This document shows, in pieces, positions 1 through 64,000 of a stretch of DNA of 64,000 nucleotides (within the stretch, counting starts at the first letter, position 1; every line of letters begins with the position of its first letter). The notes beneath the pieces are model-generated. The model saw nothing but the letters and a program-made list of their open reading frames with translations. It ran no database searches and had not been told where the DNA came from. Both the position numbers and the translations under genes were made by a program. The DNA comes from Perna viridis (taxonomy: Eukaryota). The DNA lies in NCBI GenBank assembly GCA_037379345.1, contig CM074517.1:43690500-43754499 (forward strand), read 5' to 3'.

Positions 1-410
1 TACAGGCAAACCAAAAACCTTATTGGGAAAAATGTCAATACACATGCCAGACACCTGCAATGAAAAAACAGAGGAGAAAAATATCCTAATAAAAAGAAAA
101 GATAGCCTTTCCTTCTGTTTAGTAAAGACCTCATTCCAATAAGAAAAATGTACCAAGGTTTTTGTTAAGCACAGAAAAGCTTCCAAAACCACCACAATTT
201 TTAACAAGAATATTTTACAAAAAGTCTGTAATTGTAAAATTTATCAGAAGATATGACATCATAATAGAAATCACCAATGTGACATCATTACTGACGATCA
301 CTTTTACACTTACAACTTTATGTGAAATCATCAACCATTTTCATTGTTTCCGCACCAAACTCCCTATCAATAAAAGGTGTCACACAAATGCGATTCCACA
401 ACTTTCACAA

Positions 411-1712
411 AAGTAATACCCTATAGAGATCTTCACAGTAATCACACATCACACCAAACCTATAGAGATCTTCACAGTAATCACACATCACACCAAACCT
501 GTAAAGACCTTCACAGTAATCACAAATCACACCAAACCTGTAGAGATCTTCACAGTAATCACACATCACATCAAACCTATAGAGATCTTCACAGTAATCA
601 CACATCATATGTTAAACTTTCACCACAGTAATACCAAACCTATAGAGATCTTCACAGTAATCACACATCACACCAAACCTATAGAGATCTTCCCAGTATT
701 CACACATCATACGTTAAAACTTTCACCACAGTAATACCAAACCTATAGAGATCTTCCCAGTATTCACACATCATACGTTAAACTTTCACCACAGTAATAC
801 CAAACCTATAGAGATCTTCACAGTAATCACACATCACACCAAACCTATAGAGATCTTCACAGTAATCACACATCACACCAAACCTATAAAGACCTTCACA
901 GTAATCACACATCATACGTTAAAACTTTCACCACAGTAATACCAAACCTATAGAGATCTTCCCAGTATTCACACATCATACGTTAAACTTTCACCACAGT
1001 AATACCAAACCTATAGAGATCTTCACAGTAATCACACATCACACCAAACCTATAGAGATCTTCACAGGAATCACACATCACACCAAACCTATAGAGATCT
1101 TCCCAGTATTCACACATCATACGTTAAAACTTTCACCACAGTAATACCAAACCTATAGAGATCTTCCCAGTATTCACACATCATACGTTAAACTTTCACC
1201 ACAGTAATACCAAACCTATAGAGATCTTCACAGTAATCACACATCACACCAAACCTATAGAGATCTTCACAGTAATCACACATCACACCAAACCTATAAA
1301 GACCTTCACAGTAATCACAAATCAAACCAAACCTATTGAGATCTTCACAGTAATCACAAATCACACCTTAAACTTTCACCATAGTAATACCAAACCTATA
1401 GAGATCATCACAGTAATCATACATCAAATCAAATCTAGAGATCTTCACAGTAATCACACATCATACATTAAACTTTCACCACAGTAATACCAAACCTATA
1501 GAGATCTTCACAGTAATGACACATCACACCAAACCTATAAAGACCTTCACAGTAATGACACATCATACCTTAAACTTTCACCACAGTAATACCAAACCTA
1601 TAGAGATCTTCACAGTAATGACACATCACACCAAACCTATAGACCTTCACAGTAATCACACATCACACCAAACCTATAGACCTTCACAGTATTCACCCAT
1701 CACACCTTAAAC
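411..1712. repeat. Minisatellite of 39-bp units interleaved with 63/64-bp variants; about 205-bp higher-order period in the middle
   Basis: Unit ccaaacctatagagatcttcacagtaatcacacatcaca; long variant ends tacgttaaa(a)ctttcaccacagtaata; matching variants at 673 and 1083 (2 x 205). Confidence 0.95.
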
Positions 1713-4700
1713 TTGAAAACTCAGAAGTTGAATAGAAAATAGTAAATATGACCTAAATGTACTTATCATGTCTTGATACTAGAGCAGTAGTGTCTGTATC
1801 CAAAACACTGATTTGACATACTTGTTAAGTTCTCCTTAAGGCCTCAGTATAAAAATTGTCTAGATTCCCATCCATCTTTGAAGGCAAAAACAAGGGTAGT
1901 TATAAAAATATTTAATAGTTTCACTGAACACCAGTTTACCTTTCTTAAGAGACTGTTTACTCAAGAGAGAACAGATATTTTTCTGTGCCTAAAGTGGATG
2001 AATCAGAATATACAGGTATTAAAAATCAAATTAAGAACAAATCAAGGAGTTATTTACCTTTACAATAAAGATTTGAGTGCTTCGCTGGTTATTTATTTAA
2101 ATCTTACCATTTCAGTCAATTATAAACCAACTTTTATTTATTTTTTGAAAGTATGAGTTTGTGATTTCAAATGGATGCAATTTTTTTGTGGAAACAAAAT
2201 TTTGCAAGGTAAAGTGTAAGTGTGGCTTAGTTGTGTTGATAGAGTGTTGCCCTACACAGTTCCAAGAATCAAGAGAGTGAATTATGTTACTTGTAGGTTA
2301 AATGTCAAATACATGTGTAGCATGGTGTGAAATAAGTTTCTGGAATAGAATGTGCTTGATACAGATCTACACCATTGCATCTATGTACAAACCATGCTCT
2401 TCAACTTTGATATGCAACCAGAAGTAAACAAATTATGTAACTTGATTAATTTTCAACTTCCCATGTCAAGTACACATTAATCTATCATACTGCCATGTAA
2501 TGCTCCTGTTGTTAAAATACATGACTATGTAAGAGTCTGGCATGTGGAACTACACCTACAACATAGGCAGAAATTTCATTCAGTTTCACCCAGAAAAAAA
2601 CCACTTTTGACACAAGAAAGTCTAAAGAGTATGTAAGGAGTGTTTTCGTCCAATAAGAACGGAAATAAAAATGTAAGGAAAATCATGCAGTGTATTCCAA
2701 CTAATGTTTTCTTCAAAACTGTGAAAGTACTTTAATTTGCAGATACCAATTTTTGTGAATTAGGGAAGAAAAACAATTCATGGATTCCAGAATTTATGGT
2801 TTTTAGGTTTTCAGCACACACATCAATGGAAACCAAATTGTGTGGTTTGGCCCACCTACAAAAAAAAAAAAAGGGAAAAAAATGGCACCCCCAAAAGCAA
2901 TAGAAATTTCACAATAAGCTAGATATATACACAGGTGTATTATTTAATGCATTTTAGCAATGAAATATTCTCTTAAGAAATCCTGATGTATTATTGTGAT
3001 TATTAATTGTCAGCCTGCTTTATTCTTAAAACGAACAGTGTCAGTACTTGCCAACTCTCAAGGATTAGCACAGTGTCTGGTATAGTTTTTACCATGTAGT
3101 GGGCATAAATAATATTTAATATACTTCACCCTTTGTTTATGAACACAAACATCTTGAAATAATAAAACCCAGCCCTTATTATGTCTGAGTCATTCTGCAC
3201 TTTAAAATAAGTACTAAATATGCAGTTGATATTTTGAATATGTACATGCATTGCTACTGGCACAAAACTCTTTTAAGTCTTAGCTACCAGTACTGAATAA
3301 ACAATGTATGGTTCCTTTTTTATATACTATACCATATCAACTGTAGAGAGAAACGAGCAATGCCAAGTATGGTATCAACTCACAGTGTTTTTTTACCTCT
3401 GACTTACTTTCTAACTTAACCAATGATGTTAAATATTCAAGCTCCCAAGAAATATTTAAAGGGTACCATGAAGAATTCATACAATATCAAGAACAATGGT
3501 ATATTTGTTATTTCATGTGTTTACAATCTGCCATCAGAACTTACCTCATTTCTGATTTCAGATCCAAGAAGCATATTTAATACATGTATTCAACTTAGAG
3601 CATCATTCACATGCTTGGAACTATTTTTTTTTTCATGATAATGATAGCATACAAGCAATTAGGATCAGATTACTGGAAAAGGTATACACTGGGTTTAATA
3701 TTGAACATAATTTTGAATGCATTTAGAAAATTATTCCACATTCAATTCTCCCAGGAATAATTAAGTCTACTCAGTTTTACTATTAATTCAGTTTATTTAT
3801 AAATCATTCAAATTCCAAAAATGGAAAAAAAAAACAATAAAAAAGTAAAATATGTATTCAATAGTTGTCATGTCAAAAATATATAACTTACCACGAAACT
3901 GACGAAACGAATTCACAGAAACCAGAAACTTCATAGACACAATAGATAGAACTCCGCCTACACTTCCAGAAAATCAATTATCTCAATAATTCAGTCTTTT
4001 GATGATTGTATACACTAACTGAAATGTATGTCTCTTACAAAAATGTTGGGTTTTTAAACAGGAAACTGATGCTTGACAATCATAAACTGATAGAGGAGTG
4101 ACTCCAACAGTAATTATACATTAACTAAAGCCTGCTTGTCTTTCACCTGGTGGGATTCAGTTTACCTGTGATAAAGGAGTTTGCATTTCAAGTTGTTTTT
4201 TTATGTTTTGCAGGTGACAACACAAAGTTTTATTACTATTGAATCATGTCGGTTGATGAATTATTGATTTGGTAGAAAAGTACCTTGAATGAGTCATGAC
4301 AGTCTGACTCTTGGGACTATATCACTACCCAAAGGCTCAGAAGGATTAAAACTATGGAAAGACATAAGGCATTTTACAATATGTATGTGTCTATTTATTA
4401 GATAAGAAAAATTTCTGAGCATACAATGAAGCTGCATCCAGGAAAGTATTGATCTGAAAAACCAGAAACTCAGTACCACTTTCCATGCAGCTTGAAAGGT
4501 CCTTTCCTTGTTTACCAGATATCATGCTGAGAATCAAGAGGCTTGGCAGACTAAATGTCAACACCAAATCTTTGAACTTTGGAACATTTTTCACTACAAA
4601 AACATTTTAACCTGTTGTGGACATGCCAGTTTGATAATTATGGGGAAAGTTGACTACAAAAGCCTAACAACAATAACAAAAAAAAAGAGAAAAAACTTAT

Positions 4701-6054
4701 TCCACACCCTCAAAAAGTTCAATATTGAATACAAACAGCATATGTGCCATTGTCATATGAGATCAAACATCCATTGGCTTACTACACTTCAGAATGGCGT
4801 CCTTGATATTCAACATATAATTCATCTCTGATATTTTTTACAAAACAACAAAGAACACCAATTAATAACTGGAAGAGATAATAGCAACAAATGGAAAATA
4901 ATGGATAAACGATAGGCTTCAATGTCAATATGACGTAATCGTCATGGAGATGAATTACATGCGAATGTCAATGACCTCTTCGATGGTTTTTTTTGACATA
5001 ACATAACATGTACTGGAGCACTCAGCACTACTTATATGGAGACGAAAAACAAAACTTAACTATTTCACAGACATGGGAATTACTTGAACCTGGATAAATC
5101 TTTCACATTTTATAAACTGTAAAATTGCCTAATACATGTATTATAGGTACATGTCTTCAGGAATGACAGCAATATCCTGCAATGAAGCAGAGGGGACCAT
5201 TCTCCTGATCTTAATAAATATGAATGACAAATGGATAAAATCAACATTTCTGAAAATTCTGAACATTTTATCGAGAAATAGACCTTCAGGAATTTTTTCA
5301 CAGAAAAATTGTTCATGAAAATTAACCTACCCACAACTGAAATCAACCTACAAATTATCAAAAGAAAACTTACCCTGTAACAAATTTTATTTCCTACTTG
5401 TAATGGGACATTGGAAAACTATAATCCTAGTACATTTAGTAAGAAATTGCTCAGTATCTTAATTCAAAGAAGACTGAATGTTTCAATCCAATCCTTATTA
5501 CTGTCCATAAACATAGCCTTTGGCTCAACTAATTTGTCCTGAAGTAAGAGCTAGTGTAATTCCTTGGGAGAACAGAACAACTTTGAGCTCTCCCTCCCAG
5601 TCCCCACATTTTTAACAATACAATATTTAAATCTTAGTTTCCAGTCATTTGGCAAACAGGGCAAAAAAAAAAATGAGAATGTTTATTCTTTAAGTTCAAA
5701 TGAACTGTGAATACAATCCTTTTCCCCTCGTTATACCACACCTTATTTGACGAGGAAAAGTGCAGAATTTTAAAACATGCTCATCCTTAAAAATTTGTGT
5801 TCACTTTAAACCAAAAGCATGAAAAAAAAAAAAGACAATATAAACATGTAATTACTTGTATCATACAAACGATAATGTACAACAGATAAAATACAGAAGG
5901 AACGGAGAAAATAAATACATTTCTGAAACATATCATTTGTCTAAGAATGAAAAGTCTTGATTAAACAAGATAGTATTTGAATATGGAATTATTTTGGAGT
6001 TTAGAAATGACAAAAAAAATAATTTGTGAAATCAACCCTTTAATAGTGGATTAC

Positions 6055-6106
6055 GTCATGATGGCATGGCTAAGGGGTAAGTCATGATGGCATGGCTAAG
6101 GGGTAA
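6055..6106. repeat. 26-bp tandem duplication
   Basis: gtcatgatggcatggctaaggggtaa twice. Confidence 0.9.
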
Positions 6107-9100
6107 TAGCAAAAGGCACGGAAAACTTAATAACCACCTCAGTCATAACGGCATGACTATGACCCCTTTAGTAGGGGTAAATTTGGCACATTATTTTTTA
6201 CTATTTTTTTTAAATCCAAAATAACTCCAAATTCAAATTCGTGTAATACCTTTTTATACAACAACTTGTGTGCAATACAATTCATTGCCTTGTAAACATT
6301 TACACAACATATGTACTTCTGTTTTGTTTAACACATATCTAATTAAAGAGTAGCATTTTTTTTTCTTTTCGCATGTGCCTCGTTAACACCATGCTCTTGT
6401 CTTAAGGAGGTAGACCTACGGTAAGGGACACAACTCTTACAAATCATTGGGATGTTTATATTCAGCATTTGACATTAATCTCATGTAAGCATTAAAGTAA
6501 CTTGGATTGATTTCATTCTGTGTCAAATGAAAACTTGATAAGCTTCGGTGAAATTGAGTATGATACAAACATATCACTGATTTCAAGAGTAACGTCCCAT
6601 ACCCTAAGTCTACAACCATAATATAGATACTTACAGATTCAAAGGAGTTACTGACCACATCCAATGAAATCTGAATAATCATGATTTTTTTTAATTCTTT
6701 TTATGATTCTTCTATGGTAATACCTTCAATTTTTTTCACGCCATCTTTAATCCAACATAACAAACCTTCCTTTAAGTGCTTATTATGCAAAAGCATTGTA
6801 GTACATGTAGTAGAAAAGGCATTATGCTTCCCAGCATGCCCTGAATTCAAACCACTGTCCTACCCACAGTTCTAAGATTAAAGAAGCATGTTGTCTTTTT
6901 GCATGTGATACATTCAAGCCATGATTTTTACTTAAGTTTCCTTTGACGTATATCTGTAGAACACGCAGGTCTAGTCTCTGACAAAGACTGCAGGCGCAAT
7001 CATAAAATATTTCAAATGTAACATGAGAAAGCTTAATAAATGCAGCCTTTTTTAATTTCTTTTCCATTACAATTAAAGGATTCACACTTGTGCATAAAGA
7101 TGTGCATGACGAGGTTTTTGAAAGTTACATAACATTTAATGTCACCACGCTATATGTTAAATGTTTTCCAATCAACAAAATTATGGTCTTTATCTAACAA
7201 GGATCAATTCAAAGCCATAATTTGTAAAAAAATCATTGGATTATTGCATTTAATGTTGTAATTATTTTGTGAGCTGAAAATGATGACATTTTTCTTCCCA
7301 TTTACAATATTTTTTACATTACTTAATCAAGATTAAATTGAGTTTCTCACTGGGGTGTAACTTTTATATAGTCCATACCTTGTCCCAGACAGACAGTGAC
7401 ATTCAATGTCAGACTTTTTATCCAAAATTCTTCAAAAATCAAAAAATTACAAGCAAAAGAATAACAAGGTTGAGCAGAAAAGACTTAAGTAGTAGTCTTT
7501 GTAAGAATCATGCAAATTCTGTAAAATGTGATATACCTAAAAAATGGCAACACATTTTTATTTTAGTTATTAAGTTGCTTTATCAGTCTATATGATGAAA
7601 TGTTTAATTATTCATTCCAATCTATCTGCTCTTAGGAGATAATTCACACTGAAAATCCAACAGAATCTATAGTATTTTAGTGTCATTTACAGAGTTGTCT
7701 CCCTTAATTTTGAATTTTACAGTACATTCTTTATATTTTTTATTTCCTAATAACACAGGTTATATGAAAACCCGCATGTTAATTTCTGTTTACTATAACA
7801 CTTTAAACAAAATATCAAAAATAAAAATATGTGGGCTTTCCAACCCTGAATCACATTTTGCATGATTCTTAGCCGGAGTGCTACTTAATATTACAATCTT
7901 GTCTAACCAAACAAAAATTAAATTGTAGTGGGGACATTCATTTCAGTTTCATAAAAAAAATCTTGTGGAAGTGCATATTTGGACTATATATTGCCAACAT
8001 TTAAAACACAGCTCTCACAACATTATTTCGGTTGTAAGATATTTTGCTTGGCACTTTCAATAAGTCCTAGGTTAGAAATTTAGAATCCTGGACCTCAGAC
8101 CACAAAAAAGTTGAACCCCTGCAAATATCTTTTTCCTGGCTTTTGCCTGTTTTTGTTCATGATTTTGTTTCATTGGAGTAGTATCATTTTTTGAAAACCT
8201 TTTTGGCCTTATTTTGATCTTAAGCAGCAAGAGCAGTAACACATCTGATAATCTTGGAATAATGTAAACTTGAAAGAAAATACGTTCATTCAATTAAATG
8301 TGAGAAAAAGAAACAAAATTATTAATCTATAATAATTATCTTAAAACTTTTTTTAATGCTTGCTTAAAATCATTTTTTAATGCTTGCTTAAAATCATTTT
8401 TTAATGATTACAATAAAATATATACAAATACTTACAGAACTTTAATTCTTCTTCCACATCAATTTTTTTTCTCTAATTTCTCAATTTTAAACTTGAATGT
8501 CCTACAAGATTAAAAGTACAAGTCACTTCCAATACACAACTAAATACTGTTTGTTTGATTATCTCCCTTGAGTAAAATCTTTTGTCAAAATATTAACATT
8601 GCCAGGACATAAGATTGACACAAGCAATTTGTTCTTAAACAAGATTTAAAATGTAACAGACCTTAAACAAAAACATAAATTTTGTGTAACCCATGAGCAT
8701 GATGGCAAATTGAGTTGAAATGAAAATTTTATTAGTGACAGACTGTTAAACAATAGCTCTAGGCCACTTCAAAAACAGTATATAATGATCTAACATTTTA
8801 ATGTAAAAGAAACATAGACACATGTTATCCTAGATATACAAATATGTTACCAAAATTTGTTTTTCAGAAATTAATTTGATGGTGTAAGTCTAGAATATTC
8901 ATGTTAATGAAGATAGACACAGACAAAAACTATAGTCTGTTTTAATAACATCAAGACCCCCCTTTTTTAACAGATTTTCAAGAGAGGGCTCAGCAACTCA
9001 CACAACAAAAAAACAATAGGACATGGGTACATGTATGTTCCCTATAGATTACCCACTCCTTTAATTCTACAGTCATCAATATAACCTGACCAATATAGAG

Positions 9101-9995
9101 TCACCCTTTCAAAGGGTCGAAGGGACAAAGGATCTCTATCTATCATAAATAATTCTACTCTTAAGTAAATTTGATTGCCAACAGATTTCAAAGTTCTAAG
9201 AATCATGGGGTCTATCATAAAAGTTTTTATACAAATTTACCATTTCTTGAGGGTTTGTCATAAGACCTGTATTTCAAAATTTCCCATCACCTAGAGGTAG
9301 TATATATATTAGTTTCGATGTTTATATGACATCATATTAGAATGGTCCGTATCATCGTGCCTTCTAAATCCTTGTAATACTATGTACAAAATAAAGTTGA
9401 ACTTACATAGCAAAACTAATTCTACCTAAACTTGATGTAGCTTGTTTACTTATCCAACTTACCAAAAAACTGACTAAAATCCCCTTAAATAGTACTGAAA
9501 TATAAACAGGATGAATTCTACTATCAGAAAGTCTACATCATCAATTTTATTTGACTGATAATGATGAACAATAAATAAATGTACTATATTAGGCCAAAAT
9601 AAAAAGTATCCTAGATTCTCATCCCCACCTGGCACAATTTTTTTACTTTTACAGAAAAATTTTGATTTTTTTCCCAGTTTAGATAAATTTCTTTCAAATT
9701 GACAGAATTTTTCACTTAAATTGATAAAAATTAAAACATTAAATTCACCGCTTGCCTGTAATATTGAAGAATGTTGGATGAGCATCTAGGAATTTGTTTA
9801 TGATGGCCTTAACGCAATCCTATCCTAATTTATATCCATAAAACCATAATTCATGTATAACTTCATAATTACATGCTTTCAGTCAGGTATTTCAATGAAT
9901 TATTAGAATAAACCAAATTTAGTGTATTGTTAAGCAGTACATTTCCAAAATGACACCATAAGGTGATCAGTAATAACAATTTTGCAAAATTAAAT

Positions 9996-11005
9996 AAACA
10001 GCTGCACTAAGAGCGAAAGATACGCCCGTCCGTAAGAATAGCTGATGGTATAAATTTTTGAAAACAATAACCTGATTTCTGATTACCAAAAAATTAGTCT
10101 GTACATATAGTGAGCAAAGTTTTTTCTTCAGTTATTCAAAAAGTATAAATGATCTTACAACTGTTTGACATGATGAAAGTATACAATAGCATTTAAAAGG
10201 GAGTCTTTGTTTTTGAACTAGATAAAACTATAATAAACTACAGAATTGAAAACTGGACAAATAATTCATTATGTAATAATATTATTATGAGGTAAGACCT
10301 ACAGTTAATAGTACAATTCCTTCTACTTCTACTGTAAGGAAGTTCATATTGCCTTGTGGTCAGAATAATAAGTTTCTAGGGTACCACTCTGATATTTGTC
10401 AGTATTCATGTATTCAAATCTATTGAAGTCATTTGTTGGTCCCAATATAATACAGCTTTTCAAAACTGTAAGTAAGCAGCAATCTTATGTCGCGGTAATT
10501 ACATCAGATTTGACAACAAAATAGATTTTTGAAGTGAATAAAGTTCCATAACTCTGGAACGACAAATAAATAATTCTTCAAAATCGAAAGGAAGCGTTCT
10601 TCTGTGAATATTAATATTGTGCTAAAATTTCATTTGAATCCGTAAAAGCGAATTTGAGTGATGGACGAAAGGACCAATGGACAGATGGAAAATGGTATAC
10701 CATTATACAACCATAATCTAGCATGTCTATAAAACTGTATGCAAAATTTCAAGAATAGTATCAGTAAAGCTGAGTTATTACATCAGATTAGACAATAATA
10801 TAAATTTTTAAGTGAATAAAGTTCCGTAACTCTGGAAGAACAAATAAAAAATTCTTCAAAATCAAAAGGGAGCTTCCTTCCATTAATATTAATATTGTGC
10901 TAAAATTTCATTTGAATCCGTAAAAGCGAATTTGAGTTATCTCGCGACGTGTGGACGGACGGTATACCATAATACGTCCCGTCTATATAGACGGGCATAT
11001 AAAAA
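9996..11005 (-). mobile_element. Non-autonomous DINE-1/HINE (Helentron-associated)-like element with duplicated internal core
   Basis: Subterminal inverted repeats tacgcccgtc (10021) and gacgggcata (10990); perfect 18-bp palindrome cccgtctatatagacggg (10978-10995); short GTCC repeat; A/T-run flanks; about 160-bp core at about 10500 and again at about 10780. Confidence 0.7.
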
Positions 11006-14000
11006 CAAAATACTATTTCAAATTTTGATTGATCTGTTAAAAGTACAAGATTTTGGCAAAAGGTTTCTTCTACAGTCTAAAAAAAAAACTGTAGATTTTT
11101 AAAGCAAAAAATTGGTCTTTTTCATATCTTAACCAGCTTTTGAATCTGTAATCCGCATCCAACATAGTGTATTCTCATCTGACCCTTTGATTACCAGTCT
11201 TACAACAAACTTTTTTAAATCTTAAAATGTTTGAAAAACAAAATCTGAATATTTCCTCTCTAGAACAAAAATTAGGAGTATTTTTATTATTTATTAATAG
11301 AATGTTTGAAGATTGATTAAGTTGCTAATGAGTCAGACTATTCTATATAATATATTTCATATTCCCCACTTTGGCTTCGGTTTTTAAGATTTTCAGCAAA
11401 GGGGAATAACTTTCTAGAAATTCGTTATCCAACAGGCTGGTTTACTGTCAAATGGGAGCAATGGACAGCAGTAGACTTCAAATTCAAATATTCAATTTAT
11501 TAGAGCCACGGTAAGTACTTGGATACTTTAAAATAACTTACTTCAAACCATTCAGGTACTGAACAAAGTGAAAACAGTTTAAGTTTCAAAGAAAAATGTT
11601 TACCAGGTTGTCGGGTGTTGGTGGGTTATGTCCTTTTGAAATACAAGCTTAAATGGCTTGCATTCCATAAATATGAGAGACTATTTGGTCGAATACATAT
11701 ATGGGCAAAAGTATGGACTGCCAGGAGACCAGTAAACTAGCCATTTCTTTTTGTTCTTTTTTTTTATATCAAGAAGTCCATACTATGGTAATTTTAATAT
11801 ACACCACAAAAATAGTACTACTTTCAAATGCATTAAAGAGGAATAAGACATTTAAAAATAACCGTAGTGAAACTGGTCTTCACTCCAGTGTAACCAGATA
11901 TTTTCATTTTGAACCTGCGAAATCTGAACTGAACACCTGTATAAACCAAACAAATCAGTTAACACAGGTTTCACTGTGTGAAGTAAACTGGTACACCTGC
12001 ACATCAGACTGAATTCTTACACACGGAATAGAAATAAGCGTTTCCACATAAGAACTCAACCCTATGTGAATCATTGATGTTTATATATCACAAGAGTAAT
12101 TTTATTGCAGTTTCAGTATTTCATTTTAAAAGGATTATGAGTTTCTTACATACACTATAATTCAATTTAAGGTACCACTCCTATTAAAAGGTAGGGACTT
12201 ATATATATTGGGTGAATACTAGAAACAGGAAATTTAGCACAGTTTCGATGATCTGTCTAGTTTCACACACTTTTGAATATGCAGTAATATCTCAAATTGA
12301 AGTATAATATCACCTACATAATCAAGATTGTAAAATTTTGGTGTTACAGGTCTTACTAAATGAAAGTAAGTGAAAATCAAACTGTGCCCAAAATACCATG
12401 GTTTACAGTACACCAATGATATAAGAATTGAAAAAAGAATAGATTTCATAGGGGTGTATATAGTATACAGAGAAAAAAATGTGTTCATTGCAATTCCAAC
12501 TGAATTCAACAATCAAGAGTGCCTAATGAAAGCATTTTTATGACATACAGGCAGACAGACAAGTCAAAAACAGAAAGAGGGATAAAACAGCATTACTTCA
12601 TGTTTATTCCATCTTACCGGTATCTTAGTACATTTCCTACCTTTTACTTATCAGTAGCTGTATTGTAATTTACTTATTTCACGAAGACCCTTATTCTCCA
12701 TAAAATAATTTTACAAAGGTGTTGGGAAAGGGCAGAAATATCCACGTGGGGGAGAGATACATTTAATCTTAGATGTAGTAAAATTGATTAGACAAATAGA
12801 CGGTAAAAATTAGATTCTAATATCTTCCAGGCAGTGTATATTTAAATGGCTTGTATGGCTACAGATCTTCATGGATAATTCTATGGTAATATATTTTAAA
12901 ACTTTAAACAGAGCCTCCTGATCTTACTTTATTCTACAGTTTCAATGTGATGGGAAAATAAATGAATTGGACCCATTTGGCCTTTTCTTATTGTGAAAAG
13001 TTGTGTAAGATATTTCACTTTGACATTTCAATCTTCAAATTAAGCTGAAAGCCTGACAACTAAGATGTGTACAATCCTAGTGAGACTTGTGAAATTTGTG
13101 TATAAGTCATATATCTGAGTATGTATAAAGAATAAGTTAAAAAACATTAGTTTTCAGCAGATATTAAAAAAGTTTATCATCAAGACTAGGGGAAAAAAAT
13201 GACTTGTAGGGGAATATATAATACTTTGGTATTAGTTTTGCTATAATTAACAAGGGCACTTAACTCCAGGGTTTTAATGCAGTATAGGCAACAAGATATT
13301 TTTTAGTCCCCACACTATATTGTGATGGGGGACTTATCCTGTAAATCTTAACAGATGTTCAGAATTCATAAAGGTACATATTACACTTATGTGATTTGAC
13401 CTGTAGTTTATGGCAAACTTTTACTGCAAGACCAAAATTATAATACAATTTGAGTAATGATTGCAGAAACTATCAAAAGAGGTGACAAAAAAATTTCACA
13501 TTTTATAGTAAATATATAAATAATAAGACAATCTATTAACTATTTAAATTACAAAAGGATATTTTTTTTTACCCCCTAGAACATCAATAAAGTATAAAAA
13601 TCAAAATTATGGAACAATATCACCATTAATTGATATGTAACCTTGACATACTCTTTAAATTCATGCCCTTCACAAAAAAAAACAAATTAATAACCATGCA
13701 TTGTTGGTAAATATCAGGCTTCATAACAAACCACAAATCTATCGGCTCATAATAAAAATGCCAATTGATTTATGAAATTAATTTTAATATAATTTTCCTT
13801 TGACAAGTCTGTGTCATTTTTATTTCTTGATTAAAAGATTTGATTAGTTGAGTAAAGCCACTTTAAACACTTTGATGACATGAACACTATTATTTTAGGG
13901 ACAAAGGTCCTAATATTTAATGATGTTTGTCCCATAAAAATGATTTAACGTTCAGAAGCCTGTAATAAATGTCCGACCATTTTAATATTTTAATATATTT

Positions 14001-14111
14001 TACCTCAAGCTGTTAAAGAAGTTCAAAGGTGTAAACCCTCCAATAGCCAACCTTCCAAAGGCAGGTTAGTGCTGGCCACTCATCTTATACATCCAAAAAC
14101 ATACCTGGCTT

Positions 14112-14505
14112 CAGTGATTTTCCAACTCTTATTTTGGGGACGAATTTGGGCCCAAAGTCCAAAGAAACTTGTGCTGCAAATTTCCAAATTTCAGCAGTGA
14201 AATTCCCAAATTGCCTTATAATACATCTCTCAAAATTTGCACGTATTAAAATTTGATATTTATATGAAAGATGAAAAGAAGCTCTCTCCACTCTACTATA
14301 TCATATTTGTGGTCCTCATCAACACAATGGAAATGGTAATGGTACTCATCGGGAGTTCTCATTAGAAATTACTTTTAAAGTAGAATAATACAAAAATAAT
14401 TCTTCCCCTCATGCATACAGATTTTTTCCAAAATAAAAAATTTTCACGCTCTTTTTCCCAATTGCAAGGGAACCAGGTCCTTCCCCAACGGAAGGTAAAT
14501 CATTG
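14112..14505. mobile_element. Non-autonomous TIR element with 5-bp target-site duplication
   Basis: Ends CAGTGATTT...AAATCATTG (8/9 inverted match), flanked both sides by ggctt. Confidence 0.6.
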
Positions 14506-14875
14506 GGCTTGCTAACCTGCCACTTTATTTTGGCAAGTTGAAATGGAAAGATACTCTTCCATTCAGTGGAAAGAATGTCTTTCTTTTTTAAATGGTTTCA
14601 AACTCTGGAAGTTCATTTCATCAAAATACACTCAAGATTGCAGAAAACAGGTCCTCATTATTAATGGGTTACACTGATATGAAGTAAAAGAAATATTCTA
14701 ATATTTGGTCGATCAAATGAAAACATATTGTATCTATAAAAACTGTGAGTGCAAAGTTCAATAATAGGACACCATCCACTCCCGACCCCAGTAACCATAA
14801 GGTTAAAATGAAGTCATCAAACAGGAAGTTGACGTCGCTTCCGTCTGAAAGTAAACTCCCTCAAATATCTAACTA

Positions 14876-15028
14876 TAGACCCTTTTGTGGTAAGTTGGTG
14901 ATCATGCTCAATTTACACTTCCGCGAGGTAGGGCTTTGGTAGAACAAAAGAATTTTCCTCATGGAAGTGTATTGAGCATGCTCTATGCATGTTCATTGAC
15001 TACCCCACCATTAGCACAAGAGGGTCTA
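14876..15028. mobile_element. Fold-back MITE with TAG...CTA termini
   Basis: TIR TAGACCCTTTTGTGGTAA vs reverse complement TAGACCCTCTTGTGCTAA (16/18); internal arms catgctcaat/attgagcatg and acacttcc/ggaagtgt. Confidence 0.75.
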
Positions 15029-15052
15029 TTGTGATAGGTATCTATAATGTAT

Positions 15053-15307
15053 AAGAGTAATCAAGGGAACCAATGTTATAGCGGTAATCAAAAGAATGTA
15101 ATCCAGGGACAAAGACCAGACATGGAAAATAGACATACACAACAAAGAACATAAAGTAACTAAAATCATACATACAAAGTAACAAAAGTAAATGAGCAAC
15201 TCAGACTCCACTAAAAACTGGGAGCATGGACCAGGTGCACTGGTAGGGTAAGCGTCCTCTGCTTTTCTAGAAACACCCGCCGAGTTGCTCATAAAAAGTC
15301 AAGTCCA
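15053..15307 (-). repeat. Interspersed repeat copy; family not named
   Basis: Core 'gagcaactcagactccactaaaaactgggagcatggaccaggtgcactggtagggtaagcgtcctctgc' resembles a repeat I recall as abundant in bivalve genomes; a short degenerate relative is at about 52640-52665. Confidence 0.6.
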
Positions 15308-17769
15308 GGGTGGACAAAAGTTATGGACAGATATCCACCATGATCACATTTACACCTCAAATCGGGCATATAACAAACATGCTATCTCCTTCAAAACATT
15401 GGAAACAATTGGGTGTCTACTTTACAATTAATAGATTAATACATATGAAGAGTGATACATGTAGTTATATTTGAATCATATATCATGAACTAATTTTTTA
15501 TTAATTACAGTAAGTGATTGATCATAAAAAGAATCCTTGGTAGTGATTTAGAAATCTTATTTCTTATAAATGTATTTTGGGTGGTTATAAAGATCTGCTG
15601 AATGATTCCATGGTGGAAGTCTTGGAATTTTCAATGTTACACTTTAAGGACTATCAGAGACACATAATTAAAGAGATAAGAAACTAACTCAAATAAAATT
15701 GATGACTAAAGAAAAATTCAGGGATTTAAGGAAAATTTCAAGTTGAGATTAAAGGCCTGATGCTTAAAAGCAGAGTATAAAGTGATTATCTGAGATAGTT
15801 TGTACTTACTACTAGGAAACCAACAAGAACCTTCTGAGATTCTGAATATCAACCCATTTCTCAAACATCAACCTGGTTGGACCATCAACTACAGCATCAA
15901 GACTGATGGACTAAAAAATACATGTGATTTTAAACTTTTGTGTGTAATGTATGCTGTAATATGTCTAAATACTAGTCTTAAAGATTTAAATTCAGAAATT
16001 AGATTATATCATTTTATTACATGTGATTTAAAATTTAACTAATGACCGAAGATAGTGAGAAATACCCCATAGTGACTTTAACTATAGTGCATGGTTTCAA
16101 ATAAAGACAAATTAGCTGTGGTACAGGCTACATGTACCTGTAAAACTAACATCTGAAATCTGCTTACATCTAGGAAGAAACGACAGCGGTTTCACTGTCC
16201 AAAAAATGGGACTAAAAACAAAAGAATAACTGTCTAACACAGCCCCATTCTATTTGCAGGACAGGCAGGTTGGTTTTATTATTTAGCAGAATAAATAGTT
16301 GATGGCATTTTAAACGTAACTTCATGATACTGTTACATTTTTTTAGTAAAGTTTGAAAAGAATGTTTGTGTGATTGACTTAACATCCTCATTATTTATAC
16401 CTGATATTGATATTTTTGGTCTATCCAATAATATTAATTGGGAAAATATGTGTTTTTTTATTTGGAAATTTAGGACAATAGTACCAAGTCTAAAATTTGT
16501 AGTAAAAATCCTCTTGCAGAGGATAAAAACACAAGTCATAAACATTTAATCTGGGTACTATTGAACAGATTACCTGTACTTTGATTACCAAATAGGACGT
16601 AATTGTTTTTATTTGAGACAATTTTTAGCCATTTCTTTCACTAATTGGGAAACTTAGCCTTATTTTGGAGCCAATTTAGGACTAACAATATCACTGATAC
16701 AATTTACATCAAAAGAAAGGATCCTTTGTCACAAGTCTTTTAGTACATTATTGGTCTCCGTACTTATTTTCAAATTTTGAATGAATGATTTTCCTAAATA
16801 TTTCTTCTATGCCGTATCATTGTTCGAATTTTGCAATATCAATTTAAACTCACACCAACATTTTCATTTTTGTTCAATAGCCTTTCATCCTTTCATTCCA
16901 GACAAAGGTGAACTTGAATCTTTGAGGATATCTATATTATTATGAAATATAGATGGTACAATGTAACTGACCCCATTCTCCATTAAAACGTAATAAAAAT
17001 AAATCTGGTGGTTCAAAATAATAGTATTAAAAAGATTAAGTGGCTTCTATTGAATAATTCTACAAAGAGTTCTCGGGGGTTATCAAAAAGTCATCTTAAT
17101 CCTTTTTGTATACACATAACGATATTTCAGTTTGTGACATTCTAAAGGGAGATAATTTAAGAGGTCATGAACTTTGCTTTTATGTCATGTCAAAGAAATC
17201 ATCAGCACTAATCATACTTGTGGTTGTACCAGTCTGCCAGGATATTAAATGTAAAGATGTTTGTTTAAATGTTATAAATTCATTTGTACTTAAAACAGTG
17301 CTTGTTTTGCAGAATTAAGACATTGTATTAACATATTTCAACAAGCAATCAATTTGGGTGTAGTAACCATGCAGCCTATGCTCACGCCAAAATTGGAAAA
17401 TCTGTTTGAATATGGATTTTCTATGGTAATATACATGCACATGTATCCCCACCCCAAAACCCAGCCCCAAAAGAAATTTGACAATTCGTGTCTCCTTCTG
17501 AATATTTTTTCTCAACTTATCCTAAATCACCGCAGTCAGTTCCAGGATAAAGCTTAGCAGGGCCTTCTAATTATTTCAGTTTGAATATAACTATTAGTGA
17601 ACTATTTTTTTCTTGCACAATTTCCCTAACTGGGGGTTAGTAATTTACTAACAGGATTTTGTACTGAAGTAGAAAATTGTAATTTTTAACATCTGAGTCT
17701 GGGTATGGTTTCAATTATAGACGATTTTATTTGCACAAACACATTTACAGTAAATGGTTATGGTATGAA

Positions 17770-18330
17770 CAAAAACAGAACAATGTAATACACATTACAT
17801 ATAAATTAAAAATTAATCACCAGGGTGCAACAGTGGTGTAAATCTGATCAAAATCGATTAATCTATAGTTTTAACTTTATATATTAATATAATTTCTGTT
17901 AAATTAAATTGACCTTAGATTCCAACATTCATTCATGAATTTGATAGTTATTTTAAGTATTTCTACAGAGCTACTGTTTAATATATATATGCCATGTCTC
18001 TTTGTGTGAGGTGAGGTTTTGATGAAGAAATTAAATTATGGTTGTCTAATTTCATTCTGTATTGATTTCTTTGTGGTGTGTAGTGGGTGCACACCGAGAA
18101 GAAACGATATTCACCCTCTATGTTCCCACTATCACATGAGTTACAAATATGTTTTTTTCTCTCTATGTTTTTGTATTGACTCCTTTCTATTTCTAGTACA
18201 TTTGCACTCAAAATGAAATTTACTGATGATCTTTATATTTTAGATTTACAAAAATTAATATATGGGAGTGTTTTAGACGGAATAAATATTTAACGGGAAA
18301 ATGAGTTTTTTTCACTCATAGCTATTACTA
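17770..18330 (-). mobile_element. Degenerate 3' fragment of a non-LTR retrotransposon (LINE) ORF2
   Basis: 'LSANVLEIERSQYKNIERKKHICNSCDSGNIEGEYRFFSVCTHYTPQRNQY' fits the ORF2 C-terminal 'S.H.L.IE.GRY...R.C..C....EDE.HF...C..Y...R' pattern; stop immediately upstream. Boundaries approximate. Confidence 0.75.
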
Positions 18331-19659
18331 TCCACAAATATTTTGGAGATCTGAAAAATAAGACCTCCAAAATTATTTATGGACCTGAACAACTCAACTT
18401 CAGAATGCAGACCTCTTGAAATAAATAAATATATTAGGTCCTAAAATCAGTTATAAAGGTCCATAATAATTTGGGACCTGCTTACATGATTACAGTATTG
18501 ACTAATTCTGCACAACAAATTTTGGTGGCTTTAAATCAGATGGACCAAATTTAAGGTACTAAGTCAAATACGTACAGCATGGACAAGTGTGCCCAAGGCC
18601 AAACCCTGGCAGATATTTGTCGCATAATTTGTGATACCAACAAGTGCCTATAAATGTCTGGTTAAAATGCAACGACTCCTGGAATATGATTAATACTTCT
18701 TACATTTTACTTAACTTGGTCAGTGAAACTGAAGCTGTCTACAAAAAGAGCTGCACAGCAACAAACGATAATAATTGGCGGGAGAAAGTTTTCGGATGTG
18801 TTCGGGTGTTATCGTATTTAAACAACTTTTTAGTTGTAAGAAAGACAACTCTTTTTTCCAGCATAAAACAAATGTAAAATTTTCACCTCAAACAAAGAAG
18901 TTTGAGGGAAAAAAACTAAAAATACTTAAATTAAATTGACTTGAGATAAGTCAAAATAATACAGTTCTACCCTTAAAAGTTAAACTGGTCAAATGATTAG
19001 AACTTGTTTTGTTGAATTATTGATGAAGGATTTTTCGCCAGAATTCTGTACCTGCGACTCAAACTATAAAATGTTTATACATTTTCTTATTTCCTATTGC
19101 TGTCCAATTTTTCTCTGAAGTTTTTAGTTCATATACTAACTTTGATAAATTAGGTTATCATCATATAATTTTTGTGGATTATTCATATTTTGTGTGTGTG
19201 TTTCATTAGCAATTACTGTCACTTTATAAGAATATTACAATATTGTTGAAAAACAATGTATTTGTATAGGTTGCCTTTGTGGTTTGGAAAATAGAAACTC
19301 TCTTTTACAGTTTGTTCATGCTTAATTGTTTTATTTTAGAAATGTCTTTCCTAGTTTTATGCAATAGTTCTGAGTTCAATATTTTTGGAATAAGATTTTT
19401 TGACAAACACAAGGAGTTAAAATCCTTGACAAACAATACCAAATAAAAATAAACTTAAAGCAAGCAACACAATATTGTTTAGTGGTACGTCTCAGTTGAG
19501 TATGTAAAACAAAGTATTATTCATTCTGTAGGAGTATTGCAGTTCTTTTAATGATGTCCAAATTGCTTCAGATAACATGCATTGCATGATGCAGCTACAT
19601 GTAGATATGTATACGTCGGTTGAACACTAAACAGGAGGACCAAATATGAACACAACATT

Positions 19660-19740
19660 ACAAGATGACATACAGACTGACAGACAAAGAACTGAATACC
19701 ATACTATGTCCCTTCTAGAAAGACAAGCGTATAAAAACAA
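19660..19740 (-). mobile_element. Degenerate terminus of the same HINE-like family
   Basis: 'gacagacaaag...taccatactatgtccc...gacaagcgtataaaaac' aligns by eye with the 10950-11005 end. Confidence 0.5.
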
Positions 19741-20870
19741 AACTTCGGATGATTTTGTTTCTTGTAAACATGAGCTGGTAATAGGGTATGTTAAGTCTCG
19801 TCACATGACTGTGATTACACAAGAATGGGTCCTAATATACCATTTATAATGCATAGAAACTTAGTCATTTACAGATGGCTGAGTTCAGTATTTAAAGCAA
19901 AACATATTTCTGTGTAAAAATACAGATGAAAATAACAGATCTATATTTCTAAAGCATAAAGGTTTTATGAAAACCACAAATAGAAAATTTTGCATTATTA
20001 TGTAGCCTTTTTAGATCCTTGAAATAAGCAATAAATGCAGATCAGTCTTCAGATTTCAATAGTTCTACATAGAAAATACCGGTAAGGAAAATGGAACTAG
20101 ATCTAGACTGGCATGTATATGAAACATATTTTATTAAATTCCATTCCTCTGGTTTTTGTTTTTGTCATCCACAACATATACAAAGTTTTCTTGTTAAACT
20201 GCCAAGATGTCTTTATTACAATTTAATATTTTATCAGATAACCTGAAAATGAACAAGGGGCTGTAACTCTGTCAAAATAATAATAACCAGTTCAACTAAA
20301 AATCCAACGTTATCAGCATTCAGTAACTAATTCATTTAGCTACCACTTCAAATGTAAGTCTTGGCATGTGAATGAAGCTAAGGGAAATGGAAGGAGGGGG
20401 CTAAAAGTGTAACCTCCTTCACTAAAAAGCAACACTAATAGTCAATAAACTGTTATCACAAAGGTTAGTCTCGCCTGTTCGATATTGTCAATATAATGAT
20501 GTGTTTGCTAAATATTATTTATTTTGTGTTGCTTACATATTTTGTACAATAAAATGAAATAACAAAATTATCATTTTGTTTTACCACTACAAAATGCACT
20601 AGGCAACAGATGGATGACCATCGAACTAAACTTTTCTTGAGGCCATCACAAAAAACCTCGCCATTTCCAGTGGCAGGGTATAAAAAGTGGTCACATAATT
20701 ACAACATGTTTGATGAGTAAATGTATATAAAATTATGAAATAGGAAAGGACTAAGAAATTGGAACATCTGACAAATTAAAGATGTGAAATACTTTAAGTG
20801 AAAAATTCTTTTTAAAATAACATGAAATTATGAATGACAAAAATGTGCTTAGCTGAGATTAATTGCTTTT

Positions 20871-23808
20871 TTTATTGCATCACACTGAGATAGTAGGAAT
20901 TTAAGTAAAGATAAATAAAAATGTCTACATGAACTACAAAAAACCTCAATGTTTAACTTTTGGCATTAACGTTTTTAAGTCAACTTACCAAGGCTGTGGG
21001 GGTATAAGCATGAATTTGTGATGCAATGATGGTAATGACCTAGCACAAGGGGTTCATGTTTAAATGAACTTATCAGAAAACTTAACGTTTAGTTTGTGGC
21101 CACTATCACCAGAAAAGCAGAACATAAGTCTTGCCTTCCGAGACTTTTGTTGCAGGCAGGACAAAAATGAAAGTTGATATGCTGTAAATGACAAGACAAA
21201 TGTTTGAAATATCCCATTTTATTTCGCCATTATTTGAAGTACAATAAGTCTCTCGCTACTCTGATCGGAACAATATTATGTACAGGATATATCATCTAGA
21301 CTTTACAGCACTATAATTTGCATATATTACAAGGATGTTTTAACAAAACATGTTATGCCTACACAAGTTTGCAAAGACAATAAATATTGCACAAAATTTG
21401 GGGAAATTAATTTCCCATCACAACGGAGTGCAAACTTGTATCGTCATACATTTATTTATCAATGCTTCTATTTTTTTTCAGTAAGGGAAATCTGAACTTA
21501 TATTTAAAGAGCTGCCACAAGATTGAAAATTATCTGAACAAATATATGAAGATACTGAATATGGAGAAATGTGTCTTCACCACCCTTCAGGACTGACAGA
21601 TTTGTTCTAATTAGATAGGTGTTCTGTTTTCGTAAATTAAATGTGCATTAAAACTGATTAAAAGGTAATTTGAAAAATTGTAAAATTTGTTATAGGTTTC
21701 AAATGTAAAATATTTCTTCAGAATCAAATTTAGAAGAATCAGAAAGTTATGATTAATTTATAATAGATGTATAACATTTACAGAGGGGCATTATCACTCC
21801 TTTTTTTTTCTTTAAATTTCCATATTTCATAATCCCTGTAACACACATAACAATGGTAAATAAACCTATGATGATTCAAGTACCTAACCCAATACCTCAA
21901 CTACAATCTCACTCAATCCACAATTCACAACCATGAAATACAAAGTCCAGTCTTAGAGTAAACTTTCTTTAGAAATTAAAGGAGCTCAAAATTTCTTCTC
22001 CATTTAAGTTTTTTTTTATTACACAATTTTTTTTTTACTTAGAATATAACATGGTAAATAATCACATTTAAATACTAGATGTTATTGCAATAGTTTTTTT
22101 TGCCTTTTTTGGTCAGATAAAATCTATGTCATTCCAAGACTGGACTTGCCTATTGATTTTGAGTAACCAGAGATGTCTTCAAATTTCTGGATGATCTCCC
22201 TTACAACACAAACTCAAAATTTCAGCATCATCAATATCAATATAATACTGCTTAAATGTAGGAATTCCATATTACAATATACAAATGCACATTATATGAA
22301 AGCAAACAGAATGCACATTAATATATTACTATATTTAGCACTTGTCTCGGCAGTGTTTTTAATTAATAATTATGAAAAACAATAAAATATTAAACACCTG
22401 GCACCATTATGAACACATGTTCAAAGGTGTTCAAGCTAAACTAGATATAAATTTATTGAAACATTTTCTAGAAAAGTATGATATTTCTTTTTGTGTAACA
22501 TTTTTTAAAAAATAATTTTTGAAACTTGGAAAATATGTTTTGTACAAGAGTTAAAATTTCTTTCCAAGATGTGTCATCACAATGATCTGAAAATGAACGA
22601 TTTATTATATCACTCCACACACACTAATACATGTATTGGTACATAATGTTTATACACATTGAACACACAAACTGAGGTATAAATGAACCAATGAGATTCT
22701 ACCACATTTTTTCCATGATTCTAATCCAAGGAAAATAATTCAAAATATTACAGCAATGTACATGTATAAAGGCTAGTTTAATCCATGATATTTGATTTAA
22801 TAATAAATGTTAACATTATCCCTGTTCTTCAAATGAAGAAAATTGGTAATGACAGTATTTTTAACTTTAAGGTTAACAAATTTCGGCAGTTTTGTGGTCT
22901 TGATATAAAATTAGATTCCTAATTTAAAAAAAAAAAACACTTTCTATTGATGTTGTTAAGACAAGACAGATCAATAGATCTTGGTATTATTCAAAAGAAA
23001 TTATGTTCATGAAATCTATCATGAACAAAGAATAAAAAAAGTCTTCCAATAAAAAAATACCTCTTTACTTAAAAAATAATGCTCATATTTTGTGTAAATT
23101 TTCTTTAAGAATCTACAATGCTTTAAGTATTCTTTTCTTGTTGTAATGTTTTTCAAATTTTTCGTCGTCATATTCATATTTGTTGTAGCAATGCTACTAC
23201 ATATACAAGGATTTTAAACAAATAAAGATTCTGATTTTGTATTTGATGAACCAATTTGGATTCAACAAGAAGCATAGCTAATAATGGTATGAACCAGTAT
23301 ACATAAATATAAATACATGATAAAAAATTTACATCCTTTGGTATATAAATGTAACATCTTTTATTTCAGTACAAACGTCTTTTGAAAGAACAGTTTATTG
23401 TTCAGCTTTGCATGTTTAATTTCTTAACACTTCCAGAGATATTATAATGTCAAAATTCTATGAGAACTTCTGTTCATACATTCATTACTCCAACTTTCAA
23501 AATAAGATATTAACAAAAATTTGTACAGGATCAAAGATTCTTCCTTAAATTTATGAACATAATTTTTTTTACAAAACTGAAAGCCCTTTTATATTAAGAT
23601 TAAATTGACTTGATACCATATCACATCAATAGTATTATTCTTGTCATCATAAGCACCTTTAACAATTTACAATTACAATAGTTCCCTAACATAAATATCA
23701 TATCAATCCATCAATAAAATTTAACGTATTTCCAATACATGTTGTTATGCTGTTATAGAATGTCTTTTTTTACAGATCTAAGTAACCTCTAGAGTAAGAG
23801 TTCAAAGT
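20871..23808 (-). other. Probable 3' UTR of the RasGAP gene; end uncertain
   Basis: AT-rich non-coding stretch after the stop; minus-strand AATAAA at 23394-23399, 23360-23365, 22452-22457 and 20871-20876. The site used cannot be read from sequence. Confidence 0.4.
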
Positions 23809-24058
23809 TCAACATGAACTTGTTTTAAATTCTGCTATTTCAGTGGACATAATTGTTGACCTCAATGGACCTAACATTCCATTGTGACTGGACTGAGAAA
23901 CGCTGCGTAGCTGAGTTAAAGCAGTCATAAGTTTGGCATTTGCGTTGTCGAGGGTCTGAATTCTCCTCTCTTGGGCCTCAATGACCCTTTGTTTTTGTCG
24001 AACCAGACTTTGCATATCTTCTTGATCAGCCTTCAATTCTTTTTCCACCATCATCAAT
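23809..24058 (-). CDS. RASAL2: RasGAP terminal coding exon (LMMVEKELK...AEFKTSSC*)
   Basis: Acceptor ctcttttcag, phase 2; 'LMMVEKEL', 'RI.TLDNAN.KLM.AL.QL' and 'EFKTSSC' are family hallmarks; TGA at 23809-23811. Confidence 0.95.
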
Positions 24059-27000
24059 CTGAAAAGAGAAAGGAGAACTCATGAATATGCATGATTAAAT
24101 CCATCTCATTAATATGTATGTGAAAAAGCAATCACAAGAAATATATGCAAAATACACAGTAGTTTTTTTATACAGTTAAAATAAAGACAAAAAATGACCT
24201 TGATGAGAATTTGACGAACAAATATGTGAGCCACTTAATTATGTGACTATGAAAATGAGAGTTAACAAAAATAAGATATTATCTCAGTACCCTATGGTAT
24301 ATATCAAAAGTAAAAATGTTTCTTAAGATTGATTTGATAAGCTATGGTTCTTTGGAGATTTAAGGAAAATACATAAGGTAAATTTTGTGATTAGTTTCAT
24401 CTGAAGACCTACATCTGAATTATATCACTAAAGTTTTAGAGACAGATTAAAAAAAATATCCATGTACATATAGTACCTTGTCAGTGTCCATGTTAAGCAA
24501 AGAAGCAAAAAAAAAAGGGTAAGTGCAAAGCACATTTATGTATACATATATAGAATTATGGTACACTGATTTCCACTTATAGAGGAAAAGCAAAGAGAAA
24601 ACAGTTAAGTTTTAATAATTGATATACATGTATATCTTTGTGTTCCTATATGTCTGTACATATACTGCAACCTCATTGAGCTACTGTGCAATTGCATAGA
24701 AAGTGGAGTAGTTGTTCATGACATAGATTATATCTATTAGAACCATGAACCAACCAGCTATTCTAACGTCAATTAATACATAATTTCTAGGCCTAGTAAT
24801 GGCAGGCCTACTGGTGTATAAGTATTAATACAGATATCTAGCAGACACTTAGAATGATTGACTGTAGTTTTAAGTCCTAGATCAGATTATTTCATGCGTT
24901 TTAGGACGAGAACCTTTGACCAATTGTACAGACCCTGCTTTGTTCTAGTCTAACACCCTGCCAGATGTTTATTATGCTAGTTTACAGAAGCAACAGCCTA
25001 CAAAGAGGCATGTCACCCCACTCAGATATATGAAATTAACTTGAAAAGAAAAATTTATGAAAATGCCTACAAGACCGAGATTGTAACAGCTTGGAACTAA
25101 CTTATGACATGACAGTGTTTTTCTTAATTGTAAATAGCCAATAAGATTTCTTTCAATAGGCATATCCAAATATGGTAAATAGTAATGTGCCTTTTAGGAG
25201 ACTGAAGATTCTACTGCTAACATGGTAGACTAAATACTAAAACAAAGAAGGAAGGTGGATCTATCACTCTATATTAACCAAACCAATCTCATTCTATTGC
25301 TAAGTGTTCATAATTCAAAGGAGTGCAGGAAAAAAGAGGGTACACTGTAGCTTTCAACTCAACTGTCATTTTTTTTTCAATTTTCAATATGATTTAAAAC
25401 AATTTAAAAATTTGGTTTCCTGCTAAGTCTTGCTGTTTTTATTTTCAAATGTAGCATTTCTTTCCTTATTGTTAAAAATAATAATAAACACAAGAAAATT
25501 TATGTAACAAAACAAAAGAAAAATAGAACATCAAACAATTGAGGAATGATGGGAAATGAGGGAATACAGAATAAAGAAGAGAAGAAATGAATGGGGATTG
25601 CACAAAAATATATGGATAAAATAACTGAATAAAAAATACACTAAAAAAGACATGCAAAATGATTCCATGCCTGAAAATAAGATGTTACTAAAAATAGATA
25701 ACAATAGAGAACATGCTATTAAAATAATTAATTACCGTTTATGTAATCGATACAACTGAAATTATAGAATGGCAGCGTTTCGGTATTTTGGTTTAAAATA
25801 GAATTGATCTTTGTGTAAATATTTCTTACATTTCCTAATGAATGAGAGAATTAATGTGTTGGCAACATTTCATTCTTATTTTTTTCTTAAAATTTTTTTT
25901 TCTCACTTTGATAAATAGCATACTTGTCTAGACAATGTAAAAAAATGTTTCATGCTTAACAGTAAATATAAATCACGAAACATTAAATGTATATTATCTG
26001 TATATAGTGTGGTCCTAGTTTTTAAAAAAAGCATAACATGTTAAAACTGTGGACTGGGTGGATACCATTACCAACCAGAAGCTGACAAGGACAGTATATA
26101 ATGAGTTTGATTATCATCCTGTACAAACCAACCCATCATTTAATTTTTTTCTTGAAAAGTCCAATCTATTTAAAATCCATGGCCTGATATTAATAAATAT
26201 CACTAATAAATGTACATTAGATCAATATTTTGGACTTGGATTGTTATCTCAACTTTTTTTTTTTTAATTTGACCTTCAACTTTCAAGGTCAGTCAATATT
26301 CCTACTTTCCCCCTATAGCTGGGTGGTCAAATTTTGATACTGAATCTAACTTTCTAAGTCTGAACACATTAAATATCTTTTTTGAAATTGAATAAAATAA
26401 CAATGAAAGAAATCAAGTCTGATGACATAAAGATTTCTTTCATGATATTCAACGCAGATGAAAATCAAACAACTAGCCACTGTCCAAAAGAAACTACAAA
26501 GAGCTCTACAATGCGGATCTACAGTTGAAAGCCAGGCATGAATTAAAAATAAATGAAATTTCACCACAAATAATAGACGACGTCAGGACGATGACATGCG
26601 GAATCATCTAACCTTTGAATAATTTGTTTCATCTGATCATCTTTTTGGACCTGTTGTTTCCGGAGCCTCTCTTCACTTTCTGACAGACGAACCTGCCAGT
26701 CGTCGACAAGCTGCTGTGTCCCTGTTTCATGTTCCTTTAATCTGTCTTCAGCTTTTTGAAGCCTTTTCTGAGCTTCTATTAACTGTTGCCGTAATAAGTC
26801 AACTTCTTGCTCATACTGGAAGGAAAAGTTTAATATTTATGTCCATTCTTGCTATACCAAATCATGCAAAATATTTACAGTGATATAGAGAATTATGCAA
26901 AAGCCAAAGAAGATTTAATATACAATAAAGTCTATCTAAACCAAACTTTATTTTTTGGACTGTAGATTTGGTTTGGTTTCAACAGTTAAAAACCAATGTG

Positions 27001-30000
27001 AAGTAGCTTCAAAGAGTGTCTGGTTTAGACAGGTTTTGGGTTTATTAAGTTTAATTTAGACAGGTGGTTTATTCAGGGTTCAGTTTAGACAGGTTTTTGA
27101 TTTATTCAGTCAGGTTTAGACAGGTTTCACAGTTAAGATAAATGCATGTACATTTTGAATATTTTAAAATATTGATACTTAACACTTAAGAAAATACATG
27201 TTTACCAGTATCATTTAATTTTACTATAAAAGTTCAGATGACTAATAAATGTAAATGAGATCTCAACGACTAAAAGGACAAATTCCTTCGTTGTAGAAAA
27301 ACATGAAAAGTGCATATATATATATTTTTCAAAATGCCATGAACCAAAAAAGAAAGTAAGATAACAAAGTGGATAGAATACCTCCTGTTTGGTTTTCTCC
27401 TGTTCCTGTATTTTCCTTTGAACTGATTTAATTCCCATATGTACAGCATTTTGTGGAGACAATTTTCTAGAACCAGATTCAGAACTATCTGATCTATCAT
27501 CATACGAGTATTTCCGAGAACTTTGGTCAGGACTGTTAACATAGTTCCTATCACCATAACGACTAGAATTACTTGTAATATCACTATTGCTGTAAGCATG
27601 ACTTGGTCCATAAGTAATATGAGACGAAATATGTGAATCAGTCGCAGTCCTACGAATAGGATCATTAATATATCGTGGCTGTGTATTAGAAAAGTCAACA
27701 CTTCCAGTATGTGTTAGAAGATCTTTGGGTCGTGATGGGGCTCGACTTAGTGAGTAATGATTCGTTCCAGTAGGTGTTACATTACTATTGCGAATATCGT
27801 CACTATTTGTCGATGAAATAGATGAGTGTAATCCAAATTTCACTGGTTCAAGGTTAGATTGCACAGAATTAGATCTAGTGAACAATGACTCTGATGTAGA
27901 CATGGATGAATTTGAACGAGTCATTCTATATTGTTCTTGTTCAAGAGATTCACTACTACTGGAACTAGATAATTTAGGAGCAAGGTTGCGTAACGGATCT
28001 GTACGTTGGGGACTAAACAAGTCGGAGGATTTCACGGGGCTTCTATTTTTAACAGTATCCTCTTCACTACTGGCTGACCCAGAACTGGATCCCTGTCGAA
28101 CCACTTTAGGACTAGAAACAAAGTGCTTTGCACTAGTAAATTGATGTCTATACACAGGATTAGAAAATGACAATGGTTGAAGAGGAGTTTGTGATGTGTG
28201 AGATTTTGATGAAAAGTCATGTGATGCAGGGTCAATAGGTGAACTGGATTGACTGTATCCAAATGACTGGTACCCAGATGAAGCTATCGTCGATAGTTGA
28301 CTAATTGACATCTGGCTTCCGTTCATATTGTGATCAGATTCCATTGATGAGTTATGTACATCCTCATCCGCGAAAGACAAAAGATCAATATATTCTCCTT
28401 GATGATTTTCTGCAACATTCACAATTTCATTCCAGGATTCATTTACTCTTTGTTCATTTGTTTTAACAGAAACATCTGACACATCAAATTTGGAATTCTT
28501 ATAAAATCCAAAATCATCCTCTTCCAAATTATTTTCGGAATCGAACACTCCCGATTTTGAGCCCCTTCGGCCACGTAATACAGGAATATCATCTTCTCCA
28601 CAATGTCTGAGCATTTCCCTGAGTATCTCCGTAGGTGACGTGCTAGCCTGTGGAGGCATATTGACTAGGTTATCATAGATTTGGGATTTCCTATTCTGTT
28701 TTGGAGGAGGCACCACTTGCCCAATATCTGGATTTTCAAATGCTTTCGTTAAATTGCTTAAAATGGTTGGCAATTTTCCAAGACTGGACATGGTTTCCTA
28801 TTAATACAAGTTAACACAATCAAAGTACAATTATTTAATCTATCATCTTATTGGTTAAAAGAAATATCACATTCTGAAATGCAAATAAAAGCAACAAAAT
28901 TTTAAATAATGTCACATATACCCCATTCCTGTTTGGTGCAGGCTTGTTATTTAAAAGTTATCAGTAATAAATGATATAATGCTTCAAGTTTAATGTAATA
29001 TCTTGAACATTCAGTAATCTACATTTGATTAAGAAGTTAAATCTAATTGTGATACAAGATATAGGAATAAACAAATTTACAAGCTGAAAGTTCCAAAAGT
29101 TAACACCCATTAACTTCTGTTATAAAAAAATATTTACCTGATTGCACTTTTCAAGAGATTCAGTTAATAGATTGTACAAGACAGATAGCTCCTTTCCAAG
29201 ATCAATATACCCATCAAACTCTAGAAACTGGTTGGCACCATTTGTTTCTGTTGTCTGCAGAAAAAGAAAATGAAAATTATAAATCATAAATGATAGAACA
29301 AATTTAACAAAATTTGAACAATATAAAAAAAAAAAAAGCTTCTTTTCTACCCTTTAATGTTTTTAATCCAAGAAGAGAAATGGGAAATTGATTCCAGCTA
29401 AAGATCTTTTAAGTTTTGGATTATTCCCCTTACTTTAGCTTCATTTTATCTGAAATCAAATCCATGAATTTAATGGGTTTTTTTTCCATCTTACCGAAAT
29501 TTGTTGAAGAAACATGGTCATACTGTCTCTATGGCGATCAATGAAGTCATTCATAAAGGTCATGTACTCTTCTTTGGCTCCAAATCTTTAACAGATGCAA
29601 AAAAAAACCAGAATGAAATAAAAAAATAAAGAATATTGACCTGTCTATCATTGTATGTAGCATAGTTTTTTTTATTATAATATATTATTGGCACAGAGTT
29701 CAAATTCTTCATGAATTGTTTCTACAGGGAAAATAATTTTTATATCATTCTTACAGGTCTACCAGACAACTTTTCTATATCAATTTGTACCCACTGTTGT
29801 GCTAGGTTTTCCCTCACTAGCCACGAAAGCTCAACTTAACAGGAAATTGATATTCAACAGCAACCAAAATCAATCCAAATTTACTGCACCCTTTATATAA
29901 AGCCACATAAAAATATTTGAAATCAATTCATCATTCGATGGTTAAGATAGTAGTGATAAAATTTGAATGGATAGAATGGCGGAGGAACACGGTGATTCCA

Positions 30001-33000
30001 ATACACCATGAACTCATTCAGTGGGGAATGTTACTTACTTGGTGAAGTTGGCAAGAGTTTGGATTGTCTTGGCAAGAAGAACTAGGTTCCTAGCAGCTTT
30101 ATCTGGAGGATACTCTGAAATAAATTTTACATCACTGAATATTTTTATCTGTAAGATGTAAAAGCTTGGGTTTTTCCAGTGACCATGGGTTTGTCCTATT
30201 TTAATTTTTTCTGCTAATTAGTAACACAGCAAAGCCTTGTCTAAACCACTATCTGAGGTCTCATCATGTTGGTTTCAATGCATTTTGGACCTATGTTTAC
30301 TGAACACCTACATGACATTAATAAAACTTAATTGGTTTTGGCTCATACAGATTTCACTGAGTTATCCACTGAAACATATTTTGATGTGTTGTACTTCCAG
30401 ATGGTAACTTAATTTGTGAACATTTCATAAAAAACTTTTATTACAAGGGCAAACAAGGAAAACCAGCATACAGTTTATTTTCCCAATTTCTTACCTCTAG
30501 TTAAATTAAATAGACTTGGAGACATAATAGCAGGACAAAGAAATCTCAGAAATATGGAGGCACTTATTAGATTATCAGCAACATTTTCTCTTTCTAAATC
30601 AGCACATCTACCTCTAAAATTTGTGAAAACATCTTTCAGCTCACTACAATAGAAAAAAAGTAACATAATTCATTAAAAACTGCATGTAGATTTTAATTAA
30701 AAAAAACAATGAATCTATTAGAAATTCACAAATTGCTCCAAAAACAAAAAAATCACACATTAAATTCATGTTATTCTTTTGAAATAATCTTCAGTTCAAA
30801 AGTGTCAGTAAGTATGGCTTTACATATGAAACCAAACACATAATCAATTTAACTAAAAATAACAACACTGTAAATTATAAACTTCAAAATTTATCATCTG
30901 ATCATTGCTGTCTAAATTTTAAAACTACCAAAATGTAAAATTTTGTCAGCTCAGGAAAATTGCAACCTGCCTCATACTAAAAACTGTAAAGATATGTACA
31001 AGTAAATGTACCATAAAAATAGTTTTACTGTACATTACGAACTTGACAACATAATGATAGATTACCTTGGAAAATAACAGTGTGAGTTAATAATTTTAGC
31101 GAATGCCATTTCACTGTACATGTCTAAGAGGCGTTTATGATTCTGTAAGAACTGTTGAGGAACTTTGGTAGGATCTACTTCACAATCATCTTCTGATTCT
31201 ATCAGGGACTTTACAAATTCTGAGAGGGTGTCGTGTAAATACTGTAACAATGAATAAAAAAAAAATAAAAATAATGAAACACTGAGTTTATAAAATAAAT
31301 TTCAATAGCCAGACCGGGTAAGTATGTGTTTCATTGATATTTTAATGATAAAAGCACAAGATTTCATGTCCAAAATGCAGTACCATCACTAAAATGGTCA
31401 ACTCCAATGAAGTAAATGATATCAAATCTTATCTTACTACACTGACTTGAATGCATGCAATTTCAACATGGTTCAAAACCACACTTCTATGAAGTCATTT
31501 ACTGATCAATCTACTTATTAAACTCAATAGTTCATGGTTTGTCATTAAAACTGAATAAATGCTTCAATAATCAAAACAACCTGACGGTAATCTAAAAATG
31601 TATGCAATTTCAAATAAATAGGAAAAAAAATAGAAGTTATCTCCCTTTGACTGTGTAATGACCTTCCTCACCTTTTCACCAACTAGTTTCATGTAAGCCT
31701 CCATGGCCTTGGTTCCTATTGAATTCCCTCTCATTGTCAGGTGGTTGTTATCTGAAATTAAATCACACCATGTGTCAATATCACATTTTACTTGATAATA
31801 ACTTCCTTGTATATTTCTTTCTGAAAGAAAATTGAGCAATTGCTAGTCATTAGACCAAGGTCAACATGAAAAGACAGTTTCAATGTCCTCAATCGTCCCA
31901 GACAGGTGTTACAAGATTGTATTCTAGTCAGTTAAAATAATATATAATATTTAACCACACAGTTGGTAAACAATACAAAGAATTAGAGACTGTATTGACT
32001 CAGTTGGCAACAACAATTTTTTTGTAATGTCTCTCTGTAACATAACTGCTCTCAATTTCTTAGTAAGCACTTAGTTTTTCTCTACTGGTTTTTAGAACCA
32101 AAATACACCCAAAAATACAATGTACTGAATTAAATTAAGTTATCAGGCTACATGCTCATTTAAACTTTTCTAAGTATTGCCTAATCTTGGCTTCAACTGG
32201 CAAAGCCAATACAAAATAAACACCATAGTCTCCCTAACCCTCCCAATAAATGGTTTCTAACAAAAGTTAAACCATACCAAGTCGACTGACTTCAGCCATG
32301 ATGACATCTGTAAGAAAATCTTTGGCTTTGCCCAGCTTCTCTAAAACATGTACCAAACATGTTGCTATATCTTCCTTGTCTTTCACACTAACAACTGGTT
32401 CAAGGGCATTACACAACTGTATGTACTCTGTACTGACATACTGAAATAAATACAAAGAGTTTGATAAAGGTACAATTTCTAATAAAAATTGGAATGCTCA
32501 TTTGTATAAAAAATGTCCAATTATCGTGTCTTTATATCTAATTTTTTTTTTTTTTTTGGGGGGGGGGGGGGGGGAAGGGTTGCATTGAATGCGATTAACT
32601 TTGGTCCTGTTAGTTTATGTACTTTCATAAGACTGAGCAAAATTTACTTTCAATACCATCAACTTTCTGTTTTCATCATTCATGTTATGTAAAGCTCTGA
32701 ACTGTGACCACCACTAAATTTTATACCTGAAGAGTTATAGTACAGGATAATAATTGTGAAGCACATTCTACAACAGCGTAGACCTATACTAAGTTTTAAT
32801 AATGTATCACAGTATTAATATCATTAAAGACCTGAGAACAGAAAAAGTTTCTGTTGTAGCAAAGGCCGTTACTTTAATGTTCAGTATCTGATTTTATCCA
32901 CAGGTTAAAAAGGTCAACAGGTGAAGTTATATATCTATATTAAAATTTGTATGCTTTTCAGATATTGTAAAATAAACTTTTACAGAGGCCTTGAACAGGA

Positions 33001-36000
33001 AATTAAAGTTATGTTAAATTTTACATCATAAATACCACAATTTGATATACATTTATATTTATCATGCTGTGAGACACTGTAAACCTGATAGGAAAGTTCT
33101 TTGCTAGGTGATGCAGTTTCTATATATTTAAAACAGAGGAACTTGGCATTATGATTTCAGGTTTTTTTTTCTTCAAGAGCTTAATTATATCTATATCTAC
33201 ATAACACTTTTTGACTTCCCAGTTCTGCATTCTTATTTTTCAGTTTTGAAGAATTTTGGACAAATCAGGTTTAAAACATTTAAGTAATGTCCTAGTCATC
33301 CCTTTTAATCAGAGAAGTGTCTTCTATATTCAGGGTTTAAGACTGGCTCCAGCCCTAATAACCATTCAATTCATCTTCTCATTGACCTTAAAGTCAGGTT
33401 TCTTATTTCTTCAGAATTTAAATGAAGACAATGCTCGTGTGTTAGAATCTCAACACCCCTTTACCCTTAATGTCTTCTGGTTCATTATTCCTCTGACATT
33501 ACCTGTGAAAATTCTTGGTATGTATCAACAGGAAGAATTTGTACAGTATGGTAGCGAGCCTTAATCCTAATCAATGGATTCTCGCTCTTATTCTCTTTTC
33601 CTACACGTCCAACAGTGCCAGACATAGAGTTAAACCATTTCTCTACATAACTACGGCCACTGATTTCTGAAGCTGGGATGTTAATATAACCTGAAAAGAT
33701 AAATGCAGAATTTAGACCATTTTGTCTATTTGCTTTTGTTGAATTCATCTTCATGTCATAGAGTACAGACTGTAATTTAAGTTAGAATTAATAGCTTTAA
33801 AACATTTGGTAATTCCTGTGTAAAATAGGTTGTTTATACAATGCACATTTTTCACATAAACATGCACCTACTTAAAGTGCATTTAAAACATCAGCAAATG
33901 AATGTGGTATACATTTTATGGTGTCTATTATAGTAATTATGAGCTGTTAAAGGGTAAAGTATTAGGCTGAGTTATGAATGGGTAAAGTATTGGGCTGAGT
34001 TGTGAAAGGGTAAAGTATTGGACTGAACTGTAAAAGAGTAAAGTATTGAACTGTTTCAGGAAAGAACCATCAGAACCTCACATGGAAGAAAACTGCACTT
34101 AGGACTGTAGGTATCAGTCTGTGATTTTCCTAATCATCAATTAATTGAAAATTCTGTAGAGATATTGTTATTCATGAAGCTGAATGACTACCCCTATATA
34201 CACATTTTGTGACTTGTTAGATAAACTAAACCCTAGTTTGTTTGTGTTTCTTTTTTGTCTATATCTTACCAATTAACTGGTTTCTATCTTTCTTCTTCTT
34301 TTTGTCTGCTTCTCTGTACAGATTAACTGTGACTATTTGAGTATCTCTTAAATTACTGAAAAGGAAATAAATTCAAATGAACCATCAGTGATATCTGCAC
34401 TTCACCAGAAAATAACATGTAAATCTGTCCATAGATTTCATATCCCTGATTCATTATTCTTATCACAATTAGCCAGTTAGGTGCATTTGTTTTTATTTTT
34501 ATGAACTTTAAAGAGAATATTTGAAATTCTATAGAGCTGTAGATATCAGTGAATGATTAATGAGATTAACTGTTCAGTATGAGCTCCCAAAACACTATAA
34601 AGGCTGTTTGTAAACAAAATCAATAGGCTCTTTGATGACACATCCAATGAGTAATCTCCCTTTATCAAACACATGTCCAGACCATAAATATTGACATTTA
34701 TTATTTATTTACAATTCTATCTTCATTTATCTATTTTTACAATCAGTCTAATTATAACCTCTCCAAAATCACCTAGTTGGTATTAATAATCATATTATTA
34801 TAACAAGGCTATTTTAGTCCAGGCAGGTAACCACACACCTGAATGTTTTACATGTATTATTAAGATTACATCATGTACATATTTATCAATTGATAAGGGA
34901 CTGTTTGTCACTGGTAACAATGTAATCAGCTGTTATGAAAAATTACATGAAAATGGACAATGAAATGCCCATCGAAATTCTTGTTACCTAACCTATGACC
35001 TCATAGCAAAATATGAAGGATTAACATGACAGAGGATTCCCCAGGGGTTAGTGGGGGTGTAAAAACATTTCACAGGATGAGCAATTCGGCCTTTTGTAAA
35101 GTCATTTCATTTAATTCTGATTTTTTTGCGCATGCTGGTCAAACTTTACAGCTATGTGGATTGGTATCCTGGATTCAGGTTGAGAAAATTACGCTTTCCA
35201 GAGTGACAACTTACTTGAATTCAAAATGCTCTCCCCAGAACAGCATTTCAGACTTCATCTTGCTGGAGGTCCTGGCATACAAAACTTTATCCAGACAAAT
35301 TTCACAGAAATATCTGAAAAACAAGAAAGAATTTCTAAATTATGCAATTATCCATCAACTTACACAAAGGTTAAGTGAAGTTTGCAGGCCTTCAGTTAGG
35401 GTTAAGTGTTTCTTCATAAGTATTTCACAAAAAGCTTCAAAGAATTTTGTGACACGATGATTGCAAAAGATGGATTGCATTCTCCAGTTCAGAATCTTTC
35501 AACGAAACTCTTTACAAAATTGTACAGGAATGTGAGCATCTGTAGTTTGTAAAATCTGCCATTGACAGCAAAGCCATGTAAAATAGGTAAAACAATTTAT
35601 TTTTTCCTCTATAATACTGGGTTTTCATACTGCCATCTTGGCATAAGAGATCACTGTCCTGAACTTATCTAAGCACCACTAATTCATCATAAATTTTAAA
35701 TTAATTTAGGCCATGAGAAAATACCCTTCATCCCAGGTGGTTCAATTATCAAATAATAGCAGATAGCTGACCATGTGATGCCCAGACACGAACAGCTGTT
35801 AGCCTGGAATTTTTATGACATATTTAAACAGATCAAATTAAAATAACAGTCTTGATGAACCCTAAACCAAATCATAACTGTATATCTGACCAAAGGATCA
35901 AACTGCCAGTGAATATTTTAATTGATCCCAAATGTGCTGCAGAATAACTTCAAGTTAATGTACTGGTAAAAAACTATAGAGAACTGCAGTCCCCTGCAAA

Positions 36001-39000
36001 GTACATTTTTGTACTTAGCCATGTAAATCTCATAAAATCTAGGTATCCAGCAGGACTGCAGTTGTGTTAAAAGGATTCAAGTCAGCAACATTATGGCCTC
36101 ATTATATACTAGAACATAAGTGTTTGCTTGGCACTGACCTCTCAGTCAACACACTATATTTCATTAATAATAAAACTTGATCAATTTTTAGATTAAGAAG
36201 TAATTTAAATGTCATTTTCCCATCAAGTTTCCTTGAGCATACAAAAAATGCAAGTTCATGTCATTTTGAAATAAATTTTGACGATTTCTGTGTTGATATT
36301 TCCGGTGATGAGTGAATAAGAGGATCAAAAGTAAAATAAACATCCTGCATTCAACCCATCGAAACCTGTCAAGCTTAAATTTCAAATACAGCTGAAACCC
36401 TTCACAGAGAGTGATAAATTTTACTGAAAGAAAGATATCAATCTATTGCCAAAAAGAAGGTAAAAATTTGATCAGTGCAGAAAGAACAAAACATTCAAAT
36501 GAAGTACTTTCATAAAAGTGTGTTACAACCTCATGACTCCTTCAGGAGGATAAATGCTTGGGTCAAACAAGATAAATCCTGGGAATATAAAAGTGTTTAT
36601 CATGTTTCACAACATTTTCCCACATTAATTTTCCTGGTCAAAAGTTGGATTAAACTTAAAACCATCATAGTTGTATGAAATGAATCTGCCACATCAAATT
36701 GCATCCATTAAAACATATACATTTCTATTTTAAACAGTGGGACCAACCAAGAGAAAAAGTTAAAGAATGTCACTTTTTTGTTGGTGACATTGTAAAGTAC
36801 CAATATACCCTTGCTATTATCGTTTTTCATTCTTTTTCATCATTTTTCATGCTTTTAACCATGTGACAGGTGACAAAGCAGAAGGACACAGGTCATTTTG
36901 TACCTCACAATAAAAGAGTTCCAGCATATTTGTTTACATCTCCCCTGAATGGTTAAACTAATCCTTTTGTACCCATTGATATATAATCTCTATAAAGACC
37001 CAGTGGGAAGTCACTTTTTACATGGCTTTTGCCATTATGAGTGACTTAGACATCAGAAATAACTAGTTTGATGAATGCCAAATTTTTATCATATTTGGCA
37101 GATGGTAAAACACTGACTAGGAGACAACACAACAGTCTTGCAGAATACATTCAGATATTTCTAAATGCATTTTTTGCATTTAAATATTTTCTAATGTCTA
37201 AAATTACAAAATGAATCTTTTTAATGGGTTAAGAGTACTTAACAGGTGTTTAAATCTAAACATTACCACAGAGGTGAATTAAATTTCTCTTTCAATTAAC
37301 TGAGAGCCTGTTATTGTGGTCTTCAGTAACACAATATACCTTACAATTATGTTCTTAAATAATGTTTATAGTGCACTTTTCATATTATCAACCTCTCCCC
37401 CCTTTAATACAATTTAATACCCAAAGAACACGCAACAGGGCTACAAAAAGGTTAGAAGATAATGCAAGTAAATAGTTGCTGACTAGAATACAAATACACA
37501 GATATTAAGGTTTTAAGTCCCTATTTTCAGAGCAAGAACTAATGAATCTTGTTAGTAATCAGTCTCTAATTTTGTGATAGAACATGATATTAACCAATGA
37601 AATATCATTCTAGAGGTCAGAGGTTAAACAGATTTCCTTTTTGATCATCTACTTTAAATTCAGTTTTGTTCCTTCAAACACTTAATTTATCAAGAAATTC
37701 GTGAGACAACTCATCTTGTTCAGAAAACTTCCCTGAATAGTAGTAATTCATCATTCTGGAAAATTAGAAACTCATGTAGATTAAAGCAAACTTTAATATA
37801 CATTACATTAGCCAAGTTTCCGCAGTGAAAGAGGGCACATACATGTATAGATCAAACACAGTTGAATGACTAGTAAACATCATGTATCATCTGGATAGAA
37901 TTGTAACTTCAATATCTATGTAGAACTGTCAACAAGTAAGTTATACATAGAGAGCTGTCCAAATATCTTCCTTTAATCAGGGGTTCATATTAGTGGTGGT
38001 CTGAAGACGGACACCCTAAACTTCTGACCCCAGGACCTTTAACCTTTTAATTGACACATTTATATCATCAGTTTATAATTTTTTCAAGTAGACCATTGCG
38101 TTATATATTACAGGGAGACTTGTAGCAAGTCTAACATAGTGTCAAATTTTACAATATTCTGATCAGATTTCCAAGTGCTAAGGTGAACAATCTTTATGAA
38201 CAGTGCATTTTTTATAGCTTTGAACTGTTTTCACCCAGATAAGCAAACCATCAAACATGATACATCAAAAGAAAGGCAGGCGGTTTCCTTATCTCCTTTA
38301 GCTAATTACTCCACTTCTCCATTCAAGTACATGTACTGTGATCTTAAATTTCAAGATGTTAAAAGGTACACATCACCATGAACCAGAACTTGATCACAGT
38401 GTAGCTCAAAAATAAATAGCAGTACTTTTCTCATGGAGCAAGAAGCATTGAAACAAGTAAGGGAAGTTAAAAAGTGAGGTGGGGGGGTTATCATGAATCA
38501 GTCACCTATGGCTAACTTGCTGGTGGACTGACTTTTTTTATTACGTCAGATGAGCTGGTTATATATTGAGAATGATACTCACTTCTTTTTAGCAGGTACA
38601 TTTTTGGCTTCTTTGATCCATAGCTTTAGGGAATTGTCAGTTCTTCTGATGTGTTCTTGGTTTGGTTGAACAGACTTTCTCAAGCTGTAATACCAGAAAT
38701 AAAAACATGTTTGATCAGTGATCATATCCAGAAAAGAATGATTGTTATAATTCACTATGAAAATGAGTCAGACTTTAAACAGATAACTGTACTTTCAAAT
38801 CATCAAGACAAAAAAAACTTGGTAGATATGGGTTAATTCTCACATTAACTCTTCACCTTCACCTCCATATAGTTTAGAATAATTATGCTACAGTGAAATC
38901 TGTCTAAACTGAACCCTGAATAAACCAAAAACCTGTCTAAACTGAGGCCTGAATAAACAAGAAACCTGTCTAAACTGAGGCCTAAATAAACAAGAAACAT

Positions 39001-40549
39001 GTTCAAATAAGATTCCATCTAACTCCTTTTTACATTTTTGAAACTGTCTAAACCATCTTAAACAAAACAAATCTTTCAATGGAAGTTTAAGCCAGGTTTC
39101 ACTGTATTATATTATCTACAGTGTGTCCTACTCAAACAGCCTCTATTACAAAAATGTACCATCATCCCATTAAAAAATTGCTATTGTAAGAAGGAACTGC
39201 TTGAAGTACTTTTGAACATGTATATACAATGTATACAACCATTTCTCAGTCATGAAATTAGCCAAAATCAACATCCTTCAACAAAATGAAAAATGAGCAG
39301 GGTTTTGGGGATTTTTTTTTCTTTCAAGGTGACCATGATGAATGTAATAATAGTTAAAATATACTCTCATTAAAAGTTAGCCACATTCATCACCTGGGTA
39401 ATAACTGTGTAATTGAAATGTACCAACTAAATATCTATAAGGGTTCCAGTGTGTCTGTAGGGAGTAGTTTTAATAGAGGAGTAAACAAAACACTATAATT
39501 AATTATTTTCTACATATTAATAATGTTACTACATTTGTTTCCCTAATGTTAGCGGGGGAGTTGTACTATATACAATAAAAACAATGTCTTTTTAACATTT
39601 TCTTGTGGTTTTTGGTAAGATCAGTGGACAAAACATGGCCTGACTGTCATTTATCATCTCAGTATGAATATTTATAACAGATAATATTTATATTTATTTG
39701 TATTTAGCTTCAGGAAGAAGATTTGTTCTTAGACAACAAATATTTGTCCTTCAGTCCACAAACGTATGACAAAGTATATAACTGCCATCACATCCCTGTA
39801 ACAATGTCCAAAAAAAAGCCCTAAACTACTTCGTCTGGTAGTAAAACTGACATAATTTTTCATTAAGTATACTTGATCTGTCGACATACAAGGACGGTAA
39901 AACAAGGAAACATTTCAAGTTCAAGAGAAAAATACATTGTATCAAAACCAATGTACAGTGATATTTAATATGAACTTGGTGGTACAAACTTCCCATCACA
40001 ATAGATTACATCATCAACAATAAAATACATGTGGGAAAAGGCAAGAATAGCAGCAAACTCTGCACAAAATACTTCTTCCTTAATACTCTAGAAAAGGCCA
40101 CAAAAGGATTTCTATTTTGGTAATAAACGCCAGAAAATATTCCATAAGAATTTCAGACCCACAGCCCATAGAATCAAACATAATATATTTAGATGAAACT
40201 TTCTTGACTTAAAAAGTGCTTAACCAATTTAAAGCTTGTTTTTAACTGTTTTTAATACTATCTTGCTTCTAAAAGGGAGGGGTAGTCATTATAGCACCCT
40301 GAACCCCCTAGCTTTAAGGTTACTAACCTTCCAATCCATTTGTCTCTTTCTTCAGCAGTACGGCAGGATATGTATTTACTTCCATTTGAAGTGGATATTT
40401 GGAAACAATGGTCTTGTCCAAGAACACTCGAATGCAGTGGTTTGATGTCAAGGTCAGATGCCGTCAGGTCTATGGCATGCATGTTGACGTGGTTTGTCAG
40501 GAGGGACTCATGGGACCGTGATGATCTGATCCGAGAGTTTATCAAATTC
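23809..40549 (-). CDS. RASAL2: SynGAP/DAB2IP/RASAL2(nGAP)-family RasGAP gene, 15 shared coding exons (PH C-half, C2, RasGAP, Ser-rich region, coiled coil); 5' end variable or outside window
   Basis: Exons joined by hand with GT-AG boundaries and consistent phases give one uninterrupted frame (3418 nt plus 2 nt from an upstream exon). Motifs: RSHESLL and PH '[20 protein letters not shown]', C2 'YARTSSK..FWGEHF', arginine finger 'MRGNS', '[16 protein letters not shown]', '[12 protein letters not shown]', C-terminus 'EFKTSSC' resembling RASAL2 'EFKNSSC'. Probably co-orthologous to vertebrate RASAL2, DAB2IP and SYNGAP1. Confidence 0.95.
25736..25755 (-). CDS. Candidate 20-nt cassette microexon in the last RasGAP intron (S-CIDYIN-D*)
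   Basis: aatttcag|TTGTATCGATTACATAAACG|gtaatt; three GCATG motifs within about 85 nt downstream. Confidence 0.55.
26613..26815 (-). CDS. RASAL2: RasGAP exon: coiled coil ([12 protein letters not shown]...[10 protein letters not shown])
   Basis: Acceptor ccttccag, donor AG|gttaga; 203 nt, phase 0-2; not in ORF track. Confidence 0.93.
26923..27132. mobile_element. Degenerate copy of the CAGTGAAACCTGTCTAAAC-family MITE
   Basis: Repeated gtttagacagg motifs, end ...gtttagacaggtttcacag; similar to 38891-39104. Confidence 0.65.
27382..28797 (-). CDS. RASAL2: RasGAP large exon: Ser/Pro-rich low-complexity region ([10 protein letters not shown]...[11 protein letters not shown])
   Basis: Acceptor attaatag, donor GAG|gtattc; 1416 nt, phase 0-0; contains family-like '[19 protein letters not shown]' and 'PLSFSNPVY'. 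The ORF-track tail VFYPL... is intron. Confidence 0.92.
29138..29254 (-). CDS. RASAL2: RasGAP exon ([39 protein letters not shown])
   Basis: Acceptor ttttctgcag, donor CAG|gtaaat; 117 nt, phase 0-0; family 'F.GYIDLG.ELS' motif. Confidence 0.93.
29495..29585 (-). CDS. RASAL2: RasGAP exon ([30 protein letters not shown])
   Basis: Less common AAG acceptor after a T-run, donor CG|gtaaga; 91 nt, phase 2-0; family 'KE.YM.FMN.F' motif. Confidence 0.93.
30039..30114 (-). CDS. RASAL2: RasGAP exon ([26 protein letters not shown])
   Basis: Acceptor ttatttcag, donor AA|gtaagt; 76 nt, phase 1-2; not in ORF track. Confidence 0.95.
30495..30643 (-). CDS. RASAL2: RasGAP exon with FLR signature (ELKDVF...[24 protein letters not shown])
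   Basis: Acceptor ctattgtag, donor AG|gtaaga; 149 nt, phase 2-1. Confidence 0.95.
31066..31241 (-). CDS. RASAL2: RasGAP exon ([24 protein letters not shown]...SHCYFP)
   Basis: Acceptor ttgttacag, donor AG|gtaatc; 176 nt, phase 0-2. Confidence 0.93.
31672..31751 (-). CDS. RASAL2: RasGAP exon with arginine finger ([27 protein letters not shown])
   Basis: Acceptor aatttcag, donor AAG|gtgagg; 80 nt, phase 1-0. Confidence 0.95.
32278..32440 (-). CDS. RASAL2: RasGAP exon: GAP domain start ([33 protein letters not shown]...EVSRL)
   Basis: Acceptor tttatttcag, donor TG|gtatgg; 163 nt, phase 0-1. Confidence 0.93.
33503..33690 (-). CDS. RASAL2: RasGAP exon: C2 end ([20 protein letters not shown]...TYQEFSQ)
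   Basis: Acceptor cttttcag, donor CAG|gtaatg; 188 nt, phase 1-0. Confidence 0.93.
33952..34053. repeat. 28-bp tandem repeat, about 3.6 diverging copies
   Basis: gggtaaagtattgggctgagttgtgaaa-like units at 33952, 33980, 34008, 34036. Confidence 0.85.
34270..34355 (-). CDS. RASAL2: RasGAP exon: C2 domain ([28 protein letters not shown])
   Basis: Acceptor ccttttcag, donor TG|gtaaga; 86 nt, phase 2-1; family poly-Lys loop. Confidence 0.93.
35215..35313 (-). CDS. RASAL2: RasGAP exon: C2 domain ([32 protein letters not shown])
   Basis: Acceptor ttttcag, donor AA|gtaagt; 99 nt, phase 2-2; not in ORF track. Confidence 0.95.
38583..38684 (-). CDS. RASAL2: RasGAP exon: PH-C2 linker ([35 protein letters not shown])
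   Basis: Acceptor tattacag, donor AA|gtgagt; 102 nt, phase 2-2; not in ORF track; matches the family 'RR.DN.LKLWI.EAK' pattern. Confidence 0.93.
38891..39104. mobile_element. TA-flanked MITE (Tc1/mariner-pogo type)
   Basis: TA|CAGTGAAATCTGTCTAAAC ... GTTTAAGCCAGGTTTCACTG|TA; internal 30-bp subterminal repeats. Confidence 0.8.
40328..40549 (-). CDS. RASAL2: RasGAP exon: PH domain C-terminal half ([17 protein letters not shown]...RDKWIG)
   Basis: Acceptor tttcctttcag, donor AG|gttagt; 222 nt, phase 2-2; family PH motif. Confidence 0.93.
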
Positions 40550-40641
40550 CTGAAAGGAAAAGTGACAATTTCAAACCAATCTTCAATACGTTCATGAAAA
40601 CCAGCCGGTAGACTCAACAATCGATGAAATCCTGACACCAT
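40550..40641 (-). CDS. Candidate in-frame 5' extension / internal start C ([31 protein letters not shown])
   Basis: ttccaaaATGG context; frame stays open through the acceptor into the PH exon. Confidence 0.5.
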
Positions 40642-42197
40642 TTTGGAATTTGCTTGAAATTTGTTGTTCGATAAAATGAGTTGTATTACAAAATCCTATA
40701 TAACATTGTCTGCATATCACATAGAAGGCAGATAAGTGGTAATCCTAAAGCTAAAACAGATCCATCATTTCAATAGTTATAAACTAAAAATCTATTGTTT
40801 CATTCCAAATCTAACGCAAGCGTCAAACATATCAATTTTAAAATAAAAAGATGTAATCCTTGTTAATCCACAACTACAATACAACACATACAGGTTTCTC
40901 TAACTTGTAGTCCATGACTAGGAATACATTATCATTAACTAAATTCCATAATGTAAATATATGGAGATTACTATCAAAGACAAATAAACTCATACAATAC
41001 TAGATCATTCTGACAAAATTTGATTGAAAAGTTAACTGTTATCATCAATTAAAGTCTGAAAAATGCATATGATTTAAAGATAAATCCAAATTATCCAAGG
41101 AAATTGTCAACACTAAGAAAATGTCATTCTCCCATCCATATTGTCTCCAATCCTCAATGTCCAGTGATAATAATTAATGTCAGTCTATATTCGGTCTCAA
41201 GGTCTTCACAAGTTTTTACACCAAGTCTATCTTTATTACAATCCTTCAAAATTATCACTTATTGGTTGTGTAACATACACAAGAAGATTAAGCATGTACA
41301 AATACATGTACAAGCAGCCAAATAGTTTGTTTCCTGATACTGTTTGTAAAATTGAAGTTTAAATTATATGTATATCCTTTTACACACTTCCTGTGCAGAA
41401 TGCAAAAGGCGACAAAAATTCTACTAGAATGTCATCAGAGTTTTACGACGAAATCAATACCAAAACAGTTTACTACAGATCAAATGGATAGTTTTTTTAC
41501 CAAAAATTTCAATTAAACAACAGTTAATTAATTGAAATCACATTCCTAAATATTCACAAATACAAATATACTGTAGAAAACATGTATTGATATCCAATGC
41601 CTTATTGACACCACACCTTCATATGGTAATAAAGTGATAATTTGGAAAATATCAACAAACCCTATTTTGCATCAAATTTCTACAAATATAGTGTCACACA
41701 TTTGTCTGTGAAACATGTAGGTGATAACCACTGTCAATAAATTTTCAGAAAACTGAAAGGATGAGAATATTATCTCCAAATTATTCTACTTGTAACACAA
41801 ATAACATCTCCAAATTATTCTACTTGGAATACACTTCACATCCTGATGCTACTACAATTCTTCCTTTTTTTTGACTGGCCATTAATACTTCAATTATATT
41901 CCATGTCATTTCAGATTGTAACAGAGGCAAATGTATCATCCATGTATAAAATCATTAAAATAAACCCAGAAACTATCAACTCCATTCCAAACAAGCAACT
42001 GACTTGAAACCTAATCCCTACATTGTCTACACAGTGTTTGCATATGTATCTTCATATCAACCACTAATCCTTAAACCCAATAGGTTTGATGTTTCCCCTT
42101 GCAACCTTTTTATCTGCCCACTAATTAGTGAGTCTGCCACTATTGTTCATAAAACCCCTCTTACATAATGAATCACAATAAACCCTGGAACCCCCCA

Positions 42198-42388
42198 TGA
42201 GTCAAATTTCATCATTGTCTTATCTTCATTATTCTAATGAGTCAAATATACTGCTCCTTCATGGCCTTGAGTCAAAGTTAGTATAGTTCCATTCATACCT
42301 GAATCATTTTAAAAGCCATAATGAATTTAATTAGGAATTTCAGAAGATAATTGAATATTGCAGGTAAAACCTAAGCACAGGTGAGTCA
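42198..42388. promoter_or_regulatory. Cluster of four AP-1 consensus sites (TGAGTCA)
   Basis: TGAGTCA at 42198, 42238, 42268 and 42382. Confidence 0.45.
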
Positions 42389-45038
42389 GTTGTTTTGTTA
42401 TTGTTTTTCAATAATCAATAATCATTATCTTTAAAATGGTTGGAATATACGTTTTCTCCTTTGAAAAATGATAGAGATTCAACTTAAAAGTGTGTCAGTT
42501 TTTGGATCAATATTTTTTAGGCCTCTTGTAAGTCTAGATAAATTCAAAAGGTCCAGCTTTTCATATGGTGGCCAATTCACAACCAATAGTCCTGAAATCA
42601 TTTCTTTCTTTTCTAATTACCATTTAATTACAAATGTACCAGTTAGATACTAAGTTTACAGATTATAATACAATAAGCCATTTCATCAACTATGTCAATA
42701 CAGGGGAATATTGACATGGAAATAAATTATGAATTTTAACAGGCAAACATATAATAATGACAAAATCCTTTCTTCCGCTCACCTGTGCTATCTTGTAAAT
42801 CTATAATTGTGACAAAAACTTTAGTGGGTTTAAATTTATGAATGAAGGCCCAGAGACAAGTTATGTTATCAAATTTCCTCTATGAATTTAAACGTCAAGA
42901 TTTAAAATTTATTTTCAACAAACACTTGAACTTAGTTGAATCCTGGTACTTCTTAACTTCAAATGAAATAAAAATTTTCACTAATCTTCCATCATTGAAA
43001 CTGACAACTAAGACAGGGAATCATCAGTCTTGATAACTTATGGGTGTGTCTTTAACAAATTCAAATGTGCAAACAAAATCTCTCTCAGGTGCATAATCAA
43101 ATATTAAATGACTTTCTGTATTTCAACTTGCCATTCAAAACTTCAAAAGGCACAATTCACAAATTTAAACCCATTTGATGTTCTCACTTGCTATCAAATA
43201 GAACTTTACACCCTGACTTCAGTTTGTAAACTTTGGGCTGCATTGCATAAAACAATGATTGGACTATACTCATCAATTTTACTATAATTAGTTTTCATAC
43301 TTATCCAACTGGGACCATTTGAAATTCAATGAAATGAATATGTCTTAAGTGCTATGAAGGCAAAAAACATACCATGATTTAAACAAAAACTACATTAGAA
43401 AAATGTGTAGTGAATGAGTTTATGAGGATGAAAATGTGCTCAAGTATCCCTAAAAGAACTTTATTTGCCATTGCTTTGTTGAAGCCTGGAGATACGTAGA
43501 GCACCCTATTTGCCCTTCATGTTTTAGAACCTCATTGGGGGACCAGTTAAAACCACACCACGTGTTTAATCTAAAATTTTACTTATGTCCTAGTAAGAGT
43601 CATTTTGTATGTTCTCCATCATATTTTGTCAAGAAATGGCATAACATTACCATAATTATCCCATTACAAAGAAAAAAATATTTTGATATACATTTTCTTT
43701 ATACAAACAATATTACAATTTAAGTGTAGACACCATATAATTACTTGCGTGAGTTGAAGTACATGTGATATTTCTGTTCTTTTAATTTGACTTAGAAATA
43801 ATTTAAAAATTCAAATGGTTGCTAAAATGTAGGCCTACCTTTGTGTATATAACAGGAAACAGTAAATATCACGTTATTACCAAGCAATTCATGGACCACT
43901 TCAATTCGAACCTCCGGAAAACATATTTCACAGAAAAAAGAGACTTAAGTTGGCTTATCCAATATTTCACAGTGTCTCTCCTTAATTTTGAGTTAAGTTC
44001 ACACTGCACAGGTTTTCACAAATGCATTAGCCTAGGGGATTTCAATGCTAAAAAACTGTGGAATAATTACCTCCAGACTATAGAATTTGTGTTCAATAGG
44101 ACAAACATGAATTCTGATCAGAGTAATTGCTGATTTTAATCTGTCACAAAGGACCATTTGCACAATACAATGCTCTTGTACAAATTTTATGGGTCAATTT
44201 AAACAATGACAAATTTAATGGGGAGGTTTGTTACTTAATTACCCCTGTCACCAAGTTTCATTACAATCAGTCTGTCATTTAGTGCTGTAATAGTATGTGG
44301 AGGAGGTCACTGAATGGATGGAACACTTTAGTGTCAGAAACCAATATGGCATCTGTCAACTTTACAATAGCTATTTACTATTTGACAAGGCTCTTTTCAA
44401 ATCAAACAAAATTTCAAATGCCAATACACTACAGTCCAGCATCAATAAAACTCAATCAATAACTAACAGAACAATTCTACAGGTATTCAAGGCAGCCTTT
44501 CATTTTTTTTGTATTATAATTGTAAATTAATTGAATGCCTTCAGAAATATGACCCATCAGACACCAATATAAACCATAACAATGACATATCTATTACTTA
44601 GGTACATTTTAAAATTTGTATCATATTCCAACTATAGCATTAGTATTTAAATTTCTACTGTACAAGAGCTTGAAACATTACAAGGTTATGTAGAGATAGA
44701 TTCCATAAATAAAGAGAGCTATTTACATTTTACTTATGACTTAATAATATTTTACATGTATCAGTGTATTCCTCATAGAATATGGTTCAGAAGGGGGATG
44801 TTAAACCACTAGGCTCCCTTCACCTTTAACTTGCTTTCAGGTATCAAATATTTTAAAGAGTGGATATTGTGTAATTTTGAGGGGTATCAGATCTACAGTG
44901 TATATGATATACAATGCCTACATTACCATACACCAGTGATTCAATGTATAGAATGTAGAAGGTAGAAATACTGCAAAAAAGTCATTGTAATAAAATCTTG
45001 AACATAACCAGTTGTTTAACTAAAAAAAATTTACTTAC

Positions 45039-45076
45039 AAGACTCTAGAAACAGGCACTAGGTCCGTCAGTATCAT
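45039..45076 (-). CDS. Candidate alternative first coding exon B (MILTDLVPVSRV-L)
   Basis: ggtcaaaATG context, 12 codons plus TT, donor TT|gtaagt, phase 2 matches the acceptor at 40549. Confidence 0.55.
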
Positions 45077-48000
45077 TTTGACCTAGTTTACACAATTTAA
45101 TTATATCCTTTATTTCCAGAACTAATTGTTTGGCTTTGTTGTTAAACAGACACTACGTGTACATGTATTCGTCTCAAACTATCAAATGATTCTGAAGTAC
45201 AGGAAAGTGTTTATGCTTTGAACAATCGTCCTTCATCAACATTTTCTACAAAGTTTCAAATTTCGTCACTAGAATTCTAATTAGTAACCTTCAATCCACA
45301 CTTGCTTTAAAAGTGTTGACTGAGACCATCGAAATTGAAAAAAAAAAGTTTCAACACAAATCTGTGGTGTGTCCTTCGACTTAATGTTATATCCAAATGC
45401 TTGTCACAGAAAACTGTTTTAAACACACTCCAAATTGAGGAAAATAATTTAGAATAGAGTTATTAAATTCAAATTTCTAGACACTCTGTCCAGTACAAAT
45501 TGAAGTGGCATAATAGATATCCTGATTGGACGACTTACTGGCTACATCCACATACAGTAGAAAAACATAAAAATCTTTAATCCATTGTCCATACAAATTC
45601 CTGCCAATCAAATCATGCAGAGATGTCTCCAAAATGCACAAAAGTAAATATCTCTACTTTCAATCAAGATTTAAATATGCATTAAGTTTGGGTCAAATGT
45701 CCAGAAAACTGAATTTGTTTTCTTAAAAACTGACCAGCCAACTCCATTGTCTAATTCTGTCTGTCATTCCTCCAAAAAATTTAATCCACACTGAAATGCT
45801 TTGTTCAACGATTCATCCAATCTTCTCACAACGACAAGTCGTAAATGTTAAATTTGGTGACAAACATTGCATGAAATGTGGCCTCATAAACTGTCAAACT
45901 ATCACTTACAAAAAGTGTTATGGAGAAACTCTATGTAACCAATGTTTTTACCTGAGCGGTAAATATAAATCTCCCGCTACCTGTCCAAAAATTTTCATGT
46001 GTCACGATAACTAAAAACATGTATTACTTATGCTAACAGTAAGCTCTATTGGTCTTCAAAATATCCGCAATCACTATTCAATATTTAGTACATTACACAA
46101 ATTTTGTATACTTTACAGATTAAAATCCATTTATGTTATTACCAGATTGAAAAATGATTCCAGTCCTAATTTAGTGATTACACAATCCAAAACCACCCGG
46201 TCAGGTGTGAATTTGAAACAAACATGTAATTTGTCCTAATTTTTTATAATGATAGTGCAGTGTGTTATGCCCTAGAGTCAACTCTGATCAATCTACTATC
46301 GTGTTATATACCTTAAGGGACAAGACAGTTATGGACTATCTACCTGGGTCTGGATATGAGTTCAGTTACCAAAATTAAATTAAAAATCCTCACATCTTTT
46401 TTTTCTTTGTTGATAAAAATAAAGTTTTATTCCTTTGTGATATCTTATTAAACCTCATGTGATTTCTATTTCTATTTTTACATCTCCAAAATATTACGTT
46501 GTAACATAGTTTCAAGACATCTTTTTTTAAAATCTTAGTCAGATTTAAAAACATTTTATTATCAAAAACTTTTCAATTTAGTAACTGTCAGCTGTTGACA
46601 ATAAAAAGTCAGAAAACTAACTATCCATACCCCCTTTCAAAAGTGAAGTGATACCAGCGTACAACTTAGATCTCAAGAAAATCTATTTTATCACCTTTAA
46701 GAAACAACAAAATACAAGGTACAAAATCTTGTAAAAAATCTTCTTTTCAATTCTTTTTTTCCCGAAGAAATTGACAAATCCATTGTGTAGCAGTCTTATA
46801 TTTTTTTCTAATCATGAAAATGAACTTCTCAAATTGTTATCTTTAGAAAGTTGGACAGTCCTTAATACGTGTAGGATAGTGAACTTGCATTATTTCTTGG
46901 TATGTTTCCAATAATTCAACATAGGCTAGATATGACTAGATCTTCCAGCAATTACTTTACTAGTTGTACTATCATTTGTCAAAAAATGTATAGATGCATG
47001 TAGTAACATGACAAATACAAATCATACATTTCAGTATTCAGTCACATTGCAACCTCAATGCGGCAGATGTATGTTTCCTGCTGCAAACAGGTCTTTCGAA
47101 ATTCTCTGACAATACAAATCAAACATAGTTTGACAATTCAATTACATCATGTAAAATCATTCACATTTACCAAAGTTTGCAAGATTCTTGCATTTCTAAG
47201 AGGGCCTGGTACAGCATCTAGAGTGACTTCGGAACATCAGATATTGTTTGGAGCTTGAAAGACCATTACTCCATCACCCAGTTATCGTTTTTCCGAGTTC
47301 TACAGTGTAATAAGAACTATAAAAGCAGTAATATTTTCCATCCTTCAGTTAGCACCATTCTGTGTCAATATCATCTTCAACAAGTATCTAATACCAGCCT
47401 GTGCACCACAAATTTTTTTACAATACTTAAGTCTGAGAATATTCTTAACTCGCACGGTAACACCAATAAAAGTCAATGATGTCACAAACAGTTAAGAATT
47501 TTCTCAGACTTATTTTAAGGACTGAATAGAATGGTAGATTTGTGGATAAGAATCCAATAGAAATAATGCATGTTATTGTTTTTAGTTTTGATTTTTTGAT
47601 AAGACTAGTATTTCAGGACAATTTACATAAACATCCTCTTCTATAAAGTCACAACCTTCCTGGCTATTTCACTGCTGAAGAAAATGTGCAGGGTCATTAT
47701 CATCATAAAATTTGATCATAATTTCTTATACAAAAGGAAGCTGGCGAAAGTTCAAGATAAAAAAAAGGAATTAAAAAAAAAACAGCCTAAAACCAAATGT
47801 CCCTTGGTACAAACAAACAATATTTTTTTGTACAACAATTATCCCACAGTTAAGTCACTTGGTAAAATTCCAGATATGTGGTGTATAAAGAACATGAATG
47901 TCATCTAGTCCTATTTGCTTCAAGCTTCAACTCTAACCCAGAAATTCAAGGGGAAAATAACTGACATCACCAGGTAAATTTCATTTCATACGTGTTCCCA

Positions 48001-49401
48001 ATATTTCCATCTGAGAGCTGATTGGCGGACTGCAGTAAGGAATTTCCTGACAACCGTTGAATTTCTCTGAGGACAAGGATGTCTTCAGATCGGAGTGCAG
48101 TTCGTAAGAGGATAAACATTTCTTGTGCATGAGGAGAAAAACATTTTGATCTCACTTAAACATATCCAAGATATTTTAAACTTCATACTAAATTGGAAAA
48201 ATTAAGGTCCTAAAACTAATTTCCTACACTAATACCATACAACAAATCAAAGCAAAAGCAACCCTTGTAGTTAAGATGATCCATTACCCTATCATAGATA
48301 CATCTGTATATATACATGTAGTAATCCAATGCATCATACAGATCAAAAGCATGCTTTAAAGTCTAGCAGCAAAGCTATTCTATACATCAAGCTAAATGGG
48401 GGATGACCCTGGACATTAAACCTTGGGGTTATGGTGTGATGCATGAGAACTGTCTGTGTCTCTTTAATATGAAGATAAGTGTGGACTAAATAGATAAATG
48501 TTTAATGCTTTGTAGTAAGATAAAAATGTACAATGTATTCTGAAGGCCATCATGTAAGACTAATGAAAATTACATTTTAAATTAACATGGGCTGATCCAG
48601 ACACATTTCTAATCAAGGGCCGGAACTTCTAAATAGTAAGCCACACTGCGTTATAATTCGTAGTACAGTTTATATAAAAAAAGTGGCTCCTGACCTAACA
48701 ACTTAAATGGAAAGCAAGCTACAATTGTTCAAGGAATAACCGGACCACAAGATAGCAAGAACATGATCTTGTATCATAAGATACAAATCAGCTGATCTTG
48801 AGTAAAGAATGCCTGTTAACCCTTACACAACCATGACTCAGGGTGAAAAAGATTGCCATCTGAAGCCTTTCCACCTAAGGACAAGGAAATACATACATAT
48901 CTACCTCAAATCTTCACAGCACCTGTATAATACCTGTCCAAGGCTCGTTCAGGTAAATCCTTTTATCTCCTTTGTAACTTACAGATATTGGATATCTATG
49001 CTATCAATAGTATTCTCACCACCGAAGTTTACTTCCAAATTCTACCCTTAATGGTCATACTGGCAGCCTAACTAGATAATAAGAACTACCAACGACCAGT
49101 CATTGTGAATCAACTTCCATTGGTAAAACAAACTCGAAACAGAGGAATCCATTGGCTTTCTATCATGTATATCTACGTATACTATTATATACCCCTCTAA
49201 GTTTTTTTGTTTTTTTTTGCTCAACACAATTGATGATCCAACCAAATGCTCCAAGTACTTTTGATACACAAGAAAATTCATAGCCATATACTCCATCAGA
49301 ATCTTTATAAAACAGATAATGCTTTCAGAAAAAAAGATCAGCCTATGTTAAATGTCTCCATGCTTCCACAGGTAATACATTGAAACATTTGAAGGAGAGT
49401 A

Positions 49402-49604
49402 CTGTTAACATATTCATTTTCGCCATTGCTAATTTTCACTGAACATGAACATATTCATGGGTATCAATTTTCGTGGTATAAAAAAATGGTTACTAATATA
49501 CAGTGTTAACAAATCTATTTCACAGATACTATTTTTCACAGATTTCTGTCCACTGCGAAAATAGCAAAAAAATTAGTACACCCTACAAATTAATACGTTT
49601 ACAG
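49402..49604. mobile_element. TA-flanked MITE, second family
   Basis: TA|CTGTTAACATATTCATTT ... AAATTAATACGTTTACAG|TA imperfect TIRs. Confidence 0.7.
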
Positions 49605-51484
49605 TATCATAAAACAGACAGACATAGTGTTAAAGCACGAAAGGGGCCAATCTTACCTTTGTTTGAGGAATCAGCTTCCATATGTGTTACAATGATCAAA
49701 TACATGTATACTCAAAACTACAAGTACCACTGTGGACATCCCATTAAAGTACCCCTCTATTTTAGAGTTATACAGGGAACAAGACCACTTTGACCATTTC
49801 TGGAGACAATACCAGTATGTTTACTTAAGGTATATATACTTCAAGAGGATTAAAAAGTCCTTAACCATTTTATGACCATAATTATTTCGGTCAATTAATC
49901 CCATTATAGATTGTGGTCAAAACTCGAGTGGTCATTATTTTGTTTAGATAATTCTATATTGTGCCATATTTATTTTACGTTTGGATACACTTGTACAATA
50001 GACCCTATTGGATAATTAGTAGGTTACTTCAGAATTTTGCTCTGAACTAGAACAAATTTCACAGATAGACATGTTAGAGGCATTTCTAAAAAATGATGCT
50101 AAATAAACATTTCTATTTCTAGCCAAAAGTAAGAAAGAAAACATGGATGACATAACAAATATCTCTAGCCGTAAGTCTACAGACTGATTACTTTCCATGA
50201 CTAATGATAAAATCATACCATTTTTGGCAAATCTTGATCGACTGAATGATTGATTGATTTTAGTTTTACATCCTATTACAGATATGCATTTCAGGACAAT
50301 AGCCCTTGCTTTATAGTAGTAGTCCAACATTCAGAGCCAGATTTTTCTGGCAAACAGAAGCAACAGTCTACAGGTAAACATGTCAAAGCACTTTGAGACT
50401 TGAGACATTTTTAGTAATTGCAGACTGAGGGCTGGGGCACCCTTATGAATTTGAAAATTTACATTAATAGCATATTTTTGCAATTATTTGCACACATTAA
50501 AGTGTGTTAATAAAGGATTTTTTGTGGGCCCTCTGATGTCCCCCCACCCAGGTTATTCTCTGGATCTGTCACTGGTAGTAGACAATAACCTAAGTACAGT
50601 ATCTCACACTGCTATCAGTTTTACAACACTTTGTGCCATGATAAAATTACTTCCTTTTCCGTAAATGCAAAAAATTTTTTACTGCAATAACTAACTTGTA
50701 AAAGATTATGGGTGTATAAGTATAAAATTTTGCTGTGGAAATGGTTTTTGTGTAAGTTCATTGTGAATAGATCAACTACAAATGGTTAAAAGTGTCACAC
50801 ATGAACAATACATCACAAATAATGTGAATTAATAAGGGTTACATAAGGAAAAGCCAATTTAAACCTTTATACTTCCTGCTTATTCCAGACATCACTGAAA
50901 GCCACATGTATCAGCAAGAAATTCATAGCTCTGATACAATAAACCATCCAAAATGAAACCAGGATTTAACACCACAATTTTAAATCCTGGTTTCCTTGTA
51001 AATACTCCAAAATAAATCTTGGACCCATCTCAGAATACCAAAATAAAATCTGCTACACCATATACATGCAATACTGAAGCTAATGCTCATTTTATTTGTG
51101 TATTTTTATGTGCATGAATTACTAACAGACAACAGAATTATACATTCAAAGATTATTGAACTAGAGCTTGTAAACATATAAAATTTCTTGTGGAATAAAT
51201 TACTTCATATATTATAAAGCTTTTAAAGTGAAGTGGCTTCTGACAGCAAAATTCCATTAAAACAGACTTACCAAGCTTGTTTACTCTGCCATGAACCTTA
51301 AGCCCAATGTCAAGTAATATTTTTTCAAGACAGATGAGAGGAAAATCCAATATTGATGGAGAATTCCTCAGCAGAAGGTTTTCCCATTGATCCAGATGGA
51401 AAACTTCATTTAACATCACAGACATAAACATTTTACAGAGCCTGATTTAATCAGCATTGACCAGGCAAGTGACACAGAAAATGA

Positions 51485-51520
51485 CCAATCAAATCAAGCA
51501 TAACATTCAAATTAACCAAT
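51485..51520. promoter_or_regulatory. Twin CCAAT boxes 31 bp apart (NF-Y-type spacing)
   Basis: gaCCAATca at 51485 and aaCCAATcag at 51516, just upstream of a minus-strand segment ending in TG|gtaagt at 51272. Confidence 0.4.
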
Positions 51521-51751
51521 CAGATGGTGTATCTTGTAAGGGCACCTGCTTCATTAAGCTCACTGGACATAATTGAAGACAAATATTTAAATCTAATAAA
51601 CCTATTTAAATTCCAGGTGTCAAATGTTAATTCCTAAATGGAAAGGGTTAATGAAGTGAGTTCAAGTTACATGAAAAGTAAACTTTGTGTGAGGCAACTG
51701 ATTTGATTTTTCAACCCCTTAAGAAAACTACTTGTAAAATTCATTAAAGTA

Positions 51752-51979
51752 CAGTCACACCTCATGTTAAACCCATCAAAATTGAATCTCTTTTGGACTT
51801 TGAAGTTGGCTTGGTTTAGACAAGTGTTTGGTTTACCAAGGTTTTAAAAAATGCATTTAAATAATTTTAAAAGTGTTTGGTTTACCAAGGTTTTTAAAAA
51901 TGCATTTAAATAATTTTAAAAGTGACTGGTTTAGACAGATTATAGGATTTTCTGGGTTCAGTTTAGACAGGTTTCACTG
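51752..51979. mobile_element. TA-flanked MITE of the CAGTGAAAC family with internal 50-bp duplication
   Basis: TA|CAGT ... GTTTAGACAGGTTTCACTG|TA; aagtgtttggtttaccaagg...taattttaaa occurs twice. Confidence 0.7.
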
Positions 51980-54129
51980 TACTCAGGTTCAAAAGTTCTA
52001 AACATCAGAAATACTTTGTCTAATCCTGTGTAACATGACAACATTCTTGTGTTTGGGCTGAAAAAGAAGTCGATTAATTTCACAAAATTTAACAAATGTT
52101 AAGTTCAAAAGATCCTACTTGGGTTACATATTTTTACAAATTAAAGTGTTTTATCAAAAGTTGACTTGACAGATTGAAAAATCATCCTCCTTATTATTTT
52201 GTGCTTTCAGCAAAATGCTGACAATTCAAGGTAATTACTAAGTTAAGACATCAAAGCCACATATGAGCTTACTTAAGGGCAATAGGAAGTCCCTTATGCA
52301 TCATTTAAATTTTTTAATTGAGCTAAGCAATTTTCTAAGCTAAAATAAGTATTGGGTCATTATAATATTGAGTTAATACTTAATTGATTATCATAACAAT
52401 GACTTTAATGGGTCCCTAGCCACCTGACAGCCTAGGACTAGGAATTACAACATTGTTAGCTGGGCTATCATTGTAACTAACTGCAAAATATTAGAGAAGC
52501 ATCAGACCAGATGGACAGAAACAGCAGAATCTAGAGACAAGCCAGATACACAATGTAGACAACGGCATTAAAACTGAAGATTATAAAAACAAGACTTAAG
52601 CAGTTGCAATATGAAAACCCACAAAAAACCCAAAGTGACAGCAGGTACTCAGGAAGGGTTAGCATAAATAATTAATAAACTGTCACAGTATAAGTTTGTT
52701 GTTGATATTTTTTTCTGTATTGAGACTTACTTTAACATACCCATTTGATAAACCAATATAGTTCAGCTCATAGAACACTACATACAGCTTTTATCATACA
52801 GTCCAACCATACACATTCATCATGTTCATAATCATAGATAAAAAGATGTGTATGGTCTAAAGCATGTCCAAATCTCAAAAGATATCAATGGTACCAGTGA
52901 GATTGAACCTGACCTTCAACTATCTCCATCAAAAACATACTTCAGAAATGTAAAGATTTAGAAGTGGCAAAAAAGAGAGGTTGGGAAACTGGAACAACAA
53001 GTTGCACCCATTGTTGTTCTATAATACATATCTCCACTTGTACCGGACATAGATATCAGAGAGCAACTTAAATTGCCAATAACATATGCCTCATCTATAT
53101 GAAGCCACAAAATATATTTGAAATCAATCCATCCATTTGGAGCAGAGGTAACTGCAATGAAAATTTTGGATGGATAGACAGACAAGGTGACTTCAGTATA
53201 CCACTAACAATGACCAAAATACAACAAGTTACACATATCAACAGGTATAAGACAGTGTCTATAAGAGGAGGAAACTTCAGGCCATGTAACTTCACCTTGT
53301 ACTGAAAATCTAGTCATAGCATCCCCTTCCCTTTACTCCTGCTATACATGTATATTATTCTACAATCAATTCTATTTCCTTTCAATTGTATTACATTTAC
53401 CATGACTTGGCATTATATAGCCCCTATCACCACAACCCAATCATCATAAAACAAATGATTTCCTTCAAAAACATATCAAGTGTAATTTTGTTACATAATT
53501 TGCATCAACAGCGCTTTGACAGAAATGCTACCAATAATCAATTTACTGCACCCAGAAGTCAAACAGGAAAACATCATCAATTAGTAATAATTAGGTGACG
53601 CAAGACCAAGGAATACTCAGACGTTACAATGATTCCTACATCTCCAAAATGTCTGTTTCCCACATTACAATCTTGATTACTTTCTAATTAGTTCCAGATA
53701 AAAAGAGCAGATGAAAAAAAGTACCAAACATTTCAAAATCACTTTTTCTTACAGCTCATTTATTTTGCATTATTTGTTTGTAAGTTTTTTTCAGATAAGG
53801 GTTCTATCAACAGTTCAAAGCAAAACAAGTCATTTTTTTTTTCTCAGCTTTTTTTAGCATTGAGATATAGATAAGATAACTTCTACCAGTTTTCTAGTAA
53901 ACAAAGAAACTGACCTAGGGATTGATGCTGTTGTAATTCGAAGTTTGTCAATAGCAATGTATAGTACTAAGTCTATGTAGCTTATCATAAGTATGGAGGC
54001 TTAACATTACCATTTCATATATAGTAAAACCTGTTTAAACTTAAACCATTTATCTGTTTGGTTTAGACACATGCTCAATTATACATATTTAAGTACATAA
54101 ATACTAATAAAAACAGACATCCGGAGCAG

Positions 54130-54428
54130 CAAGACATGGCAAAATTCGTCAGACTATCGGATATGATCGGTACTTTTAACCGCTGGACTGGTAAAATTTG
54201 TGTGATTTCCGGACCAGATGTCCGGTACGTTTTTTTTTTATTATTATTATACACGCCGGTTTAAAGATGGCGTCTGAATCAAGGCAAATTTAAATTTTGT
54301 TTTTGTTTTTGTTTTATTTTTTTAGTTTTTTTTTTTTTGGTCCTGCAGATAACTGTTCAGTCCAGCAGATTTTTTTAGGTTGCCGGACCAAATGTCCGAC
54401 AGATTGAAAAATGATTTCGCCAGGTCTG
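54130..54428. mobile_element. CpG-rich non-autonomous TIR element, possibly hAT-like
   Basis: Left aagacatggcaaaat vs right reverse complement cagacctggcgaaat (12/15); flanks cggagcag / agaagcag (6/8); subterminal ccggacca.atgtccg twice. Confidence 0.55.
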
Positions 54429-54507
54429 AGAAGCAGGTTTTAGGTTGGTATATGATGCAGTTAGGGATGAGTTTGCCAATTTCTTATCCATTATTACTTT
54501 TCTTTCA

Positions 54508-54538
<31 letters not shown>

Positions 54539-55747
54539 TTTTATTTTTTATTTTTTTTTGGGGGGGGGGATTGAAGATTTTTCATTATTAATAATATTGG
54601 AGAAAATATCGATATCAAATGTCAAAAACTGCATCTCAATGATGTTGAGGATTATCTGTATCATTTGTGTTCATAACCTGTATGACCAGTTAAATTGTCA
54701 AGACAAATATAATTTCTGCTTAAGGTGACATATAACAAATGTTATCATTTTACACTTCAGCTATTCTGGGTTTAGTTCAAAGCATGAATATAGTAACATG
54801 GGCATGTCATAGTGTTTTCAACTTGTCAAAAATATTTTACAAATATGGCACCTTCTGCTTTCCTTAGAAGTTATTACTCATCACCAACATAGAACAACTC
54901 ATACAACAGTATCAAGACAGTCTTTGGCAATGCCAAGTAATATCCAGAAGACACAACCAAAACATTTTTATGAATTATAACAGCCAAATCAGACAGAATT
55001 ATGTAACCAAAACAACAAAGATGATTAACAACCATTGTTCTGCATCTACAATTGCCAATAATAAAATCTGCAGAGAATACCTTCACTGTGCAGATAATGC
55101 AACTATTATAATATGGCACCAATAATCATTCTGAAGCTGTGTATTTATGTTGGCAAAATGTTCCGTCAAATATGCATAAAAACCCACAGGTATGCAGACT
55201 GATAAATCTGAGATAGTGCATTCTATTTTTGATTTTGAGGCTTTTTGAAACTTTCAGGGCAGATACAAGTTTTCAGCTTAAAATCACATTGGGCCTTTTA
55301 TATTTCTAGATTAATATCATAATTAATCTTCAAAATATACCAATGTTTATATTCTGGTTGGTAACAAGCAAAAGATTATGTAACCAGTGCCACAAAACAT
55401 AATTTGTAAACCAAATAAGGACCTTAATACAGATTAAATGAAGAACAGAAAAAATGCAAGAAAGCAATGTCCTTCATGAATTTCCTAAGTTAAAATAACA
55501 TCTTTTTTCATAATGCACACTCATAAAATGTCCACCTTACAAGAATAAGACAATGAGGTTCAGTTGGAATTCATTATAAATATTATCATCTTTAACAAAA
55601 ATCTAATATCTTCAAAACATGAGGTCTTCTTCAAATTAAAAATATGGAAGATAAGAGAGAAAAATTAATGCAAAGCCCTTTGGCCAACAGTTGCCCAAAA
55701 GTCCTTACAAAGGTCTGTCTGATATAAATTGAAATTGTTCATCTTAC

Positions 55748-55797
55748 CTGTAGAGCCTAGAAAGGTACTCCTCACTGTCCATTTCAGAAACTGACAT
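55748..55797 (-). CDS. Candidate alternative first coding exon A (MSVSEMDSEEYLSRLY-R)
   Basis: gaccaaaATG context, 16 codons plus AG, strong donor CAG|gtaaga, phase 2 matches the acceptor at 40549. Confidence 0.65.
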
Positions 55798-58700
55798 TTT
55801 GGTCTTTAAAAAACTCAATGAAAAATCAAAAAATTAATTATCCATCAAAACCAAACAAACTGTTTCTTCTTGCTGTTGTTTTCAGTTCTATCATCTGGCA
55901 CAGAGGAAACCTGTTTTTTCCTTATCAGAGGTAAAATTGTAATTCAAAACTGAGCAGTGGAAATACACTCAAAATATCTCAAACTGACTAGAAAATCTAT
56001 CTCTCTTTATCTCAAAGGAAAATTTGATAAATCAATTTTTTCTACACAGAGAGATGAGTTCATTTCTTCTGATATACTAAGTCCAATAGAAAATTCTGGG
56101 AGATAAGATCCACAAAACATTATGTAGTATCAATAATTGTTAACAAAATTATCAATCCTGAGTATGATATAGCACAAATGTTCCCTAAATGTGTATAAGC
56201 TGTTTCTGATATTTCTGTCTTGATTTTTCACATCAAAATCATGCTTTATCTTTTCTGCCTATTGTTTCACTAATCCACCTCACTGATTAAGACAGAACTA
56301 CAAATGCTGACAAGAACTTTCACACAAAACTACCAAGTAATTCCCTGCCTTAATCATCAAACAGAATGTTACTACAAGTTACACAAATAAAACACAAAGA
56401 ACAGGAATAACATTTGTATTACCATGATCCATTAACAGCAAAGTTCAGAAACTTCACAAAAAAAAAGAATTTACACAACAAAACATACAGTTCAGACTCA
56501 GAATGTTTCTTCAAGATGTGTAAGGCAAGTTAACACAAACATCCTCCAGAAGTTGCTTCATAGAAATGGATTGTCTATTAATTTGGTTTTATACACATCC
56601 ACAAATAATTATTAAGTTCAGAAATTCAAACTTCTCAAAGGCACAAAATTATCTTGATTCCAACACACAAGTATGAAGTAATGAACTTTTGCAGAGTAAT
56701 TAGAATTTAAGAAAAAAGATCTTCTTCTGGAATATTTAACCCTTCATAGATAATAGCTGAGATTTTGGAGAACTCATCCACAGGTACTCAGCAAGAGCCA
56801 TCAATCTCTGGCCAAAACCTTGGCCAACACAGACATCTATAACAGTACTGCCCTAATAGATGGCCATCCTAAGCACTGTGTATATATCCATCATACTTTC
56901 TCTCATCCAAGCTACATAATGATATAGTGGCTGGGGCCAACAGTTAATAATAATGTAATGTATACTTGACCTCGGGAGAAAATTCTTCTTTAGTAACATG
57001 ATGTGTTCAAGTGCAGTACATGTAGTAAGGCCATATGTGAACAATTCTTTGTTTTTACTATCCCTATAGGCCATATGCAAATATTTCACAGTCATGATTT
57101 TGATGTTATTCTGATGGGCTTCAAATACAAAATAAATAACAATAAAGCTTCGAATTTCCATTGAAAGTCAGACCAAACAATAAAATTTAAAAACATGAAA
57201 AATATTTTCTCGACCATGCCTGTGAGACAGTCTGTTTGTCTGTCCTAAAAATGTTTTTAATGACTTACTTTCTGTACTGTCAACTATGTAAAAGAAAGAT
57301 CTACTAAGTATTTCATTTAACAAATAAAAATTGCAAGCTATCAAAACAGTCTCAATCATAAATTCTGGAATTTAGAGAACTATTTAATTCATGTAAGTAA
57401 TTCAATTGTTGGATATGACATCAAACAAAATGATTACAGTACATATTTTTGTGATCTCTACAAAAAATGGCATGATGCAGCAAGAGACGTTGGGAAAATG
57501 CCTATAAGACCAAGATTTCAAGGTCTGATCAAACCACAACATGAGGTAATATTTTTTAAGGATTAAGAAGGAAAATTGAAAAAAAGATGGGGGAGAACTA
57601 CAAAAACAGCTAAAGGGTGTGAACAAGACCTGGGTGAGATAGAAAAAATGGTAAAAGATAGATCCAGATAGAAAACCTTTATTGATTCTAAATATGTTGA
57701 GGGCATTATGGGTGGTAAGTGTGCATTAACTTGACAAGTAATCAAGTACCATATTATTGTAATGTAGTGGCTTTGCCCCAAAGTCGGTGAAAAAAGAATA
57801 CTGAATAGTACTGCATAGATATGTAAGTCTGTGTAATTTAATTAACCATACTTAGTAAACAATAACAAGAAATTCTCTTATGTTAAATTGCAAAACATAA
57901 TTAACCTTGTTATCATATTATTATAACCTTACATGTATGAAATGACTAGATAAAGTCTCATGTGGAACAAACTGAACACTAATGATCCTTAACAATGCTG
58001 ACATTAATGTCAATTAAGACAAAGAAACCCAGCTGGAGTTCCATATTAGATGTGTAAAAACAAATCGTACAAAGCTAAACAGTTATTGCAGCATAGCTTT
58101 CAATGCTGAGTTCAGGAAGGAATACATTATGTTAGAAAATAAATAAATAAAATTCCTACCTCAAACTTGTGAACAAATAATCCTAAGCACAAATTTAAAC
58201 CTGTTCCATGTGACTTTTTTCAAAATTTAACAACTTCCCTCCTTTTGTTTTCTCAGAACAATTTCCCATCTGGTTGAAATTTAATATCTAAACACCAAAT
58301 GGTTTTATCTTGATAAAATTTGAAATAATTGAAAACACTCAAAAAGTGTACAACCTCACCAGGAAACAGTTTTCTCACTTCCCCCTAACCCAATTATCCT
58401 CAATGAACTTATAGATTTATGATTATCAAATTAATAAAGCATAACAAATCAAATCTACAGGTCTATTATTTTGATACCGAGATTATCAAATAGAATGTCT
58501 GGAAGCATGTTCCTGCTGTGTGGTGTCAAAGATTTTAATCTGTAAAGATGATGGAAGACAACTGCCATGAAAAGGTACATTCAGTCCCATGGTGCTGTTG
58601 AAAACACAACAGAAATGGGTTGGAGAAGAAATGCATTCAGATTTGGTTGATAATAAAGTCTGTGAAGCCGGTTGATGGAAAAGTGCATTCTGTGATATGA

Positions 58701-59150
58701 TGCCATTGGGTAGAAAATAAAGTTTGTTCAGTGGTTTGGTAGGAAAGTGCATTCTGACAAAAAATGCAGAGGAGGAGGGGGGGGGGGGGGAACAATTGCA
58801 GTTGGTTTAAAAAGTAAGTCAGGTGATGCCCAGTATAAACAACTGCACTAGAGCTGTAAGAAGTGTGTCCAGTTCCTTGATGTTAAAGGAAAATATATAA
58901 CAAGAATAGGTATGGTGTATATGTCAAAGAGAAAACAACCTAAACAGCATGAAAATGTCAGCCCAAGGTCATCCATTGGGTCTTAAATGAACAACAAGAA
59001 AATTCTCGTACCACAGGGTGGGTTATTGCTGGACCAAAACATCATTATACATAGGTACAGCAAAAAGACTTTCCCCTATATACTAAAGTAAAATAGTTTG
59101 GTTGTTTCAAGCAAAACAAAGAAACAAACACGGCATACAATTCTTAAAAG

Positions 59151-59704
59151 GAGAGGACAAGTAAGACAGCTCTCAAGAAACAACAGCTCACTAACACAGA
59201 GAACAGCACAGAGGATAAAGGCAGAGCTAATGAGAAGACAAGTAAGACAGCTCTCAAGAAACAACAACTCACTAACACAGAGAACAGCATTGAGGATAGA
59301 GGCAGAGCTAAGAAGAGGACCAGTAAGACAGCTCTCAAGAAACAACTCTCAAACACAGAGAACAGCACAAAAGATAAAGGCAGAGCTAATGAGAGGACAA
59401 GTAAGACAGCTCTCAAGAAACAACTCTCTAACACAGAGAACAGCACAGAGGATAAAGGCAGAGCTAATGAGAAGACAAGTAAGACAGCTCTCAAGAAACA
59501 ACAACTCACTAACACAGAGAACAGCATTGAGGATAGAGGCAGAGCTAAGAAGAGGACCAGTAAGACAGCTCTCAAGAAACAACTCTCAAACACAGAGAAC
59601 AGCACAAAGGATAAAGGCAGAGCTAATGAGAGGACAAGTAAGACAGCTCTCAAGAAACAACTCTCTAACACAGAGAACAGCACACAGGATAAAGGCAGAG
59701 CTAA
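59151..59704. repeat. Minisatellite of 78/81-bp units, about 7 copies, 237-bp three-unit higher-order period
   Basis: Unit starts at 59153, 59234, 59315, 59393, 59471, 59552, 59630. Confidence 0.95.
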
Positions 59705-61034
59705 GTTTCAGAAATAAAACAACACTGAACATTCAAATGAGAAAATCCACAATGGGCATTCAAGGTTTACAGCTTTGTGTATATAATTTTAAAACTGTCT
59801 TCACTTAGAAAAAAAATTCTGCATCCAGATGCATCCCTGTTCAGGCAAATTAAGATTACGTAATGTGTATCTTTCTGTTGATTTAAATTTGATTATCAAA
59901 TTTCATGATAAGGAAATTTTAAAAATAGGTACCTACAGCATTGTCAGAATTATAACAAATCTTAAAGTTCTCAAGCAACCAACAAAAATGAGGTAAATTC
60001 AGGGAAGTAAAAACAGTTAAGAACCACTTCAGGGCTATCAATACCTGTAACAGGTGCCCTAATATTTATTTAGCATTAAAACAGTAGGCTACTTACTCCT
60101 CATCAAAACACTCTCATATATATCGAACTATCAAATGACCACTAAATACATCAGAATCATCAGAAAGCTTGACAGAACACTGCACCATCCATCATTTTTC
60201 TGCATTATTTATAAAGGTAACTAATTGATTATTTTCTAACCAAATAAAACTCAAAGAAGATTGATTTTCTTAATGGTTTTCTTTGGCTTCTAAAAGATCT
60301 CATAAAAAATAATTTTAGAAATAAGAAGAAAACATAATTAGGTGCAGAAAACTCAAGTGTTTTAATCAATGATTCTGCAGCACAGTGAGAACAAGAATGT
60401 CTGGATATAAGCAAATTTCCATATAACAAATCATAAAACAAAACTGTAACATTTATTTAGGTGCTTTAATTGAAGAATAAAAAGGCAAGAAAATGCTTAT
60501 TGATTTGTATGAAGTATGATATCAGTCCCCATAAAACCAAACATGCCTACCTTGGACTAGGGGCTGCTACACCTGTCACATAGATCTGGAGAAACTACAG
60601 TATGTACATTGATGTTGGACAACTACATGGCTTAAAGATTCATACAAGTCACTTTATCTCCATGACAGGTGGCAATAAGATGAAAATCAGATGTATGATC
60701 TTAATGACCAGTCTACCATACAAATTAAACCTAACAATGATTTATACAGGAGCCTGGCAATGACAATATCCTGTCAATTGTAAATCAATAACATCACATG
60801 GCTACATTCTCAAGACAGGGCTTGGTTTATTTGTCAAAGATGCAACACAGCACTTCAAATAATGTGAAAAGAAACTCACTAAGAACCAGGCTTTGACATC
60901 AGCACAACCCAAATAGCCTAAGCTTCAAAGTATGGGCAGGATTAGGCAAAAGCTTCATTAGCAGTAGAATACAGTTATGATTTTTGGATAGTGGTCTGAG
61001 TAAGAGTAAAAAGGTAGAATATCTAGGGGAGAAT

Positions 61035-61199
61035 CAGGGGTTTCATTTTTTTTGCATTGCAGGTACCTTTAGCTTTTGTAGGAGGTACTTTTCATCATTT
61101 TGTTTAATAAAAATGTATGAACTTATAAAATTCTGGAGGTATCTTTCATTAGTTTAGAAGGGTAAAAGTACCTGATACCGCCTCTTAATGAAAGGCCTG
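61035..61199. mobile_element. Short TIR element
   Basis: CAGGGGTTTCATT ... AATGAAAGGCCTG (11/13 inverted match); no clear target-site duplication. Confidence 0.5.
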
Positions 61200-64000
61200 A
61201 AGAAAGGGTGAAAAATGGATAAAATACTACCCAATTTAAAAAGGAAAGAATCTACAACTCCTCTCCTGGTGAATGATCAACAATCACTTTTTTTTTTCTC
61301 AAACATTCCAATCCTTCATTGGTCTCTAAACTCTTCTAGTAATCAAATTTAAATTCTCTTAACCACATATATAGTCTCCCAGATCTTGATAAATGAGCAT
61401 GTCCCACCAGAACAGCTAAAACCCTGAGTGCAATCTTTACCCATTTGTATACCATGTCAACAGTCAATTAATCAATGACCATTTAATGCCAGGTGGCAGC
61501 ATATAATCAGATTTGGGGTCTATGATTAATATTTATTGACTTGTTAATAGGGGAATTTTTCATCTTCTCAATGTAAAGACATATCAAGCATCTTGTTTGA
61601 CAGAGCCCTACAAAAAGGATTTTGTTTTCTGTGTAAATGCTAAATTCTGTACAAAATGGCATATTCATGGTCACATGACCCAATTTCCATACTGAAAAAT
61701 GCTTTGAAGTAAACCTGAATCTAAACCAAGATCCACATACTTGAATTTAAAACCAGATCATACCAATAACAGTTGATCCAATGCAAAAAAAAAACAAACT
61801 TCACAGAAACATACTGAAAATCAAAGAGGAAAAGTATAAAATCTTAAATATTTAGAAAATATACCACAAAAATTCATTTTCTCCTTTTCAAAATACCCCT
61901 TAACTTGAATTCCTAGATATACTCATAAGGCAACACATTCTTCAATGAAAATCAATTTATGGCCACTAACTGCCTTAAACAGTAAACATTTTTGTTTATT
62001 TACAATTCGTTACTCTATACAAGTTCTGATGAAATATAAAAGAATGAAACATCTATTTGTTGATTGTTAGTCTGTTCATTGATAATGGGTTAATGCCCTT
62101 TATATCAATTTCCTCTAACACACACCTCATTAACCATAATACTACCTTAGATAGAAGTGTGAAAAATAAATATCCCACACACGACATGTATGATCCCTTC
62201 GATCAAAATTAAAAGGTCGCTGATCTCAACAAGAATATCCTAGCAGGGTCGAGTCACATCTAGTGTACTGAACACAGCTTGCGTGTCACACTTGTCTCCC
62301 TATTGATTTTACATAAATATGATCATAAAAAGATTTCCCTTGAGAATGAGAAAGCCAATATAGGATTATGAAGTCCCTTGTTTGCTAAGATGCCGCCAAG
62401 GGTCTGGTAAGTTATTGTTGTGCAAAAAATATGATTTCTTCTACAAAATTTCTTATTTCTGATTCATTGGATTCTCACAAAATGTTTCATAGGGAATGAT
62501 CTAAACCATAAAATTCAATTTTCTCACTAAAGAATCAATTTTAACATATTGTATTCGACTGAGTTCCCTGGATGGATGTAATGTTAGGCAATAATGGCTA
62601 TGAGGTACTCAAGATTAAGTTTTTCTGAACTTTTACAGACTTGATCAATTTCTCTAACATATATTTCTTTGATTGGAGCTTTATCAAGTCATTAGCAACC
62701 TCTCCATAAATATTTTGATGTTGCTCCAAATCATTAATGACTTTTCATAATATGTTACGTCATTTTCAGTGCAAAATGCATCCAAATCTAAGAAGACCTT
62801 TGTAATTGTGAAACTTATTTATTTATTTTCTGAGTAATTCCAGGTGTTGTAAATTAACCATTTGCCTTGAATCACAGCACACACTGCCATCTCAAGGTAG
62901 AAACCAGCCAAATATCAGGAAGAGTGTACTTCAGCAGAAAAGGCATTACTTAGGAGAATAGTGTCTAAAATATGACATAAGCTATTACAGGAGAAAACAA
63001 AGACTATTGGCGGTGGTGCATCAAGAATTCAGGTTAGAGGGGTATCAGCAGTGAGACAGAAAAATTTGGTAAAGAGTGGGTAAAATTTGTGAAAAAAATT
63101 CCAGACTTCATGTAAAAATAATAATAAAAAGAATGTTTCCACAATTTTTTATTTTTTTATTTTTATTTAATTATTTTTTTTTTTTATTTTTTTTTTTTTG
63201 GGGGGGAGGGTTGGAACCTGCCATGAATCTACACCCTGGTTTGTTGTAGAATGGCAGAATAAACAACAAGGATAAAACTACATACGCCGTAACTTTTTTG
63301 TTGGTGAGGACATTAAAATTTTGGACTGAAAATATGCCCTTTTATGCAAATGCATAAGTAAATGTTAGGCTCCAGTGTCTATTCATAGTTTGGTCCATTA
63401 ACTATTTAAGGAACCAAACAAAATGTTAACATTTTATAGTACACTCTAAACCCTTAAAATATTCTTCAGCTGCTCAAATTCACTAATGACTTTTCTAAAT
63501 AGATTACATCATGTTGAAGACAGACTGAATCTAAACCCCTGAGGACTTTGTAATAGTGAAACCATAACATCATTTTGACTGAAGAATTCCAGGTGTTACA
63601 ACCAAAAGAAAGAATGAATCATCCTGAACTTTTCCCTCCAAACCAATTGTCTTTCTAATCATTCTGGAATTACCATTTTTCAAGGAATGGCATATTTGTT
63701 TTGATTATAATGATTCAGGCTTTTGCAAAAAATCATCTAAACATTGATTTAAAAATTTGAAATGTTTTTCCAAGAGCTCTGCCTAATCTACTGTTCATCA
63801 ATAGAATGCACATGGTAATTGTTGCCTGCATCAAGATGAAAAGGGACAGACATTGGTGGTTCACATTGACTTTGCCCAAGTTTTCCTACTGCCAGAGATA
63901 GATAAAACACAAGTTTACCACACAAAAATACTCAGCACTAAATTATGGAAGCAATTTTAAAAAAAAAAAAACAAAAAAAAAACAATGTCTTACTTGCTGT

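Follow-up and report, generated by a model that had tools for sequence, protein, structure and literature searches.

The 64-kb window (the whole stretch of 64,000 nucleotides analysed here) carries on its minus strand a gene with matches to PH_RASGAP (6.6e-30), to RasGAP on two exons and to DAB2P_C on the last two exons. A C2 domain was absent from the set of open reading frames scanned for domains; full-length bivalve orthologues, which bear the name 'ras GTPase-activating protein nGAP(-like)' at NCBI, contain all four domains, namely PH_RASGAP, C2, RasGAP and DAB2P_C. By its domain set, the gene is a member of the SynGAP/DAB2IP/RASAL2 (nGAP) family of RasGAPs. The penultimate exon (26613-26815) encodes coiled coil, covers DAB2P_C profile positions 391-456 and ends in phase 2, its 3' end reading CAA AG|gt at 26613. 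The last exon starts at 24058 with ag|ATTGATGATGG, and its coding part (23809-24058, minus strand) gives 82 amino acids that form a long helix and finish in ..EFKTSSC before the stop at 23811-23809. Taken alone, this exon was predicted as one long helix (residues 2-58), with a pLDDT above 90 over the first 50 residues. The last intron, which is the subject of this analysis, falls between positions 456 and 459 of the DAB2P_C profile.

To describe splicing at this locus, contigs of four runs from four studies were compared with the window over 23400-28800, the RNA label of these runs being itself a guess. Each of the four runs gave spliced contigs that join 26613>24058 and 27382>26815, both GT..AG on the minus strand. 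Therefore, the runs contain mRNA and the canonical junctions are right, including those which an earlier note on this DNA had claimed for the last intron from the letters of the window.

Some further observations were made at the locus. In the intron that separates the penultimate exon from the big exon, contig depth over 27007-27133 reached 150-450, compared to 45-70 on exons, and many loose ends and rearranged joints were seen there in all four runs, a pattern that resembles a dispersed, transcribed repeat. One contig of the run X1 matches the window from 24164 upward and continues below this position with unrelated letters that are absent elsewhere in the window; an intronic insertion polymorphism may be the cause. 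Outside the coding exons of the gene, the list of minus-strand open reading frames shows two satellite-like regions, with tandem units of the motif ..CDYCEDLYRFGVM.. at 400-1400 and of the motif ..LALPLSxVLFSVxESCFLRAVLLV.. at 59080-59710.

Within the last intron, the minus strand of the window reads tttcag|TTGTATCGATTACATAAACG|gtaatt, which delimits a candidate alternative microexon of 20 nt at 25755-25736. It is flanked upstream by ...cgctgccattctataatttcag and downstream by gtaattaatt. The region of the 3' splice site, ccattctataatttcag, occupies 25756-25775, and the 5' splice site, GTAATT, lies at 25730-25735 and is without a G at position +5. Three GCATG motifs follow in the downstream intron: the first at 25712-25716 (+20 from the donor), the second, as GGCATGG, at 25666-25670 (+66) and the third, as a full TGCATG, at 25651-25656 (+81). 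The letters and coordinates given in the earlier note for the exon and for the three motifs all hold on the minus strand. The clustering of CpGs that it described is also present, with 4 of the 16 CpGs of the intron within 25737-25782. In the 723-Mb genome, the candidate stretch is single copy.

Inclusion of the candidate exon in the window gives CAA AG|T TGT ATC GAT TAC ATA AAC G|AT TGA, thus Q-SCIDYIND-stop, as the 20 nt shift the frame and meet AT TGA in the last exon. The TGA lies at 24056-24054, in agreement with the claimed ending ...QIIQ-SCIDYIND* and its stop at nt 3-5 of the last exon. Conditional on inclusion, the translation is truncated inside the C-terminal coiled coil, and the 82-residue, mostly helical tail is lost, as had been stated for the distal coiled coil and the EFKTSSC end. 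EJC-dependent NMD spares mRNAs whose stop lies at or beyond the last exon junction. The inclusion stop is found right at this junction, and the predicted mRNA should therefore escape this decay, as was also proposed.

How much of this arrangement could be expected by chance was estimated from the sequence of the window. Pseudo-microexons were counted by a simple rule no stricter than the candidate itself, with YAG preceded by at least 12 pyrimidines in 17 upstream positions and a donor agreeing at 4 or more of 6 consensus positions. This rule gave 36 cases in the window, of which the minus strand accounts for 26 and the plus strand for 10; three lie inside the last intron. Among all 36, the candidate alone has three GCATG downstream. 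In total, the minus strand of the window contains 46 copies of GCATG, and the cluster at the microexon is its sole case of three within 110 nt, compared to two clusters of this kind on the plus strand. Exact shared words of 15-16 nt were inside the range of shuffled sequence. The number of look-alikes and the result for shared words would both suit a chance pseudo-exon, that is, an AG...GT pair and GCATG motifs arising from AT-rich intron sequence. As a whole, such sequence-only tests are weak evidence and do not decide the matter. Equally good splice-site look-alikes are common in the window, and the decisive evidence is conservation.

Closer relatives were found by a search with the penultimate exon (26615-26815) followed by contig look-ups, which gave two lineages. 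In this exon the first lineage (L006-L008) has 88% amino-acid identity to the window and the second (L009-L020) about 81%. At codons for the same amino acid, third-position identity between the three lineages is only 41-61%, and neutral sites are therefore near saturation. Every contig of both related lineages carries tttcag|TTGTATCGAGTATATAAAATG|GTAAAT, thus an exon of 21 nt, in the same intron and at a collinear position, located 501 nt into the intron in L006, 832-836 nt in L009-L020 and 857 nt in the window. The core of the 3' splice site (tat..tttcag) and the G|GTAA of the donor are invariant across the three lineages. Between L006 and the lineage of L009/L013, 37 nt are identical, consisting of TTTCAG, the exon and GGTAAATTTCT; nucleotide identity of the adjoining coding exon between the same lineages is only 72%.

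The surrounding intron was then compared by two methods. In a BLAST comparison of window 27000-23700 with the contigs of the relatives, the intron matched only over its first ~85 nt and, in L006-L008, over window 25771-25651, which corresponds to L006 810-943 (72% over 134 nt, E = 2.5e-9). In a tile test, 122 overlapping tiles of 130 nt from the intron of the window were aligned to the introns of the relatives, and only 26612-26480 and 25812-25643 rose above background. The conserved island at 25651-25771 is thus one of the only two conserved parts of this intron, the other being a donor-proximal block at 26480-26612 on the same strand. These first ~130 nt of the intron are kept in the three lineages and contain TTAT.TGTGGTGAAATTTCA, ATGCCTGGCTT and three spaced TGTAG. 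A GCATG at 26599 within this block is common to the window and L006 and reads GTATG in L013.

The motifs downstream of the exon were also kept amid diverged flanks. AGCATG and GGCATGG, i.e. the first and second motifs, are found in all three lineages, with the exception of the single contig L009, which has GGCAAGG. The third, TGCATG, is kept in the L006 lineage and reads TGCACG in L009-L020. Their offsets from the donor are +28/+77/+93 in the L006 lineage and +29/+89 in L009-L020. The proposed exon-shaped element with downstream GCATG thus lies in a conserved island, with two of the motifs in three of three lineages and the third in two. Chance has to contend with a BLAST match to L006 at a collinear position, with identity over 37 nt between two lineages whose synonymous sites are near saturation, with a tile test that singles out the island and with the conserved GCATG motifs. 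Very close kinship of the related contigs is contradicted by the divergence of their penultimate exons. Altogether, this makes a chance pseudo-exon extremely improbable.

More distant orthologous loci were reached via the big exon (27382-28797), namely a metagenome scaffold (L002), Pinctada imbricata (L003) and two further bivalve loci (L004 and L005). All four have an intron at the identical phase-2 position after ..IIQ, and in these four orthologues the 20/21-mer element was undetectable. A metagenome scan with the genomic pattern gave no match, although the JGI contigs reached otherwise contain this pattern. The element is distributed over three lineages of one clade. The comparison of orthologous introns that had been suggested as a check consequently had a divided outcome: exon, splice sites and GCATG motifs recur in two related lineages, and the 20/21-mer is undetectable in the four distant orthologues.

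Differences between the lineages concern the exon itself. The window differs from its relatives by three substitutions (GAT/GAG, TAC/TAT and AAC/AAA), all at third codon positions, a pattern which, with only 3 substitutions, has a chance of about 1 in 27. In addition, the exon of the relatives is one base longer (AAAATG compared to AAACG), and such a one-base length difference between lineages is unusual in a translated exon. In L009/L013, the 21-nt exon encodes S C I E Y I K, followed by TG|A, so that the stop is formed across the last junction. The predicted frameshift thus applies to the window, where 20 nt would shift the frame, and does not extend to either related lineage, where the exon has 21 nt. 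In L009/L013, as in the window, AG|ATTGATGA marks the start of the last exon. Because this start supplies the TGA, immediate termination is kept in both lengths, as read for the 21-nt form in L009/L013 only. The window and L006 are the closest pair among the three lineages, yet both other lineages have 21 nt; for this reason, 21 nt is probably the ancestral length and the frameshift was probably derived in the lineage of the window.

Turning to RNA, the inclusion junctions named in the earlier note were looked for in assembled contigs, with a negative result: contigs of the four RNA-like runs contained neither 26613>25755 nor 25736>24058, and 26613>24058 was the only joint they gave for this intron. 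Minor isoforms drop out of assembled contigs, and this result therefore speaks only of skipping, which dominates in the four runs; contigs cannot speak to an absence of inclusion. Low-depth unspliced contigs run through the candidate in X2 (25415-26314) and X11 (25557-25791), and the 20-nt length is thereby confirmed in two independent runs. At the protein level, a search for annotated isoforms among orthologues found the SCI[DE]YI tail in none of 153 proteins, among which none from the window's own species was returned.

With only skipping seen in these contigs, one can ask whether the island acts without ever entering mature mRNA. It would then be a conserved intronic regulatory element, either a decoy pseudo-exon or a platform for binding proteins (Rbfox or others) by which the removal or retention of this intron is adjusted. 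Conservation of the donor-proximal 130 nt would fit this well, as the whole intron looks regulated, and a non-coding element can more easily absorb a change of one base in length. However, both splice sites are intact and their cores invariant, all three substitutions fall on third positions, both exon lengths lead to immediate termination, and GCATG downstream of an exon is the classic arrangement for activating inclusion. On balance, we regard a purely intronic role as unlikely.

A further observation concerns the end of the exon. In X1, an unspliced contig extending from the penultimate exon (26642>25736) terminates precisely with the final base of the candidate, and the next contig begins at 25727. 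Low coverage, a local polymorphism or a branch of the assembly graph at a used donor could account for this break. It would also agree with the view that the conserved 3' splice site leads into an alternative terminal exon with intronic polyadenylation at its end, all the more as read-through of the GT runs, in every lineage, into a stop within 2-3 codons (..SCIDYINGN* in the window and ..SCIEYIKW* in the relatives). Against this view, neither AATAAA nor ATTAAA occurs within 280 nt downstream in any of the three lineages, the contigs gave no loose end of poly(A) type at 25736, and G|GTAA is invariant, as for a used donor. A terminal exon of this kind is thus highly unlikely.

Three other readings of the element were tried and rejected. 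In the case of an RNA gene or structure, no Rfam family was found below E = 0.5 and no conserved fold was detected. An antisense exon was rejected by eye, as the reverse complement is without AG/GT borders. A recursive splice site was discarded because the junction CAAAG|TTGTAT would not restore a donor.

We consider it reasonably likely, from the pattern of conservation, that 25755-25736 is a genuine alternative cassette microexon of this SynGAP/DAB2IP/RASAL2-family RasGAP. Regarding its regulation, Rbfox proteins bind (U)GCAUG and from downstream positions enhance exon inclusion. The candidate has (U)GCAUG within about 200 nt downstream, and the motifs are conserved in orthologous introns of which the flanks have diverged, two properties expected of Rbfox exons. 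Rbfox would be the most likely control of the candidate exon. In the case of SRRM3/4, the exon lengths of 20 nt (window) and 21 nt (relatives) are inside the range of 3-27 nt for such microexons. The UGC near the 3' splice site that had been taken as an SRRM3/4 motif did not stand up to comparison: in the window it lies at -19 and in L013 at -33 and -51, L006 has none within 60 nt, and the motif is thus not conserved. SRRM-type control is not supported. Searches of the genome with the Pfam profiles Fox-1_C and SRRM_C gave no match, and control genomes were equally silent, genes being matched exon by exon in these searches.

Taken together, the candidate is probably an Rbfox-type alternative microexon that yields a RasGAP isoform truncated in its coiled coil. 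The mechanism could be as follows. The default is removal of the last intron as a single piece, as seen in the contigs. In some tissue or stage, the microexon would be included, aided by Rbfox-type proteins on the conserved (U)GCAUG 20-85 nt downstream. Inclusion would swap the last 82 residues, which comprise the distal half of the long C-terminal helix or coiled coil and the conserved FKTSSC end, for a new tail of 7-8 residues, SCIDYIND in the window and SCIEYIK in the lineage of L009/L013. With its stop at or just past the last exon junction, the mRNA would escape EJC-dependent NMD and remain stable, leading to a truncated protein. The ancestral exon would have had 21 nt with TG|A across the junction. 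After the loss of one base, the shifted frame in the lineage of the window would run into the next TGA that the last exon offers, and the outcome would be unchanged.

Other variants of this tail were encountered in bivalves. In the same last intron, L004 (20539-20676) and L005 (13207-13345) share a different conserved block, with 83% identity over 139 nt, that begins directly after ..acag/..gtag. Read in the phase of the upstream exon, it gives SACQRQNSYKRAVDGDIV in L004 and SSCLRQNSYKRAVDREYV in L005, following the pattern S[A/S]C[Q/L]RQNSYKRAVD..V-stop with an acidic-x-V end. This block is probably another alternative C-terminal exon. A second kind of C-terminal truncation is represented by two proteins that end inside the coiled coil at a point where canonical forms continue with SGT..: a scallop protein (P0067, Ylistrum balloti nGAP-like isoform X7), which ends in ..QEQQSDS*, and a protein predicted from an assembled contig of a sequencing run (P0068, a Logan transcript), which ends in ..KEHESGL*. 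Also, a SynGAP/RASAL3-like protein of 962 aa (P0078) follows the canonical form up to the same ..KTIIE| junction and beyond it reads RSESEVHLVNKVAVAQAENK, which may be intron read-through or an alternative end. Because of the block in L004/L005 and the endings of P0067 and P0068, C-terminal truncation of this RasGAP family may be recurrent in bivalves.

These observations can be combined into one broader reading, which we put forward tentatively and would rate at somewhat less than an even chance. It holds that bivalves of this clade evolved a switch of their own, a microexon controlled by Rbfox motifs, which cuts the coiled coil of their single SynGAP/DAB2IP/RASAL2-type RasGAP, that the exon drifted from 21 to 20 nt, and that truncation is convergent and recurrent, parallel to SynGAP-beta/-gamma. 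In this combined reading, the nucleotides of the microexon would be more strongly constrained than those of the neighbouring coding exon, and the TGA-rich start of the last exon (ATTGATGA) would be what preserved immediate termination through the drift in length. If an invertebrate member of this RasGAP family has a conserved microexon by which half of the same helix as in SynGAP is lost, regulation by tail truncation is either old or has arisen repeatedly, and it could be studied in a system with one paralogue. The locus would furthermore provide a mollusc example, clean and experimentally tractable, of a conserved microexon with Rbfox motifs, and a case of an exon altered by one base in length with its outcome unchanged.

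The candidate can be compared with several known systems. Like neural microexons dependent on SRRM3/4 (eMIC), it is short (20-21 nt), with strong nucleotide conservation of exon and flanks; unlike them, it has no conserved UGC by the 3' splice site and provides no in-frame insert. With cassette exons and microexons activated by Rbfox, it shares a short exon, two to three GCATG located 20-95 nt past the 5' splice site, conservation of these motifs amid diverged flanks and conservation in the flanking intron. As a candidate exon, it differs from them in having only one full TGCATG, which is lost in one lineage, and in bringing a stop rather than an in-frame insert. A full-text literature search for the junction peptide string found nothing.

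Within the same RasGAP subfamily, the C-terminal isoforms of vertebrate SynGAP decide on trimerisation, condensation with PSD-95 and support of plasticity (PMC7314543). SynGAP-beta arises from a frameshifting extension of exon 18 and has a partial coiled coil (Araki et al. 2020, PMC7314543). The likeness to SynGAP-beta drawn in the earlier note thus stands with respect to truncation, as the predicted isoform, like beta, terminates early, keeps only part of the C-terminal coiled coil and loses the normal tail. It fails with respect to mechanism, as beta results from the exon 18 extension (PMC7314543) whereas the element described here is a candidate cassette microexon, the 21-nt form of which in L009/L013 shifts no frame and places the stop at the junction. 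In the case of SynGAP-gamma, a small exon 19 is included that adds a short coding sequence and a stop, and the complete coiled coil is kept (PMC7314543). This resembles the candidate in that, towards the 3' end of a gene from one and the same subfamily, a small optional exon brings a few residues and a stop and so changes the C-terminus; here, however, the cut would fall inside the helix (DAB2P_C profile position 456/459). Sharing sequence with neither of the two, the candidate has its closer mechanistic parallel in SynGAP-gamma and its parallel in outcome in SynGAP-beta.
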